From a virus: 64,000 nt of DNA. The notes beneath the pieces were generated by a model. The model saw nothing but the letters and a program-made list of their open reading frames with translations, searched no databases and was not told the origin of the DNA. The position numbers were made by a program, and so were the translations under genes. The stretch lies in IMG/VR virus record IMGVR_UViG_3300027973_000032, positions 32,001-96,000 of that record. One strand, given 5' to 3'. Positions 1 to 64,000 of this stretch are shown in pieces (within the stretch, counting starts at the first letter, position 1; each line of letters opens with the position of its first letter).

Positions 1-1767
1 TATGACTTCGGGCTTGTTCTTGATATAATCTAATTTGGTGTTGTCAGTTTGATCCCAATCACTTTGAATGGCTGCTGTAATTTGTCTAGTGTTATCTCTA
101 AATGTTATGCCAGATTCTGTGTCTACTGCACCAACGAAAGATAATCCTGTACTATCAACCGTGGCCGACTTTTGAATAGTTGCAGAACCAACAGGAGCAT
201 TTTGAAACACAAACTTAGTACCTGCTGTAGTATCAGTAAAGTTTTCAGCAGCCACAGTATCAAGTCTACTAATACCATTCACATAGCCAGTAGTTCCCCA
301 ACCCACAGCTGAAAAACGTGACAGCACATCACCCTCAACCATAGCACTAGGTTCATCCACTGTGCCACGTGCGGCTCTGCCTGCATACAATGGATAAGTG
401 CCTACACCAAAGCTATCTGAACTTATGCGCGAACTCTTACCATCTTGAGCTGTTAATTGAATTAATGTGCCATCATATAGTGTGACACGTGGTTGCGTAT
501 GACCATTATTAGTACCAACAATACTTAATGTGGATTTGGTTGGGTCCGAACTAACTGGACTATATATGGCTGTTAGCCCCTCTCTATTAACATCAAATAC
601 TGTTCTACCTAAATTGTTTCTTATTCTAATTGGTCGATTAAAATCCACATAGCCTGTGGCATCTGTTGAACCAACTATGATGTCACGCTCAGGATCAGTA
701 ATCTTAATTTGATTGTCCACCAATGTGAACTCACCTACACTAAGGCCTGCACCATTCTGAACATATAACAAATTGTCCCTAGCACCAATGGCAATATCCT
801 TACCCAAGGTTTCGTCAAATATAAAGATAGTGCCCGGACCTAAATAGATACTTTTCCAACGTTTGGTCGGTGTACCAAGAGTACTAATGTTATTGGTCAC
901 TGGTACTATATTGGTGTTAACAATAACATCGCCTAGTCCACGACTATCTAAAAATATATCACTATTGTTGGCACTTTGAACGTTAAAGTTAGCTTTGGTT
1001 AATGGACGTAATAGATCAAACTTGGCACCAGTTAATGGCAATACCTGTCCCAATGAAGATAGATCCAATCCCACAATAACATAATTACTCCACTCGGCAG
1101 GATCACCTTCTCCAGCTAATCCTCGATCCCGTACCACACTGGGCACAATGCCTACACCAGTTAATATGTCATTAATTTGAATAGCACTGATAGGAATGCC
1201 ACTAGTTCCTGGCGCTAATTCGAATACGGTCCATGGTGCAACAACTCCATTTATGTTTCCATAAGTGCCAGTTAATAAATTGTCGCTTGGGCCAGTGCTG
1301 CTATCCACTATACTGGCTAATTCATACTGCGTGATATATGCTTCAATATAGAGATTGCTGTTTAAGATATTACCATTGTCGCCTACTTTAAGACTGGGCA
1401 CTTGTACACTGCCACTGCCATTAGGATTGAGTATAATATCAGTATCAGGCACCGTACCTGATAATGTCTGCAAATCTTCACCATTGATTACAAAATTGCC
1501 TAGGTCAAGACTGATCCTGCCTTCGCCATCTATATAAACATTGTCACCAGTCTTGACTCCGCCCAGTCTAGTTTCTGTGGCAGGTAATAAGGTATAATCA
1601 CTTTGACCACCTCCAGCAATAACAGTACCACCAGGAGTGACAGTGTCTAATTGTATACGTAGGGTGTTGGTGTTGCTGTCATACCAAATACGGTTGAGCT
1701 CGCCTATACGAGTATTGCCGTCTGGATAACTATGGAAACTGGTGAATAATTTTTGTGTGAAGGACAC
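1..1767 (-). CDS. Tail-fibre/virion structural protein, 3' end runs off the window
   Basis: Not in the ORF track. Read by hand at both ends: GTG at 1765-1767 after GGGAG gives MSFTQKLFTSF..LPATETRLGGVKTG. The same frame near base 1 reads QSDWDQTDNTKLDYIKNKP, a motif typical of phage fibre proteins. G/T/S/N-rich. Confidence 0.7.
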   Translation of the reverse strand, partial: MSFTQKLFTSFHSYPDGNTRIGELNRIWYDSNTNTLRIQLDTVTPGGTVIAGGGQSDYTLLPATETRLGGVKTGDNVYIDGEGRISLDLGNFVINGEDLQTLSGTVPDTDIILNPNGSGSVQVPSLKVGDNGNILNSNLYIEAYITQYELASIVDSSTGPSDNLLTGTYGNINGVVAPWTVFELAPGTSGIPISAIQINDILTGVGIVPSVVRDRGLAGEGDPAEWSNYVIVGLDLSSLGQVLPLTGAKFDLLRPLTKANFNVQSANNSDIFLDSRGLGDVIVNTNIVPVTNNISTLGTPTKRWKSIYLGPGTIFIFDETLGKDIAIGARDNLLYVQNGAGLSVGEFTLVDNQIKITDPERDIIVGSTDATGYVDFNRPIRIRNNLGRTVFDVNREGLTAIYSPVSSDPTKSTLSIVGTNNGHTQPRVTLYDGTLIQLTAQDGKSSRISSDSFGVGTYPLYAGRAARGTVDEPSAMVEGDVLSRFSAVGWGTTGYVNGISRLDTVAAENFTDTTAGTKFVFQNAPVGSATIQKSATVDSTGLSFVGAVDTESGITFRDNTRQITAAIQSDWDQTDNTKLDYIKNKPEVI

Positions 1768-1777
1768 GGGCTACTCC

Positions 1778-2068
1778 CTATCCCTCGAAGGGCTCGTCTT
1801 CGTCTGCTACTATGGCTGTGAACTTGTCTGCTTGATTTGGCAATCCTGCCATCTTTTTCATTATTTCTATTTTTTGTTGTAATGGCGGAACCATTACTGG
1901 ATTTGGATCCAATTCTGGATCTTCATGATCGTGTTCATCATGTCCTGGCATTTCCACCGTTTGATGACCACCGTGAATATTAACTTCTACGCCATCATTG
2001 TGCTCTTCCTCACCATCCATGGAGGATAACATATTCACGATGTCTCTTAAAAATTCTGCTGCTCTCAT
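1778..2068 (-). CDS. Hypothetical acidic protein with MRAAEFL N-terminus
   Basis: ORF preceded by TAAATA motif. Confidence 0.7.
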   Translation of the reverse strand: MRAAEFLRDIVNMLSSMDGEEEHNDGVEVNIHGGHQTVEMPGHDEHDHEDPELDPNPVMVPPLQQKIEIMKKMAGLPNQADKFTAIVADEDEPFEG

Positions 2069-2083
2069 ATTAGTATTTAGTAA

Positions 2084-2293
2084 TTATTCTGCAACCCAAG
2101 GCCTTCCTTCGACTAGGCCTCCTATATTGTCATTGTCCACAACATCATTGTCACTATATTGCGTGGGCAATTGCTCTAACACATATACAGATCTTGGATT
2201 GCCAACTCTTGCTCTGTCCAATGCAGCCAAGTCTAACTTGGCTCGTTGTCTATCTTCTTTGGTAGGTAAATCACTTATTCCATTTGCTGCCAT
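2084..2293 (-). CDS. Hypothetical protein
   Basis: ORF with GAAAGGA SD. Confidence 0.65.
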   Translation of the reverse strand: MAANGISDLPTKEDRQRAKLDLAALDRARVGNPRSVYVLEQLPTQYSDNDVVDNDNIGGLVEGRPWVAE

Positions 2294-2335
2294 TTCTATA
2301 ATCCTTTCTAATACTTATCAAATAAATAAACTACT

Positions 2336-3535
2336 ATGATTAATAAAACACCATTTCACAAACTACTTAAAGATCTTAAAGAGTCTGGCAAATATAGAGT
2401 ATTCAATAACATCGTCCGTGAGAAAGGCGAATTCCCCAATGCTATTTGGTACGGTAAGTTTACTATTAAAAACATCGTAAACTGGTGCAGCAACGATTAC
2501 TTGGGCATGGGCCAACATAAGGCTGTTATTGATGCCATGCATACAGCACTAGATCAAACTGGCTCAGGCTCGGGTGGCACTAGAAACATTGGTGGCACTA
2601 GCAGCTATCATGTGGCCCTAGAGAACGAACTTGCTACCTTACATAACAAAGCCAAAGCATTACTGTTCAGCAGTGCTTATGTGGCCAATGAATGGGCATT
2701 GATTGCACTGAGTAGGATTATTCCTGATATTCATTTCATCAGTGACAGTCAAAACCATAATAGCTTGATCATAGGCATCAATCATAGTCGTGCTGCAAAG
2801 ACTGTGTTCAAACACAACGATATGGAAGACCTAGAACGTATTTTAAAGGAAGTCAAAGCTCAAGGTCAAACTCCCTGTATCGTATTTGAAAGTGTTTACA
2901 GCATGGACGGCGACATTGGCCTAATTAAAGAAATATGTGATCTAGCAGACGAATACGAAGCTATTACCTACATTGACGAAGTACACGCTGTAGGCCTATA
3001 TGGTCCACAAGGCGGTGGTGTTGCTCAACAATTAGGCCTAGAGTCTAGGATCGACTTGATCAACGGCACACTGGGCAAGGCGTTTGGCGTGCAAGGAGGT
3101 TATGTTGCTGGCGACTCTGACGTTATTGATGCTATTCGTAGTGTGGCAGCTGGATTTATCTTTACTACTAGTATGAGTCCAGTTAGCTGTGCTGGTGCGT
3201 TGACTGCTGTAAAGTGGTTGAAGGAACATCAAGAACTAAGAGACAAACATCAAGAACGTGCCCTCAAACTAAAGGTAGCATTGATTGAAGCTGGCTTGCC
3301 TTATATGGATATTTCCACATCACACATTGTACCAGTGCTAGTTGGCAATGCTGTTCGTTGTAAGGCCATGAGTGATGCCTTATTGGATGATCATAATATC
3401 TATGTTCAACCTATTAACTATCCAACTGTGGCAGTAGGTACAGAACGACTAAGATTCGCACCTACTCCATATCACGATGATGGCATGATCGAAAAATTGA
3501 TCATTGCTCTTAAGGATGTGTTTAATAGATTTTGA
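2336..3535 (+). CDS. hemA: 5-aminolevulinate synthase (PLP-dependent)
   Basis: [46 protein letters not shown] (PLP Lys), [21 protein letters not shown]. Confidence 0.93.
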
Positions 3536-3973
3536 TTAGGGTTGCATGGATGCTTTTAACATCCATCCATGCTTTCTATGAGCATCCATACGTTCAGCTA
3601 GGAAGTTGCTGAATCCATGCTCTCCATACTTTTCCGCTGCATCATAGACCATTTTGAAAAGCTTAATCATCTTTTCATTGTCCTGTGCCAATTCCATCAA
3701 CATACTGTTTTGATCTAATATCTCAGTCTCGTCATCAACTTGTGATAACATACTGAAACGCTGTAAGCTGGCTGGAACAAATGTGCCTAGGCTACGAATC
3801 TTTTCAGCAAAATCATCAATGGCACCATAGACTTCCTCATAGATTTTACCAAACAAATCGTGATATTCTAAAAAGTCTGGGCCTGTGATGTTCCAGTGAA
3901 AATTGTGTGCTTTTAGATAAAAACTAAACTCACTGGCAAAGGCTACTTTAGCTGCTTTATGTAATTCTTCCAT
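3536..3973 (-). CDS. dps: Dps family ferritin-like protein
   Basis: KAHNFHWNITGPDF..HDLF, DDFAEKIRSLG, KHGWML. Confidence 0.92.
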   Translation of the reverse strand: MEELHKAAKVAFASEFSFYLKAHNFHWNITGPDFLEYHDLFGKIYEEVYGAIDDFAEKIRSLGTFVPASLQRFSMLSQVDDETEILDQNSMLMELAQDNEKMIKLFKMVYDAAEKYGEHGFSNFLAERMDAHRKHGWMLKASMQP

Positions 3974-3983
3974 CTAGTATTTA

Positions 3984-4403
3984 TTAGAAAGAATTGTTAA
4001 ACCAGCCTATCTTACGTCCTTGAGCAATACGCTGTTCATACTCTGCCACACTACCGGGCCAACGCCATGCCCATATGGCCACACATAACATAAAGATACC
4101 TGTGTATATGATTCCCCTTGTAGGCACATTGGTTAGGTACATGGTCAACAAGCTTGAACTCATCATTGCAATCATAAAGTATTTCATCTTAGTTGGAAAC
4201 ACTCTGCACTTGTTCCAATTAGTTAGGAATGGCCCGAATAGTTTGTGATTGTATAGCCAGGCATGCATACGTGGACTGCCCTTGGCAAAACAATAGGCTG
4301 CAAACACTATGAAACAACTGTAGGGAATGCCTGGTACTATAACACCAATATAGGCCATGCCCAAACTTAAAAATCCCAATGCAATCCAAAAATACTTTTT
4401 CAT
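3984..4403 (-). CDS. ybaN: YbaN/DUF454 inner membrane protein
   Basis: LGFLSLGMAYIGVIVPGIP..F..AAYCFAKGSPRMHAWL..HKLFGP. Confidence 0.85.
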   Translation of the reverse strand: MKKYFWIALGFLSLGMAYIGVIVPGIPYSCFIVFAAYCFAKGSPRMHAWLYNHKLFGPFLTNWNKCRVFPTKMKYFMIAMMSSSLLTMYLTNVPTRGIIYTGIFMLCVAIWAWRWPGSVAEYEQRIAQGRKIGWFNNSF

Positions 4404-5248
4404 ATGTTTCCCCAAGAGTTTTCACTTTTACGTGATTGCAAATCAAAACCATTTGTACACAATCTACGACGACAGACTACAGGATTGGTTGACCAATTCA
4501 CTGCGCCTTCTAGTATATTGCCCAATGTGCCGTTTTGTTCGCACCAGCCTCTGAAAACATATCCTTGTCTATCTATGACAAATTGTTCTACTCCGGCCCA
4601 ACACATATGCCCAGTATACTCGTTTAGTTTATGTATACGAATTTGTTCAATTTGATTGGAGATTTGATTTGACTCTACTCCTTTGTCTTTGTAATAATAG
4701 TCTATTTGCTCTTGACTATAATCATAATACTCATTGTTACCTCGAGTAAAGTTTTTATAGAGTAAGTTTAGTTCTGTAATAAATCCACTATGCCTAAATG
4801 AATCTCTTATTTGAACTATTTCATTCCAGTTTGTAGGTTGTATAGGAAACTTGACTAATAAGTCAACAGAATTACTTTGTAATAACTCTGCTACTTTTAG
4901 TATATGATCTACGTCTGTACGTTTATGCACACTGATGATTACATTGGCAAAGTGTGCTAGATTCTCCTGCCACCATGCTAATGATTTAGTGCCATTTGTT
5001 TCTAGTGTAAGTTGCTTGCAGGGATCTTTTCGTACTGAGCGCAGGGCCAAGTCCAGCCCTTCATAGGCTGTGGGCTCTCCACCTACAATTTGTAAATTAA
5101 ATTGACTAAATGTATCGTAAATTATGCCAAAGGCTTTGACAAATTTATCAGGATCTGGTAAAGGTATACTGCCCGTCTTTAATGTATCTGGACAGTATTC
5201 ACAATTGTAATTGCAGTGATTTCCCAAACTCCATTGTATTCGAATCAA
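4400..5248 (-). CDS. Radical SAM protein
   Basis: CNYNCEYC, GGEPT, C-terminal Cys cluster (CWAG..C..C..C). Confidence 0.88.
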   Translation of the reverse strand: MIRIQWSLGNHCNYNCEYCPDTLKTGSIPLPDPDKFVKAFGIIYDTFSQFNLQIVGGEPTAYEGLDLALRSVRKDPCKQLTLETNGTKSLAWWQENLAHFANVIISVHKRTDVDHILKVAELLQSNSVDLLVKFPIQPTNWNEIVQIRDSFRHSGFITELNLLYKNFTRGNNEYYDYSQEQIDYYYKDKGVESNQISNQIEQIRIHKLNEYTGHMCWAGVEQFVIDRQGYVFRGWCEQNGTLGNILEGAVNWSTNPVVCRRRLCTNGFDLQSRKSENSWGNI

Positions 5249-5754
5249 TTGATATAGTCCAGCCAGCTGTCATGTCTAATATTAAATGGTATGTTCTTTC
5301 TTTTATTTACCATTTCAAAATAGTCAGGACGGTATGGCTTAACTTTAGGTTTCATCTTAGTGCTATTGCCTTTGGCACTGTTGCATGGGCTACAGGCTGT
5401 GACAGTATTTTCAAACACAGTCTTGCCACCTTGGCTCAATGGCTTGACATGATCCAATGTGCAGTCACGCTTGTCTAATAGTACGCCGCAGTATTGGCAA
5501 GTATGATTGTCACGTAGGAAAACATTGCTTTTACTGAATCTAACAGAAGTTTTGGGCTTCATGTATTCTCTCAACATGACCACAGCAGGCACATTAGTTT
5601 CCCAATCCACACTGTGAACTATCCACTCCTCATGCCAAGCAATCACAGAGGCTTTATCCAATACTAGATATCGAATAGACTCTTGCCAATCAATAGTGCT
5701 CAAAGGTAGAAAGCTTAGTGGTTGGCCGTCAGCATTAAGTACTAGAGTATCCAT
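5245..5754 (-). CDS. HNH endonuclease (McrA/HNH_5-like)
   Basis: LVLNA..PL, VFLRD..CQYCG, TLDHVKPLSQGG..FENTVTACSPCN..KG. Confidence 0.9.
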   Translation of the reverse strand: MDTLVLNADGQPLSFLPLSTIDWQESIRYLVLDKASVIAWHEEWIVHSVDWETNVPAVVMLREYMKPKTSVRFSKSNVFLRDNHTCQYCGVLLDKRDCTLDHVKPLSQGGKTVFENTVTACSPCNSAKGNSTKMKPKVKPYRPDYFEMVNKRKNIPFNIRHDSWLDYIN

Positions 5755-5794
5755 AAATGGATTCCAAAAATTGTATTATACTATCATTTTCCAT

Positions 5795-6349
5795 TTATGC
5801 AAAGATTGATTGGACAAAGTCCATACCACTTCGTTCCACACTTTGTAGCCATTGATCCTTTTGATCATGTTCAAAGACTAACTCATAGTCAGCTGAACTG
5901 ACCAACCAACTGTGATTTCGACTTCTTGGGGGAGTTCCCTGATATTCATCCATTAATTGACTTGGTGCCCAGCCACACATACCTAAGAACATTCTAAAAT
6001 GTTTTGGTGCATCACCATTGCCTAATCTATACATTAGGTCATCACTGCTGCTTATACTGAAGTCATCATTGATCTGCATGGTGTTCCCACAGGCCCAATC
6101 ACTGCTATGTAACATGGTTAGAGCTTTGATATTAACTGGGCCGCCAATATGTAAGTAGCCTGGGATATTATATTCTTCGCCAACTTGTCTAGAAAAGTCT
6201 CTAATTAGAATGGTACTACGTTTGTTTAACAGTAAGCCTACACTGCCATTAATATGATCTTCGGTCATAAAGATTACAGCAGTTTTCCAAAAGCCGTCAT
6301 CAATTTTAGGAGGTGCGATTAATAATTTGCCTGTAAAGTTATCTGTCAT
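5795..6349 (-). CDS. yqgE: YqgE/AlgH (DUF179) family protein
   Basis: GKLLIAPP, GSVGLLLNK, GGPV, FLGMCGWAPSQL..E. Confidence 0.85.
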   Translation of the reverse strand: MTDNFTGKLLIAPPKIDDGFWKTAVIFMTEDHINGSVGLLLNKRSTILIRDFSRQVGEEYNIPGYLHIGGPVNIKALTMLHSSDWACGNTMQINDDFSISSSDDLMYRLGNGDAPKHFRMFLGMCGWAPSQLMDEYQGTPPRSRNHSWLVSSADYELVFEHDQKDQWLQSVERSGMDFVQSIFA

Positions 6350-6363
6350 AGTAAAGGTATTTA

Positions 6364-7128
6364 TTAACCTATATTGGAGCTAGGCATATTATCAGAGTCA
6401 GCATTAAACATAGCTACCTCCTGACGTCTGCGCCTAACCAATCCACCCAATCTTCTTCCACCAGCAGTGTTATAATTTAACATGGCCTGTGCTATTTGTT
6501 TTTTATTTCTACGGCCATTATCACTGACTTGATCCAACCATCCTGGGCCACCATTAAAAACAAAACTGGTCAATGCATCACGTTGACTGTTATCAAATCC
6601 ATACTTGTGGGCTTGATCAAATCTTACTACAATATCATAAAATTCTTGAGCTTTTTGCCTTAGTCTACGGTCTGCTTCCCTTTCATCAATTACTTCATTA
6701 CGACTACTAGCTTTGGTGCCATAGCCGTTAGTCCATTGTTTATAGTCCCAAAATGCTTTTGCTTTAAACCCTTCGTTTTGTTTTACAAATTGTATAAGTT
6801 GTTCACTGGGTTTACCAGATCCCGATATTGCACTAGCAGGTGTACGTTGACCTGCCGCAGATGAATTTGTGCTAGTATTACCAGAAGAGGGTTGATTTTT
6901 TAAATTTTTAGATTTTGGATTATTGGATGTTGAAACAACATTATCATTAGAAGAAGATTTTGCTTTTTTAGGATTTAGAAGATCAGGCAAATCTTTTGAA
7001 AAACCTGATAGATAATCCAGCAAACCTTTCCCTGGTTTACCACCTGGTAACATTGCCGACGTGGCCTGACCAATTAAGTCATCCCACCCATCATCCCCAA
7101 AGGCTTCTTTGAATTCTTTGAATCTCAT
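6364..7128 (-). CDS. GH24 lysozyme with low-complexity N-terminal extension
   Basis: NEGF..AFWDYKQWTNGYGT (E-D-T triad), DALTSFVFNGG, GLVRRRRQE. Start chosen at MRFKEF. Confidence 0.85.
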   Translation of the reverse strand: MRFKEFKEAFGDDGWDDLIGQATSAMLPGGKPGKGLLDYLSGFSKDLPDLLNPKKAKSSSNDNVVSTSNNPKSKNLKNQPSSGNTSTNSSAAGQRTPASAISGSGKPSEQLIQFVKQNEGFKAKAFWDYKQWTNGYGTKASSRNEVIDEREADRRLRQKAQEFYDIVVRFDQAHKYGFDNSQRDALTSFVFNGGPGWLDQVSDNGRRNKKQIAQAMLNYNTAGGRRLGGLVRRRRQEVAMFNADSDNMPSSNIG

Positions 7129-7367
7129 TAGGCATTCCCTTTCCATACTGGTAAAGGACCGCCATAGTTACCGCCTTTGACTTTCTTACCTTTGACCTTT
7201 TGACGCTTTCTATTAATGGTAAACTTCTTTTCTGTTTCCCTAGCTCTGTATCCTTGACTGATACAACTGCTCAATTGACTAGCACCCAACTGACTATCTG
7301 GCTTAGTACTGGTGCAGAGTTTTCTACTGGCTGCTCCAGATTCTTGAATAATTTCCCGTATCTTCAT
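7128..7367 (-). CDS. Small basic protein with MKIREIIQE N-terminus
   Basis: ORF after TAAATA motif; Lys/Arg-rich. Confidence 0.65.
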   Translation of the reverse strand: MKIREIIQESGAASRKLCTSTKPDSQLGASQLSSCISQGYRARETEKKFTINRKRQKVKGKKVKGGNYGGPLPVWKGNA

Positions 7368-7371
7368 AAAT

Positions 7372-8196
7372 TTATTTATCGTAGTCAAGCCATTCGTACA
7401 CATTCAACCATGCCCTACTCCCTATAGTTTCTTTGAGATGTTTTAGGTTGGCACAGGCATTGCTCCTGTTCTTCACATATTGATCTTTGGGCATGGGTTC
7501 TGTAATCACGGGTACTCCCTCTTGTTCAGCTATGTATTCGGCAATGTCCAAATAACTATGACTTAGTCCAGAACCCACATTCCATATACCTGATCCCTTG
7601 ACCTGTTGAATAAAGTCCCAATGCAATTTACATACGTCACCCACCCATACCCAATCTCTTTTGACTTTGTCAGCATTTTCCCATACTGTGACACGCCCCT
7701 CCTTACGTGCTTGTTGGCGCCATTGATGTATGGCATTGGTCTTATGTGCTTTGACATGCTGCCATTTACCATATACACTGAAGTATCTAAAACCTTGTAC
7801 AAAACTGGTATGAGCTCTTTGAAAAGCATATCTATCAAATAAGTATTTGCTCCATGCATAGGTACTTAATGGATTACAAGGAGCCATTTCCTCAAAGTTC
7901 TTAGTGTCACCATACACTGTGCTGCTGCTGGCATATTGCAGATTGACTCCTTGTCTTTGGCATTCATCCAATAGCCAACAACTGAAGTCATAGTTCTTGC
8001 CCAATATGCTTTCCACATCTGACTCCATTGAGTCATGTACATCGGCTAAATGTATTACCCAATCATATTGACGTACACTGGGCCTTGTGCTATCATCCCA
8101 CTCATACCCATCTACTTGCACACCTTCCTGTTTGTGTAGAAAGGACATCATGTTTCTTCCAACGAATCCCAAGTAGCCGGTGACTAATATCTTCAT
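7372..8196 (-). CDS. hldD: NAD-dependent epimerase, ADP-L-glycero-D-manno-heptose-6-epimerase-like
   Basis: ILVTGYLGFVG, YASSSTVYG, PLSTYAWSK (YxxxK), GFRYFSVYG, RDWVWVGD. Confidence 0.75.
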   Translation of the reverse strand: MKILVTGYLGFVGRNMMSFLHKQEGVQVDGYEWDDSTRPSVRQYDWVIHLADVHDSMESDVESILGKNYDFSCWLLDECQRQGVNLQYASSSTVYGDTKNFEEMAPCNPLSTYAWSKYLFDRYAFQRAHTSFVQGFRYFSVYGKWQHVKAHKTNAIHQWRQQARKEGRVTVWENADKVKRDWVWVGDVCKLHWDFIQQVKGSGIWNVGSGLSHSYLDIAEYIAEQEGVPVITEPMPKDQYVKNRSNACANLKHLKETIGSRAWLNVYEWLDYDK

Positions 8197-8212
8197 AATA
8201 CACTCCTTGGTA

Positions 8213-8241
8213 TTGACAGAAGCAAAGTTAACTAGTATTAT
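8213..8241 (+). promoter_or_regulatory. Sigma70-type promoter
   Basis: TTGACA-17-TATTAT, 8 nt before ATG 8249. Confidence 0.6.
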
Positions 8242-8248
8242 TTACATT

Positions 8249-8722
8249 ATGAATCAAACAACATTTCCAGAACAATCACGTAGAATGACTGATGAAGAAG
8301 CAGAAACTTACTTCAGCACCATGCTAGATCAAATTAAAGAATTCAATCCCAATGAGATTGTGGCAGTGGCACGTAGCGGATTTAGCTATGCCATGTGGGT
8401 TGCTCAAGAACTTAGACTGCCATTAGGAGCATATTGGCATGAACGTGCTGAATTGTCTGTTGGCGGTGATCCAGAGCGTATTGTATTCGTTGATGACAAC
8501 ATACTCAGTGGTAACTCCTACAAGGATACCAAACTGTTTATGACTAGGTATTATCCAGACTGTGCTTGGCGATGGGCTGTGTTATTCAGTGACTGGAATA
8601 CTCCTGAGGATGTTAGAAACGAAATTATTCAAGGTGTTAGGTTGCCCTATTTCGCAATGGAACCTATGTGGGGCAGTAGGAAAATAAGTATAGATTATGG
8701 AGTTAGATACAGAGATGAATGA
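8249..8722 (+). CDS. Type I phosphoribosyltransferase-like protein
   Basis: IVAVARSG and PRPP loop IVFVDDNILSGNS. Confidence 0.75.
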   Translation: MNQTTFPEQSRRMTDEEAETYFSTMLDQIKEFNPNEIVAVARSGFSYAMWVAQELRLPLGAYWHERAELSVGGDPERIVFVDDNILSGNSYKDTKLFMTRYYPDCAWRWAVLFSDWNTPEDVRNEIIQGVRLPYFAMEPMWGSRKISIDYGVRYRDE

Positions 8723-9143
8723 AGAACGTAAAAACAAAACCGCATTTGATTTTGATGGCGTATTTGTGCCAGACTGCGAAAAGATTCCTACTATAGGTGA
8801 TACACTGGAATTTTTTGAATTGACCATGTACATGAAACCAATTTTTGAACCAGTTGGTGAATGGCACTTGCTCACTGCTAGATTGGCTGAACATGAGGAA
8901 ATTACCAAAAGTTGGCTGCTCAAACACTTTAAGAATCAGCCAAAAGAAATTTATCACAGTCGCACCAGTGATGAAGAACCAGAAGCATACAAGGCTAGAA
9001 TGATCAAAGAACACGACATTGATGTGTTTGTAGAAAGTGACCCTAGGACTGTGCGTCATATCCAAAGAGAATATCCAGATATGGCCGTGGTACACTTTGC
9101 TGACTTTTGCCAAATGTACTTGAACTATAACGCAGGTACTTGA
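8715..9143 (+). CDS. HAD-superfamily phosphatase
   Basis: FDFDGV, LLTAR, K..MIK, FVESD. Confidence 0.75.
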   Translation: MNEERKNKTAFDFDGVFVPDCEKIPTIGDTLEFFELTMYMKPIFEPVGEWHLLTARLAEHEEITKSWLLKHFKNQPKEIYHSRTSDEEPEAYKARMIKEHDIDVFVESDPRTVRHIQREYPDMAVVHFADFCQMYLNYNAGT

Positions 9144-9168
9144 CTTAGATAGCGTTTTCGCATATAAT
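9140..9168 (+). promoter_or_regulatory. Sigma70-type promoter
   Basis: TTGACT-17-TATAAT. Confidence 0.65.
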
Positions 9169-9199
9169 GTAAATGTTGTCAACTTATACACTTACAGAT

Positions 9200-9451
9200 A
9201 TGCGAAAACTACTTATTAGCTTACTGGCCATTAACTTAACTGCTTGTGGTTCTTTGCCACAGCCATTGTGCCCCGGAACTAGAGAATACGACATTCAAGT
9301 TTGCCGAGGTGAAAAAGCCTTTAGAGTTCCAAACTTTTATGGCGAGGCACAACAACGCTATGAAAAATGCTTGCAATGCATTGATGTAGATCAAAATTGC
9401 TACCATATAAATCCTCCAAAACAATGCAAGATTAATAACTGGAAGTATTAA
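9200..9451 (+). CDS. Putative lipoprotein
   Basis: MRKLLISLLAINLTAC lipobox; Cys-rich mature region. Confidence 0.65.
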   Translation: MRKLLISLLAINLTACGSLPQPLCPGTREYDIQVCRGEKAFRVPNFYGEAQQRYEKCLQCIDVDQNCYHINPPKQCKINNWKY

Positions 9452-9654
9452 TGAAGATTACTAACGTAGATGTTGGTTTGTTCAAACTACCAGGTGTGGT
9501 GCTTGATCGAGAAGAACTCAACGAAGAACGACTTCTCGAAATACAGACTTGGTGCATAGAACATAATTGTGGCAAACAAATGACTGACATCATGTGGAGC
9601 TTCAAAAAAGCCAGTCATCGTGACCTGTTTATCCTGCACTGGAACGATCAATGA
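9451..9654 (+). CDS. Small protein, F-x-L-x-W C-terminal family
   Basis: WC..NCG, ends DLFILHW; coupled to neighbours. Confidence 0.7.
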   Translation: MKITNVDVGLFKLPGVVLDREELNEERLLEIQTWCIEHNCGKQMTDIMWSFKKASHRDLFILHWNDQ

Positions 9655-9872
9655 AGCCCTGCTCCTTCAAATATGCTGCCAATATAGATGGCTATTCTGA
9701 TAGTATCTGGGGCAGAGTCATTAATTACTACTATGACCACGTTCACTTTGAAAAATATGGCAACACTTTTAACTCTTGGTTAGCCAAAGATTATAGGGCT
9801 AGGATAGAAGGCGGCAGTATCATCTTTGATGATGAGAAATATATGAATTGGTTCATGCTTAAATTTCAATGA
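9651..9872 (+). CDS. Small protein, F-x-L-x-W C-terminal family
   Basis: Ends FDDEKYMNWFMLKF; ATGA overlap. Confidence 0.7.
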   Translation: MKPCSFKYAANIDGYSDSIWGRVINYYYDHVHFEKYGNTFNSWLAKDYRARIEGGSIIFDDEKYMNWFMLKFQ

Positions 9873-10105
9873 GGAAGCCTAAGTTAATTTGGGTTGACAC
9901 TGAAGACCCACTAATCTTGGCTGCAAGAATGAATGCTAGCTATGTTTACGATGGAGCAGAATGCGATCCAGTGTTTAACGAACAGACCATGGACCCTATA
10001 CAGGAGTGGTGTCGTCAAACTAACTGCGGTGTACGCATAAGCTTTGACATGTTTCGTTTTAAAAATCAAGCACACAAAACCATGTTCTTGTTGAGGTGGG
10101 GATGA
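9869..10105 (+). CDS. Small protein, F-x-L-x-W C-terminal family
   Basis: EWCRQTNCG, ends TMFLLRWG. Confidence 0.7.
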   Translation: MRKPKLIWVDTEDPLILAARMNASYVYDGAECDPVFNEQTMDPIQEWCRQTNCGVRISFDMFRFKNQAHKTMFLLRWG

Positions 10106-10338
10106 TAAATGAATTGAGTGGCTGGCATGTGGCCAGTATAATACCACCTGTGGATGTGACTTTCAATGGCAAATATAGATATCAAGGTTGGATGCCCTGC
10201 ATCAAATGGTGTGTGGAGACATTTGGTGGAGGTATAGGAGCCTCAGCATGGGGTCCTGGATGGCGCTTTGTAGGTGAAGGTGTATTTGAATTTCGCGATG
10301 AAAAAGACAAGACTTGGTTCCTACTGAGATGGGGTTGA
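10102..10338 (+). CDS. Small protein, F-x-L-x-W C-terminal family
   Basis: KWCVETFG, ends FRDEKDKTWFLLRWG. Confidence 0.7.
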   Translation: MINELSGWHVASIIPPVDVTFNGKYRYQGWMPCIKWCVETFGGGIGASAWGPGWRFVGEGVFEFRDEKDKTWFLLRWG

Positions 10339-10339
10339 C

Positions 10340-10558
10340 ATGCCCACAGTGACTCTGCATAATAAAACATCTTTTGAAATTAGCCAAATTGTACACGAAC
10401 TAAAACATAAGGGATTAATTGCCAATGAACATTATGAATATAAATTCTTCCCTGCTCATTGGGAACAAGAACCCCCACATAGACAATACGACAAAAAGAC
10501 TGAATTCACTTTTAAAGAAGAAAAATACGCAACTTGGTTATTGCTAAAATACTCATGA
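10340..10558 (+). CDS. Small protein, F-x-L-x-W C-terminal family
   Basis: Ends FKEEKYATWLLLKYS. Confidence 0.7.
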   Translation: MPTVTLHNKTSFEISQIVHELKHKGLIANEHYEYKFFPAHWEQEPPHRQYDKKTEFTFKEEKYATWLLLKYS

Positions 10559-10776
10559 GCAAGACTGACAATTGGCATTCCGTGATCACTGACAAGAAAG
10601 ATCATTGGCAGACTATTGAATGGTGTACTAAACAGTTTGGTCAACGATGGAGTGCTGTGGATAATCGAGATGGCGTATGGTGTTGCTTTTGGGCTGGACG
10701 AGAACAATTTAGTTCATATATTTGGCATTTCGAACATGACCGTGATGCCATATGGTTTAAACTGAGGTGGCTATGA
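10555..10776 (+). CDS. Small protein, F-x-L-x-W C-terminal family
   Basis: EWCTKQFG, ends FEHDRDAIWFKLRWL. Confidence 0.7.
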   Translation: MSKTDNWHSVITDKKDHWQTIEWCTKQFGQRWSAVDNRDGVWCCFWAGREQFSSYIWHFEHDRDAIWFKLRWL

Positions 10777-11084
10777 AATTTAGAATTGATAGAACAGATA
10801 GAAGACATACTGGACACGAAGAATTTAAATGGTGCATAAAGGCCTATGGTGATTGGCGTAATCATAACCAAATTGACAAACTGTCCAGCTTGTTTGAACT
10901 GAGAGAATGGGCGTGGACTACTTGGGGACCTAGTTGCGAACGTGACTTCTGGCTCCATATCCTGCGATACAACCCTGATTGTGCGTTAAATACTCACTGG
11001 TGCTGGCATACAGAATATAAAGAAACTAAACTGTACCTTCGCACCGACAAAGAAGCCAATTGGTTTAAACTGAGATGGCAATAA
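10773..11084 (+). CDS. Small protein, F-x-L-x-W C-terminal family
   Basis: EWAWTTWG, ends DKEANWFKLRWQ. Confidence 0.7.
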   Translation: MKFRIDRTDRRHTGHEEFKWCIKAYGDWRNHNQIDKLSSLFELREWAWTTWGPSCERDFWLHILRYNPDCALNTHWCWHTEYKETKLYLRTDKEANWFKLRWQ

Positions 11085-11094
11085 AGGAAAAAAT

Positions 11095-11379
11095 ATGTTA
11101 GACAAAGTCAAAGCCTTTTGGCGTAATAGTTATACTTCAGATAGAACTGCTTTCTATTTGGAAATGATGGCATCAATCTTCGTTGTGGGAACTACTAGCA
11201 GCATTGCTTGGTTCGCCCAACACCCACCCATGCATTTGATTTATCCTGTGAGCTTTTTGGGTGCCTGCTTTAGTATCGCCGCATACTGGCGTAGACAACT
11301 AGCTTGGCCATTCTTGCTTACTTGCTACTTTGCTTGCATCCACATATTTGGATTCACTCGCGCTATGGGATGGATCTAA
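11095..11379 (+). CDS. Small membrane protein
   Basis: AAGGA SD; about three hydrophobic segments. Confidence 0.7.
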   Translation: MLDKVKAFWRNSYTSDRTAFYLEMMASIFVVGTTSSIAWFAQHPPMHLIYPVSFLGACFSIAAYWRRQLAWPFLLTCYFACIHIFGFTRAMGWI

Positions 11380-12161
11380 TGGCCAGTATATTTAAATTCC
11401 CAGAGGAAATGGATCGTCAGGAGTTTGTTAAACTGATTCCTAAACCTGCTCGTATCTTAGAGATTGGACCATACAACAATCCAGGACTGAGTAAGGCTAA
11501 CTACCCCAATCTCAAGTACATGGATATCTTTACCAGCGAACAGATCAGTCTTGATCAGACTCGCTATACGCATACAGTAGAAATCCCTAGCATTGACATC
11601 ATTGCTGATCCCAAAGCCACGCCAACATTTAGCACAGACTTAAAGTTTGATTTTATCTTCAGTGCCCATAACATTGAACACTACCCAGACATTATCACAC
11701 ACTTAAAAGAAGCTGCTACATTGGCTGCTAGCCCCAATACCAAATACTTTTTGGCTGTGCCAGATCGTAGATACTGCTTTGATTACTATCAACAAGAAAG
11801 CTGTTTCAGTGATATGATAACTGCTTTTCAATTAGGCCTTAAAACTCACACAGCAGCTTCATATATCAAACACAGACTATATTCCACACATAACAATATT
11901 TGGGCACATTGGATGGGCGATCACGGTGAAGATCCAAGAGCCAAAGATACTGATCTGTTAGAAATAGAAAGGGCCACAATACGAGCACTAGATCCTAAAA
12001 CTGATTTTGCCGATGTTCATGCTTGGGTATTTACAAATGAAAGTTTTCAACGTACAATTAATACACTTTATGATTTGAAGTTGCAGCCTTGGCATGTGGA
12101 TATTGTGTCCAAACCCAAGGAAATGACTCCAGAATTTTATGCAGTTATGAGTTTAAAATGA
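11379..12161 (+). CDS. Class I SAM-dependent methyltransferase
   Basis: ILEIGP, FDFIFSAHNIEHYPD, LAVPDRRYCFD. Confidence 0.75.
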   Translation: MASIFKFPEEMDRQEFVKLIPKPARILEIGPYNNPGLSKANYPNLKYMDIFTSEQISLDQTRYTHTVEIPSIDIIADPKATPTFSTDLKFDFIFSAHNIEHYPDIITHLKEAATLAASPNTKYFLAVPDRRYCFDYYQQESCFSDMITAFQLGLKTHTAASYIKHRLYSTHNNIWAHWMGDHGEDPRAKDTDLLEIERATIRALDPKTDFADVHAWVFTNESFQRTINTLYDLKLQPWHVDIVSKPKEMTPEFYAVMSLK

Positions 12162-12535
12162 TCAACCAAATTTCATCAAATACACACTATCTTCACGTGA
12201 ATCTTTCTGGATCAAACGGCCCACACATCAGCCCTGGTAGTAGTGGTGCAGGTCAAGTACGTTATAACCCTAGCATGAATAGACTAGAAGTCAATGACGG
12301 TGCTGTTTGGTTAGAACTAAGAAACCCAAACGTTGAACTATCATTGAGCACACAGGCCAAAAAGGCCATCGACTGGGCATTACGTAAAATGGAAGTAGAA
12401 ACTGAACGTGAACGTCGTGCTCAAGACAACCCTGCCCTACAAAAAGCACTAGAAGCTGTTCGTCGTGCTGAAGAACAATACGAATTGATTGACCAACTTG
12501 TGGGCAAAGACAGTGTCGACTACCACCGAGTCTAA
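12158..12535 (+). CDS. Hypothetical protein
   Basis: GQVRYN..LEVNDG..W and NPALQKAL motifs; coupled start. Confidence 0.7.
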   Translation: MINQISSNTHYLHVNLSGSNGPHISPGSSGAGQVRYNPSMNRLEVNDGAVWLELRNPNVELSLSTQAKKAIDWALRKMEVETERERRAQDNPALQKALEAVRRAEEQYELIDQLVGKDSVDYHRV

Positions 12536-12788
12536 CATCAAATGTATTGTACATAGAATTACCTTGGGCGATGTAGACGATCCAGAAATCTACATTGCCC
12601 TTCCTTTATACGATTGGCAAAATAGCGAAGAAGGTAATTGGATAATGGCACACTCAGTAGAAACTCCTTACTGGAAGGCCAGTCTATTTCCAATTACTGC
12701 ATACGGCATACAATACGACATTGTGGCTGTGTTCACTCCCAAAGATCATACGTTCTGGATGCTCAAATGGGGCGCAGATAAGCGTTGA
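12489..12788 (+). CDS. Hypothetical protein, F-x-L-x-W-related C-terminus
   Basis: GDVDDPEIY, ends TFWMLKWG; start uncertain. Confidence 0.65.
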   Translation: MTNLWAKTVSTTTESNIKCIVHRITLGDVDDPEIYIALPLYDWQNSEEGNWIMAHSVETPYWKASLFPITAYGIQYDIVAVFTPKDHTFWMLKWGADKR

Positions 12789-12813
12789 CAACGGACTCCT
12801 AATCGTGTATAAT
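12785..12813 (+). promoter_or_regulatory. Consensus sigma70 promoter
   Basis: TTGACA-17-TATAAT exact. Confidence 0.8.
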
Positions 12814-12837
12814 ACATGCTCAACTTAGGAGTTTACC

Positions 12838-13053
12838 ATGACTGATGAAAAGACCGTTGACCGCTTTGATCTTGAACAGGGCATCCAACAGTGTTGGGGC
12901 ATTACTGACGACATCATGTTACTACTTGAACAAGAAGCTGGCCCAGATGATTTTGCCAACTTGGCTAGTTTCTATAACTTTAAATTCGAAAAGCTTTGGA
13001 AGACTTTTGAAGCTATGGTTGCCACTAAACAATTTGTCGAGACTCAGCAATGA
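12838..13053 (+). CDS. Hypothetical protein
   Basis: AGGAG SD; directly after promoter. Confidence 0.7.
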   Translation: MTDEKTVDRFDLEQGIQQCWGITDDIMLLLEQEAGPDDFANLASFYNFKFEKLWKTFEAMVATKQFVETQQ

Positions 13054-13210
13054 TTATTGAATTAGATCGCGAAACCATTAGTGACGAACTCTACAACAAA
13101 CTGCTCCAACACTTTGTTAACAAGGCTGTGGAGCAGGGCGTATTCGTAACCAAACACACCAAGTTTGAAGACTGGGTATTAACTGCTCGCGTAGAGTCAT
13201 TGGTTCATTA

Positions 13211-13441
13211 ATGTTAAACAACATACTAAAGTGGACTGCCTGTGTCCTATGTTGCTTAGGCGCATTGGGCACCAGTCTACAAAAACTTGACATACTGGCT
13301 GCTAGTTCACTGAACTTAGTTTGCTTAACTGTGAGTGCTGTACTCTATTTGACATGGAGCATACGCATTCGTGAACTTAATTTGATCATAGTGAACGCTA
13401 TGGTACTAGTATGTTGGGGCATAGGACTCATACCAAAATGA
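13211..13441 (+). CDS. Small membrane protein
   Basis: Three hydrophobic segments. Confidence 0.65.
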   Translation: MLNNILKWTACVLCCLGALGTSLQKLDILAASSLNLVCLTVSAVLYLTWSIRIRELNLIIVNAMVLVCWGIGLIPK

Positions 13442-13806
13442 GTAAGATTAGATATAGTACTAATTGGATGGGCCCAGTCAGTATGAATTGGTATGAACAA
13501 CGCGGCCTTGTTGAAACTAAAATAGTCACACTGGAAGAGGACTCTGCTTTCAGTGGACTTAAGGCTGGCGAACAATATGAGTCTCGAGAAATTACCACAC
13601 ATTATAGTTGTGGCCGTATTGATATCATGGGTACTGACGATCCCTATGGTGATGAAATAGGCGTACCTCCCATGCAGAGTGAAGACTGGGCTAGGTTTGG
13701 CGATTGGCTTGAAACTTTTGAAACTGATGCGGTTTGGACATTGGATCAACTAGTGGAACTATACGAACGAGCCAACCCTAAGATTAGGTGGGATAAAAAT
13801 GATTGA
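13438..13806 (+). CDS. Hypothetical protein
   Basis: ATGA-coupled ORF starting MSKIRY. Confidence 0.65.
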   Translation: MSKIRYSTNWMGPVSMNWYEQRGLVETKIVTLEEDSAFSGLKAGEQYESREITTHYSCGRIDIMGTDDPYGDEIGVPPMQSEDWARFGDWLETFETDAVWTLDQLVELYERANPKIRWDKND

Positions 13807-14218
13807 CTGTTTGATATTAGGTGATAGTATTGCTGTAGGCCTATACCACCATGTGGCTCCTTGTGAGTCACTGAGCAAAGGTGGCTGGAACACTTGGCAA
13901 TGGAATAGAGATTATCTCAAATATGATCTTACTGCTCAAACGGTAATCATCAGTTTAGGCAGCAATGATCATAAGTACATTCGAACACAAGAAGAACTAG
14001 AAAAGTTGAGAGCCAAAGTAAAAGCAGGCCGCGTATTTTGGATTCTACCACACGGCAATTTGCCTGCTGGCGGTGTACCTATTGAAGAAATTCAACGCAT
14101 AGTCAAAGTAATAGCTGCCTTACACGGTGACACAGTGGTGCCAATCACTCGTGTGCAATCAGATAAAATTCATCCAAGCTGGGCTGGATATAAAGAACTA
14201 GCCCGTGTTGTAAAATAA
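13799..14218 (+). CDS. SGNH/GDSL hydrolase
   Basis: GDSIA, SLGSND, DKIHPS blocks. Confidence 0.8.
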   Translation: MIDCLILGDSIAVGLYHHVAPCESLSKGGWNTWQWNRDYLKYDLTAQTVIISLGSNDHKYIRTQEELEKLRAKVKAGRVFWILPHGNLPAGGVPIEEIQRIVKVIAALHGDTVVPITRVQSDKIHPSWAGYKELARVVK

Positions 14219-14224
14219 ACACCG

Positions 14225-14253
14225 TTGACAACATCCATCTCTGATGTTATACT
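14225..14253 (+). promoter_or_regulatory. Sigma70-type promoter
   Basis: TTGACA-17-TATACT. Confidence 0.7.
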
Positions 14254-14284
14254 AATGACTTAGTAAACAGTTTGGAGTTGAATC

Positions 14285-14515
14285 GTGAACGAACTATTTG
14301 AACAACTTGCTATTGATTGTGCTGGACAATTAGAATGGGACTTTCCCAAACCTCCAGCATCTTTTACTTTCAATCGTGAAGAACTGATCAAATTCTACAA
14401 GTGTATTGTCTACGATGTTCTAAGCGAATTGACCAACGATGACTCATTAGGAAGCCCAAGGATTGACACTATTCGCCGACTGGCAGAACGATATGGTGTG
14501 GCAAACAATGAATAA
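14285..14515 (+). CDS. Small protein, MNE../FAELIVREC family (divergent)
   Basis: MNELFEQLA..KFYKCIVYDV..ERYGV. Confidence 0.6.
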   Translation: MNELFEQLAIDCAGQLEWDFPKPPASFTFNREELIKFYKCIVYDVLSELTNDDSLGSPRIDTIRRLAERYGVANNE

Positions 14516-14717
14516 AGTAATTAGAGAATTGGCTGAACAAGTATATGGTTCAGCACACTATGATGATTTCAAGTTTGCCGAGTTGATTGTTCGGGAATGT
14601 ATGAGAATGTGTGAGGTTGCTCAAGTAGGGTATCTTACACACGGACTAGAAAAAGAAGCATCGGGTGCTTTTTCTGTCAAACAATACATTGAAGAATATC
14701 TAGGAGTTGACGAATGA
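14508..14717 (+). CDS. Small protein, FAELIVREC family
   Basis: MNKVIRELAEQ..KFAELIVRECM..EYLGV. Confidence 0.7.
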   Translation: MNKVIRELAEQVYGSAHYDDFKFAELIVRECMRMCEVAQVGYLTHGLEKEASGAFSVKQYIEEYLGVDE

Positions 14718-14983
14718 ACGAACGAATTAAACTACTTGCTCTACAGGCTGGTGACTATGTTAATGAAGTATATACTCCTCCACCTGTTAGAAGCAAGACT
14801 CCTGGCAAGATTTGGGAAGATGGACATATAGATTGGCATACTCAATTTAATGAAAAATTTGCAGAGTTGATTGTGCGAGAATGTTTGGACATTGTTAATA
14901 GACACGAGTACAGTTATCATGAGGCTGATCCACTTTGGGAAACTGCACAACTGATTAAAGAACGTTTTGGAGTTGAACGATGA
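14714..14983 (+). CDS. Small protein, FAELIVREC family
   Basis: MNERIKLLALQA..KFAELIVRECL..ERFGV. Confidence 0.7.
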   Translation: MNERIKLLALQAGDYVNEVYTPPPVRSKTPGKIWEDGHIDWHTQFNEKFAELIVRECLDIVNRHEYSYHEADPLWETAQLIKERFGVER

Positions 14984-15183
14984 ACGAACTAATAGAACAT
15001 ATACACGATACTGGCATTAGCTTGCCAGAAGACCTAACCGACTATCAACTACGCATCCTATGCGAAGTCATCATTAGATACTGTGACGAACAGGTAAAAA
15101 ACAGTCTATGGGCCGAACCTGGCGATCTGTTAGATCACTTTGAACTGGATCGTCTTGACCGTGACGAGGAGGATGAACTATGA
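14980..15183 (+). CDS. Small protein, divergent FAELIVREC family
   Basis: MNELIE..LCEVIIRYC..DHFEL. Confidence 0.6.
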   Translation: MNELIEHIHDTGISLPEDLTDYQLRILCEVIIRYCDEQVKNSLWAEPGDLLDHFELDRLDRDEEDEL

Positions 15184-15300
15184 TTTGGAGCGCCCTAGTA
15201 TTTGGATTTTTCTCAGTGTTTGGCTGGAATACTGGTCAAAAGGTCTGGGATAAGTACATTGAACCTCGAACTGAAGCACACACACCAAAGGAACAAAAAG

Positions 15301-15588
15301 ATGACACAGGGAACTTGCCCCGTTTGTAACGGCACAACTCGTACACCAGCAGATGGATACTTACACACTCGAAGCCATATCTCAGGCTATGACAAAGACA
15401 CAGATACCTTCCCCTGCACAAATTGTGGCGGACAATATATGTACGGGAAACCCCGTGGCACTGTGCCTCTTCGCCCAGATGGCACACCCTGCAAGCATGA
15501 TTACACAAGCTCTAACGCAGGACGATGCCTCACTAACTACCAATGTAAATACTGCAACGACAGCTACCAAATTGACAGCGGAGACTAA
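15301..15588 (+). CDS. Cys-rich zinc-binding protein
   Basis: CPVCNG, CTNCGG, CKH, CKYC; AAGGA SD. Confidence 0.65.
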   Translation: MTQGTCPVCNGTTRTPADGYLHTRSHISGYDKDTDTFPCTNCGGQYMYGKPRGTVPLRPDGTPCKHDYTSSNAGRCLTNYQCKYCNDSYQIDSGD

Positions 15589-15778
15589 ATGAAAACAATC
15601 ATTGCACTGGCCTTGGCATTGAACTGCTTGACCTCAATGAGCATGGCCTTAGATAAAGACAAATATTGCCCAATGGGTCAACAACGAGTGCTAGTGTCAG
15701 AATGGCATCGTACTGGCACAGGGCCTTGGCAACGAACTAGCTACTGGATTTGCCAATCATAATATTTAAGGTTAATAA

Positions 15779-16072
15779 ATGAAAATAATGAGTGATACTG
15801 TACTATGCAAAGATTGTAAACATAGTTTTACACCTTGGCACGCTTGGCTTCAACCAAGTAAATATGCACTACATTGCCGAAAGACCTTGGTGGCTACCCA
15901 TACAAATATAGACCCAGTTATTGGTGAGGTTGAAGTAAAATCCCATTACCAAACTTGTCAAACAAATAGACTACGTAGCTTTAAAGACGAAACTTGTGGT
16001 CCAGATGGTCGAAACTGGGAACCAAAACGTCGTCAAGATCTTTTTAAATATATCAAACACGTGAGCACATAA
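15779..16072 (+). CDS. Cys-rich hypothetical protein
   Basis: CKDCKH..C..C..CGPDG..WEPK. Confidence 0.65.
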   Translation: MKIMSDTVLCKDCKHSFTPWHAWLQPSKYALHCRKTLVATHTNIDPVIGEVEVKSHYQTCQTNRLRSFKDETCGPDGRNWEPKRRQDLFKYIKHVST

Positions 16073-16260
16073 TGAAAATAATGATTGATCCCCAAAATGG
16101 TTGGGAATACGACTTTCCCAAAGAATACGATCCTGATCGTGATGGCACAGACTTCTTTGCTTGGCTACTAAGAGAAGGCTATCCACAACATATGATCGAC
16201 TATACTATTGAAATACACGGTGCTTTTAAATATCGTAGCTGGGTTTCAGAAAGAGACTAA
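16072..16260 (+). CDS. Hypothetical protein
   Basis: IDPQNGWEYDFPK..WL..EGYP; coupled start. Confidence 0.6.
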   Translation: MKIMIDPQNGWEYDFPKEYDPDRDGTDFFAWLLREGYPQHMIDYTIEIHGAFKYRSWVSERD

Positions 16261-16261
16261 C

Positions 16262-16633
16262 ATGGAAATTATTGAACCAATCGTCATGTGCGCCATAGTA
16301 TTCATTGTTGGTTACATACTGGGCCAACATCATGCTATAGATAATATCACAGACAAACTCATAGAAGATCCAGAAGGTTTTGTTAATCTAATAAAGAAAG
16401 CTAAAGCCGCAGACACTGAAACATTGGAACTAAGCCGAGACAAAGGCGTTATCTACTGCTTTGGATCTAACAAAGGATTCCTAGCACAGGCTGAAGATCT
16501 CGACACATTGGCCCAACGTATACGAGAAGCCCTACCCGGCAAAAGCTATCTCATCCCTGCACAGAAAGACTTTACCACAGACGAACTTTATAATTTGGCA
16601 AAACTCCTACAGAAAAACGTTGACAAAGCTTAA
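16262..16633 (+). CDS. Membrane-anchored hypothetical protein
   Basis: N-terminal hydrophobic helix; FLAQA motif. Confidence 0.6.
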   Translation: MEIIEPIVMCAIVFIVGYILGQHHAIDNITDKLIEDPEGFVNLIKKAKAADTETLELSRDKGVIYCFGSNKGFLAQAEDLDTLAQRIREALPGKSYLIPAQKDFTTDELYNLAKLLQKNVDKA

Positions 16634-16648
16634 ACAAATTAGTATAAT
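16620..16648 (+). promoter_or_regulatory. Consensus sigma70 promoter
   Basis: TTGACA-17-TATAAT exact. Confidence 0.8.
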
Positions 16649-16669
16649 TGCTACTCACAGGAGAACTTT

Positions 16670-16942
16670 ATGAAATACTTTAACCCAGAAAGCAAGACCT
16701 ACAAGGTCTTCTCAGCACTCTACAACGGCGAAACTCTCACACAGGCAGAAGCTACCAAGCGTTTCAGCGTTGGCAATCTCAGCGCAGAAGCCACACGCAT
16801 TCGTCAAAACGGCTATGCTGTATATAGCACCCGTCGTCGGGCAGGTAACGGCGTTATGGTCACCGAATACACTTTGGGCAAACCAAGTCGTGAAATCGTG
16901 GCCTTAGGTTACAAAGCCAAGAGCATGGGTATTACTCTTTGA
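16670..16942 (+). CDS. Winged helix-turn-helix DNA-binding protein
   Basis: L..GETLTQAEA..RF.V.NL.A...RIRQ.GY; basic; monocistronic with AGGAG SD. Confidence 0.65.
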   Translation: MKYFNPESKTYKVFSALYNGETLTQAEATKRFSVGNLSAEATRIRQNGYAVYSTRRRAGNGVMVTEYTLGKPSREIVALGYKAKSMGITL

Positions 16943-16964
16943 TACTTAATAAGTATTAGAGTAC

Positions 16965-16988
16965 AGGGGCGTACAGCCCCTTTTTTTT
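16965..16988 (+). terminator. Rho-independent terminator
   Basis: AGGGGC-GTACA-GCCCCT stem followed by a T tract. Confidence 0.8.
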
Positions 16989-16998
16989 AGACTAAACT

Positions 16999-17754
16999 AT
17001 GGCAATAAAAGTTTACTACCATATACACTGCACAGGCGATATTTACGGCGATCTCTTCCTCGTCGACGAACAACTTAAGGCCCTACAATGGAGCCGACTA
17101 CTATACTCAGCAGAAGTTAACTGCGTGATCACCGGCACTAATAGCTGGAACGTTTGGGAACTGGTGGATCGTACACTGGGTCGAGAACGTAAACGCTGCG
17201 TTAAAACCATTGAACGCGTGGACATTGATCACGAAGAACTCTACGAAGGACGCACACTTCAACACCTCTGGCAAGATGCCAAACCAGATGACGCCATATG
17301 CTATATACATACCAAAGGTATTAGCTACTTTATGGGTAATCGTAAGGTCAACGGCGAATTCAACGCTAGACACATTAAGGCTATCAACGGCTGGCGACTT
17401 AAAATGGAACAGAAGATTCTCACTGAATGGCCACAAAGAGTTGCTCTGCTACCACAATGCGACACACAAGGCTGCTACTTTCGACAAGATCCATTTTGGC
17501 ACTACATGGGCAACTTTTGGTGGGCTAAGGGCAGTCATATCCGTAAATTGGCTAATCCCATAGAGTACACCGCCTTACCTTATCCTGGTGAACAATACGA
17601 AGAAACTAAACCAGCTAGAATGAAATACGAACAATGGCTATTCAGCAAGGAAGGCTATCACCTAAACTTAGAACCCTACATGGACTGGCCAAAAAGACAA
17701 CCAGGCTATGCTGAAGTGTTTAATCCCTACGAAGACGACGTTAGCGAACCATGA
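16999..17754 (+). CDS. Putative glycosyltransferase-like protein, HTKG/GNFWW paralog 1
   Basis: YYHI, YEGRTL, YIHTKG, HYMGNFWWAKGSHIRKL, YEQW. Confidence 0.65.
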   Translation: MAIKVYYHIHCTGDIYGDLFLVDEQLKALQWSRLLYSAEVNCVITGTNSWNVWELVDRTLGRERKRCVKTIERVDIDHEELYEGRTLQHLWQDAKPDDAICYIHTKGISYFMGNRKVNGEFNARHIKAINGWRLKMEQKILTEWPQRVALLPQCDTQGCYFRQDPFWHYMGNFWWAKGSHIRKLANPIEYTALPYPGEQYEETKPARMKYEQWLFSKEGYHLNLEPYMDWPKRQPGYAEVFNPYEDDVSEP

Positions 17755-18590
17755 ACAAACTATTCTACCACATATACACTAGCGAACATCCCACTGTGGG
17801 ACTGATGATGATAGATCAACAGATACGCAGAATGAAATCCAGTGGCCTATACTACAACGCTGAAATGAACTGCGTGATCACAGGCCCACACTGTAAACAG
17901 GCAGAAGAATTAGTCAAACTACACGGCGGATTTCGAATCTTAGAAGTCACAGAACGAGACGATGAACAGATCTTCGAAGGACGCACACTGCGCTATCTAT
18001 ACGAACAAACACTACCAGAAGATAAAGTCTGCTACATGCACACTAAGGGCATTAGCTACATAACTGCACAGAATCGTATCAACGGCTTTATTGCTCCACG
18101 TAACGTAAGAGCAGTGAATGGCTGGCGTCATGCCATGGAATACTACTGCATAGATGAATGGCAAACTAGAACTGAACATCTAGGCGTGGCCTGCGATACT
18201 GTAGGCATTATGCTGATCTTCCACCCTTTCTACATGTACGGCGGAAACTTTTGGTGGAGCATGGGCAGTCATATACGCACACTACCACATCCCTTAGAAT
18301 GGAAGGGCAACGACTACGAACGCACAGGCGAAAACGCTGACCCAACTCCCGAACTGACCATGCTACGCATGAGACACGAACAATGGATCTTTGCACAACG
18401 AGAAGGCTATTTTATGAGCCTGTTTAACATACTGGACTTGCCCAAAGACGATGAACATCATCTTTGCAGCAGCTTCTGGCTCTACGAAGATGACCTACTA
18501 CCTCACGTGGTCAGAGAAAGAGCTCTACACAAAGGAGATGGAGCTCTACTCCAACTACTGAACTATCGCATACAACCTCCCCCTCAATAA
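17751..18590 (+). CDS. HTKG/GNFWW paralog 2
   Basis: FYHI, FEGRTL, YMHTKG, GGNFWWSMGSHIRTL, HEQW. Confidence 0.65.
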   Translation: MNKLFYHIYTSEHPTVGLMMIDQQIRRMKSSGLYYNAEMNCVITGPHCKQAEELVKLHGGFRILEVTERDDEQIFEGRTLRYLYEQTLPEDKVCYMHTKGISYITAQNRINGFIAPRNVRAVNGWRHAMEYYCIDEWQTRTEHLGVACDTVGIMLIFHPFYMYGGNFWWSMGSHIRTLPHPLEWKGNDYERTGENADPTPELTMLRMRHEQWIFAQREGYFMSLFNILDLPKDDEHHLCSSFWLYEDDLLPHVVRERALHKGDGALLQLLNYRIQPPPQ

Positions 18591-18593
18591 ACT

Positions 18594-19352
18594 ATGATTA
18601 AAATATACTACCACATTTGGACAGCAAGAAACGTCCCAGTTAATCTCTTCCTCATAGACGATCAACTGAAAAGACTACAACACACAGGCCTCACAGAAGA
18701 AGGCGAAGTCTACTGCACTATCAGTGGCAATAATCCCTACTCAGCACTGGACCTATGCAAGGCACACCCTTGGCTTAACGTACTGGAATGCGTGGAAGGT
18801 GACCCCAATATGGAGTACGAAGGGCGCACACTAAAATATCTATGGAGAGACACTCGACCAGAAGATCATGTGTTCTACTTCCATACTAAGGGACTGAGCT
18901 TTCTCAGCGGCGATAGAATATGGGGCGAACTGAATCAACAACTTAGACCACGTAATATCAAGGCACTGAGCAGCTGGCGTTTGGTCATGGAGACTGAACT
19001 ACTGGACAGCTGGATTTGGCGCAGACATCAACTTAACGAAGGTGCAGACACACTGGGCTGCTACTTCTTAGGAGATCCTTTCTATCACTACATGGGCAAC
19101 TTTTGGTGGGCCCGTGGCACACACATCCGTAAACTGCCAGATCCCTTAAACTTTGACATTGCTCCATACCCTGCTATGGCTCTAATAGAAACTAGCCCAC
19201 TTAGAATCAAATACGAACAATGGCTATTCCGCGCACCAGATAGCTACTACGTGGGCGTGAGAGACTGGCCATTCCACCTTCAAGACACTAAAGAACCTGG
19301 ATATAGCCCAGGAATAAACCCCTACGAAGATGACTACTGGGACTTGAAATGA
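18594..19352 (+). CDS. HTKG/GNFWW paralog 3
   Basis: YYHI, YEGRTL, YFHTKG, MGNFWWARGTHIRKL, YEQW. Confidence 0.65.
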   Translation: MIKIYYHIWTARNVPVNLFLIDDQLKRLQHTGLTEEGEVYCTISGNNPYSALDLCKAHPWLNVLECVEGDPNMEYEGRTLKYLWRDTRPEDHVFYFHTKGLSFLSGDRIWGELNQQLRPRNIKALSSWRLVMETELLDSWIWRRHQLNEGADTLGCYFLGDPFYHYMGNFWWARGTHIRKLPDPLNFDIAPYPAMALIETSPLRIKYEQWLFRAPDSYYVGVRDWPFHLQDTKEPGYSPGINPYEDDYWDLK

Positions 19353-20140
19353 TTAAACTATACTACCACATTTACACTAGCACTAATAAGATGATCAGCC
19401 AAATGCTGATTGATCAACAACTACGACGCATACGCAACGCTGGCATTAACCAACATAACACCCAAATGAACTGCGTGATCACAGGTCCATGGTGGCAACC
19501 CGCTAAAGAACTGGTTGAACGCTTTGGTGGCTTCCGTATCTTAGAAACTAAGAACCAAGACGAAGAAGGCTTCTACGAAGGCCGCACACTACGCTACATT
19601 TGGCAAGACGCAAAGATGGACGATGGTATCTGCTTTGTACACACTAAAGGTTCAGCTTACCTCAGCGGAGAGAAACACGTCAACGGATGGAACCAACCCC
19701 GTAACATCACTGCTATAAACAGCTGGCGCTGGGCTATGGAATACTACACACTGGACCTGTGGCAGGATCGCATACACAACTTGAACACAGCCACTGACAC
19801 TGAAGGCATTATGATGTACCTAGACCCATTTTGGCACTATGCAGGTAACTTCTGGTGGGCTAAGGGCAGTCACATTAGACGACTACCAGACCCTACTAGA
19901 ATGGAAGCACCCTACGGTGATAGAATGAACCCCCGCGCTTGGCTTATGATCAATAAGGGACATCATATGAACTACTTTGATTGCTTGACTCAACCACGCA
20001 GCGATGGCCGTACTGGACCATTCCGCATGCACGAAGACGACTGCATGCCACACGTACTGGCTGAACGTAAGAGACTGACCCTTCTTAAAGATGCACTACG
20101 ACGCAACGACGGCGAAGCAGTTGCTCGCTACAGTAGGTAA
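19349..20140 (+). CDS. HTKG/GNFWW paralog 4
   Basis: YYHI, YEGRTL, FVHTKG, AGNFWWAKGSHIRRL. Confidence 0.65.
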   Translation: MIKLYYHIYTSTNKMISQMLIDQQLRRIRNAGINQHNTQMNCVITGPWWQPAKELVERFGGFRILETKNQDEEGFYEGRTLRYIWQDAKMDDGICFVHTKGSAYLSGEKHVNGWNQPRNITAINSWRWAMEYYTLDLWQDRIHNLNTATDTEGIMMYLDPFWHYAGNFWWAKGSHIRRLPDPTRMEAPYGDRMNPRAWLMINKGHHMNYFDCLTQPRSDGRTGPFRMHEDDCMPHVLAERKRLTLLKDALRRNDGEAVARYSR

Positions 20141-20147
20141 ATACTCA

Positions 20148-20378
20148 ATGAAAGACTTCGGCGAAATGATGATTGTTATGGGCATGATGCAGGTCATTGA
20201 ACAGGCCTACAAACTTAAACAACCTATCTCTTGGCGCACTGTATACAAAACACTGCGCTTAGATGAAAGCTTCTGGTCTGAAGACTATAGCATAGACGAA
20301 GAAATTGTGATAAACAACGACGCCGAACTATACCTGATCAAGGCCACACTGGAAAGTAAATTTACTACTAAACATTAA
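20148..20378 (+). CDS. Hypothetical protein
   Basis: MKDFGEM start after GTAAATA motif. Confidence 0.55.
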   Translation: MKDFGEMMIVMGMMQVIEQAYKLKQPISWRTVYKTLRLDESFWSEDYSIDEEIVINNDAELYLIKATLESKFTTKH

Positions 20379-20379
20379 T

Positions 20380-20934
20380 ATGCAACTGGTCTATCCCTTA
20401 GATTCATTTGAATACGAACAGACTGAAATTAAACAGATGTTTCTAGACGATTGGGACTGGATTAAAAATACTCAAAAATATAATCATATGGGCTCTGATT
20501 TACTCAGCGAGGACTTGATAGAAAAAAACTTCCCAATATTGACAAAAAATATTCGAAAATTAATGCACGAAGACGACGTCTTCACAGCGAGATTTTTTGC
20601 TACTAGACCCCATAGCTGCGGCGACGTACATATTGATATGAGAAAAGAAAGAACTTTGGTCAGAGACTGGAGCTTGAATTTACCCATCGAGAACTGTGAT
20701 AACACATATCATGAATGGTTCGATACACACAACGACCTACATACGGAGTCAAAATATAACTCTTTGTTTTGGAGAAACTACACTGCTGGCACACTGATCC
20801 ACAGCCACGAACTTACTGGACCTGCCATAATGAAAGTGTCAATTCCCCATAGGATTAATAATCCCCTAGACACTTTTAGATTGATACTGGGCATACGCAC
20901 AGAAAGTAATAGCTTTAACTACCCTTTGGTCTAG
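20380..20934 (+). CDS. Cupin/2OG-Fe(II)-fold-like protein
   Basis: VHID..SLNLPI..PHRI (HxD..H). Confidence 0.55.
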   Translation: MQLVYPLDSFEYEQTEIKQMFLDDWDWIKNTQKYNHMGSDLLSEDLIEKNFPILTKNIRKLMHEDDVFTARFFATRPHSCGDVHIDMRKERTLVRDWSLNLPIENCDNTYHEWFDTHNDLHTESKYNSLFWRNYTAGTLIHSHELTGPAIMKVSIPHRINNPLDTFRLILGIRTESNSFNYPLV

Positions 20935-21190
20935 CTGTGAGCCTTACTGGTCTAGAACTAATTGATACTTGATACTATTTGATCACTGATCGAGTGTACA
21001 GAGAACTGCTTAACGGCATCTAACCAACTAGACTCTGTACAACTCCATATACTATACACGCCATAACTGACTAAGTCAACTACTAATACAGCCAAAAGAG
21101 CTAGCTGTGAGCCTTTGCATATACAGCATATACAAATGGTCTAGCTGTGAACCTTTGCATACACAACAAATACAAAAGGTCTAGCTGTGG
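20928..21190. repeat. CTAGCTGTGA repeats; three copies at exact 40-bp period plus one upstream
   Basis: CTAGCTGTG(A/G) at 20931, 21101, 21141 and 21181. Units 21101-21140 and 21141-21180 are similar throughout. Confidence 0.85.
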
Positions 21191-21231
21191 GTATTACACA
21201 TACGCACACAAGCACACAGATAAATACACAC

Positions 21232-21414
21232 ATGATGGACTACATACCTTTACTCGTGCTCGTACCCTTGGCACTCATAGTACTATACCTAGTTGACTAC
21301 TACTGGGATGAAGCCGAAGGACTGTTTACCCTCACGTACCTACTGGCCATACTGAGCATACTCATAGGCTGGACTCTGACAGCGATACTAGACTATAACA
21401 TTTTCCTACCATGA
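21232..21414 (+). CDS. Small two-helix membrane protein
   Basis: Hydrophobic; after GATAAATA motif. Confidence 0.55.
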   Translation: MMDYIPLLVLVPLALIVLYLVDYYWDEAEGLFTLTYLLAILSILIGWTLTAILDYNIFLP

Positions 21415-21572
21415 TCCTGATCCCCCACATACTTTTGGTCATAACACTACTGTTCCTAACCACATACTGGCGCATTAAAGAAAGTCTCCTTTGGAGTGAA
21501 TGGGCTATATTCACTATACTACTACTAGGCCTACTGGCGGCCTTTGTACACGAAATTATACAAAACTTTTGA
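21411..21572 (+). CDS. Small two-helix membrane protein (53 aa)
   Basis: Hand translation MILIPHILLVITLLFLTTYWRIKE..; ATGA-coupled to the previous gene. Confidence 0.5.
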   Translation: MILIPHILLVITLLFLTTYWRIKESLLWSEWAIFTILLLGLLAAFVHEIIQNF

Positions 21573-21867
21573 ACCTACTGTGGACATGGTGGATCTTACT
21601 GTACAGAAAGATTCATAGAATCAACGTAGAACATGCTAGAACGCAAGGTGAGTATTTGTGCATAGCCAGTCTCCACCACAGTCCGCCCAAAATATTTCTA
21701 CTGTAGATACAGTTTTGCAACCGTTCAAAACTGTCATTGGCCCAGAAACATTACACTTTTCCACACCATTCTACACCTTTTAACACCTTTATACGGTACT
21801 AGTAGGCTGTGAACCTAGTAGTCGAGGAGACTTATTGGGTTGGCCCGAGCCGTAGTAAATAACTAGT

Positions 21868-22062
21868 ATGTATACAGTACAGTTAGACACAGCCACTATA
21901 GAGGCGCACTTGGAGCAATTAGCTTGGTGTCAAAGCCAGCGTTGGGTTCCGGGTCGAGATTTTTGGTTTGTTGGGATCAAATTACCTTTTGTGCCGGTAG
22001 AATGGCATTTTCAGGATCAAAAGAAGGCTGTATGGTTTAGTTTGTATTGGACTTCAGTGTAG
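21868..22062 (+). CDS. Small protein, F-x-L-x-W family
   Basis: AWCQ..WHFQDQKKAVWFSLYW; after GTAAATA. Confidence 0.6.
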   Translation: MYTVQLDTATIEAHLEQLAWCQSQRWVPGRDFWFVGIKLPFVPVEWHFQDQKKAVWFSLYWTSV

Positions 22063-22102
22063 TTGTTTCGTTCATAATAGTTATTGAAATCATAATTAGG
22101 AG

Positions 22103-22226
22103 GTTCTGAAGGTTAGAACAGTCATTCAGTCCAGAACTATCGTACGAATCAGAACTATTCTGGAGACTAGAACGTTCTGAAGGCTAGAACTATCATGCGG
22201 ATCAGAACTATTCTGGATTTCAGAAC
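22103..22226. repeat. Iteron-like array of seven AGAAC units at about 18-bp period
   Basis: AGAAC at 22115, 22133, 22151, 22169, 22186, 22204 and 22222. Confidence 0.85.
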
Positions 22227-22382
22227 AATTGTCGCGGAAAAACAACGAAGGTGCAGGAAAACAACACCGGTTGACAGAATTCTCCTTTTCCAATCCAAAC
22301 TCATTCTGGAATTCATAATGACCAAACCTGTTAGGCAGCCTCGCCGTCCACCCCCAGTATGCCTGTTCGAACACATGCTCAT

Positions 22383-22431
22383 ATTATAGCTGAATCACTG
22401 TGGGCCGTCAATAGTGTTGCAGATTCACAAC
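22383..22431 (-). promoter_or_regulatory. Leftward promoter with GTTG-N8-CAAC box
   Basis: On the minus strand: box 22416-22431, 4 bp, TTGACG (22406-22411)-17-TATAAT (22383-22388). Confidence 0.75.
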
Positions 22432-22432
22432 A

Positions 22433-22481
22433 GTAGTGAAAAAACAACAGCATTGACGTAGCCCCCAACTGACACTATAAT
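22433..22481 (+). promoter_or_regulatory. Box promoter 1
   Basis: GTAG-N8-CAAC, 4 bp, TTGACG-17-TATAAT. Confidence 0.8.
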
Positions 22482-22487
22482 AACAAC

Positions 22488-22844
22488 ATGGCGACACAGA
22501 CACAGGAGCACAAGATGCAAGTCACAGCAAAGATTCTTCTCTTAGACCCAGAGTACATGGGCCAGTTCTACTTCAAACCTAACCCACGTGAGACTGCACG
22601 AGAGCTGTTGGCCAAGGACCTTTACACTGAGCAAGGCCAGTTCACGCTGAACGTCACTGACAGTGAAGACGCGGCGGAGTTCTTGTTCGATCTTACCAAC
22701 AATCCCAGCAAGGATGACTTGCGGGCTGTACTGTACGGACGTGGTCGTTCGCTCAGTGTGGGCGACATTGTTGACGTAGACGGTGAGCTTTTGCTCTGTG
22801 CTAACACGGGATGGCAGCGTGTTGCATACGCACAACAGGCTTGA
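22488..22844 (+). CDS. YodL-like domain protein
   Basis: GRSLSVGDIV motif; second in-frame ATG at 22515 with GGAGC SD. Confidence 0.6.
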   Translation: MATQTQEHKMQVTAKILLLDPEYMGQFYFKPNPRETARELLAKDLYTEQGQFTLNVTDSEDAAEFLFDLTNNPSKDDLRAVLYGRGRSLSVGDIVDVDGELLLCANTGWQRVAYAQQA

Positions 22845-22869
22845 CGTAGGGCCGCAAAGGCCTTATACT
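22821..22869 (+). promoter_or_regulatory. Box promoter 2
   Basis: GTTG-CATACGCA-CAAC, 4 bp, TTGACG-17-TATACT. Confidence 0.8.
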
Positions 22870-22898
22870 AAGAACATGGACACAAAGGAGCGAACGAT

Positions 22899-23102
22899 AT
22901 GATGGCAGGATTTAGTACTATGGCCAGTTTGGCGGCCAGTCGTGTGCGGCTATTAATGCAACAGACGGACATGGAACGTCCAGCTGATTTGATTGCAGAT
23001 ATTATGCACTACTGTAAGGCAGAGGGCATTGAGTTTGATGCTGAAGTCAATGTGGCCGAATTGTACGTGTCAGAAGAAGAAGGATATGATGATGCAAATT
23101 GA
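22899..23102 (+). CDS. Hypothetical protein
   Basis: GGAGC SD; DLIADIMHYC motif. Confidence 0.7.
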   Translation: MMAGFSTMASLAASRVRLLMQQTDMERPADLIADIMHYCKAEGIEFDAEVNVAELYVSEEEGYDDAN

Positions 23103-23307
23103 TGGCCTAACAGATGAGCAATACGAGATTGCCGAAACTCTTTGGAACTGTGAAACAGAAGACGAAGTTAGGGAAGTCATTGACCAAATTGGCAGTGAAG
23201 CATATAGTGTATACCAATTGATGGTGGCCGCACACTTTGATGAGAATTGTACTGATGTCAGTGAAGCGGCGGAGTATTTAAATTCAATTAGGGGATGTTA
23301 TGAGTAA
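23089..23307 (+). CDS. Hypothetical acidic protein
   Basis: AAGGA SD; overlaps neighbours; start approximate. Confidence 0.6.
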   Translation: MMQIDGLTDEQYEIAETLWNCETEDEVREVIDQIGSEAYSVYQLMVAAHFDENCTDVSEAAEYLNSIRGCYE

Positions 23308-23560
23308 GCTTGCATTCATTGGTAGGCCTTGGGTTGCATTTGATGCAGCCAATGCTAATCATCGTCAACAGTTTGCACAATTCCAACGTTTGGGTACTTG
23401 GGGTAAGTGTCCAGTTCGTTTTATTATTTCAGATGATCACGGCGACTTAATCACTATGATACAGCGACGACTTATTGAGTATTACATCAATCAGGAGTTT
23501 GGTCGCAGTGAGTTCCTCCGTCGTACAAATACAACGGCTGTTGACACAAAGACAGCCTGA
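23300..23560 (+). CDS. Hypothetical protein
   Basis: RPWVAFDA..HR..WGKCPVRF. Confidence 0.65.
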   Translation: MSKLAFIGRPWVAFDAANANHRQQFAQFQRLGTWGKCPVRFIISDDHGDLITMIQRRLIEYYINQEFGRSEFLRRTNTTAVDTKTA

Positions 23561-23569
23561 CGTTATACT
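23520..23569 (+). promoter_or_regulatory. Box promoter 3
   Basis: GTCG-N8-CAAC, 5 bp, TTGACA-17-TATACT. Confidence 0.75.
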
Positions 23570-23599
23570 ATTGAAACAGTAACGCAACGGAGCAAAGAT

Positions 23600-23884
23600 A
23601 TGTGGACCACAGACAATCAACGTGAACTGAGTGCGGCACTTGACCTCATGTATGAGGACCAAGGAGCCCAATTCACTTCAGGCTATGCTAACAGCTTGGC
23701 AGTAGAGATGTTGAACTCCTTGCCCAAACGCCGGCAAAAAGAATTCATCAAACAGGTACAGACCTTCAATGGTCGTCAGCTGGTCAAAGTAAAGCATCTG
23801 TTGACTGGTGCTGAGGTAGAGATCCGTAGGAGTGAGCGTGGTACCTGTGTTGACCCCAGCACGGAACGGTATCACACTATGTGA
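23600..23884 (+). CDS. Hypothetical protein
   Basis: GGAGC SD; ends CVDPSTERYHTM. Confidence 0.7.
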   Translation: MWTTDNQRELSAALDLMYEDQGAQFTSGYANSLAVEMLNSLPKRRQKEFIKQVQTFNGRQLVKVKHLLTGAEVEIRRSERGTCVDPSTERYHTM

Positions 23885-23885
23885 T

Positions 23886-23934
23886 GTTGTATGCATACAA
23901 CGGCCTAGACAAACTGGGCCGTTGAAGTTATACT
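23886..23934 (+). promoter_or_regulatory. Box promoter 4
   Basis: Perfect palindrome GTTGTATGCATACAAC, 4 bp, TAGACA-17-TATACT. Confidence 0.8.
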
Positions 23935-23965
23935 AATGAAACAGTAACGCAACGGAGCAACAAAG

Positions 23966-24199
23966 ATGGCAAATTCCAGATTCCCAAACATGAGCTATTG
24001 TATGTGTGAGAATACAGTAGCGGCCCTAGTCCAGATTATTGAGCACATGGACGAGGATCCTGAGAACTTCCTGCAAGACTTGAGCATGACGGAATTGAAT
24101 TCGTTCAATCGTTTATACGAGCTCTGCAAAGAGTTTCGTAGGACTGCGGACTTTGTTGCTGAAATTGCCGATGAACTTGCATTATCAACTGAGGAGTAA
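23966..24199 (+). CDS. Hypothetical protein
   Basis: GGAGC SD; NMSYCMCENT motif. Confidence 0.7.
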   Translation: MANSRFPNMSYCMCENTVAALVQIIEHMDEDPENFLQDLSMTELNSFNRLYELCKEFRRTADFVAEIADELALSTEE

Positions 24200-24204
24200 T
24201 TAGC

Positions 24205-24399
24205 ATGAACTTGACATATAAAGATCTCAAAGACTTTTTAGAAACTCTTACTGCCGAGCAATTGGCCTGTAATGTGTCTGTATATACTGGAGACACTGAC
24301 GAAGCCTATCCTGTATTTGCCGCTGGGTTTAATACTAAAGAGGAAATGGGCGAAGAGTTAGATACATTAGATCCTGGCCATCCTATTCTATTGTTTTAA
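24205..24399 (+). CDS. Hypothetical protein
   Basis: GAGGAG SD. Confidence 0.65.
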   Translation: MNLTYKDLKDFLETLTAEQLACNVSVYTGDTDEAYPVFAAGFNTKEEMGEELDTLDPGHPILLF

Positions 24400-24411
24400 G
24401 GAGTAATTAGC

Positions 24412-24705
24412 ATGAACGCAGATCAAATTGCCAAATCCATTCGTTTCACGCCCTGGACCAATGACGACCTTACCAAATTCGTTGATGCTGTCAAGTATGC
24501 GCGAGCCCAATTGGTTCGTAATAACATTAGGGAATTCGTTGAAGGCGATGCTGTTCGTTTTAACAGTCGTAAACACGGCCTTATTGGTGGCATTGTAGAG
24601 CATGTGGCAATTAAGTATGTCACAGTCCGTAGTCCAGTAGGCTTATTCCGTGTGCCAGCTAACATGCTGACACGGCGTGAACAACCAATGGTTGCCTTTG
24701 CCTAA
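24412..24705 (+). CDS. SH3-like hypothetical protein
   Basis: GDAVRF..G.VE.VAIKYVTV..FRVPANML; AAGGAG SD. Confidence 0.65.
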   Translation: MNADQIAKSIRFTPWTNDDLTKFVDAVKYARAQLVRNNIREFVEGDAVRFNSRKHGLIGGIVEHVAIKYVTVRSPVGLFRVPANMLTRREQPMVAFA

Positions 24706-24707
24706 TT

Positions 24708-24756
24708 GTTGTAAGAACGCAACGGGCTAGACACACTGGCCCAACGATAGTATACT
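24708..24756 (+). promoter_or_regulatory. Box promoter 5
   Basis: GTTG-TAAGAACG-CAAC, 4 bp, TAGACA-17-TATACT. Confidence 0.8.
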
Positions 24757-24785
24757 AGTGAAACAGTAACGCAACGGAGCACGTG

Positions 24786-24950
24786 ATGAAGAAAGGCATT
24801 TACCTTACAGTAGAGCAGACAGTAGAGATTCTCAGTAACACAGATTCGTTTGTGTTGGAAGAGATCTTAGAGCGATTGGTTGAGAGTGATCCAGGCACTG
24901 CCTACGTGATTCAAACCATTCTCAATAACTTGGAAAAGGAAATGGCATGA
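24786..24950 (+). CDS. Hypothetical protein (54 aa)
   Basis: Hand translation MKKGIYLTVEQ..; GGAGC SD. Confidence 0.6.
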   Translation: MKKGIYLTVEQTVEILSNTDSFVLEEILERLVESDPGTAYVIQTILNNLEKEMA

Positions 24951-25038
24951 GCGGTGACAAAGGTGATCGCATGGTAGCCATTGCAATGGCTGCATGTTTT
25001 GCTGTTCTTACTTGTTTGACTATTAAAGGATATCTATA

Positions 25039-25515
25039 ATGGGTACTCGTAGCCGCATTGGTGTTAAGGTCAATGGTGTATACCTCAGCGTATATTGTCA
25101 TTGGGATGGTTATGCAGAACATAACGGTGCAATCCTTATGGCTCACTACAATGATCAGGCCCGGGTTGAAGAGCTTGTATGCATGGGCGATATGAGCACG
25201 CTAGGCAAAGACATTGGTGAGAAGCATGGCTTTAGCAGCCGTGACATGGATATCCCATACGAGAAGTTTGAAGAACTCTATGGCGATATGTGTACCTTTT
25301 ACGGACGTGATCGAGACGAAACTGATGTAGGCTTTAAGACTGCTGCCACTGTTAAAGACTTCCTTGACCAATGTGAAAGCTGTGGTGCTGAATACTACTA
25401 CATCTTCAACAATGGTGAATGGCTATATGGTAGCCTACATGAACGTGACGACGAGTACTATACGTTCGTTTCGTTGCGTACGGTATTTGCCAAGAAAGAA
25501 AGGGAAGCAGCATGA
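25039..25515 (+). CDS. Phage hypothetical protein, MGTRS../YCHWDGY family
   Basis: MGTRSRIG..SVYCHWDGY..FYGRDR..EYYYIF. Confidence 0.75.
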   Translation: MGTRSRIGVKVNGVYLSVYCHWDGYAEHNGAILMAHYNDQARVEELVCMGDMSTLGKDIGEKHGFSSRDMDIPYEKFEELYGDMCTFYGRDRDETDVGFKTAATVKDFLDQCESCGAEYYYIFNNGEWLYGSLHERDDEYYTFVSLRTVFAKKEREAA

Positions 25516-25663
25516 ACTCAGCACAAACAGTAGAAGTCATTGTGCGTCTGTATATTGAAAAGGATGCAGACGTCAATGAAGTATTGCAAGAGATGGATTA
25601 CAGTTTCAAGTATCCAGGCATTCTAGCCACAGAGATTGTGGATGTGAACACAGAGATTTGACT

Positions 25664-25712
25664 GTTGTACTCTTACAACAGAGTTGACAGGGCGTGGGGT
25701 AGGCTATATAAT
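25664..25712 (+). promoter_or_regulatory. Box promoter 6
   Basis: GTTG-TACTCTTA-CAAC, 4 bp, TTGACA-17-TATAAT. Confidence 0.85.
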
Positions 25713-25745
25713 ATTGAAACTGTAACAAAGAGTTGGAGCAAATAG

Positions 25746-26621
25746 ATGCCTAAGATGATCACTATGGAGACCATGCAGTTAAAAAAAGCACCCGTTCGCA
25801 CAGAGAGCCTTGCACAAGAACCAAGTAAGAAGGTTCTCAAAGAGACTGATGACCAAATCAAAAGTCGTCTACGTGAACGTTTCCAAGTACTTGAAGACAT
25901 GACTCGTGCCGTAAAGAAAGGCCAAGTACGAGCAATGATTGTAAGTGGTCCACCTGGAGTGGGCAAGAGCTTTGGTGTTGAAGCTGTATTAAGTAAACAC
26001 GACACAATGGCCAATATCGCTGGCAATGAAAAGCTCAAAAAGTATGAAGTAGTCAAAGGTGCAATGAGTGCATTGGGTCTCTACAAGAAGCTGTTTGAGT
26101 TTAGTGGCACAAAGAATATCCTTGTGTTCGATGACTGTGATAGTGTATTGTTAGATGACTTGTCGCTGAACATTCTCAAAGCAGCATTGGACAGTGGCAA
26201 GAAGCGTATGATTCACTGGAATACGGAGAGTCATGCATTGAATAGAGATGGCATTCCAGACAGCTTTGAGTTTAAAGGTGGTGCAATCTTTATCACCAAT
26301 ATCAAGTTTGACAATGTAAAGAGTCGCAAACTGCGTGACCATTTAGAAGCATTGGAGAGCCGTTGCCATTATTTGGACCTGACCATTGACACTGATCGTG
26401 AGAAGATCTTACGTATTAGACAGATCATTGAAGATGGCATGTTAGATGAGTATGAGTTTGGTGATGATGGACGTGAAGCCGTTATTCACTTCATTGACAC
26501 TCACAAGACTGAATTGCGTGAGTTGTCATTGCGTATGGTATTAAAGATTGCAGATCTCAAAGCATCGTTCCCAGACCGTTGGGAGAATGTTGCAAAGATG
26601 ACTTGTATGCGTCGTAATTAA
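25746..26621 (+). CDS. AAA+/P-loop ATPase
   Basis: Walker A GPPGVGKS, Walker B LVFDDCD, FITN, ALESRC. Confidence 0.85.
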   Translation: MPKMITMETMQLKKAPVRTESLAQEPSKKVLKETDDQIKSRLRERFQVLEDMTRAVKKGQVRAMIVSGPPGVGKSFGVEAVLSKHDTMANIAGNEKLKKYEVVKGAMSALGLYKKLFEFSGTKNILVFDDCDSVLLDDLSLNILKAALDSGKKRMIHWNTESHALNRDGIPDSFEFKGGAIFITNIKFDNVKSRKLRDHLEALESRCHYLDLTIDTDREKILRIRQIIEDGMLDEYEFGDDGREAVIHFIDTHKTELRELSLRMVLKIADLKASFPDRWENVAKMTCMRRN

Positions 26622-26627
26622 TTCCCG

Positions 26628-26686
26628 TCAAAAACTCGTCGCTCCCGAGTTTTTGAATCCCCCGTCGCTCCCGGGGGATTTTTTTT
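26628..26686 (+). ncRNA. Twin-hairpin RNA with identical UCGCUCC loops; second hairpin doubles as terminator
   Basis: TCAAAAACTCG-TCGCTCC-CGAGTTTTTGA then ATCCCCCG-TCGCTCC-CGGGGGAT plus T tract. Confidence 0.65.
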
Positions 26687-26687
26687 G

Positions 26688-26736
26688 GTTGCATAGAAAC
26701 AACACCATTGACTGAACTACTCAAAGGCACTATACT
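26688..26736 (+). promoter_or_regulatory. Box promoter 7
   Basis: GTTG-CATAGAAA-CAAC, 4 bp, TTGACT-17-TATACT. Confidence 0.8.
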
Positions 26737-26742
26737 AAGAAC

Positions 26743-27012
26743 ATGGACAAAACGAAACTGGAGTACAAGATGGCACGTAAGCAAACCAACTACCTTTTGG
26801 AACTCATCGACAGCGGCATGCTCAGTGCTGATGACGTCGTTACTATGGCACTCAAGTACATGAGTGAAGACGAAGTCGCTGACATGATGCGGGTTAACGA
26901 CATCCTTGTTGAAGACGATGAAGAGTTTGGGGACGACGATGATCAGGCAGAAGAATGGCACGACAGCGTCAGCGAGTCACAAGAATGGCACGACTACGAC
27001 GAAGATTGTTGA
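26743..27012 (+). CDS. Hypothetical protein with acidic tail
   Basis: In-frame ATGs at 26743 and 26770; LKYMSEDEVADM motif. Confidence 0.7.
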   Translation: MDKTKLEYKMARKQTNYLLELIDSGMLSADDVVTMALKYMSEDEVADMMRVNDILVEDDEEFGDDDDQAEEWHDSVSESQEWHDYDEDC

Positions 27013-27013
27013 T

Positions 27014-27062
27014 GTTGTAAGCATACAACGGGCTTGCTCAAAAGGCCCGTTGGAGTTATACT
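27014..27062 (+). promoter_or_regulatory. Box promoter 8
   Basis: GTTG-TAAGCATA-CAAC, 4 bp, TTGCTC-17-TATACT. Confidence 0.8.
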
Positions 27063-27068
27063 AAGAGC

Positions 27069-27245
27069 ATGGACACACAGGAGCACAAGATGAAGACAGA
27101 CAAAGCACAACAGGCCGTAATCCAACTGCTTAAGAGCAAGTTGGCTCGGGAAGACGAAGCAACGGTAAAGGCTGCTTTCTTTAACGTGTTCAAAGACATT
27201 GATCAGAAGTTGGCTCGTGTACTGTGGCTGGAGGCAAAGGTATGA
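27069..27245 (+). CDS. Hypothetical protein
   Basis: Hand translation; in-frame ATGs at 27069 and 27090 (GGAGC SD). Confidence 0.6.
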   Translation: MDTQEHKMKTDKAQQAVIQLLKSKLAREDEATVKAAFFNVFKDIDQKLARVLWLEAKV

Positions 27246-27382
27246 CCGCACAAGAATTGATTGACTTGTTGACGAAGTTAGATCCCAATAAAGAGATACT
27301 GATCTATGATGGATCGTGGGATCAAAACAAGTCAATCAGCGAAGTAGAAGTTAACGAAGACGGCGACGTCGTTATTTGGTAA
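27242..27382 (+). CDS. Hypothetical protein (46 aa)
   Basis: MTAQELIDLLTKLDPNKEI..; ATGA-coupled. Confidence 0.55.
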   Translation: MTAQELIDLLTKLDPNKEILIYDGSWDQNKSISEVEVNEDGDVVIW

Positions 27383-27392
27383 GGAGAACATA

Positions 27393-27596
27393 ATGGCACG
27401 AATGAAAGAACTTTACGAAGATGTTAGGGAAATGTTCGAACAGGGCCTTAGCGATGCAGCCATTGCCTATGCCACTGGTCAACCCATTGAATTGATACAA
27501 GACTGCACGGCGCAGTTCATTGACGAAGATGAAGAAGGCTTTGACTTCGACCAAGTGGCTGCGGATGACTTTTCCTTCGACGAAATAGAGTATTAA
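27393..27596 (+). CDS. Acidic hypothetical protein, possible HTH
   Basis: AAGGAG SD; GLSDAAIAYATGQPIELI. Confidence 0.65.
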   Translation: MARMKELYEDVREMFEQGLSDAAIAYATGQPIELIQDCTAQFIDEDEEGFDFDQVAADDFSFDEIEY

Positions 27597-27638
27597 AAAA
27601 ACAACAGGCTTGCTCAAACTGCCTGTTGATAGTATACT
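27590..27638 (+). promoter_or_regulatory. Box promoter 9 (degenerate left half)
   Basis: GTAT-N8-CAAC, 4 bp, TTGCTC-17-TATACT. Confidence 0.7.
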
Positions 27639-27644
27639 AAGAAC

Positions 27645-27881
27645 ATGGCAACACAGGAGCACAAGATGGGGTACAAGGTGGTAGCAGACAAGTACCAAAT
27701 GGACATGATGCGTGAGAAATACGGCCCACGCAAAGGTCTGGAAGGTCCCTTCAACTTCAGTGGCCGTGTTCTTTACTACGATGTCCGAGAAGGCTCCTAC
27801 TACGACCCACGTACAGACTTCTACGTGGCTCAGGACGAAATGACGTCAATCCACAACCAACTACTGGACAAGATGCGATGA
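27645..27881 (+). CDS. Hypothetical protein
   Basis: GLEGPF..GRVLYYD..EGSYYDP.TDFY; in-frame ATGs at 27645 and 27666. Confidence 0.7.
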   Translation: MATQEHKMGYKVVADKYQMDMMREKYGPRKGLEGPFNFSGRVLYYDVREGSYYDPRTDFYVAQDEMTSIHNQLLDKMR

Positions 27882-28117
27882 ACTGGAACAAAGAAGGCCA
27901 ACAGGTTGCTGGAGTGTACTTGGGTGCCTACACCGTCACTGGTGTGGTTCAAAGCAGCCGTGTCAAATACGGCGGCAAGGTCCAACACCGCGTCCTGCTA
28001 GACAAGCCCGTTATGGTGTTTGGCCGTGAGGCAGAGGAACTCCTGTTGGACGACGAAGAACTGTTCACCAAACCCCGTAAGGGCATGATGGATGTTGTAT
28101 TTGAACAACAGGCTTGA
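27878..28117 (+). CDS. Hypothetical protein
   Basis: G.V.SSRVKYGG.VQH motif; ATGA-coupled. Confidence 0.7.
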   Translation: MNWNKEGQQVAGVYLGAYTVTGVVQSSRVKYGGKVQHRVLLDKPVMVFGREAEELLLDDEELFTKPRKGMMDVVFEQQA

Positions 28118-28142
28118 CGATTTGAGCAGCCGACGTTATACT
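28094..28142 (+). promoter_or_regulatory. Box promoter 10
   Basis: GTTG-TATTTGAA-CAAC, 4 bp, TTGACG-17-TATACT. Confidence 0.8.
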
Positions 28143-28171
28143 ATTGAAACAGTACAGCAAAGGAGCAACTA

Positions 28172-28396
28172 ATGTTCGCAGTAGTAGATACCAAAACAGA
28201 AGAACCCATTAAGACTTATAAGACATTTAAAGGCGCTGCCATTGCCATGCGAGCAATGAACAAGAAGGCAGGCTTTCCAATACGAATGACTCGTTGCTGG
28301 ACACGCGGACTGAGCTTGGAATGGTGCCGCACAATGAACGATGAATACGAATACGGTCCCTACGCTGTGGGCGGCCAAATCCATTACGTAGGTTAA
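28172..28396 (+). CDS. Hypothetical protein
   Basis: GGAGC SD. Confidence 0.65.
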   Translation: MFAVVDTKTEEPIKTYKTFKGAAIAMRAMNKKAGFPIRMTRCWTRGLSLEWCRTMNDEYEYGPYAVGGQIHYVG

Positions 28397-28406
28397 GGAG
28401 AATACA

Positions 28407-28895
28407 ATGCCTAATTGGTGTAATAATACTGTCACTATCAAACATAGTGACCCAAAGATGATTGCTCGTGTACGCGATGCCTTTGAACAAGAACGGCTGT
28501 GCAATGAGTTCCTTCCCAATCCCAATGGTGAATGGTCGTGGGAACACTCGGTGAACACTTGGGGAACCAAATGGGAAATTGCCGGAGAGATTGACAGCAT
28601 TGAAGACGGAGTAGTCCTCACCTTTGATAGTGCATGGGCTCCCCCAATTGGCCTATACGAAAAGCTCTACTCACTGGGCTATGAAGTCACTGCTCGTTAC
28701 TATGAACCAGGTATGGCCTTTGCCGGCACATACGAAGATGGTAGCGATGACTGCTACGACTACAGTGGCATGAATGCTGATGAGATTGAAAAGTACCTCC
28801 CAGAAGAACTGGACCAGTACTTTGGCATCAGCGAGACTGTGAGTCAGTGGGAAGAAGAAAACAACGAAGAAACGGTTGACAGCAACGACGATTGA
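28407..28895 (+). CDS. DUF1281/YubB ferredoxin-like domain protein
   Basis: MPNWCNN, NTWGTKWE, FDSAWAPP, YYEPGMAFAG. Confidence 0.75.
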   Translation: MPNWCNNTVTIKHSDPKMIARVRDAFEQERLCNEFLPNPNGEWSWEHSVNTWGTKWEIAGEIDSIEDGVVLTFDSAWAPPIGLYEKLYSLGYEVTARYYEPGMAFAGTYEDGSDDCYDYSGMNADEIEKYLPEELDQYFGISETVSQWEEENNEETVDSNDD

Positions 28896-28949
28896 TGTTA
28901 CTATATTGATACTGCGAAAGCACGTACACACACTAAAAGGAAATTGAAA

Positions 28950-29345
28950 ATGGCTACTGATAAGACTTTTACCGTTGCAGGTGTATCCAAACACAAAGGC
29001 GAATACAAGGTTCGCTTTGCCAATGATGTTATGCGAGTTAAGGTACTGACTAAAGGCGGACACGAAGATATTCGTCTTGTTGAACTAGACGAACCCCTCT
29101 CCAAGCTTGATGCAGTTCTGGCAATTAAGAACATGACTGAGTTCGCAGACGTCAATGCACAGAATGCATTTTTGGAATACGTTGAACGTAATGTGCCAGC
29201 TGCCAAACCAGAAAGCACACCCTCTGCTACCAAAACCAAAGCAGTCGTTGCTAAGGCAAAGGTAAGTACAGTGACCCCACAAGTGCCTGCACTGAAAGGC
29301 ATGACCCCGTTGGGTTTTAAAGATGTAGAGGACGCACCGTTTTAA
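28950..29345 (+). CDS. Hypothetical protein with Ala/Lys-rich tail
   Basis: FTVAGVS..YKVRFAND..RVK.L.K.GH; upstream TTGACA-17-TACTAT at 28876-28904. Confidence 0.7.
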   Translation: MATDKTFTVAGVSKHKGEYKVRFANDVMRVKVLTKGGHEDIRLVELDEPLSKLDAVLAIKNMTEFADVNAQNAFLEYVERNVPAAKPESTPSATKTKAVVAKAKVSTVTPQVPALKGMTPLGFKDVEDAPF

Positions 29346-29346
29346 T

Positions 29347-29535
29347 ATGAGCTGGGAAATGTACGAAGTCTGGGCCGTTGACCTCAACGGTCACGAGACA
29401 CTGATCGACACTACTAAAGACATCAAACGAGCAAGGCTACTGGCCAGAGAGTCGTTGGATGAAATCAATATAGAATGTATCATCTATAAAGAGACTGAGG
29501 ATGGTGAATTAGCATTGGTGGAAAGACTTCAGTGA
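29347..29535 (+). CDS. Hypothetical protein
   Basis: Adjacent in-line ORF. Confidence 0.6.
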   Translation: MSWEMYEVWAVDLNGHETLIDTTKDIKRARLLARESLDEINIECIIYKETEDGELALVERLQ

Positions 29536-29541
29536 TGTACG

Positions 29542-29619
29542 GGGCCTCTAGCTCATGTTGGTTAGAGCAGTGGACTCATAATCCATTGGTGCCGAGTTCG
29601 ACTCTCGGGGGGCCCACCA
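29542..29619 (+). tRNA. tRNA with CAT anticodon, probably Ile2 (lysidine, reads AUA); Met not excluded
   Basis: Acceptor GGGCCTC/GGGGCCC, anticodon arm GTGGA-CTCATAA-TCCAT, TTCGA loop, encoded CCA; C4:G69 and C5:G68 pairs. Confidence 0.9.
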
Positions 29620-29623
29620 ATTA

Positions 29624-29708
29624 GCCCGGATGGTGAAATAGGTAGACACAAGAGACTTAAAATCTCTCGCCGAAAGGTGTGCCGGTTCGAGTCCGGCTCC
29701 GGGCACCA
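29624..29708 (+). tRNA. tRNA-Leu(TAA)
   Basis: GCCCGGA/TCCGGGC stem, AGAGA-CTTAAAA-TCTCT arm, long variable arm, CCA. Confidence 0.93.
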
Positions 29709-29711
29709 TAT

Positions 29712-29787
<76 letters not shown>

Positions 29788-29806
29788 TTGATATAACCAT
29801 GGGGGT

Positions 29807-29855
29807 GTTGTAAAAATACAACACTCTTGCTTTTTTTTACGAGCTGTGCTATAAT
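29807..29855 (+). promoter_or_regulatory. Box promoter 11
   Basis: GTTG-TAAAAATA-CAAC, 4 bp, TTGCTT-17-TATAAT. Confidence 0.8.
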
Positions 29856-29892
29856 TTACACATACTAAATTAACACACAGAGAGTTCTAAAA

Positions 29893-30183
29893 ATGCAAAA
29901 GCTTACAGCTACACACATTACTAAAATTAATACCATTATGCTTGATACTATTAGCACGTACATTAAACAGTACAACATTGCTAATACTTACGATCCGCTC
30001 TTAATTACGGATACTTTGCATAACACTTATGCATTGCATAAGTTTAATAATACAAAAAACATACAAGAGTTGCATAACGCAATTATTGCACAAGACACCT
30101 TAGTACGCGAGTACTTTGTTAATGTACTTCGTTATATTGAAAATAACAATTTAATCCCTGCTAGCAAATTTTGCTGTAGTTAA
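29893..30183 (+). CDS. Hypothetical protein (AT-rich)
   Basis: ORF after box promoter 11. Confidence 0.6.
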   Translation: MQKLTATHITKINTIMLDTISTYIKQYNIANTYDPLLITDTLHNTYALHKFNNTKNIQELHNAIIAQDTLVREYFVNVLRYIENNNLIPASKFCCS

Positions 30184-30199
30184 AAACGATATAACAAGT

Positions 30200-30268
30200 G
30201 TTGCATAAAAACAACACTTGTTGTAATAAAACAACAGCATTGACAAAAACAGATCCAGACACTATAAT
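30200..30268 (+). promoter_or_regulatory. Box promoter 12 with tandem double box
   Basis: Boxes at 30200-30215 and 30220-30235, 4 bp, TTGACA-17-TATAAT. Confidence 0.85.
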
Positions 30269-30304
30269 ATACACATACTTAGTTAACACAGAGAGAGAAA
30301 GAAA

Positions 30305-30553
30305 ATGGCTACAATGGCAAACGTATACAAACGTATTATTATTAACTGCTACGGCAAAATTTATGCACGAGGCGATGCAGGCTTAGACTACATGGATAGG
30401 CATGAGGCAATGCTTGCAGACGATTTAGATGTGCTAATGCAACATGTATATAACGATGAGTTAGATACTGTTAGCACAGATAAATTACGTGCGCTTGCAG
30501 ATGCATTGCAAGTCGTTGTCTACGACGCTGAGTTTGACTTAGAGTCTTTTTAA
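30305..30553 (+). CDS. Hypothetical protein
   Basis: ORF after box promoter 12. Confidence 0.6.
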   Translation: MATMANVYKRIIINCYGKIYARGDAGLDYMDRHEAMLADDLDVLMQHVYNDELDTVSTDKLRALADALQVVVYDAEFDLESF

Positions 30554-30625
30554 TACAGGTACTATAATGCAAGGCCAATGGATTTGCGTCAATGGCAAAT
30601 GGATCTTTATTAGAGACAACGAACA

Positions 30626-30937
30626 ATGAATAAAGTTATTAGAGATGGATTTGTTGCAGTACTATACAGCCCAGGCTACGGCGCAGGTTGGTATACTTGG
30701 CATAACATTCCAGAACTCATATACGATCCAACTATAGTTGAAATGATTGAACAGGGTCGTCTCAACGACGTCGAAGCTTATTGCGAACTCACATACCCCT
30801 CCTTTACCAAATGCTATATGGGCGCATCTGATCTCGAGATCAGCTGGATTAAAGAAGGTCGCGTATTCCTTATAGAAGAATACGACGGCAACGAAAGCAT
30901 CCGCTTCAGAGAAGACATCCACTGGCTTGTTGCTTAA
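30626..30937 (+). CDS. Phage hypothetical protein
   Basis: VAVLYSPGYGAGWYTW..IEEYDGNE. Confidence 0.75.
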   Translation: MNKVIRDGFVAVLYSPGYGAGWYTWHNIPELIYDPTIVEMIEQGRLNDVEAYCELTYPSFTKCYMGASDLEISWIKEGRVFLIEEYDGNESIRFREDIHWLVA

Positions 30938-30977
30938 CTACAACAGGGTAGACATAGGGCCCAACTGGCCGTATAAT
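30929..30977 (+). promoter_or_regulatory. Box promoter 13
   Basis: GTTG-CTTAACTA-CAAC, 4 bp, TAGACA-17-TATAAT. Confidence 0.8.
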
Positions 30978-30983
30978 TACTAC

Positions 30984-31385
30984 ATGGACAAAGCAAACAA
31001 GGAGCAGGCAATGAGCGAATACACTTACAAGAGCTGGGACGAGTACACTCCATTGGAGCAGGCTGCCATGACCTGGTGGGATATGTACAAGGACGCCTAC
31101 GGCGTTCGCCCACGTGGCACAGACACCAGCTCCTGGACACTGGAGAAGTTTGAGAGTGAATTCAAGTACCTCCAGGACGTGATCCACTGCAACGAACGCC
31201 AACGTGAACTGGACGAGGCCTTCAACATCAAACGGTTTGAAGAGCGCGTGGCCAAAGTCATTGAACTGGGTGCCAAAGACCGCGCAATGGCCCTGCGTTG
31301 GATCCACGAGGCTGAAGGCAGCAACGGCGACGACGAATACCTTTGCTTCTGCGTTGGCGTTCCATACGGCTATATTAAATCTTAA
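30984..31385 (+). CDS. Phage hypothetical protein
   Basis: DMYKDAYGVRPRG..GAKDRAMALRW; in-frame ATGs at 30984 and 31011. Confidence 0.75.
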   Translation: MDKANKEQAMSEYTYKSWDEYTPLEQAAMTWWDMYKDAYGVRPRGTDTSSWTLEKFESEFKYLQDVIHCNERQRELDEAFNIKRFEERVAKVIELGAKDRAMALRWIHEAEGSNGDDEYLCFCVGVPYGYIKS

Positions 31386-31406
31386 TCCTAAACTGAGGAC
31401 TACGCA

Positions 31407-31652
31407 ATGACTGCATCACAGAAACAACAGGCCTTCCAGGAAATCATTAGCTGGCTAATGTGGCGTAAAGACACTAGGAAATGTAAGTCTGTAACACGTA
31501 AGGCCATTGTATCCTATTACGAAGCTGTCAGTAAACAGATCACTGGCGTATTTGAAATAAAGGTACTAGAGGCTACCCATATGAACTCACTGGCGCAGGC
31601 CACAGGCGGCGTCTATGTCGTATCCAAGCACAAAGGCAGTATCAAATACTAG
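31407..31652 (+). CDS. Hypothetical protein
   Basis: GAGGA SD. Confidence 0.55.
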   Translation: MTASQKQQAFQEIISWLMWRKDTRKCKSVTRKAIVSYYEAVSKQITGVFEIKVLEATHMNSLAQATGGVYVVSKHKGSIKY

Positions 31653-31653
31653 T

Positions 31654-31702
31654 GTTGTAATAGCACAACGGGCTAGACATCATAGCCCACCGATGCTATA
31701 CT
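31654..31702 (+). promoter_or_regulatory. Box promoter 14
   Basis: GTTG-TAATAGCA-CAAC, 4 bp, TAGACA-17-TATACT. Confidence 0.8.
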
Positions 31703-31730
31703 ATTGAAACTGTAACAAAGGAACAACGCA

Positions 31731-32066
31731 ATGACTACTACTGCTAACATCCCCGCACTCCACGTTGAAGCCTCACGTAAGGCAGCTGAGAAGGCACGTG
31801 AACTAAACGCTACACTGGGACAAGCTTGGCCCTGTGGCTTTGCTTGGGTTAACATCAGCGGCGTTAAGCTGAGCACTAGGCAAGGCAAGGAGTTTGCCAA
31901 GCTGGGCTTCCGTAAAGCATACGGCTACCCCAACACTGTACAACTGTGGAACCCCAGCGGACACCCTACACAGAACATGGACGTGAAGGAGATGGCTGCT
32001 GATGTTTACGCTGAAGTGTTTCGTCAAGCTGGCTTCAATGCTTTTGCCGGCTCGCGTATGGATTGA
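31731..32066 (+). CDS. Phage hypothetical protein
   Basis: CGFAWV..QNMDVKE..A.VYAEV..SRMD. Confidence 0.75.
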   Translation: MTTTANIPALHVEASRKAAEKARELNATLGQAWPCGFAWVNISGVKLSTRQGKEFAKLGFRKAYGYPNTVQLWNPSGHPTQNMDVKEMAADVYAEVFRQAGFNAFAGSRMD

Positions 32067-32097
32067 TTGTGCTCGCGTTTGTTTGGTAAATCCCTTT

Positions 32098-32123
32098 AAC
32101 TCCACTTCGGTGGAGTTTTTTTT
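32098..32123 (+). terminator. Rho-independent terminator closing the island
   Basis: AACTCCAC-TTCG-GTGGAGTT plus T tract. Confidence 0.85.
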
Positions 32124-32312
32124 GGTGGTGGTGATGATAGGTGGTGGTGGCTTATAAAAAGAAAAACTGTTGTAAAAAAACAACAGCTACTAGCACCCCC
32201 AAAAAAGGACCCATATAGGCGAAAACACCCCCTGGAAACTCTAAGTACTTTGTAGCAATTTTTCGTAGCGCAGAAAAAAAGAGTGCAGGGCCCATTTCAG
32301 CTAACTAGTATT

Positions 32313-33071
32313 ATGAAAATCTGTAAAACTTGTAATCAAGATAAACCAATAAATGAGTATTATAAAAATCGATCAGTCTGTCGAGCTTGTTTAAGTATAA
32401 AATATCATACCAACAAACCCCCTAGTCAAGGTCCCCGTATATACAAGCCCAAGCCGATGCCTGAACATAGAACTTGCCGAGGTTGCGATCAAACTCTCTC
32501 GATAAGTGAATTTAGTATGTGGCAACCTAAAAAAAGAGTTAGTTTAAGAATTGACACAGTATGTAAATCATGTAGAAAAGAATACTATTATAAAAACAGA
32601 GAAACAATAAGAGCCAAAGCTGCTAGTAAGCGTATACCAAAACCCAAGCCGCCAAGGAGAACTATTGAAGAAGTTCGCGCTAGGACGGCTGCATATAAAA
32701 AGCGTAGGCGTAATGAAGATCCTTTATTTAGGTTGCGTTCTAATATTGGAACTGCCATCGCTAATGCATTATCTGCCATCAAACATAGGAAGAGTAATTC
32801 AACTGAAGAAATTATTGGTTGTTCTTTCGCTCAGCTCAAAGAGCATTTAGAGTCACAGTTCCTGCCTGGTATGAATTGGAGTAATCGAGAGTTATGGCAT
32901 ATAGATCATATTGTTCCTCAATCCTTAGCCACTACAGAACAACAAGTGATTATGTTAAATCACTATACTAATCTACGTCCATTGTGGATTATTGACAACT
33001 TGCATAAAGCAGCCGCAATAACAGAAGAAGTAAAAACTCATTCCTTATATACTAAACTTTATACCCTGTAA
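32313..33071 (+). CDS. Free-standing HNH-type homing endonuclease with zinc ribbons
   Basis: Four CxxC pairs; HLESQF.PGMNW.N..WHIDHIVP..HYTNLRPLW..DN.HK. Confidence 0.8.
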   Translation: MKICKTCNQDKPINEYYKNRSVCRACLSIKYHTNKPPSQGPRIYKPKPMPEHRTCRGCDQTLSISEFSMWQPKKRVSLRIDTVCKSCRKEYYYKNRETIRAKAASKRIPKPKPPRRTIEEVRARTAAYKKRRRNEDPLFRLRSNIGTAIANALSAIKHRKSNSTEEIIGCSFAQLKEHLESQFLPGMNWSNRELWHIDHIVPQSLATTEQQVIMLNHYTNLRPLWIIDNLHKAAAITEEVKTHSLYTKLYTL

Positions 33072-33130
33072 ATTTTTCGCGCGCCAATTTTTTTGGGCTG
33101 TAGACCCGGTTCGGATAGTATAAATACTGG

Positions 33131-33874
33131 ATGCAATTACGTGAGTTATTTAAACCTAGTCCAGTGTCAGACCAGCATGTGAATTCTTGGGAGTGGCGTT
33201 TTCGCAATGACCAATTTGCTCAAGCTCTATTTAAAGTTGGTAGCATAGTCTACATGTTCAGTGCCACCAGTGATAATGAAGATGGGGATGAAGGGGATTG
33301 GTCCATTGAGTTTCAATCTATGAAACGGGTCAAAGGCATTTCAGGATTTGACAACACTGGTACGGGCAATGAAGTAGAAGTATTCAACACAGTCATTGAC
33401 ATCATACGGACCTTGATAGCAGACTTGGGCCATAGAGTACAGCGATTAAATTTTTCAGCAGCTACCTCAAGAAGAAAAAGTTTGTATGCACGAATGGCTC
33501 ATAGGTTATTGCCCAATTGGCAGTTAGATCAGTATGGTGATCATTTTACATTAACCAGACCACAACCTCAACATAAGCATCAACCTAAACCTCAGCCCCA
33601 AGAGCATCCAGTAGATGAGGATTGGAATGCAGTAAATCGTCATGATCATACTGATGGACTTAGTAAGGGTGCAGTCAGTGCATATCGTCGTGAGCATCCT
33701 GGTAGTAAGTTACAAACAGCAGTAACTACCAAACCCTCAAAGTTAAAAGCTGGTAGTAAAGATGCAAAACGACGTCGTAGTTTTTGTGCTCGTATGTCAG
33801 GTAATAAGGGACCAATGGAAAAAAATGGTAAGCCCACACCTAAGGCTCTGTCCTTACGCCGTTGGAATTGTTAA
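33131..33874 (+). CDS. Late protein with DUF6321-like C-terminal domain
   Basis: GL..KG...YRR..PGSKL..AVT..RRSFCARMSG..SLRRWNC; exact TATAAATA at 33119-33126. Confidence 0.65.
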   Translation: MQLRELFKPSPVSDQHVNSWEWRFRNDQFAQALFKVGSIVYMFSATSDNEDGDEGDWSIEFQSMKRVKGISGFDNTGTGNEVEVFNTVIDIIRTLIADLGHRVQRLNFSAATSRRKSLYARMAHRLLPNWQLDQYGDHFTLTRPQPQHKHQPKPQPQEHPVDEDWNAVNRHDHTDGLSKGAVSAYRREHPGSKLQTAVTTKPSKLKAGSKDAKRRRSFCARMSGNKGPMEKNGKPTPKALSLRRWNC

Positions 33875-33911
33875 AATAAATAAATATACGTATTAATAGA
33901 GGAACATATTC

Positions 33912-34610
33912 ATGAGTGCCATTTTCAGAGTTACCAATGAGTCCAGTGCATTAAGTACCAGTGTAGACTATGCCTTAAGTAGAGCCATCAACAGTTATCG
34001 TGAGTTACCAGATGCATGTATCAGTGTAGTGGGTTATAGTGGATACAAGACACGTTATTTTATCAATAATCTAATGAGAAAAATCATAGCACCCAAGTAT
34101 TTACAAGTGGGTTTATGGAAAGGCAGTATGTTCTGTTCAGCCATTGGTGGGGTGCCAGGTATCACAGCCTTGGGCATTGACAATTTTAGTTTAAGTCCAG
34201 ACCGTGATGCATTAGATTCAAACATCAGTCTAGTCAAGTATAGTTCCACCACAGTTGACGTATTAGATCAGGATTTCAGCACAGTAAATTTCAGTGGTCG
34301 TGGTCCTTTCAATGTCATGGTCTATGATGGTGGACGTGGTATTGCGCCTGATAGTATTCTTCCCACTGTAATCGATGCCATGGACAGTAGTTTTGTGTTT
34401 GTAGTACAGGATTGGGATCATGCATATGGTGGTGGATCTAGTCCTTTAAATGCTGGTGTATTAAGTAGTATTGCTGACCTAGGCCTGACCACACAGTATT
34501 ATACAGATGTACAAAGTGGTGGATATTATGAGAGTGGTGGGAACAATTCCAGTGATGTCTACTATACCGACTGGCATAATGGACTAGGCATATTTGTTTT
34601 AACTAAGTAA
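33912..34610 (+). CDS. Class I SAM methyltransferase-like protein (Methyltransf_24-like)
   Basis: YLQVGLWKGS, GIDNFS, VYDGG, VVQDWD, WHNG. Confidence 0.65.
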   Translation: MSAIFRVTNESSALSTSVDYALSRAINSYRELPDACISVVGYSGYKTRYFINNLMRKIIAPKYLQVGLWKGSMFCSAIGGVPGITALGIDNFSLSPDRDALDSNISLVKYSSTTVDVLDQDFSTVNFSGRGPFNVMVYDGGRGIAPDSILPTVIDAMDSSFVFVVQDWDHAYGGGSSPLNAGVLSSIADLGLTTQYYTDVQSGGYYESGGNNSSDVYYTDWHNGLGIFVLTK

Positions 34611-34666
34611 TAGTAGCAGTTAATGGAGTAAAAAATCGCTAAAAGCGGTTCGCTGCTTCGCAGTCA

Positions 34667-35098
34667 TTACAGCCACATTTCTCTAAATTCGCCTTGGCTA
34701 TGTAACACCGTCCAAGCAACTTCAGCTAGGAAATCAAAGTGATCTCTAAGTTGTTGTATTTCATGATCTGGTCCAATCTGTGCCAGTACTCTAGTATAAC
34801 AGCCCTGTCCCAAGTCTGTATAGTAGCTGGCACTAATGCCTCTTCGTGATCCAATATCTGGGAATACAGCTCTAGTAAACCAGCAAGTATCTCCTAGAGC
34901 CATAGTAGCTTCTATGCCGCGTACAGTCATGTATTGTTCAGCGTAACTGGGTTGTGGTTGCCAAGGGTTTTGATCTATCTTGCTGACCAAAACTTCTACC
35001 ATATGTTGTTGTAATTTTTGGGGAATATGCCATCCCTGACGATCTAATGTGTCAGACATCAATGTGGTAAAAGCCTTTTCAACGCCTTTATGTTTCAA
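34667..35098 (-). CDS. Hypothetical protein
   Basis: GAGGA SD with TTG start; TATAAATA upstream on the minus strand. Confidence 0.6.
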   Translation of the reverse strand: MKHKGVEKAFTTLMSDTLDRQGWHIPQKLQQHMVEVLVSKIDQNPWQPQPSYAEQYMTVRGIEATMALGDTCWFTRAVFPDIGSRRGISASYYTDLGQGCYTRVLAQIGPDHEIQQLRDHFDFLAEVAWTVLHSQGEFREMWL

Positions 35099-35136
35099 AC
35101 TGTATTCCTCGACTAGATATTTATAATAAATATGGT

Positions 35137-35364
35137 ATGAACACTGTACAAGAACAATATGGGCAATATGGTGCTGCCGAAGTCAATCATGGCGGCAATG
35201 CCAGTCCTGTTGGTTCAAAAGCCACTTCTGATAGTGTGTCAGATAATGATCAAATTCAAAAATTGCAACAGCAAGTTAATATGTTGCATCGTGAAATACG
35301 TAAGTTACATAATCGCCATCGTGAAATGCACAGTGAGTTACAGCGTTTACGTCAGAGGGATTAA
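35137..35364 (+). CDS. Small coiled-coil protein
   Basis: Heptad-like C-terminus; TAAATA upstream. Confidence 0.6.
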   Translation: MNTVQEQYGQYGAAEVNHGGNASPVGSKATSDSVSDNDQIQKLQQQVNMLHREIRKLHNRHREMHSELQRLRQRD

Positions 35365-35366
35365 TC

Positions 35367-36593
35367 ATGGACAGTAAACAGACCACCATACTATGTAGTG
35401 ATGTCATAGGGTATAGTAAAATGATGGGTATGGATGAGCAAGGTACCTTAGTCAAATTAGATGCTTGCCGTGCCATAATTGATCCATTAATTATAGAGTA
35501 CAGGGGTAGGTTGTTTAATACTGCTGGTGATAGTGTATTAATGGAGTTTGCCAATCCTGTAGATGCCATTAGGTTTGGTGTGGAAATGCAACATCGTATT
35601 GGTGAATTAAATAACGGTATGCGTTGGCGTATTGGAGTACATATTGGTTCAGTTTACGTTTATGGCACCAATCTTTTAGGTGACACAGTGAATCTCGCTG
35701 CTCGTATAGAAAGTCAAGCCGACTATGGCGGAATCTGTTTGAGCAGTAGTGTATATGAAGTTGTCAAAACTGCTGTCGATGATTTAGTTATTGAAAATCG
35801 TGGACTACAAGAATTTAAAAATATAGATAAACCCATTAACATATATGCAGTAAAAATGCCAGGATCAGAGATCAATCCGTCTGTCAAAGTCAAACAGACT
35901 GTACGTTATAGTAGGGAAGAATTAATCAAGGGTGTGGTAAATGATCGAGCTGCACAGGGTCGTAGTTTTGCAGAAGCTCAGCATTATAAATTAGATCGTA
36001 ATTACAGGGCTACAGTACGTATTCTAATGTGGCGTTTAACACGTAAGTGTATGGACAGTATGACTGAGTTATTTGACATGGCTGCAAAGGGGCTAGTGCC
36101 GGAAGAGTTACGTGATCCTTGTGTAGCTGTAATCACTGAATATTGCAAGGGCATAGACAGTGAAAATGCCATGAAGATTAGCAAGTTGTTAGAGGGGCCG
36201 TTAGGCGCTCATCGTGCTTATAGTTTGTATTTCTTAACATTGGCAGCAAAGACTAACGTAGAAGCTCTAGTGCGATATTTTGACATAGTCATAGAAGATT
36301 CCGCCAGTAGCCTACGTGAAATTACAGATGCTGTGGAGAGATTAACGGAAGCTGCTCATAGAAAGCACGTACCTGCTATATTAAGATTAGCCCAGCATTA
36401 TGCCTTAGATGGCAATAAGCGTGAGCAGTTTAAGTGGTTATGGGTAGCACGTAGTATGCGTGATGAATCAGCACAGGAAGAATTACAAAAACTAGCCAAT
36501 AGTATTAGCAAGAGTGATTTTAATAATTACAAGTTTGATGCAGAAGCCTTGTTGGACGAGGTCAATTTCAATCGTTCAACCAGTATATATTAA
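35367..36593 (+). CDS. Class III adenylate/guanylate cyclase domain with helical (Sel1-like) C-terminus
   Basis: ILCSDVIGYS, AGDSVLMEF, RIGVHIG, GDTVNLAARIES, FKNI. Confidence 0.85.
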   Translation: MDSKQTTILCSDVIGYSKMMGMDEQGTLVKLDACRAIIDPLIIEYRGRLFNTAGDSVLMEFANPVDAIRFGVEMQHRIGELNNGMRWRIGVHIGSVYVYGTNLLGDTVNLAARIESQADYGGICLSSSVYEVVKTAVDDLVIENRGLQEFKNIDKPINIYAVKMPGSEINPSVKVKQTVRYSREELIKGVVNDRAAQGRSFAEAQHYKLDRNYRATVRILMWRLTRKCMDSMTELFDMAAKGLVPEELRDPCVAVITEYCKGIDSENAMKISKLLEGPLGAHRAYSLYFLTLAAKTNVEALVRYFDIVIEDSASSLREITDAVERLTEAAHRKHVPAILRLAQHYALDGNKREQFKWLWVARSMRDESAQEELQKLANSISKSDFNNYKFDAEALLDEVNFNRSTSIY

Positions 36594-36907
36594 TAGTCCT
36601 CTTCTTCGTCGTCTTCGTTAGGTCCACTGTTAATACGACGATCGGCCAGTATACGTTCCATTTCAATGGTCTTACCACGTAGTTCCATCACAGTAACAAC
36701 CTTTTGATTTAGGCGTATGAGGTCGTTGTCCAACAATCTAATACGATCAATCAAGTGTATAATAGTTTCATTAGTTTCTTTAATAACGGGTTTAATTTCT
36801 GTGGTAACCCAGTGCCATACATAATAGATTAGGTATGCCATGCCACCAGCAGCTACCACTGGAAATCCGTATTCGTTGATAAGATCGGTAATAGCACTAG
36901 TTTCCAT
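36590..36907 (-). CDS. YvrJ-like membrane/coiled-coil protein
   Basis: LINEYGFPVVAA transmembrane segment then coiled coil. Confidence 0.6.
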   Translation of the reverse strand: METSAITDLINEYGFPVVAAGGMAYLIYYVWHWVTTEIKPVIKETNETIIHLIDRIRLLDNDLIRLNQKVVTVMELRGKTIEMERILADRRINSGPNEDDEEEDY

Positions 36908-37179
36908 TAGTCTTTCCTATGATCAATCTGTTCAGCTCTGGCTATGCGTTCATAGTCAGGTTCTAGGCCTAGTGCATGACTAACTTTGACATCAACTCTT
37001 GTTAGTTGATTGGTCATAACATCCACACGGATTTCTAAATTTTTAATAGTACTACTCATGCTATGGATACTGCTGGTCACGCCATCCAGTATGAATTTCA
37101 GTGTAAGGAATACAAAGTATCCTGCCATTAGGCTAGCAGCAATGGGAAATCCTACATCAGTGATTAATTTAAAATCCAT
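36907..37179 (-). CDS. YvrJ-like membrane/coiled-coil protein
   Basis: LITDVGFPIAAS transmembrane segment then coiled coil. Confidence 0.6.
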   Translation of the reverse strand: MDFKLITDVGFPIAASLMAGYFVFLTLKFILDGVTSSIHSMSSTIKNLEIRVDVMTNQLTRVDVKVSHALGLEPDYERIARAEQIDHRKD

Positions 37180-37235
37180 GGCTTTTCCGTTATATACATA
37201 TTTAAATGTACTCGTGGAAAAGTTAAACTAGTAGA

Positions 37236-38636
37236 TTATTCGTTAAATTTGTTTAGCAGTTGTTTTAGTTTAGTGCTTTCTACTTCGACCTTTCTAGGTG
37301 CTGACACACCTTCAGAAGGTTCATCTCTCTGTGCTGCTGAGCGTTGTTTAATAGTGTTAAGAATATTGCTGCCACTTCTAACATCTACTGGTTCAGCATC
37401 CTCATTAAGGTCACTGATACGTAGACTATCCAAATCAAAAGCCAATTCAATCTTCTGTCCAACTCCACTACTGCTACGAGTTTTCAGCAGTTGTATTTGA
37501 TATCTGCCATGATCTCGCATACCTCTGCTAATGTAAATACCAAACACGTTGTCAGCTGTTTGAATCTTACTAATACCACCGCTGATATGGCTGTGGTCAA
37601 ATTCAACTTCTTCCACTGCACCTCTGTTCAACTGCGCCGCTGTAACTAGCACACAGTTCTTTTCTACTGCCAAATTGCGTAGTTCTTCTGACACGTATTT
37701 GTCTTTGATAAACAAATTTTCAGCACTGATCTTCTTGCTCATGGGCATGAGTAAGTCCAAATAATCTACCAGTAGTACGTCAGTCTTACGTCCAATTTTA
37801 ATTTCAAATTCCTTCATGAAGCTGCGTATATCGTTAACAGTCTTGCCTGCGGGCATGTATTTGATCTGATAATTGCCGCTCTTTTTACCTATTACACGAA
37901 CCTTCATTTCTACTTCATCAATCTGTTTGAACACTTCTCTAGTACTGATTCCAGTGCTCATACTGTCTAGTCTTAGCCCCACTAGTTCTTCACTAAGTTC
38001 CAATGTCAAGTATACTACATTAAGTCCAGCTAGTGCCCAGTTAAGTCCAAGATTGGCCAAGAACAAGCTCTTACCAGCGCCTGAACCACCAGCAAAAATG
38101 TTTAGTTCACCTCTGTTAAATCCACCAAATAGTTTCTGATCTAGACTAGACCAGCCTGTACTGACCTGTCCATTTTTATCCTTAATGCGTAGTAATCTGC
38201 TACGTGGATCTTCAAAGTAGTCAGTGCCTAGATCTTTTTGCAAGCCTATTTGTACTGCTTTCTTAATGAGATCTTCCACTGGTCCATATTCGCCTTGTTC
38301 CAGCAAATCAGCACTGGCCAATATGGCTCTGCCCAAGCTTTTGTGTCTAATAAAAGTTTCAAAGCTGGTCAGTAGCCAGTCATAGTGTTGTTCTTCTAGT
38401 TCGCCAACTTCTTTAATTTCAATGCCAGTGGCAGCAGTCACTATGTCGTAAGTGGGCATGATGCTATGATTAGTCACATAGTCATGTATAAATTTTGCTG
38501 CTGGTTGTAGTTTACGATCAAACAGTTCACTGTCAAAAATGCTTTGGCAGCGTACAAAGGTAGCGCTGTCACTCAGCATCATTTCCAAGTATAGTTTCTG
38601 TACGTCGTAGCCGTATTCTGGATTCTGTGTAGCCAT
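37236..38636 (-). CDS. dnaB: Replicative helicase, DnaB/T4 gp41-like
   Basis: STGW..LD, GGSGAGKS, TLELSE, LLVDYLDL, TAAQLNR, KTR. Confidence 0.9.
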   Translation of the reverse strand: MATQNPEYGYDVQKLYLEMMLSDSATFVRCQSIFDSELFDRKLQPAAKFIHDYVTNHSIMPTYDIVTAATGIEIKEVGELEEQHYDWLLTSFETFIRHKSLGRAILASADLLEQGEYGPVEDLIKKAVQIGLQKDLGTDYFEDPRSRLLRIKDKNGQVSTGWSSLDQKLFGGFNRGELNIFAGGSGAGKSLFLANLGLNWALAGLNVVYLTLELSEELVGLRLDSMSTGISTREVFKQIDEVEMKVRVIGKKSGNYQIKYMPAGKTVNDIRSFMKEFEIKIGRKTDVLLVDYLDLLMPMSKKISAENLFIKDKYVSEELRNLAVEKNCVLVTAAQLNRGAVEEVEFDHSHISGGISKIQTADNVFGIYISRGMRDHGRYQIQLLKTRSSSGVGQKIELAFDLDSLRISDLNEDAEPVDVRSGSNILNTIKQRSAAQRDEPSEGVSAPRKVEVESTKLKQLLNKFNE

Positions 38637-38653
38637 ACTATATTATAACTTCT

Positions 38654-39601
38654 TTAAACGTTAATTTCAATGTGTTTGACAGGATCCCATTTATAATCCC
38701 ATACTCTTTGTGTTGTATGATATAGTACTGCGCCAATGCTGCTACTTGGATCTCCTGGATTTGGCAAGCTCCATCTATACTTAAACAATGGTTCAACTAC
38801 AGATTTATTAGCCTTGCTATTCATAGCACATCCTCCCATATAAACTAAACAATCTGTATTAGTAAGTTGTTTTGCTGTGGTCATTACCATTTTAACTTGC
38901 TCTTCAAATACCTGTTGTACTGCGGCTGCCAAATCGCATTGTTCTTCTAATGTTGTTAATTCATTATGTTCCCAACGCAATACTCCTCGATGAAAGTTTG
39001 TATTAGAGTTCAATACACTAGCATTAAAGTAACTTCTTACATACTGTAAGAATTTAGATGGGCTGCCTCGCTCTGCCATTTGTTGTAGTAAATATTCATC
39101 TTTGATCGGAGTTAATCCTACAAATTTTGTGAATGCACTGTAGAACAATCCAAGACTATGTGGATAACTTCGACGCCATACCTTTGTCATTTTGCCTTGA
39201 GCACATTTCCATATGGTAGCACATTCAAATTCTCCAATTGCATCTAATACAACTACTGCACAATTATCGAAGGGGCTAGTATAATAGCCTGCGGCAGCGT
39301 GGCTACCATGATGTGGAGTATAAGTCACAGGAACATAATTAAACTGTGTTAGATGGCGTTTAGGCAATACCTGCATGTCCAATGCTGTTGAATATTGGCC
39401 AGCATAGAATTGCCTTGCTTTTTTAAGCCAAGGTCTTTCGTACCAAAAAATACGATTGGGCTGACCATGGGCCAATGCTGAATTATATAGAGTACTATCT
39501 ATGTAATCCAAAGTACTTGTAGTCTGTGACAGTAGTTTTCCCTCTTTAAACACAGCAAGACTACTGCCGTGATTAAGAGCGTTTATGCCCCAGTTAATCA
39601 T
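38654..39601 (-). CDS. Carbamoyltransferase N-terminal (CmcH/NodU, Kae1-like) domain only
   Basis: HGSS, HHGSHAAAGYY.SPF, DAIGE, PHSLGLFYSAFT, GGCAMN, PGDPSSSIGA. Confidence 0.8.
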   Translation of the reverse strand: MINWGINALNHGSSLAVFKEGKLLSQTTSTLDYIDSTLYNSALAHGQPNRIFWYERPWLKKARQFYAGQYSTALDMQVLPKRHLTQFNYVPVTYTPHHGSHAAAGYYTSPFDNCAVVVLDAIGEFECATIWKCAQGKMTKVWRRSYPHSLGLFYSAFTKFVGLTPIKDEYLLQQMAERGSPSKFLQYVRSYFNASVLNSNTNFHRGVLRWEHNELTTLEEQCDLAAAVQQVFEEQVKMVMTTAKQLTNTDCLVYMGGCAMNSKANKSVVEPLFKYRWSLPNPGDPSSSIGAVLYHTTQRVWDYKWDPVKHIEINV

Positions 39602-39714
39602 TTGTAGATAAATGGATCACGTTTGCGTAATTCTTCAAGACGACGTTTAAATCGTTGACGTTCTTGCCAACGATGATACGGATACAATATGAAATTTTTA
39701 ATTTTTTCTAGCAT
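39598..39714 (-). CDS. Small basic protein (38 aa) ending RDPFIYK
   Basis: Hand translation; overlaps the primase stop and the carbamoyltransferase start. Confidence 0.55.
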   Translation of the reverse strand: MLEKIKNFILYPYHRWQERQRFKRRLEELRKRDPFIYK

Positions 39715-40667
39715 TTAAACCACTCCCTAGCTATTAATTTTATTTTAACGTCGTTGGTAATTTCAGCTTGTTTAATCATCAACAACGTGGTCAATTTACC
39801 ATATGTTCGAACTGCATCATTGATATCTTTTATGCCTTCATCCCAGTTAGGCATACTCACTGACCAATTATATTTAACGGCTTCTTCTACTAATTTTTTA
39901 CCTGCATCGTCTCTATCTGGGACTAGAATAATTCTTTTGTTTAACCGTTCAATAATGTATCTTTGTTGACTGTTTATTTCTGATCCCATAATAGAAACTG
40001 CATCAATACTTATAGCATCTAATGGACCTTCACAAACAATTATGCAATTTCTATCAGTTTGATGATCCAAATTAAAAACGTATCCTGGTTGTTGTTCACT
40101 CAAGTATTTGGGAGTGCCTGATCTAATATGTCTAGCAGTATATCCTACAATGCGATTTTGATAGTAAAATGGCACAATCAATCTACTGACAAAAGCAGGT
40201 TCAGGACTCCAATAAAATTTATAATCCTCAAGATATAAGTTTCTACTCAGTAAGTATTCTAATACTGGGATTAAGCTTTCAGGTGGATCATTTATATAGT
40301 TTTCAATAGGTTCTGCGCCTATGGGTAATGATTTGGTCAAAAATGTAGGTGTTAGCTGTTTGGGCGTATATGAGTCTGAATTCTGTTCTCTTAGTGCTTC
40401 AATAAAACATTTGGAAATAATGTCATCAGGTACATGCAGTTGTTGCATGAGTTTGTGTAATTTGGAACTAATTGTTCTACCAGGTTGCCAACTGGCTTTG
40501 AAACCGCAGTTAAAGCAATGATAGCTAATGACTTCATTTTCCATAATAATGCCACCACGTTGCCTATCATCTTGGCAGCAAGGTGCATTGAAACTGATCC
40601 AGCCGCTGGGAGTTTGTTTTCTTTTAGGCGGCAGATAATTGGTGATTATTTCACTGACATAGCTCAT
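39708..40667 (-). CDS. dnaG: DNA primase (zinc-binding plus TOPRIM), T4 gp61/DnaG-like
   Basis: PCC..YHCFNCG, VGYTAR, VCEGPLDA, PDRDDAG, KDINDA. Confidence 0.87.
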   Translation of the reverse strand: MSYVSEIITNYLPPKRKQTPSGWISFNAPCCQDDRQRGGIIMENEVISYHCFNCGFKASWQPGRTISSKLHKLMQQLHVPDDIISKCFIEALREQNSDSYTPKQLTPTFLTKSLPIGAEPIENYINDPPESLIPVLEYLLSRNLYLEDYKFYWSPEPAFVSRLIVPFYYQNRIVGYTARHIRSGTPKYLSEQQPGYVFNLDHQTDRNCIIVCEGPLDAISIDAVSIMGSEINSQQRYIIERLNKRIILVPDRDDAGKKLVEEAVKYNWSVSMPNWDEGIKDINDAVRTYGKLTTLLMIKQAEITNDVKIKLIAREWFKC

Positions 40668-40675
40668 GCTATATT

Positions 40676-41500
40676 TTACACACTTAGTATAGCGTAGTCA
40701 ACTTTTCCGGTGGTATTAGTGTATTTTAATCTAAGATAAGTAACTTCGGTTACGTCTATGTTATCAAATATTACGGGAGTATTTCTTGCTTGTGTAAATG
40801 TTTGAGTTTGAATTGGATCTTTCAAAAATGATTCGTGGCTAAAAGTTTCAGTTTGCGTTGACTGTATACTAATTGTACCTATAAAGTCTGTGACATATGC
40901 TGTGACTTTTAAAGTAGTGGTCGGTACAGCTTCATAAAATCTCACAGGCATGGAGTCGCTATAGTAGGTAATAATGTGGTTTTGATTTGTTTGGTAGTTG
41001 GTTTCTTGTTTAAAGTTATCGTAGCGTTTGTTTAGACTGGGTTTGGCATTCAAGCCATTAAGTAAGTCAATAGTACCTCTGGCTCCATATTTGCTGTCGC
41101 CATAGAGTATTTCCAGTGTGGCATCCTCATTGTGCATATAAACAATAAAGCTAAAAGATTGAGGAATCAGATTTTCTAAATCAGTGCTCATTATGTTTAT
41201 TCTTGCTAGTCCTTTGCTGGTTTGACTGCTATCATCTTCCAAATTAGTAGCAAGGTATCTATTAACTTCGTTATTAGCTTGATCAAAAATAACCATATAA
41301 ATCTGTTTGCCCAATAGACTAATACGTTTTTGATCATTATTTTTAACGTCTACTTCCAAGACATTATCAATGCCTTTATAAATTTTTATTGTACGTTGAT
41401 ACACGATACGCCACTCCACTTGGTCATTGTTAGATTCTTCATCCAAATTGGTGAGTAACTGGATTCGATTTGGATATAAATAACTTGATATTTTTTGCAT
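40676..41500 (-). CDS. Beta-rich hypothetical protein, possibly structural
   Basis: KIYKGIDN..KNNDQK; TAAATA upstream. Confidence 0.6.
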   Translation of the reverse strand: MQKISSYLYPNRIQLLTNLDEESNNDQVEWRIVYQRTIKIYKGIDNVLEVDVKNNDQKRISLLGKQIYMVIFDQANNEVNRYLATNLEDDSSQTSKGLARINIMSTDLENLIPQSFSFIVYMHNEDATLEILYGDSKYGARGTIDLLNGLNAKPSLNKRYDNFKQETNYQTNQNHIITYYSDSMPVRFYEAVPTTTLKVTAYVTDFIGTISIQSTQTETFSHESFLKDPIQTQTFTQARNTPVIFDNIDVTEVTYLRLKYTNTTGKVDYAILSV

Positions 41501-41520
41501 AGTATCACCTAATATTATTT

Positions 41521-41898
41521 ATGACAATAAAACTCAAGGATGTAGCCCAAGAAAATTTTCCATTTATCAGTGTTATCAATTACGGTGACAATGAATATGT
41601 GGGTATCATTATCAATCAAGATCAGCATGTGACCAGTTTCTACGACATCAATGCCATACATAATGTTGACGATAAAAACCAGTTCCTACTCATGGGAGAA
41701 ACATGGTGGTGGGAAAGCAATAGACAAATACCCATAAATATATTTCTCAAAACAGAAATAGAGCAATTCAAATATTGTATTAAGACATTCAATAGTAAGG
41801 GTGTTAGAATAGTTCTAGGACCCACAGTAAACGTCTTAAATCTCAGCTATAAACGACCCAAACGTAAGAGTGTAGAATTAGTTAGACGAGTAGATTAA
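41521..41898 (+). CDS. Phage hypothetical protein
   Basis: FPFIS..EYVGIIINQD..WWWESNRQIPINIFLK. Confidence 0.7.
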   Translation: MTIKLKDVAQENFPFISVINYGDNEYVGIIINQDQHVTSFYDINAIHNVDDKNQFLLMGETWWWESNRQIPINIFLKTEIEQFKYCIKTFNSKGVRIVLGPTVNVLNLSYKRPKRKSVELVRRVD

Positions 41899-42458
41899 CC
41901 ATAGTCGTAGCTAACGCTTTCACAGATTAAATTCATCTGCACTACCACAGCCATAGCATAGGCAATGGCATGTGCTTTCTTAAAATAATATTCGTTGTTG
42001 TCAGGTTTCGTCCAAACTTGACTCATGATCTCCGTCCATGATTTCCCAATCAAATGTTTCTTTGCTGGGCGGATCATAGCTAGGACGGCAGCTAATTGTT
42101 CCAAAGAAGTTGGGCAATTCATCTTCAAAATTGAACTGTGGCCATTCAAATGAAATAGTAGATCCACAAATTCTTGTTGTTCGAGTAGGTCCCATAGTGG
42201 TTCAGTCTCCATTAAAGTTTTAAGATGTAGTTCATCTCTAATGTCTTTATAAACATTGAGATTTAAAAAATCAATTTTAAAATATCCTCTATTTTCCGCT
42301 GTTTTATAATCTATACTGGCAATATTATTTACTGGATCATGTGGTATATGTTGTGCGTATATGCCTGTATTATGATGTGCGTGATCTCTTCTTGCTCTAA
42401 TATGTGGTATAATATTTAATATTTTTTCTCTATTTGCAAAGTCTATATCAATGTCCAT
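41895..42458 (-). CDS. Miniature DNA polymerase III alpha (DnaE) core fragment
   Basis: Ordered DnaE motifs: DIDIDF, HNTG, GYFKIDFL, LAMIRP, YYFKKAHAIAY. Confidence 0.75.
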   Translation of the reverse strand: MDIDIDFANREKILNIIPHIRARRDHAHHNTGIYAQHIPHDPVNNIASIDYKTAENRGYFKIDFLNLNVYKDIRDELHLKTLMETEPLWDLLEQQEFVDLLFHLNGHSSILKMNCPTSLEQLAAVLAMIRPAKKHLIGKSWTEIMSQVWTKPDNNEYYFKKAHAIAYAMAVVVQMNLICESVSYDYG

Positions 42459-42622
42459 TAATGCGCTACCTCGCTATTGAAGAAAATTAATCTAGCATGT
42501 TTATGTAAGAATTCACAATATTTTTCTGCGTCCTCTAGGGTGTCAAATCCTTTTAATGCAACATGAACGGATTTTTCATCCTCATCAATTTCAAAACTTA
42601 TTTCTAATTTAGTATAGTTCAT
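42458..42622 (-). CDS. Hypothetical protein (54 aa)
   Basis: Hand translation MNYTKLEISF..; fills the gap with overlapping ends. Confidence 0.55.
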   Translation of the reverse strand: MNYTKLEISFEIDEDEKSVHVALKGFDTLEDAEKYCEFLHKHARLIFFNSEVAH

Positions 42623-43299
42623 AAATTACTTTCTTTGGCAATTTGCCTAGCAAAATCCGCATCATCTGGCATGGTTCTAAATTTTTTATACCAAAAATTT
42701 GGATCAATAGTTGTGCCAATCGACACCAATTGTTCATCATTTAATGTGGTCAATAACTTTTTACCAGTGTCGCTGTTCAATAAAATCCAAGGGCTAATTT
42801 TTCCATCTTTAATGTCAAAAGTTGCTCTATTTGTGGACACATAAAGAAAATAATGATTCCAAACGCTGTCATGTGTACTAGCCCAATCATTCATGTGCAT
42901 TATGGATCTTTGTAGGGCAACTTCAACAGGTTCGTTTTTAATCAAATTTAATATGTATTCTTCATATAAACTTTCTCTACACCAATGATCTAGTTTTACT
43001 CCGCTAGTAACCACATAGTCAATGTATTTTTCTGGATATAATGGATTTACATTACTTAGAAAACTGCCAAACTTAACAAAGGCATTATAGTAAGGACTTT
43101 GTGCGAATTCTTCGTAGGTTTTTGTTTTATCATTCTTTTGAGCAAGTTTATAAAATTTATCGTATGTTTGATAGGCCAGTTGTACATGTTTTTCATTTTT
43201 GGCCAAGTGTCTACGTTTTTGTTCACACATATGTACAAACAAAGTTTTTTCTTTGGTAAACTTTGCATTACAGTGGTCACAATTATATGCTATGGTCAT
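42619..43299 (-). CDS. Hypothetical protein with N-terminal zinc finger
   Basis: YNCDHC..F..EKTL..HMC. Confidence 0.7.
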   Translation of the reverse strand: MTIAYNCDHCNAKFTKEKTLFVHMCEQKRRHLAKNEKHVQLAYQTYDKFYKLAQKNDKTKTYEEFAQSPYYNAFVKFGSFLSNVNPLYPEKYIDYVVTSGVKLDHWCRESLYEEYILNLIKNEPVEVALQRSIMHMNDWASTHDSVWNHYFLYVSTNRATFDIKDGKISPWILLNSDTGKKLLTTLNDEQLVSIGTTIDPNFWYKKFRTMPDDADFARQIAKESNL

Positions 43300-43763
43300 G
43301 GAAAATATTTTTTAATTTCTTCGTCACTCCATCCAAAACTAACAGCTAATTCTTTTAATTCTTTAGTGGAATTAATTTTAGCCAAGGTTTCAATATCACT
43401 AGATTTTAGTTCAGGATAAAGTATTTCTAAAAATTTTGTTTTTTTGTTATTGCCAGTTTTCTTTTTAAAACCAATCCATTCATGAAAATAGTTTTCCTTA
43501 GTTTCATAACCACACATGCAAAGCAGTTGCCAAAGCAATTTGGGATGTTTGCTCAATGAATAAAAATGTTTGTTGAAATATTCATTAGTGGCCAACACAT
43601 AATGTTCTTGAATATCTCTTTTAGGATTTTTTACTGAACTAACGTATCGATTCAAAAGAAAGAATTTTACCTCTTTTCTTTGTTCATCGTCAAGTAGATC
43701 CCAAATATCTCTGCCACCTTGATCGATAGCAGATAGTATTTCACTTAGTGTTATTTTGCTCAT
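43296..43763 (-). CDS. Probable clamp-loader small subunit (T4 gp62-like)
   Basis: FLLNRYVS..NEYFN..W.GFKK pattern; size and replication-gene context. Confidence 0.5.
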   Translation of the reverse strand: MSKITLSEILSAIDQGGRDIWDLLDDEQRKEVKFFLLNRYVSSVKNPKRDIQEHYVLATNEYFNKHFYSLSKHPKLLWQLLCMCGYETKENYFHEWIGFKKKTGNNKKTKFLEILYPELKSSDIETLAKINSTKELKELAVSFGWSDEEIKKYFP

Positions 43764-44001
43764 GATTGCCACTTAATTTGTGTATTAGTATAGCACGATC
43801 AAGGGCCTTTTGTAAAGTAGGATTGGTCTTCGCTGCTGCTCTAATCTCTTGCCAAAGCATAGTTTGTTCAGCTTCCACAAGCAGATCACGTGCTCGTTCA
43901 CTTATGGAGTGAAGTTTTCGATCAGTAGATCCAAATGGCCTACTGTAAACAGTTTCACCTCCATCAGGACTTTCGTAAACTATCCTATCTTGATTTATCA
44001 T
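43741..44001 (-). CDS. Hypothetical protein
   Basis: YESPDGGETVYSR..NPTLQKAL. Confidence 0.65.
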   Translation of the reverse strand: MINQDRIVYESPDGGETVYSRPFGSTDRKLHSISERARDLLVEAEQTMLWQEIRAAAKTNPTLQKALDRAILIHKLSGNHEQNNTK

Positions 44002-44504
44002 AATATTTTACTTACATCTATGAGTTCACTTTGACGACTGACTTCCTTGATAAAAAACACGCATTCTGGTTTTTCTTCAAATCCCATCGGGGTAACCAAT
44101 AATTGATTGTTACGCATTTTAGGAAAGTACCATTTGACATCATTGTAAAAATTTACTATTTCAATCGGTCTATAATCGATTTTAAAACTGCTTAGAGGGT
44201 TAAAAGCAATTGCGTCAAATCCTCTGTCATTCAAGCTGGTCAATGGTAAGATTTCTGCATCTATGTTACTGGTACTGTCGCCCACAGCAATACTCCAATC
44301 TATGGGCATGGAGATTTCGTTGTCACCAATTCTTAGTACAATTGCTGGACTATTAAAACTTTCTAAAAAGATCAAGGGTACAAAAAAGAAATCTGGGTTT
44401 TTTGGATCACTGTTGTCTAGTACTGCAAACCGAGTATTTTCGTCTACTTGTTCTGGAAGATTATTCAATGAGAACAATTTATTTTCTAATGTTAGTATCT
44501 GCAT
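43998..44504 (-). CDS. Phage hypothetical protein
   Basis: Intact ORF in the replication operon. Confidence 0.7.
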   Translation of the reverse strand: MQILTLENKLFSLNNLPEQVDENTRFAVLDNSDPKNPDFFFVPLIFLESFNSPAIVLRIGDNEISMPIDWSIAVGDSTSNIDAEILPLTSLNDRGFDAIAFNPLSSFKIDYRPIEIVNFYNDVKWYFPKMRNNQLLVTPMGFEEKPECVFFIKEVSRQSELIDVSKIL

Positions 44505-44506
44505 GA

Positions 44507-45976
44507 TTATTTTTGCCAATCTATCTTTTCTAAAGAGAAAGGATATTGTGCGTCCTTATAAAATTTTTTGCGTTCTGTGAGATGACGTTTGGCAAATTTG
44601 CAAGTGCTGGTAATATCCCAAATTTTCACAAAGTCTTTGTCTTCGGCTCTTCTAATTCCTCTTCCAATGCTTTGAATAACTCGGACAAAACTTTTTCCTG
44701 GTTCCAAAAGGACCAGATTAAAAATCCTGGGTATATTAATCCCAACGGCAGCAACGCCATAAGTGGCCACGATAATTTTGTTGTCACTTGTTTTAATTTC
44801 GTCATATTCTTCTTTCCTATCTTTGGTCTTTACTTCGCCTGAAATAAACACACTGTCTTCGATTTCATTTACTATAAATTTGCCTGAGTCTATTCTGTTT
44901 ACTAATACTAGTGTGTTGCCTGAGTCTGCTATTTGTTTGATTAATTTACTTACGAAGATCATTCTGTCTTCATCTGTAACAAGATACTTTAATTCTTCTG
45001 CATATGTCCTAAATTCAGCCACATCCAACAATTGTGAAATGGTAACGTGGCAATTACTAAGCACACCTTTTTCCTGCAATTCATGTGCAGCAATGCCTCC
45101 AACTACTGGCCCAATTGATGCAAAAATCACTTCGCTTTCATGTTTGGCTTTGGGAACAGTACCAGTCAAACCCCAACGTATACAAGCATTATTCAAGTTA
45201 CGTGTCAGTAAGTTCTTTAGTACATCTGCTTTGGCCATGTGTACTTCGTCAACAATTACTGCTCTAACACCGTCTAAAAATTCAGCCAAAGTCAGTTGAT
45301 CCTCTACTGCACCTTTGCTTTTTTTATCTAGTATATTGAGGCTTTGCCAAGTACAGATTGTATGAGTTTTGTTTAAATCTTTGCGATCACCATAGTATAC
45401 ACCCACATCTAATCCTACGTTAATATAGTCTTCCTCTGTTTGTTCTACTAGGCTTTTGTTGGGAACAATAGTAATAGTTCTGCCATATTGTTCACATAAT
45501 TGACTCAATGTGGCAGTGGTAATTGTTTTGCCAGCGCCTGTGGCAATTTCCTGTAAACTATGTGGATTTTTTAAGAATGTATTAATTGCGTCAACTTGAT
45601 AATCACGTAGTAAAATAGGCTGACCTGCCATTTGATGCCCTTCTGGCCATACTTTACCCTGATCTTTCCAATATGTTTCTGTTACAGGTTGAAAGTCAAT
45701 GTTTATAGCTGTCCTGTTGTCATTGACGTCAGTAACTTCAATTTTCATCTCTTCCAGCAGTTCTAATATCTTTTCTATTTGATACAAGTAACCACTGCCG
45801 CCAATACTAAACATGCTAATTGAGCCGTCCCAGCGTCCTAATTTGTAACTGGGACGATGTCTTGCAGTGGGATCTTGAAATTTAAAAGTATTAGCCAACT
45901 TTCTTCGTGCTTCAATAGGAAGCCCTTCCAGTTTGATGTTTACTTCATCCTTAATGATTAATTTACATGATGTCAT
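44507..45976 (-). CDS. uvsW: UvsW-like SF2 DNA helicase
   Basis: LRDYQ, ATGAGKT, DEVH, GLTGT, QSIGRGIR. Confidence 0.9.
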   Translation of the reverse strand: MTSCKLIIKDEVNIKLEGLPIEARRKLANTFKFQDPTARHRPSYKLGRWDGSISMFSIGGSGYLYQIEKILELLEEMKIEVTDVNDNRTAINIDFQPVTETYWKDQGKVWPEGHQMAGQPILLRDYQVDAINTFLKNPHSLQEIATGAGKTITTATLSQLCEQYGRTITIVPNKSLVEQTEEDYINVGLDVGVYYGDRKDLNKTHTICTWQSLNILDKKSKGAVEDQLTLAEFLDGVRAVIVDEVHMAKADVLKNLLTRNLNNACIRWGLTGTVPKAKHESEVIFASIGPVVGGIAAHELQEKGVLSNCHVTISQLLDVAEFRTYAEELKYLVTDEDRMIFVSKLIKQIADSGNTLVLVNRIDSGKFIVNEIEDSVFISGEVKTKDRKEEYDEIKTSDNKIIVATYGVAAVGINIPRIFNLVLLEPGKSFVRVIQSIGRGIRRAEDKDFVKIWDITSTCKFAKRHLTERKKFYKDAQYPFSLEKIDWQK

Positions 45977-47129
45977 CAATTTTTACGCTCAATGGTGTGG
46001 TAGCTGTATAGTATACAATAAGATCACAGGCATTGCAATAGGTTACACTTCGATTATTTCTAAAACTATTTGTGAATGTTATTGCAGCATCTGGGTACCA
46101 TTCATTATCAATCATAAATTTTGGTATTTTTCCATTTGCAATACCTACAATTTTGGTATTTTTGTCTAATTTTTTATTAAAAGAATTTTCTGCAATTAGT
46201 TTATTAAATTCTTTTCCATCACTTTTGTTATCAAATCTAAAATAAATTCCCACATTATTTTCACATAATTCATTTAGGGAATTTTTCACATTTTTTAGTT
46301 GTTCTACGCAATCTACTGGTTTATACTCGTCAAAAATCAGTAAAATTTTGTCTCTTTTTAATGACAGTAAATTTTTTAAAATGTCAGTTAGAGTGACCTG
46401 TTTAGGGTCCAAGTACACTGGAGCTTTTTTTCTACTAGCAATTTTATAGGCCAAACTTTCTTCAGTATTTTTGTCAAATTTTGGTGAAAAATGGTATTGA
46501 TAGCGAATTTTTCGATCTAAAATTAATAAGTCATTTTGTAAAATATCTTCTTTGATTTTTTCTTGATTAAAATTAGTAAAATTAAATTTTGATTGAATTT
46601 TTTCAACATCAACGTTTTTAACTTTTTCTAAAATTTCTAAAAAATCGTCAGAAAATTCAAAATTTAGTGGTTCTAACACCTTATGTATATTGACACAGGC
46701 TCTTTCCTCCAATACAAAAAAGATATGTTTTCCCTCATTGTACTTTTTGTCAATTTGAGCAACTTTTTCTAAGCCTTTTAAAATTTTTATGATCTCACTG
46801 TCATAGCTAAAATACACATCTATCAAAAAATTCTTATTTGGGGATTGAATAACGCTGACTTTTCTAATTACTTCCAGAGTTTTAAATTTTTTCCTCCAAG
46901 TAGGATTTTTTATAGCAAAAACCAAACTGGGACCAATAAAAGTCAAATAGTCTAAATTATTTTTTAGAATTTTTAAAATCAAATTAGCTTGACTTTCGGT
47001 AATATAGGTGTCGGAGTTTAACAAAACTGGCATATTTTCCAATATGCGTCTATCTCTATGGGAGACACATCGATTTAAGTTTTCAACCCCAAACTTATCT
47101 AATTCAAAAATGATATCATCTACATACAT
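45963..47129 (-). CDS. Hypothetical protein
   Basis: 388-aa ORF coupled to uvsW. Confidence 0.7.
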   Translation of the reverse strand: MYVDDIIFELDKFGVENLNRCVSHRDRRILENMPVLLNSDTYITESQANLILKILKNNLDYLTFIGPSLVFAIKNPTWRKKFKTLEVIRKVSVIQSPNKNFLIDVYFSYDSEIIKILKGLEKVAQIDKKYNEGKHIFFVLEERACVNIHKVLEPLNFEFSDDFLEILEKVKNVDVEKIQSKFNFTNFNQEKIKEDILQNDLLILDRKIRYQYHFSPKFDKNTEESLAYKIASRKKAPVYLDPKQVTLTDILKNLLSLKRDKILLIFDEYKPVDCVEQLKNVKNSLNELCENNVGIYFRFDNKSDGKEFNKLIAENSFNKKLDKNTKIVGIANGKIPKFMIDNEWYPDAAITFTNSFRNNRSVTYCNACDLIVYYTATTPLSVKIDDIM

Positions 47130-47146
47130 AAGGCAATTATATACGA

Positions 47147-48004
47147 TTAAACTAATGGTGTCAACTTAACTTTACTTAATAATCTTTCTAAAGGTAAGCC
47201 TGATGCAATTTCTTCTTGGGTCCACTCGGTATGCACAATTTTTTTGAACCATTCAGTTCTATCTACTAGTATTGGCTCATTAATTTGGTCAAGACTGATT
47301 GAAACTTCATGTGCCAAACTGGAATGGTCTGTAAGTACTGGTGTGCCATTCAAGGCTGCTTGTACAGCAATACCGCTATTATAGTTGATTACAACGGAAT
47401 AGTCAAAATCTAAGTCATATTTGTCATAGGTATTGGCAATCTTAGTAGGCGTACTCATGAATATATTATTTCCTGTAAAATTTCCAATATAAAATCTTGG
47501 ATGCGGACGAACTACGATAGGTCTATCTGTATATTGCCTTATTTTTTCTATTTGTGCCTTAATCCATTCACGTACAGTCAATGGCGACGTCCATTGTAGG
47601 CTATTTTCATGTTGTGCTGCAATCAATATAGGTGATTGACTGTCAATTTTCCTAGTAACTAAGTTAATATCTAATTTTTTACTTCTGTCTGCGTCTAAAT
47701 TTTCAGTATTGGCATAATCACCATATTTTGTAATATTGTTTAAGGCAACTTTCCAAGTTCTTCCACGATCCAATGCACCTACTTCAATTATGAAAACAGG
47801 TTTTCCTTGTTTTCTGTAATGTTCGTAGACTAACTGATTTTTTTCCATCCTACCTTGCCATAGTACACTCCAAATTAAAGCTGCATCAGCTGTCATGCTA
47901 TTTTCCACGGCAGTGATATTAAATTTTTTGCAGCTATCTAAAAAACTTTGCCAAATTGGTTGAGATTTCTGAGCTGTTTGGTCGGGAAAGTAGGATATAT
48001 ACAT
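47147..48004 (-). CDS. Capsule-polysaccharide-biosynthesis-like (KpsS/KpsC-type) glycosyltransferase
   Basis: IEVG, VVRPHP, NYNSGIAVQAALNGTPV, EWTQEEI.SG. Confidence 0.7.
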   Translation of the reverse strand: MYISYFPDQTAQKSQPIWQSFLDSCKKFNITAVENSMTADAALIWSVLWQGRMEKNQLVYEHYRKQGKPVFIIEVGALDRGRTWKVALNNITKYGDYANTENLDADRSKKLDINLVTRKIDSQSPILIAAQHENSLQWTSPLTVREWIKAQIEKIRQYTDRPIVVRPHPRFYIGNFTGNNIFMSTPTKIANTYDKYDLDFDYSVVINYNSGIAVQAALNGTPVLTDHSSLAHEVSISLDQINEPILVDRTEWFKKIVHTEWTQEEIASGLPLERLLSKVKLTPLV

Positions 48005-48020
48005 ATATTATTATTTAATC

Positions 48021-48830
48021 TTGAAACTACCACCTTTATTAGGGGAATTCCCCCAAACTGATGTTTGTTTTTATGTAGCTGCCGATGAAACGTATTTTAA
48101 TCAGCATGCCAAGCCTTTGATTGGCAGTATTAGGCAGTATTTTTCATATCCCATACACTTTCATTTATATAATCCTAGTGATGTGTCAAAAAAATGGTGT
48201 GGAGTCAATGATATCAGTTATAGTTATGAAGTTGTTGACATAAAAATTGTAGATCCAGCATTTGACATTTATCGCAACATGCCCACTGATGTAGAATTAC
48301 AGCGACGTCGCAGCAAAATGATCAAGCCTGGTGAAAATGTTGAAAAAATTCGTAATGAGTTGATAAAAACATATTATGCCTGTACTAGATTTGTGAGATT
48401 GAGTGAATTATTGATCAAGCCTACTTATATTATTATGTTAGACACTGACAGTTTAGTTAGAAATAAGTTTTACTTATTAAGTAAGGATTGTGACATTCAT
48501 ATCTATGAAAAAAATCATAGAAGCCATGTAAACTATACTCAACATTTAGCCAGTACTATATTTTATACTGGTACACAAGGTAGTTTTGATTTAATTCAAG
48601 ATCATGCTAGATTAATCTTAGAAGAATACGTTAAAGATACACTATATTGGTTTTTAGATCAAGAAACATTAGATGTAGCCATACAAAAGTATTCTAAACA
48701 GCCATTATCATTAAGTTTCGTAGACTTTGAAATGAAAGACGCCAGTAATATATGGTGTGCCAAAGGTCCTAGAAAGAATTTACCTGTTTGGTTGGGCGAA
48801 ATCAAAAAGTACATGCCTATAAACATCTAA
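48021..48830 (+). CDS. GT-A fold glycosyltransferase-like protein
   Basis: YYACTRF, LDTDSL (DxD), WFLDQETL, WCAKG; TTG start. Confidence 0.65.
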   Translation: MKLPPLLGEFPQTDVCFYVAADETYFNQHAKPLIGSIRQYFSYPIHFHLYNPSDVSKKWCGVNDISYSYEVVDIKIVDPAFDIYRNMPTDVELQRRRSKMIKPGENVEKIRNELIKTYYACTRFVRLSELLIKPTYIIMLDTDSLVRNKFYLLSKDCDIHIYEKNHRSHVNYTQHLASTIFYTGTQGSFDLIQDHARLILEEYVKDTLYWFLDQETLDVAIQKYSKQPLSLSFVDFEMKDASNIWCAKGPRKNLPVWLGEIKKYMPINI

Positions 48831-49805
48831 AACTGAAAATATTTCTTTTTTTAAATTAATTTTAAATTGATCTAAATTTATCAGATTTAGTAATTGTTTA
48901 GCTTGTGGTGAATTTAAAAAATAGTGACCACTCACTAATAATTTAGTTTCATCGTCATCTATATTTGAAGTGATCCATTTTTTCCATACTTCTTTTTTAA
49001 GTACATATTCTTTAAAAATATTATATTCTATTTTAAAATATTTGCCTAAGTTCAGTAAATTTTTTGTATGAATTACACCTAATTGAGGGGCAATATTTAA
49101 TGAATCTACCCCGGCTTGTTTACGCAAACTAATATTTGCTGCTGTTAAATAGTCAGCATTATGTTCTTTAAACAAAAAGTCATTAGAATGAATAATATCA
49201 GCTAGTTTAGTGTTGTTTAATAAGGAAAAATTTCCTACTTGTTCATGTTTAGTAAGACTGCCAGTTCTTCCAACTAGGAATTTTATATTAGATTTATATT
49301 TTTTACTAAACTCAATATCGTCATATATTTGATTAATATTTTCTTCTTCAGAAAGATTATCCTCGCTGCCAAATTCTAAAAATATTTCATTATTCAATTT
49401 TAGAATGTGACTGATAAACTCATCTGCTATGATATATTTTTTTTCATCAGAAACTCTACTAGGGTCTATATGAATCAAATCAAAATCATTTTTAATGTCA
49501 GATTCAATTGTGCTGATACAATTTTTTACAGCGTCTTCAATTGATAAGTTGTTATCAATATCTGCATAGTAAGGACCACAATGATCTCTACATATAAGTA
49601 TCCTATTAGGATCATAGTTTATATTAGATTTGACAAAATTTACTAATTTTTCTGTAGTAAATGAATATCCAGTATAAGCGTCAACCTGATTTCTACTGGC
49701 AATGATCATCATAGGGAAATTATTAACTTTGCTATATTCTAAGCAAATATCAACAATTTCTGGGCTCATAGGCCCTATACCTAATTTAAATTTGCTCAAG
49801 TCCAT
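48780..49805 (-). CDS. GatZ/KbaZ-like TIM-barrel (tagatose-phosphate aldolase/epimerase family)
   Basis: IASRNQVD..GY, RDHCGP, IHIDPS, KEHNADY, NIAPQLG. Confidence 0.7.
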   Translation of the reverse strand: MDLSKFKLGIGPMSPEIVDICLEYSKVNNFPMMIIASRNQVDAYTGYSFTTEKLVNFVKSNINYDPNRILICRDHCGPYYADIDNNLSIEDAVKNCISTIESDIKNDFDLIHIDPSRVSDEKKYIIADEFISHILKLNNEIFLEFGSEDNLSEEENINQIYDDIEFSKKYKSNIKFLVGRTGSLTKHEQVGNFSLLNNTKLADIIHSNDFLFKEHNADYLTAANISLRKQAGVDSLNIAPQLGVIHTKNLLNLGKYFKIEYNIFKEYVLKKEVWKKWITSNIDDDETKLLVSGHYFLNSPQAKQLLNLINLDQFKINLKKEIFSVLDVYRHVLFDFAQPNR

Positions 49806-50271
49806 TTATTACTTTTTCTAAATACAAACATGCATCTAAAACAGCACCCTCGCCTGCACGAGAGCATGTTACATATTTTGCTGCTTCTCTTGCTTCTATT
49901 CTTGCCGAAATTGGTGCTATACCAATTTTAACTCTTTTCAATATAGGCGCATCATTATACCCATCAGCTATGTATGCTGTAGTGTCAAAATTGCAGTTTT
50001 TTTCAAACCATCCCATACGATCCTCTTCTGTAACTAATAATAATTGCGAAGGATCATATTTCCAATCTTTTACAATTCGGGCATAAGTTATGTCCCAACC
50101 AGTTACATCTGCTGTAATAAAAGTAATATCATTCAAATATTTTTTTATTATTTTAAATCCATCTTTGTCATGTGGACCAAAGACTTTGAACATTTTTCCT
50201 TGACTGCTATATAAAATATGTCCAGTGTTAAGTACTCCGTCAACATCTAATACTAGTTTATTAATTATCAT
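49786..50271 (-). CDS. KdsC-like HAD phosphatase
   Basis: LDVDGVL..G, DKDG, ADGYND, AGEGAV. Confidence 0.8.
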   Translation of the reverse strand: MIINKLVLDVDGVLNTGHILYSSQGKMFKVFGPHDKDGFKIIKKYLNDITFITADVTGWDITYARIVKDWKYDPSQLLLVTEEDRMGWFEKNCNFDTTAYIADGYNDAPILKRVKIGIAPISARIEAREAAKYVTCSRAGEGAVLDACLYLEKVINGLEQI

Positions 50272-50959
50272 CTTCAATTTCCAATTGACTCAAAGTTATT
50301 CCAGTGTAAATTTCAAATTGTTTTTTAAATTGTTGTTGGTAAAACTCTTTTCCGCCTACATATTTAATACTAGATAATGTGGCCTGTTTTTTTAAATCAT
50401 TTTCATTTATAGCCAAATCAATTATGTAATTTATTTTTGGCAATTTGGTAAAAGGACTGTCCTTGGTAGAAGTTCCCAAGCTTGTGCAGTTTATTACCGT
50501 TCCAGTTAATGAGTATATTTTATGCCAGTTGCCCAAGGAACGACTATAGACATTAGCTCGATTATTTAAAATCTTTTTGAACATATTTCCCATTGCACCG
50601 TTGCCTAATATATTAATAGGCTCATATTCTGGCACATTTTTCAATACATGTATTGCTCCATAATAATCAGTGTTATAACCAATATATTTTTGATCAATAT
50701 TCACTACTGTATTACAGCTATTGAATTGTGTAACTAATTTATCTACTGAATCTAACAACGATATCACCGACGATTTATAAGGCATGCTTACACTAAATCC
50801 ATTAATATTAGATTTTTTTAATTGAGTTACACTTTCAATTATATTTTCGCATGCTAAGGCATTATAAGTATATGGTAAATTTTTTAAAGTAAAAAACTTA
50901 CGATAATAGTTTTCTCCTGTTTTGCCAGGATATCTACTTAAACTAACATAATTTTTCAA
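50261..50959 (-). CDS. Shikimate/quinate dehydrogenase (AroE)-like oxidoreductase
   Basis: GFSVSMPYK, NTV, GYNTD, GNGAMG, NCTSLG, QFEIYTG. Confidence 0.8.
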   Translation of the reverse strand: MKNYVSLSRYPGKTGENYYRKFFTLKNLPYTYNALACENIIESVTQLKKSNINGFSVSMPYKSSVISLLDSVDKLVTQFNSCNTVVNIDQKYIGYNTDYYGAIHVLKNVPEYEPINILGNGAMGNMFKKILNNRANVYSRSLGNWHKIYSLTGTVINCTSLGTSTKDSPFTKLPKINYIIDLAINENDLKKQATLSSIKYVGGKEFYQQQFKKQFEIYTGITLSQLEIEDDN

Positions 50960-50960
50960 T

Positions 50961-51875
50961 TTACAATAAACTATGTTTAGTTATGTATTCAGCTAGTTCT
51001 TTAGCCCAAATTGCATGTCCTTCAGGACTAGGGTGTATTCCAGTAATTGGGTCATCAATATTAGAATTTTCTATAAAAGATTTGAATGAGTTACTAGTCT
51101 GATTTTTGTTATAATATCTAATATCGTCAATTTCTGCCCAAAGATTTGAAAAATGAAATGGGGAAGCCTGTCTAACACCTAGATTTTTAGAATCAAAAAA
51201 GTTTGTATAACCCAACATAGAATTGTCTAGCTTTTTTAGCTCATCATGTAAATCTAAATCTGTCCAATTACTAATATGCCTTACACCGCCTTCTCGAATT
51301 GTCCCGTTTCCTTGATAAAATGCATTAAAGTGTAAAAATTTAATTCCATTTGATTTACAAAAATGTTCAAATGTGAGTAAATTGATTATATGTCTCACTA
51401 TATATTCTTCAGGATTCCAAAAATTCATAGCATAAATTTTCCAAAATTTATAAATGTCAGAATCCGTTGGGAAGCCAATACCATGCGGGCTAAGTCTATA
51501 TATAAAACTTTCTGATGGATTTGTTGGATTTTTGTACCAAAATTCTCTACGCTCCGGGGTAGTCCAACCGTGTATTATCATCAAGTTATCACTGGTAAAA
51601 GTTTTATTTTGTAATCCTTGAAGTACAAAATTTATAGTTCTATTTAAGATTGCATTGTTATCATCAGCTACTCTACCAATATTAATTGTTCGTACATTTA
51701 GTTCCCTAGACAAACAAGTTGGCCAAATTCTATCAACTCGATAACTATCATTTTCTATTAACAACTCAAGTTCCCAAACTGATTTTTCAGGGTATTTTGT
51801 AAAGAGCTCTGGTAGAAATATTTCAGAACCATATGTCCAACTGTCACCATTACAAATAATTACTTTATCATTCAT
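50961..51875 (-). CDS. SGNH-hydrolase-like protein
   Basis: NGDSWTYG and HPSPEGH..WA. Confidence 0.65.
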   Translation of the reverse strand: MNDKVIICNGDSWTYGSEIFLPELFTKYPEKSVWELELLIENDSYRVDRIWPTCLSRELNVRTINIGRVADDNNAILNRTINFVLQGLQNKTFTSDNLMIIHGWTTPERREFWYKNPTNPSESFIYRLSPHGIGFPTDSDIYKFWKIYAMNFWNPEEYIVRHIINLLTFEHFCKSNGIKFLHFNAFYQGNGTIREGGVRHISNWTDLDLHDELKKLDNSMLGYTNFFDSKNLGVRQASPFHFSNLWAEIDDIRYYNKNQTSNSFKSFIENSNIDDPITGIHPSPEGHAIWAKELAEYITKHSLL

Positions 51876-53421
51876 ATTCTATTCCTTGAAATAATTTAAT
51901 TCCTAAATACCATAAAAATAAATCAAAAGGTGCGGCATGTAGAGGACTCATGTTCCAATATATGATTGGGATTAGCGTTTGTACTTTTTTGTAATCGTAT
52001 CCTTGATTTATTATAAATTCTTTAAGTTGTTTTTGATATATTGTAATTTGATCTACACTTGGGATAGATAAAGTAACATTATCATTGTCTATTTTAATAT
52101 CAAAATTATGTTCTTTAATTTTAGAATAGTTAATTATTAATCCACCTGCTAATTTAGCTAGATCATAATAGATATCGCCAAACTCAACTACATTACCAAA
52201 TTCATGTCTCCAGTCTATTACTTTGAATTCACCGTCATTATTGATAATAGTATTATCAAAATGTAAATCACCATGAATGAAACCTGGCAATGTAGTATTG
52301 CTCAAATAGTCCCAATCAATCTTATCTAAATAATAGCCATAATCATTAACTTTTACTCCATCAATAAAATTAATTTGTTTGAGGTTTGGATATTTTTCTA
52401 AAAACTTATTGACTCGTGATAGAGTTTTATTTTTATAAAATTCAATCGATGCATTAGTAATATCTATGTCTACCAACAACCAAACATCATCTTTTAACCA
52501 ATTAAGATATGAAGCAAATATATTTGAATCATTACGTTCATATAATATTTTACCATCAAAATAATCATATGCCATAAAGTTACCAATATGTTCACAATTG
52601 GATGGGAAAACTGAAGGATTTTTTAATGTTTTAATATATTTTTTCTTTGGAGTTGATGAATCTAGCCACCATTTAACTACACGATTATTACAGATATAGG
52701 TTAATTCATTTTCTTTAGTGAAATCAAATTTTTGGCTTTTATTCAATTCAATTTGATAATTTATAGGATTACCAAAGTCCTGCCATGAGTTTAAATTGGC
52801 CACATTATCACCTAACTGTATCGAGTAAATTAATTCTTCAGAATTAATTTGTTCTAAACTATCAAAAAAATTCTTATACTCATGTATGTACATTAGCCCA
52901 GTAAAGGCCTTATTTGTATGCGGGGTATGTTGTTTAAATGTTATTTTACTAATTTTTTGATTGTCATCCACGTCAAACATAGTATACAAATGTGTGTCTT
53001 TTTCTAAAATTGTCTTTACAAAATAACAATTTTTATCTGTTACTTTATCAACAATTGATTCATTAAAATAAGTATCACAGGGTACGTACCAAAATGGACC
53101 GTTTACCTTTTCTCTGCAATGTCGTAATGTATATGAAGTTCCAGATTTACTACTAACATAGTCATCTATTTGAACAAATTCAATATCTCGATTAGCATAC
53201 GCTATTTTACAAAAGTCTTTAATTTGATCGGCCAAGAAACCAACTGGAATGATAAATTTAGCATCTACAGGAAATTGATCAATAATGTGTGATATGACTG
53301 GTTTAAATTTATAGGGCAGTAATGCTTTGTTAAGATTTTTTGTATAATTTTTCATTCTACTGCCCAATCCAGCAGTAGGTATAATAACAATGCTATTCGT
53401 GCTCGTATCTAATTCTACCAT
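51868..53421 (-). CDS. Fused nucleotidyltransferase and APH/choline-kinase-like phosphotransferase
   Basis: N-terminal TAGLGSRM..NKALLP; C-terminal IHGDLHFDN, IDWR, YYDLAKL. Confidence 0.85.
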   Translation of the reverse strand: MVELDTSTNSIVIIPTAGLGSRMKNYTKNLNKALLPYKFKPVISHIIDQFPVDAKFIIPVGFLADQIKDFCKIAYANRDIEFVQIDDYVSSKSGTSYTLRHCREKVNGPFWYVPCDTYFNESIVDKVTDKNCYFVKTILEKDTHLYTMFDVDDNQKISKITFKQHTPHTNKAFTGLMYIHEYKNFFDSLEQINSEELIYSIQLGDNVANLNSWQDFGNPINYQIELNKSQKFDFTKENELTYICNNRVVKWWLDSSTPKKKYIKTLKNPSVFPSNCEHIGNFMAYDYFDGKILYERNDSNIFASYLNWLKDDVWLLVDIDITNASIEFYKNKTLSRVNKFLEKYPNLKQINFIDGVKVNDYGYYLDKIDWDYLSNTTLPGFIHGDLHFDNTIINNDGEFKVIDWRHEFGNVVEFGDIYYDLAKLAGGLIINYSKIKEHNFDIKIDNDNVTLSIPSVDQITIYQKQLKEFIINQGYDYKKVQTLIPIIYWNMSPLHAAPFDLFLWYLGIKLFQGIEYE

Positions 53422-53833
53422 GCGTTCTACCTCGATCATCTTGTAATCTAAAAACATCATCTAGCTCAGGAGAACTCATCTCGATAAATTCTAAGTCTGT
53501 ATTTGAATTTGCTATAACACGATGTACATATCCTGGGAATATATGAAAAACTATGCCAGGACTGAGCAGTATTATATCAAATGTTTTTTCATATTCTTCC
53601 ACTTCATTGGCAGGCATACCTTTTTCTAAAAAAGTTGATATATCAAATACCTGTTTACTGCGACGTAAAATCCCAGTGCCATTTAATACATAACTAGTTT
53701 CTATTTTATGCTGATGTACTTGAAGACTAGTTCGATGTCCGGCCAAAAATAATATTTTTTTACCAGCGTATGGGGTACTTGTACCATCAGCTATCCATAA
53801 TTCTTCACCCCAGTGTTTTTTTACAATTTTCAT
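53393..53833 (-). CDS. Cupin sugar isomerase (PMI type II C-terminal-like)
   Basis: KHWGEE, TSLQVH..KIET, PGYVHR, SSPELDDVFRLQDD. Confidence 0.8.
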   Translation of the reverse strand: MKIVKKHWGEELWIADGTSTPYAGKKILFLAGHRTSLQVHQHKIETSYVLNGTGILRRSKQVFDISTFLEKGMPANEVEEYEKTFDIILLSPGIVFHIFPGYVHRVIANSNTDLEFIEMSSPELDDVFRLQDDRGRTHGRIRYEHE

Positions 53834-53847
53834 ATTTTTATTTATAG

Positions 53848-54645
53848 CTATCCTGGTCCTTGCCAAATAAAGGGGGGATCACTGCCATAGTATTGTTGTT
53901 CACAATCGTAACACTCTTTAAAATTTAATGGATCAAGGTGTTTGCATTCTTCTCGAAATATTGAATATCCATTTTGATATTCAATAATGTCATTTTTAAT
54001 CTTTTTATATTTGATATTCATTAGTTTCATATAATCTATAAATTCTAATGTTTTAAAATCATTTTCTAACCAATATTTATACAAGTAAAACCAATATTCA
54101 CTAGCTTTTAACATATTACTAGCACTAGCAACCCAAAATACATCATCGATTCTAGTATCAATTAAATTATCAACTAAAAATATTTCTTGATTTAAATTAT
54201 ATTGATTTATTGCATTTTTTAAACTTCTATAAGAAGGAAATATAACATCAGTTCTTAATTTTACCATTACATCATATTGTTGATACTCAGAAGCCATTAA
54301 GACACTTTTTTGCCACGAATAAAATAATGGGACCCAATTCCCCCCAATTGATAATTTTCCATGTTTAGCTTCTATGCTAGATAAACATTCATTATAATTT
54401 TCAATTTCAATTTTTTTAGGCTGATATATCTGTTTAAGTTCTTCAAATCTTTCCATTGGGACTTGTGTGACTGGTCTAGGCTTAAAGGCTGTTGGACCCC
54501 AATGCTTACTTCGTAACTGCTCAATATCCCATGTGTGTATAAAAAAATCGCATTGGTCCCACAAATCTCCTATAAATCTTTTTAGATTAATAGATGATAA
54601 TGTAGAAGTTCGAGTCTGACCACTAAAACATATTGCTATTTTCAT
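53848..54645 (-). CDS. Putative glycosyltransferase, MKIAICFSGQxR family
   Basis: KIAICFSGQTR, FIHTW, YDVMVKLRTD. Confidence 0.65.
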   Translation of the reverse strand: MKIAICFSGQTRTSTLSSINLKRFIGDLWDQCDFFIHTWDIEQLRSKHWGPTAFKPRPVTQVPMERFEELKQIYQPKKIEIENYNECLSSIEAKHGKLSIGGNWVPLFYSWQKSVLMASEYQQYDVMVKLRTDVIFPSYRSLKNAINQYNLNQEIFLVDNLIDTRIDDVFWVASASNMLKASEYWFYLYKYWLENDFKTLEFIDYMKLMNIKYKKIKNDIIEYQNGYSIFREECKHLDPLNFKECYDCEQQYYGSDPPFIWQGPG

Positions 54646-55316
54646 CTTAAATCTCTAGGTATAATATTTTTTATAGCCAGCCATTTCCAAACTAATGCTT
54701 TATAATGCATGTTCTTATAAGCGGAGTCATAATAATCTGATTTTAATATTTGATACAGTGCTCCGTTACTATAATATCTATGAAAATTATTAACGACATC
54801 CATGGTCAATGAAGAACCAAAACAAAAGTCAGTATTAAATCTAGGAGTTTTGTAATCAGAATATTCTACACTATATTTCCCAAATACACTATTAGGATAA
54901 TTATCAATGCCTATATTTGTAATAGTATTAAATAATTCACCTTGACAATCAACGCTAAAATTAATATTTACTACAATATTGAATACTATGTCATGATCTA
55001 TTTCATATTTCCTTTTTAAGGTATTCACTTTCATCATACTATTAGTTATATCTGTATATTTGTCGGGTCTATTGTGTATTGCAGTTACTTCAGTTAAACA
55101 ACTTGGAACGGCGTTCAATTTAATATTCAAATCCGTATAATATTCATTATCTTTTATGACATAGGGTGTATCTATAATAGTAGATGTAAATCCATCATTA
55201 TTAAATTCAGTATATGAATGAGCAAATAGGCAATAGTTGCTTACTTTAGGATAAAGTAAATTTCTCATATCCTTATAGTTAAATCCATTACCAAATAAAC
55301 AAATTGCTATATTCAT
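54642..55316 (-). CDS. Divergent MKIAICFSGQxR family member
   Basis: NIAICLFG, FAHSY, LKRKYE. Confidence 0.55.
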   Translation of the reverse strand: MNIAICLFGNGFNYKDMRNLLYPKVSNYCLFAHSYTEFNNDGFTSTIIDTPYVIKDNEYYTDLNIKLNAVPSCLTEVTAIHNRPDKYTDITNSMMKVNTLKRKYEIDHDIVFNIVVNINFSVDCQGELFNTITNIGIDNYPNSVFGKYSVEYSDYKTPRFNTDFCFGSSLTMDVVNNFHRYYSNGALYQILKSDYYDSAYKNMHYKALVWKWLAIKNIIPRDLR

Positions 55317-56095
55317 ATGCTCGTATTTAATATTTCATTACCTTGAAGGAATCCCTTTCGTGCCATTGATTCAGCAGTAACTACGACTCTAGGATCAACG
55401 TTTGCAAAATCTAAATCTATCCCGATACTTTTTATATAATAATAAAAAATATATTCAGGAGGGGATCCTGGAATTAAATCTATTTCGTCTATAAATCTTA
55501 ATGCATCAATAAACCAACTAATTTGATCAAATGTAAAACTATCACAATGATAATATACATCGCCTATTGCATATTTGTCTAATTCCTTAGAAAATCTTCT
55601 ATGTATAGTATACACTGTGTTAGGTTTTACTTTGTCAATAGTTGGTCTGCTCTCAAATATAGAATCAGGACGCATACGAATAACAATATCATATTCAAAA
55701 TTATTTTCTAATTCATACTGTCTTTTTAAATTCGCCGATTTCATTAAACTATAAAATTGATTTCGATGCCAAGGTATTAATCTATTGGCTACTTTTTTTG
55801 AATACCAATTTTCTAAATTTGGCAAAACTTGAACATCGCCCCATATCTTTTTAGATCCAAATTCAATTTTTTTAGGCTTTAATGAATCTATTATAGTTTG
55901 TTTTTCATCAGCAGTTAATAATACATCCTCTGGAATTTTATCATATCCATTTTTAGATCCTTCAGGAACTGAGTTATAATCCCAAAAATGGCAGAAATAA
56001 TCAACATCCCCAAGCGGGGTTAAATTATCTATCCAATTTTGATAACAATATTTCCAAGTTCTTACTTGGCCACTAAAACATACTGCTATTTTCAT
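55313..56095 (-). CDS. Putative glycosyltransferase, MKIAVCFSGQxR family
   Basis: KIAVCFSGQVR, FCHFW, LKRQYE..YDIVIRMRPD. Confidence 0.65.
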   Translation of the reverse strand: MKIAVCFSGQVRTWKYCYQNWIDNLTPLGDVDYFCHFWDYNSVPEGSKNGYDKIPEDVLLTADEKQTIIDSLKPKKIEFGSKKIWGDVQVLPNLENWYSKKVANRLIPWHRNQFYSLMKSANLKRQYELENNFEYDIVIRMRPDSIFESRPTIDKVKPNTVYTIHRRFSKELDKYAIGDVYYHCDSFTFDQISWFIDALRFIDEIDLIPGSPPEYIFYYYIKSIGIDLDFANVDPRVVVTAESMARKGFLQGNEILNTSI

Positions 56096-57069
56096 TTTTT
56101 CCATTTTTCGAGTAGCTCTTGAAAGTACTGTTTTTTGACTAAATGATCATAAATTTGTTCAGAAAAATTGAAATGAGAGTTAGGTCCCCAATGCAGTGCA
56201 TCACGAGCAATTTCATATGGAAATTTTTTTTTATAAATACCTGGATAAAATCTATCAAACTCTTTGTCAAATACTAGTGAACCTGGGATATAGTGATCTT
56301 GCAATTCGTACGGAATGGATGTATCTAGATTTAAATTTCCTTCAACGGCATTAGAAATCATATCTGAGTTGAATTCACCATTCCAAAAAGCAAATGCCCA
56401 ATTAATTTGCTCAGTCATTAAAAAATATTTCAAAAACAATAAATTTTTAAAAGCTGAGTTATAACTATCTCTATAATTAAGCATGCCTAATAATGCTGAA
56501 TGAGTTCGTTTTAGCTCAACGAATGCATCATTTGGGGGAGTATAGTTATGTATAAAATTAAAAGTTGTCATCCTATTTAAGGGTTTACAATCTAGTATTA
56601 CTTCTTTTCGCGTAACTCCTGGCATCATAAAAAAAACAAAATCAGGTTTAAAATTATTTTTAATTGTTAGATATGTGTATCTAACCATTGAATCAATTGC
56701 GTGACCTCCACGTGATACATTATATAGGTTTATTGGTTTTCCTATTTCTTTTGAAATTTGATCATTTAAAAAACTAGCCCAAATATGTTCTATTGGAAGA
56801 CCAGTTCCCTCGGTTACTGAACACCCCACGTACAATATTTTAATAGGATCATGATTGTCAAATTCAGATGATCTAAAACCTAAAGAATTAAATTTATAAA
56901 CAAATTCGTCTTTACCATAAGTTTTAATATTTTTTTTTATATTTTGAGCCCATGCTTCCTCATTGTCCGCCCCAGAAGAGTTAAAAGTTTTATTTCGAAG
57001 AGTATATTCATGATAATTCATGCCAGTATCCAGTGTATCCCATAAATTAATTACATTAAGCATACTCAT
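56092..57069 (-). CDS. SGNH-hydrolase-like protein
   Basis: YKFNSLGFRS, GCSVTEG.G, ARDALHWG. Confidence 0.65.
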   Translation of the reverse strand: MSMLNVINLWDTLDTGMNYHEYTLRNKTFNSSGADNEEAWAQNIKKNIKTYGKDEFVYKFNSLGFRSSEFDNHDPIKILYVGCSVTEGTGLPIEHIWASFLNDQISKEIGKPINLYNVSRGGHAIDSMVRYTYLTIKNNFKPDFVFFMMPGVTRKEVILDCKPLNRMTTFNFIHNYTPPNDAFVELKRTHSALLGMLNYRDSYNSAFKNLLFLKYFLMTEQINWAFAFWNGEFNSDMISNAVEGNLNLDTSIPYELQDHYIPGSLVFDKEFDRFYPGIYKKKFPYEIARDALHWGPNSHFNFSEQIYDHLVKKQYFQELLEKWKK

Positions 57070-57073
57070 TTTA

Positions 57074-58660
57074 TTAGATATTTCCTTTTTTTTCTATGGG
57101 ATTTTGGTATCCTTCTATTGGTTTAACATAGTTTTTACTACCTGGATTTGGATGAGTTGGTTTTAAAATCCATTTTTCTTGATTTGCCTTTTCTATTAAT
57201 TGTTCTAGATGACTTGATTCCAATACGCTGTCTCCACTAATTAATTTTATTAATGGAGCAATATTAGTTTCAGGAATAGAATCATACCATTCTGAAAGTT
57301 CTGGAAAAACTTTTTTAAAATCCTTACCTCTTCTTTGATCATATTGCATGAAAAAACTTTTAAAATCTCTTTGTCTAGATTCTAAACTACTAGTATGGTT
57401 ATGCCCTACATTCAATTCTCGAAGATAGGATACAAGCCTTTTGATCCCTTCATATTCCATTTGATTTATAAGTCGATTGCCTTGTAAATCTACATTTTCT
57501 TGTCCACTCCATTTAGCATCAATCCAAGTTTCTATTTTATTAGATAGTTCAACTCTTATATTTTCTGGTAATACTAATGGACTCATAAAACTAGGAAAAC
57601 GTAATATATTAAAACTCATATGACAATGATCACGCCCATATTGACGTCGAATAGACAACATTTCTTCCATGAATTCCACAATACTAAAAAGACATAGAGC
57701 ATTGATAGTCATCATGATATGTGTAGATTTACATTTTCCCTTAGAAATCATCATACGTAAATTATCTAGCCAAACAGACCAATCTAACCCGTCTCTAATA
57801 TATTCTGCTTGATTGCCAAAGCATTCATTACTGGTATATAAACGAAAATTTTTAAAACTATGTGTAGATTTGCATAATCTTTCAATAAGCTGTTGTTTGG
57901 CTCCTAAATTGCTATTAACTGCCAATCCAACATCACATTCAGGATGCTGTTCCCACCAATCTATTAATCGCCAAAAATCTTGGCTCATGGTGGCCTCGCC
58001 GCCAGTAATTCTTAATTCACGTAGGCTATGTTGTAAATCACCTTCCCACCATTTCCAAAATGCAGCTATGTATGGATTATCTAAGTTTTTGATTCCATAA
58101 GGCTGAGCCCAAGTACCATCCTGTTGATATGCCCCTCCGCCATCGCTAACTAAGTTTTGATAAAAGCCATGAGTTTTGATGTCAGTCATCCAAGTAGTGC
58201 TAAAACTAGGATTACAATAGCTACAGGCAAAATTACAATTAGCATCAAACGCTATTTCCAAAGTCTTTAAATCTACATCTAAGTTACTGCCAAAAATATT
58301 TTTAGCATCTTGTAATTCCTGCTCTGTGTAAAGTAAACTTTTATAAACACGATCACTAACCTTATCCTCGCCCAACCCCTCAATTTTCCAACAATAATCA
58401 CATTCTTCGGGTTTCTTACCTTGAAGCATTTGCTCTCTCATTAATTTTTTATATTTGGTATTATGTAATGCTTTTGGGTTATCCCTTAATTCTTCTAAAG
58501 GTATTTTATGTGAAGGTGGATGATGGCAACTAGTTGTTGTGCCACTTCCTAACCAGATAGTTGCATTATACCATTTAGCCCCACAAAAACCAGGGCCTAT
58601 AGAATTTAATACTCTATCTCTATATTCTACGTTACTTTCGTTATTTGGTTTATGCATCAT
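57074..58660 (-). CDS. Radical SAM protein with N-terminal twitch/SPASM-like Cys cluster
   Basis: FCGAKW..SCHHP..CDYCW; CNFACSYC; ITGGE. Confidence 0.88.
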   Translation of the reverse strand: MMHKPNNESNVEYRDRVLNSIGPGFCGAKWYNATIWLGSGTTTSCHHPPSHKIPLEELRDNPKALHNTKYKKLMREQMLQGKKPEECDYCWKIEGLGEDKVSDRVYKSLLYTEQELQDAKNIFGSNLDVDLKTLEIAFDANCNFACSYCNPSFSTTWMTDIKTHGFYQNLVSDGGGAYQQDGTWAQPYGIKNLDNPYIAAFWKWWEGDLQHSLRELRITGGEATMSQDFWRLIDWWEQHPECDVGLAVNSNLGAKQQLIERLCKSTHSFKNFRLYTSNECFGNQAEYIRDGLDWSVWLDNLRMMISKGKCKSTHIMMTINALCLFSIVEFMEEMLSIRRQYGRDHCHMSFNILRFPSFMSPLVLPENIRVELSNKIETWIDAKWSGQENVDLQGNRLINQMEYEGIKRLVSYLRELNVGHNHTSSLESRQRDFKSFFMQYDQRRGKDFKKVFPELSEWYDSIPETNIAPLIKLISGDSVLESSHLEQLIEKANQEKWILKPTHPNPGSKNYVKPIEGYQNPIEKKGNI

Positions 58661-58669
58661 AATTAATTC

Positions 58670-60124
58670 CTAGTAAGGTCCTTGTGTTTGCCACTTTTTA
58701 GTATACATTTTACATTTCTGATAAAAATCAGCTAATTCTGGAAAAGTTTCTTTAAAATTAGTGCCGCGGCGTCGATCATATTCTGTGATATATTCTGCAA
58801 ATTGTGCTCTTAATGGATCAATCCTAGAAGGATCAGAATGGTTTCTTATCATTTCATCCCTCACAGTATAAAATACACGCTCAATTCTATTTACTTCGTA
58901 ATCAAAGAAGCCTTTACCACAAAGTGGTGGCCAATTTAGTTGATGAAGATTTTTAAACATATGGGTAACTACGTCTTCAAGCATGGGCAAAAATTTGACA
59001 TCAGCGACCCATGGTGCTAAAAACTCAGGCCAACGAATATAAGGTACATCCAATGATACTGGATTTTTACGAATAGGTTGTTGAGTATATTGACATTTCA
59101 TATCAATGATATCATTCATCAATAATTTAAAACTGGGCAAACTAAGAATATTGTAAGCAGCCATAATTGTTAATTGACTATCAGGAATTTCAGATAATAC
59201 GCGATGACAATTTTTTAACCATTGATCATAATTTAATCCAAATCTAATATATTCAGCCTGTTTGCCGTGTGCTTCATTACTGGTATAAATTTTAAACTTT
59301 CGTATTGCTTTTTTTTCTTGAACAATTTTCATCTTATCAATAAATTTGTTCATAATCTCCAGAGGAACATCAAGATTAGTATTAATATTAAATTCTAAAT
59401 TTGGTTGAGGATTATCGATTAAATGATCCAATACTCTAAATACTTGTTTACTTAATAATGGCTCTCCACCTGTAATTCTAAAAACATGTAAATCTTTAAC
59501 AAGATCAGGCCACCATTTCCAAAAAGCTTCCATGTATGGATTGTGATGTGATACTGGAATTGGCATCGAGCCCTTTTCTTTTAAATAATCTAAACTATGC
59601 ATTGTCATATTTGTCAAATTATAAGGACCATGCTGTTCTATTTCTTGACGCCAAGTAGAAGAAAAAGTTGGTGAACAATAAGCACACTTAAAATTACATA
59701 CAGTATCAAATGATACTTCTAGATATGTAGGGTTGACGTCGAAATCCCAAGGTTTAGATTGAATTTGTTCTAGATATGGTCTAGCCCAAGGCTCAGCACT
59801 TTTTGTAATTCTGTCACTAAAAACAACATTTTCATTAATATTTGTTTGAGCATCCTCTACTCTCCAACAATAATTACATTCAACAGGTCGTTGGCCTTCC
59901 ATCATCTGTTTTCTTAATAATTTTTTATGTAAAGTGTTATGTAAAGCAGTATGATTTTCTTCTACTTCTTCTATAGGTATTTTATGTGGTGCTGGATGAT
60001 GACAACTATGCGTTAACCCTGCTCCTAGATGAAGTGTAACTTGATTCCATTTAGCTAGACAAAAACTAGGACTAGTTTTATCAAGTGATTCCTTTGTTTG
60101 TCTAAATGCTTCAAAATTATCCAT
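58670..60124 (-). CDS. Radical SAM protein, paralog of 57074-58660
   Basis: FCLAKW..SCHHP..CNYCW; CNFKCAYC; ITGGEP. Confidence 0.88.
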   Translation of the reverse strand: MDNFEAFRQTKESLDKTSPSFCLAKWNQVTLHLGAGLTHSCHHPAPHKIPIEEVEENHTALHNTLHKKLLRKQMMEGQRPVECNYCWRVEDAQTNINENVVFSDRITKSAEPWARPYLEQIQSKPWDFDVNPTYLEVSFDTVCNFKCAYCSPTFSSTWRQEIEQHGPYNLTNMTMHSLDYLKEKGSMPIPVSHHNPYMEAFWKWWPDLVKDLHVFRITGGEPLLSKQVFRVLDHLIDNPQPNLEFNINTNLDVPLEIMNKFIDKMKIVQEKKAIRKFKIYTSNEAHGKQAEYIRFGLNYDQWLKNCHRVLSEIPDSQLTIMAAYNILSLPSFKLLMNDIIDMKCQYTQQPIRKNPVSLDVPYIRWPEFLAPWVADVKFLPMLEDVVTHMFKNLHQLNWPPLCGKGFFDYEVNRIERVFYTVRDEMIRNHSDPSRIDPLRAQFAEYITEYDRRRGTNFKETFPELADFYQKCKMYTKKWQTQGPY

Positions 60125-60126
60125 TA

Positions 60127-61032
60127 TTAATCCGTTTCTATTAGATCAACTCTATTATGAGGTTGATATACTATTTTAAAAAATTTAGATTGAACACTAT
60201 CTAAAGTAGTCACACTTAAATCTAAATCATTAATTAGCTCTTTGGCATAAAAATTCAATCTTTCAACAAGATTCACTTCTTTAACTTGACTATGCCACAT
60301 GTCAGTCAAATAGTCAAAATCTCTTACATTACGATAATCCCAATCAGTTAAATTGGTCATATAACAACCTTGTCTAGCACCCATCATAGCCCATAACCCA
60401 TTATCTACATCACTGCCAATATTACACCAAATCATTAGTCTATGTAAATTTTTCCAATGTACGCCTTCTTTAACTGAAACTTTAGTTAGCTTGACTCCAC
60501 GATCTAGACTCATTTTAACACCTTCTCTAAATCCTGCTCGCCATGCTTGAAAAGCAGTAGCATTGTTATGTACATCACTATAACAATCATTCATTTGAAT
60601 ATATTGATGGTCCCAACAAAAATCAACTTGACCTACGCTATCTTTGGGATCAGCATTTTCATGTGTACGCATATTCATGACAAAGTCTATAGTCCAACAT
60701 TTTAATCCGCCATTACCATACATTAGGCCATTGATGATATTATAGCCACTCCAACTGATTACACTGTTTTCTAAATTGGGATATTTGGCTATGTCTATTT
60801 CTATGTTTAAAAAATCTGGACGAATTATATTGTCGCCATCCACTGTGGTAAATCTTGGAGTCTCGCTTAATCGAGCACAGGCTTTGTGAGCACTATCACT
60901 ACCTTTGACCCCGTGAACACGTTTGGCCCAAGGCACTTTGGTTAATAAATCTGCGTAATTTTTCTCAGCATTTGGTTCATCATAGCTAAGATATATGATA
61001 TCATAATCAAGTGGTCTGAATATTTTTGTCAT
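60127..61032 (-). CDS. GT-A-like phage protein
   Basis: SYDEPNA..N, RVHGVKG..AH, VDGDN (DxD), YGNGG, AWRAGFREG.K. Confidence 0.65.
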   Translation of the reverse strand: MTKIFRPLDYDIIYLSYDEPNAEKNYADLLTKVPWAKRVHGVKGSDSAHKACARLSETPRFTTVDGDNIIRPDFLNIEIDIAKYPNLENSVISWSGYNIINGLMYGNGGLKCWTIDFVMNMRTHENADPKDSVGQVDFCWDHQYIQMNDCYSDVHNNATAFQAWRAGFREGVKMSLDRGVKLTKVSVKEGVHWKNLHRLMIWCNIGSDVDNGLWAMMGARQGCYMTNLTDWDYRNVRDFDYLTDMWHSQVKEVNLVERLNFYAKELINDLDLSVTTLDSVQSKFFKIVYQPHNRVDLIETD

Positions 61033-61691
61033 ATTTTTGTTTTAATATATTGATATTTTTCAAATATTTTTCTTGCATATACACTAACCCTAATCTCATC
61101 TTCATCTACTCGATCAAATGGTAGTATGCAATAAAAATTATTAATTAACTCAGTCATAGGAACTTTTAATGTTTTATATAACACGTTAGGGTCATTAAAT
61201 TCTGTTAAGTAAATTTCGTAAATTTGATCAAAATATAATTTTCTATCACGTAATGATCGAGCTAAATTACCATTAATATATATTTTCCAACAAGTATCTG
61301 TATAGTCTTGTATAACAGTAATATCATTGGTAAGATCATACTCTAAAGGCACACTAGTGTCTATTATGCATGGAAATTGAAATATCACATCATGTATGCT
61401 TTGTAATATTTCTTCTTGCTCATCTAATCGAATAAATGCGTAGTCTTTGGCATCTGGACTAAAAATAACTTTATAGTTATGTATGACATCTGTGCCTTCT
61501 AGCAAGCTTTTAACTTGACTAAAAGTTACAGTAACAGATGGCAATGCTTGATCATTGGCCATATTAGATATGCCTTTTATTTCACCAGTCTCGGGTTCAT
61601 AAAAAACAAATCTAAAATCATCTTGTTTGATTTTGTCTTCGTAGGATTTTAAATCTTCCTCGGTGATGTCCCACTCTACTTGTAACAACAT
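61029..61691 (-). CDS. Hypothetical protein
   Basis: Intact ORF in the operon. Confidence 0.65.
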   Translation of the reverse strand: MLLQVEWDITEEDLKSYEDKIKQDDFRFVFYEPETGEIKGISNMANDQALPSVTVTFSQVKSLLEGTDVIHNYKVIFSPDAKDYAFIRLDEQEEILQSIHDVIFQFPCIIDTSVPLEYDLTNDITVIQDYTDTCWKIYINGNLARSLRDRKLYFDQIYEIYLTEFNDPNVLYKTLKVPMTELINNFYCILPFDRVDEDEIRVSVYARKIFEKYQYIKTKI

Positions 61692-62534
61692 TTAATTTAT
61701 TCCTGTAATTTTTTCTAATTGATTTATTATATGATCTGTTAAAAAACTATATTCTGTATAATGGAATAAGCCTTGTTGTTGATAATTGCCTATTTTAAGT
61801 TCACATTTTTTGTCAAAATATGCCCCAATGCTATCCTGCCAAGATTCAGTTGGGCTCTCCCAATTTTGAATCATGGGCTTCATATGAGTAAAAGTTATAG
61901 GTGCATTTTTATGACTAACTAGATTTTCGCAATCTAAAATTTTGGCAGCTAAACTAACAGTTACATCCATACTGGGCAATTTAGGATAATTTACATTAAC
62001 ATAACGCCCATAAAACAATTCCCAATTATTACTGATATCTTCGACCCAATTAAAATATTCTTTTGCATAATCGCTCTTTTTAAAATAAGCAGCACCAAAG
62101 TAAAAGTTTGGTAAGTTATTACTATCAAATGTTTTTCTGTAATATCTCCCAGTTATAATTTTTCCTCTGTAGTCTAATACATTACTGGTTAAAAATACGT
62201 CATAATCTTTTAAATATTCCCACCAAATATCCAAGTTAGAAAACGCCAACATGTCTGCATCCAATACAATAGTTTCGTCATATGGACTACAATGATAGAG
62301 TTTCCATCTATCTTCTGTTTTAAAAAATGTAGTTGTTTTATTTCTATCACGCCATGGGACTGGGACAATTTGATCGAATACTAAACGATATTTTTCAGGA
62401 ACTTTATTGTCAGTGACCAAACTTATGTTACTATCAGGCATATGATTTTTTATACTCAATGCTAATGCATAAGCAGATCTTGTATACTTTTTTAACTTGG
62501 CATCCTCAGCGAATATCAAAAATCCTTTAGACAT
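61692..62534 (-). CDS. GT8-like glycosyltransferase
   Basis: GFLIFA, AYALALSI, SPYDETIVLDADML, FTHMKP. Confidence 0.7.
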   Translation of the reverse strand: MSKGFLIFAEDAKLKKYTRSAYALALSIKNHMPDSNISLVTDNKVPEKYRLVFDQIVPVPWRDRNKTTTFFKTEDRWKLYHCSPYDETIVLDADMLAFSNLDIWWEYLKDYDVFLTSNVLDYRGKIITGRYYRKTFDSNNLPNFYFGAAYFKKSDYAKEYFNWVEDISNNWELFYGRYVNVNYPKLPSMDVTVSLAAKILDCENLVSHKNAPITFTHMKPMIQNWESPTESWQDSIGAYFDKKCELKIGNYQQQGLFHYTEYSFLTDHIINQLEKITGIN

Positions 62535-64000
62535 TTAGTTCCTCATTTAATATTCTGCTTATACTAAATTTATTCATTACATGCACATTAATACTCTTAG
62601 TTTTCATTAATGTATATTCACCTCGATATTTTTCTTTTTCAATTAAAAATTTCATCTCAGTATCTTCATGTTCAAGTAATATGTCTTTGTCAATGGTATA
62701 GTATAATTTTCCTGGCAGATCATGGGACCATGTGCCATTTTGATATCCATTCATGACATGTATAGCGATACTAAAAGCAAAGTCATTTCTATATAACCCT
62801 TGCTCAATTTGATAGATATATCTATAATAATTCCAGTTTTCTTGTATATGTCCTAGGTAATTAAAAAAGATTTCTGTATTTTTATTTTTTCTAAAAAAGA
62901 ACACAGTGGCCCAATAGAAGTCAATGCTTTTATCGCTTAAAGTAATTAATCTTGGGTCATACCTATAACCACTAAGATCTACTGCCTGTTTATGTATTAA
63001 AAAATCATGGGGCTGTTGCCAGCAATATTTTAATATATCGTTATTGATTAAGTAGTCGCAATCAATAACCAAAGTTTCATCAAATGGACTCAATTCAAAA
63101 CTTTTAATACGAATATCATTTTTAAATCTTAGTTTTTTATGAGTCATCGCACCATCAAAATATTGACGATATTGTGGAGCAGAATCATATACTAAAAATC
63201 TTTCTTTGGTATTTTCCCACAAATCATATCTAATTTTATCTTTAGTGTTATTATGTGCAAGATCATAATTTATTAATGATATCCATAAAACTCTTTCATG
63301 AAATAATATATCACCTTTGGTAAATTTAGTTTGCTGCGTTAATTCCTTGACATTTTCTAAAACAACGTCATATTGGTCTAGGCTAAATTTTTCTTTTTCC
63401 TCATATTCATTATGGCATCTATATAAAGTGTTTTCATACCAAACGTGTTGGCCTACCAAATAGGGTAAATTAGGATACCATTTATCAATGTCAATACCTT
63501 CATAAACTCTAATAAAATTATCCTCAATTTTATAAGTTTTTTGAATATTAGTATTGCTTGCAGATATTTTATCAATTTTACTCATCCATAAAGTACGATT
63601 AAACAGAACAATATCACCTTTAATTATTTCTTCAATGACTTCGCTATCTCGAACACGATCAATTAATGAAATATATTTGTCTTTACTAAATATTTCTCCT
63701 TCAGTATATTGTATAGCACATCTATATAACGTGTTTTCATACCAAACGTGTTGGCCTACCAAGTAAGGCAAGTTTGGGTACCATTTGTCGATGTCAATGC
63801 CTTCATAAACTGGTTCAAAGTCTTCTTGATTAAAAGTGTAAACTTCTTTCTCAGCGACTTCAACAACTTCAAGAACTTCAAGAACTTCAGGACCTTCGTT
63901 AATTTTGTGCCATATAGTACCATTATAAAAAGCCAAACTGTTTACAGGATATTGCCAGGTCGATGTCCAAGGCTGTACTTCCGCATCTTGAACAACTTTT
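62527..64000 (-). CDS. GT8-like glycosyltransferase with repeated carbohydrate-binding-like modules; 5' end outside window
   Basis: Frame is open from 63999; SPFDETLVIDCDY, RNDFAFSIA, HVMNK; repeated WxPxxxYxVGxxVWYxxxLYRC. Confidence 0.7.
   Translation of the reverse strand, partial: KVVQDAEVQPWTSTWQYPVNSLAFYNGTIWHKINEGPEVLEVLEVVEVAEKEVYTFNQEDFEPVYEGIDIDKWYPNLPYLVGQHVWYENTLYRCAIQYTEGEIFSKDKYISLIDRVRDSEVIEEIIKGDIVLFNRTLWMSKIDKISASNTNIQKTYKIEDNFIRVYEGIDIDKWYPNLPYLVGQHVWYENTLYRCHNEYEEKEKFSLDQYDVVLENVKELTQQTKFTKGDILFHERVLWISLINYDLAHNNTKDKIRYDLWENTKERFLVYDSAPQYRQYFDGAMTHKKLRFKNDIRIKSFELSPFDETLVIDCDYLINNDILKYCWQQPHDFLIHKQAVDLSGYRYDPRLITLSDKSIDFYWATVFFFRKNKNTEIFFNYLGHIQENWNYYRYIYQIEQGLYRNDFAFSIAIHVMNGYQNGTWSHDLPGKLYYTIDKDILLEHEDTEMKFLIEKEKYRGEYTLMKTKSINVHVMNKFSISRILNEELNV
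63415..63810. repeat. 93-bp intragenic direct repeat (63415-63507 and 63718-63810)
   Basis: Same 31-aa translation with 11 third-position differences. Confidence 0.9.

Follow-up and report, generated by a model that had tools for sequence, protein, structure and literature searches.

Several described systems come close to the phage RNA element analysed here. In Alphaproteobacteria, the cuckoo/CcsR1-4 small RNAs (sRNAs) consist of two hairpins with the same anti-Shine-Dalgarno (anti-SD) loop, and in R. sphaeroides they are produced by RNase E from the 3′ UTR of an upstream mRNA (PMC8034643, PMC4615179). OppZ and CarZ of Vibrio cholerae likewise derive from mRNA 3′ ends, with involvement of RNase E and Hfq, and inhibit translation of their own transcripts (PMC7398697). 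Among phages, the c4 antisense RNA of P1/P7 uses its loops to pair with short sites around the ribosome-binding site (RBS) of a phage mRNA and thereby blocks translation, the loop/target pairs differing between relatives (PMC12197685). Phage T4 shuts off early genes post-transcriptionally through the RegB endoribonuclease and RegA, which read the SD (GGAG plus its 3′ context), including that of the regulator's own mRNA (PMC3014915). The PeSL terminator-promoter cassettes of T4-like phages, in turn, place a stem-loop just 5′ of a sigma70-like early promoter, have a conserved SD at their 3′ end and are repeated through the plastic early region (PMC4122927, PMC2839356). The phage regulatory RNAs that have been reviewed are mostly prophage-derived (PMC12197685). 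Regulatory RNAs of virulent phages are almost unknown.

Twin hairpins behind an early AAA+ gene

We analysed a 64,000-nt stretch of DNA (hereafter the window) from an uncultured freshwater phage, whose 110-kb record (38% G+C) is a fragment, ~31% complete, of a larger phage genome; contigs related to this record reach 300–400 kb. Within the window, an AAA+ ATPase gene encoding a 291-aa, T4-type NrdC.10-like relative (25746..26621, + strand) lies behind an early promoter that matches the sigma70 consensus perfectly (TTGACA-17 nt-TATAAT, 12/12 matches; 25684..25712, + strand), and its 3′ UTR constitutes the element. Seven bases on from the AAA+ stop codon (26619–26621) begins hairpin 1 (26628..26656, + strand) with a perfect 11-bp stem, directly followed by hairpin 2 (26657..26679, + strand) with a perfect, G+C-rich 8-bp stem. 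The stems are different and the 7-nt loops identical, both reading UCGCUCC (26639–26645 and 26665–26671), and a U-tract (T8; 26679..26686, + strand) comes after the second hairpin. This arrangement had been described in the first-pass annotation, and both the sequence and the predicted fold bear it out: RNA folding returned exactly the two hairpins, with a free energy of −30.2 kcal/mol (z = −3.7 as compared to dinucleotide shuffles).

Hairpin 2 (8–10 bp, six G-C pairs) and the T8 on the transcribed strand together form an intrinsic terminator. The next early promoter (26708..26736, + strand) bounds the element on the right; its −35 box begins at 26708, 22 nt past the end of the U-tract at 26686, as in the PeSL-type layout. 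No internal promoter was seen in 26500–26630. With a promoter of its own before the AAA+ gene, a terminator behind it and another promoter 22 nt on, the element is placed at the 3′ end of a predicted early transcript that contains no other gene. The 11-mer common to both hairpins, CGTCGCTCCCG, occurs twice in the window (0.09 expected), and the two hairpin loops are the sole occurrences of TCGCTCC in the 110-kb record. An Rfam search of the window and five relatives at E ≤ 1 returned only tRNAs and noise. The early region of the window also contains three tRNA genes in a row (29542–29785), followed by a terminator-like hairpin at 29800–29829.

Conservation and covariation in related phages

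Our sample of relatives comprised 80 loci encoding AAA+ proteins of 66–78% amino-acid identity. In ~75 of these 80, TCGCTCC occurs twice directly after the AAA+ stop codon, within an invariant loop, (A)UUCGCUCC, and the element as such is present in >150 contigs of uncultured freshwater large phages. In the relatives, each unit has a 9-nt loop (AUUCGCUCC) on top of a short apical stem, below which come an internal loop and an outer stem that is long and variable; a T-run follows at the end of the second unit. All distinct copies—57 of hairpin A and 59 of hairpin B—fold as hairpins with the motif unpaired. The window agrees with the relatives in the twin arrangement, the position after the early AAA+ gene, the loop core UCGCUCC and the T-run, and its 7-nt loops have lost AU relative to theirs, with CGCUCC kept. 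Intermediate forms with simple stems occur at two loci (L040 and L077).

Covariation was measured by motif-anchored sub-alignments and explicit pair counts; RNAalifold on MAFFT alignments missed the variable outer stems. The outer stem of hairpin A showed double-sided changes at 7/7 pairs, 94.7% of its alignment cells were paired as compared to 24–37% in slid-partner controls, and its covariation score was reached by none of 500 shuffles. In hairpin B, an extra pair alternates between G-C (18) and A-U (14), and the closing pairs of the apical stems covary as well (CCG/CGG, CUG/CAG, GUG/CAC, UUG/CAA and CGG/CCG). An invariant loop on covarying stems across the AAA+ 3′ UTRs of related phages is what the first-pass annotation had predicted, and the alignments agree with it on both counts. 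The element is not a chance terminator. Its polarity is that of the + strand: a T-run lies 3′ of hairpin B in 52 of 59 distinct relatives, as compared to an A-run 5′ of hairpin A in 2 of 57. A comparison of the strands by G.U versus A.C and by folding energy did not tell them apart, the minus-strand folds being about equally stable.

Besides the loop, the relatives keep certain unpaired parts (alignments A3/A4): hairpin A has an internal loop, CCAA/G(C/U)AA, that is symmetric (4x4), and hairpin B has UAA(A/G)(U/C) as a 5′ bulge. These could be a site for a protein or an RNase. The window hairpins have neither the 4x4 internal loop nor the 5′ bulge. In a subset of relatives (L008, L011–L021, L054, L064 and L080), the UGA stop codon of the AAA+ gene falls inside the apical stem and loop of hairpin A (..cUGAUUCGCUCC..), the coding sequence running through the 5′ arm of the outer stem. 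Translation termination at these loci therefore requires the ribosome to melt hairpin A, which could couple the display of the loop to AAA+ translation.

Early ribosome-binding sites and the loop

In the early regions of the relatives, the SD carries a characteristic extension. We counted 482 distinct SD contexts of the GGAG type; the next letter is C in 386 of them, and CGAA follows in 175 (0.4% expected). The sequence GGAGCGAA occurs 204 times in 433 kb, and its reversed control once; of the 395 GGAGC+ATG contexts, 229 read GGAGCGA. These tags lie 4–7 nt 5′ of the ATG, including at internal genes that lack a promoter. Complete relatives contain GGAGCGAA 8–14 times per genome, clustered around the element, so the tag marks a subset of genes and not the whole genome. 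The extended SD, GGAGCGAA(C), is the exact complement of the loop, (A)UUCGCUCC; loop–tag complementarity in the relatives spans 8–9 letters and at some sites is extended to GGAGCGAAUC(G). An exact 14-mer scan of viral contigs further revealed SDs extended to GGAGCGAAUCG and the second clade described below, along with many other matches that were chance or unrelated. In most relatives the AAA+ gene is itself tagged, its SD reading GGAGCGA at −10 (2989–2991 of the loci) with a full loop match. The canonical 16S rRNA tail pairs with only the GGAG of the tag, and the loop:tag duplex of the relatives reaches −13.9 kcal/mol versus −8.5 kcal/mol for that tail.

Several matches to these motifs were set aside. 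Extra exact copies of GATTCGCTCCC in G001–G003, considered as further hairpins, proved to be reverse complements of an SD plus ATG on the other strand. Twin-motif matches in bacterial genomes (72) were all unrelated coding or REP-like repeats and gave no clue to the host. In L305, L317, L292 and other bacterial genomes, the 11-mer GATTCGCTCCC recurs at 50–90-nt periods within unrelated REP-like palindromes or coding repeats, a trap for pattern searches. Finally, GGAGCGAAC resembles the 5′ strand of 16S rRNA helix 24 in many bacteria; as an explanation of loop and tag, this helix fails to account for the GGAGCCAAC of a sister lineage (see below).

Within the window, all ten GGAGC sites reported by the first-pass annotation are present, on the + strand, each 6–8 nt 5′ of an ATG and behind a promoter-like box. 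GGAGCGA is present at just one of them, at 22887, where the sole full tag of the window, GGAGCGAA (22887..22894), precedes a 67-aa ORF starting at 22899 and pairs with all seven loop bases at about −13 to −15 kcal/mol. The remaining nine read GGAGCA(A/C/G): GGAGC lies within GGAGCAC at 22505..22509 (start 22515), 24776..24780 (start 24786), 27080..27084 (start 27090) and 27656..27660 (start 27666), within GGAGCAA at 23589..23593 (start 23600), 23954..23958 (start 23966) and 28162..28166 (start 28172), and within GGAGCAG at 31001..31005 (start 31011), and the AAA+ gene (start 25746) has GGAGCAA at 25735..25741. Owing to the A at tag position 6, these nine sites, the AAA+ gene's own included, form five contiguous pairs with the loop (GGAGC:GCUCC), followed by an A.C mismatch against the loop C. 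The remaining genes of the record mostly use AGGA, GGAGA, GGAGT or GAGG. The complementarity of loop and early SD on which the annotation builds covers all 7 nt at start 22899 and holds for the dominant early SD of the relatives, but extends over only 5 nt at nine of the ten window tags.

The loop:tag duplexes of the window amount to −9.4 to −10.1 kcal/mol (−14.8 kcal/mol for the tag at 22887), versus −6.0 to −6.6 kcal/mol for the canonical 16S tail. When the loop was ranked by duplex against all 121 candidate start regions of the record, start 22899 came second and the other tagged genes fell within the top 20, but tagged and untagged sites were only modestly, and not cleanly, separated. No UUGCUCC hairpin that would match the GGAGCA tags was found in the 110-kb record, in which all TTGCTCC matches are coding or the tags themselves. 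The window's nearest relatives (L002, L003 and L007; 74–77% identity) use GGAGCGA. At L261, as in the window, the tags are unmatched by the loop, and L248 has GGAGCAA tags with no hairpin in the 7.8 kb available; a GGAGC tag can thus occur without a perfect loop partner. In the phage under study, the loop–tag link looks weakened, with one gene (start 22899) keeping the full match.

Three further features of these early regions deserve mention. Just 5′ of the AAA+ promoter of L248 (3115–3175) lie two GCUCC motifs (..GUUGCUCCAGGAGC.. and ..CCCGCUCCUAU..), which may be a relocated or decayed anti-tag element. The gene just downstream of the window's element (start 26770; 26759–26772) is promoter-proximal and has GGAGUAC, not GGAGC, as its SD; its equivalent in L002 does carry GGAGCGA, so the GGAGU at start 26770 does not reflect a general avoidance of the tag. 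The early leaders of the window (22476–31013) form two nearly identical classes (..TATACTAAGAACATGGACACA..GGAGCAC.. and ..TATACTATTGAAACAGTAACGCAACGGAGCAA..), which points to concerted evolution of promoter-leader cassettes, as for the PeSLs of T4-like phages.

Loop and tag vary together in a sister lineage, which has one hairpin after the AAA+ gene, with the loop ..GUUGGCUCC, and early genes tagged GGAGCCAAC. Loci with a CGCUCC loop contain 300 GGAGCG and 13 GGAGCC tags, loci with a GGCUCC loop 3 and 30, respectively, and loci with neither loop 14 and 10, of 197; Fisher p-values for these counts, as for those of the 49 loci below, are inflated by relatedness. Relative to the main lineage, tag position 6 changed from G to C and the pairing loop base from C to G. 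This joint change is what RNA–RNA pairing predicts. Judged from the sequences, it is a compensatory switch, and it counts as one evolutionary event. A second clade, with AAA+ proteins 58–67% identical, has one copy of the apical unit, CCG-AUUCGCUCC-CGG, ~800 nt downstream of the AAA+ gene and directly behind an early gene for an unrelated 89-aa product, which has a strong promoter of its own and a leader hairpin (L092:1603–1990; also L103, L117, L119, L153 and L155). For this 89-aa gene, a weak winged-helix match was the only one obtained. A separate terminator hairpin, which doubles as an operator palindrome, follows the anti-tag hairpin of this clade, and the clade still uses GGAGCGAA tags.

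Across 49 representative loci, the hairpin coincides with at least two GGAGCGA tags in 29, and 15 have neither; four have the hairpin without at least two such tags, and one has at least two tags without the hairpin. The two features are distributed by clade. Only three changes of hairpin state occur on the AAA+ tree, which leaves 2–3 independent contrasts (sign test, p ~0.5) and thus deprives the phylogenetically corrected association of statistical power. Moreover, since promoter-leader cassettes are homogenised within a genome, many tags can change in concert with no need for selection on each. The nearest AAA+ homologues in cultured phages are those of PA5oct (47%) and RcRudolph (37%), in both of which hairpin and tag are absent, and a DNA search of cultured phages gave no match.

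Proposed function, alternatives and described systems

The observed structure, conservation, strand polarity and complementarity of the element, and the fact that loop and tag changed jointly from one lineage to another, incline us to a reading in which the early AAA+ mRNA has an anti-SD RNA as its 3′ end, whose pairing with the tagged RBSs of early genes probably represses these; we regard this as rather more probable than its negation. The twin hairpins would be the structured 3′ end of a strongly promoted, monocistronic mRNA and, being nuclease-resistant, would persist with their U-tail as a stable 3′ UTR-derived sRNA, accumulating while early mRNAs turn over. Each loop would show the anti-tag (U)UCGCUCC and base-pair with the SD extension GGAGCGAA of early genes, in the relatives including the AAA+ gene's own tag. 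As this pairing is predicted to be stronger than that of the 16S rRNA tail, the RBS would be masked, and most likely early translation would be repressed with a delay and in a dose-dependent manner while the RNA builds up. That the RNA accumulates, pairs in the cell and acts as a repressor, we infer from sequence. Given the 8–9-letter match between loop and site in the relatives and their joint change, the RNA probably controls early protein synthesis.

More tentatively, and with not quite even confidence, we suggest that loop and tag may form a private, RNA-read address system. The tag would not be needed by host ribosomes, the loop RNA would switch a whole gene set at once, and tag and reader would change in a compensatory manner, as with GGAGCGAAC and UUCGCUCC versus GGAGCCAAC and UUGGCUCC. 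Graded tag variants, such as the GGAGCA of the window, might then set different sensitivities. If true, a single small RNA would control the phage's own early regulon via a private RBS tag, and the address system would parallel, in nature, the orthogonal RBS/anti-RBS riboregulators of synthetic design. The >150 contigs represent a ready stock of natural compensatory variants for tests and offer compact orthogonal RBS/anti-RBS pairs to synthetic biology. For annotation, the element shows that a conserved 'terminator' in the early region of a phage need not be just a terminator.

Hairpin 2 with its T8 is a canonical intrinsic terminator, and both hairpins might simply end and stabilise the AAA+ mRNA, with the invariant and internal loops docking a phage or host RNA-binding protein and the SD complementarity being incidental. 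That the relatives keep the closing G-C pair, the 4x4 internal loop and the hairpin B bulge, none of which an antisense seed alone needs, would suit such a role, as would the short SD match in the window. Still, we consider it unlikely: even granting CUCC/GGAG in both, the best-conserved loop and the commonest extended SD would agree over 8 nt by chance with a probability of ~0.8%, loop and tag changed complementarily in the sister lineage, and the hairpin-less lineages are without the tag. The same joint change is predicted if GGAGCGAA/TTCGCTCC is instead an asymmetric operator of a DNA-binding protein, facing one way just past early promoters and the opposite way, in two copies, after the AAA+ gene, all sites shifting when the specificity changes; the region is rich in operator-like palindromes beside promoters. 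However, the distance of the tag is fixed to the ATG (4–7 nt) and not to the −10 box (~18–22 nt), promoterless internal genes carry it too, and it contains GGAG and is strand-specific (204 vs 1). In addition, the reverse copies always sit in the unpaired loop of covarying stems, which a duplex DNA site would not need. A double-stranded DNA site therefore appears improbable to us.

Other alternatives accept an RNA and differ in its reach, its sign or its strand. Acting in cis only, the loops would bind the AAA+ SD on their own mRNA and so form a 5′–3′ closed loop, which would autoregulate AAA+ synthesis or shield the mRNA ends and leave other genes unaffected. Autoregulatory 3′ UTR-derived sRNAs do exist (OppZ, CarZ; PMC7398697), the AAA+ gene is tagged at −10 in most relatives, and the position of its stop inside hairpin A in some of them could couple folding to translation. 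That each RNA has two loops and each genome dozens of tagged genes argues otherwise, as does the second-clade hairpin, which follows a gene whose own SD is AAAGGAAA and not the tag, and we give a purely cis-acting role little credence. The same pairing might also work in the opposite direction, by guarding tagged leaders from a nuclease or by stabilising or activating early mRNAs, the direction of the effect lying beyond sequence analysis. T4 RegB cleaves within the GGAG of the SD and thereby inactivates early mRNAs (PMC3014915), so masking of the SD could be protective. A covered SD normally blocks 30S binding, though, and a positive effect has in our estimate only a slim chance; RegB family matches were absent from four related records, but the control genomes gave none either, which makes this search uninformative. 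The annotation had, lastly, raised a minus-strand RNA whose loops display GGAGCGA and act as a sponge for CsrA/RsmA or another GGA-binding factor. The hairpin does fold on either strand, with about the same stability on the minus strand. Yet the U-tract follows the element only on the + strand (52/59 vs 2/57), all neighbouring genes are on the + strand, and we found neither a good minus-strand promoter to the right nor a minus-strand terminator. Four related phage records contain no CsrA gene, in a search that did match in control genomes. We therefore drop the sponge proposal as scarcely credible.

Read as an anti-SD RNA, the element shares with the cuckoo/CcsR sRNAs two hairpins with the same anti-SD loop and an origin in a 3′ UTR, although processing from the 3′ UTR is here a prediction. 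The annotation's parallel to these sRNAs and to the AbcR type holds for the design, but the element is not a member of the family: the cuckoo/CcsR (alpha-r14) models of Rfam gave no match at E ≤ 1 to the window or to any of five relatives. Whereas the cuckoo/CcsR loop mimics the 16S tail with CCUCCUCCC, the phage loop reads (A)UUCGCUCC, UCGCUCC or AUUCGCUCC, and the cuckoo/CcsR sRNAs are bacterial, stress-induced, linked to DUF1127 genes and target no private SD extension. With OppZ and CarZ, the element would have in common the 3′-end origin and the feedback topology, the AAA+ gene itself having a tag that matches the loop fully in most relatives and over 5 nt in the window. These two sRNAs use a single-stranded seed on one operon target, unlike the phage element with its two loops and many tagged genes; no Hfq gene was found in the phage records.

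The c4 RNA resembles the element as a phage-encoded case of loop-to-RBS pairing with loop/target pairs that differ between related phages. It belongs to temperate phages and acts on one target (icd/ant) in immunity, whereas a whole early regulon is proposed here, and the Rfam C4 covariance model had no match in the window or five relatives. As to T4, the element would be an RNA counterpart of its protein-based early shut-off: RegB and RegA are proteins, the proposed reader is an RNA, and, if the proposal is true, RNA replaces the protein-based mechanism. RegB/RegA family matches were not found in the phage records, in searches run without a positive control. The PeSLs agree in layout with the element, which lies 22 nt 5′ of the next early promoter, but this agreement leaves the invariant loop unexplained; PeSL stem-loops are described by their stems (e.g., A3-4G3-loop-C3T3-4), and an invariant SD-complementary loop has not been reported for them. 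Our literature search found no published description of the motif or the tag, and no Rfam model matches. Anti-SD hairpin sRNAs that originate in 3′ UTRs are a known kind of regulator; what would be new is such an RNA in a lytic phage, matched to an SD tag private to the early genes of that phage and accompanied by natural compensatory variants.
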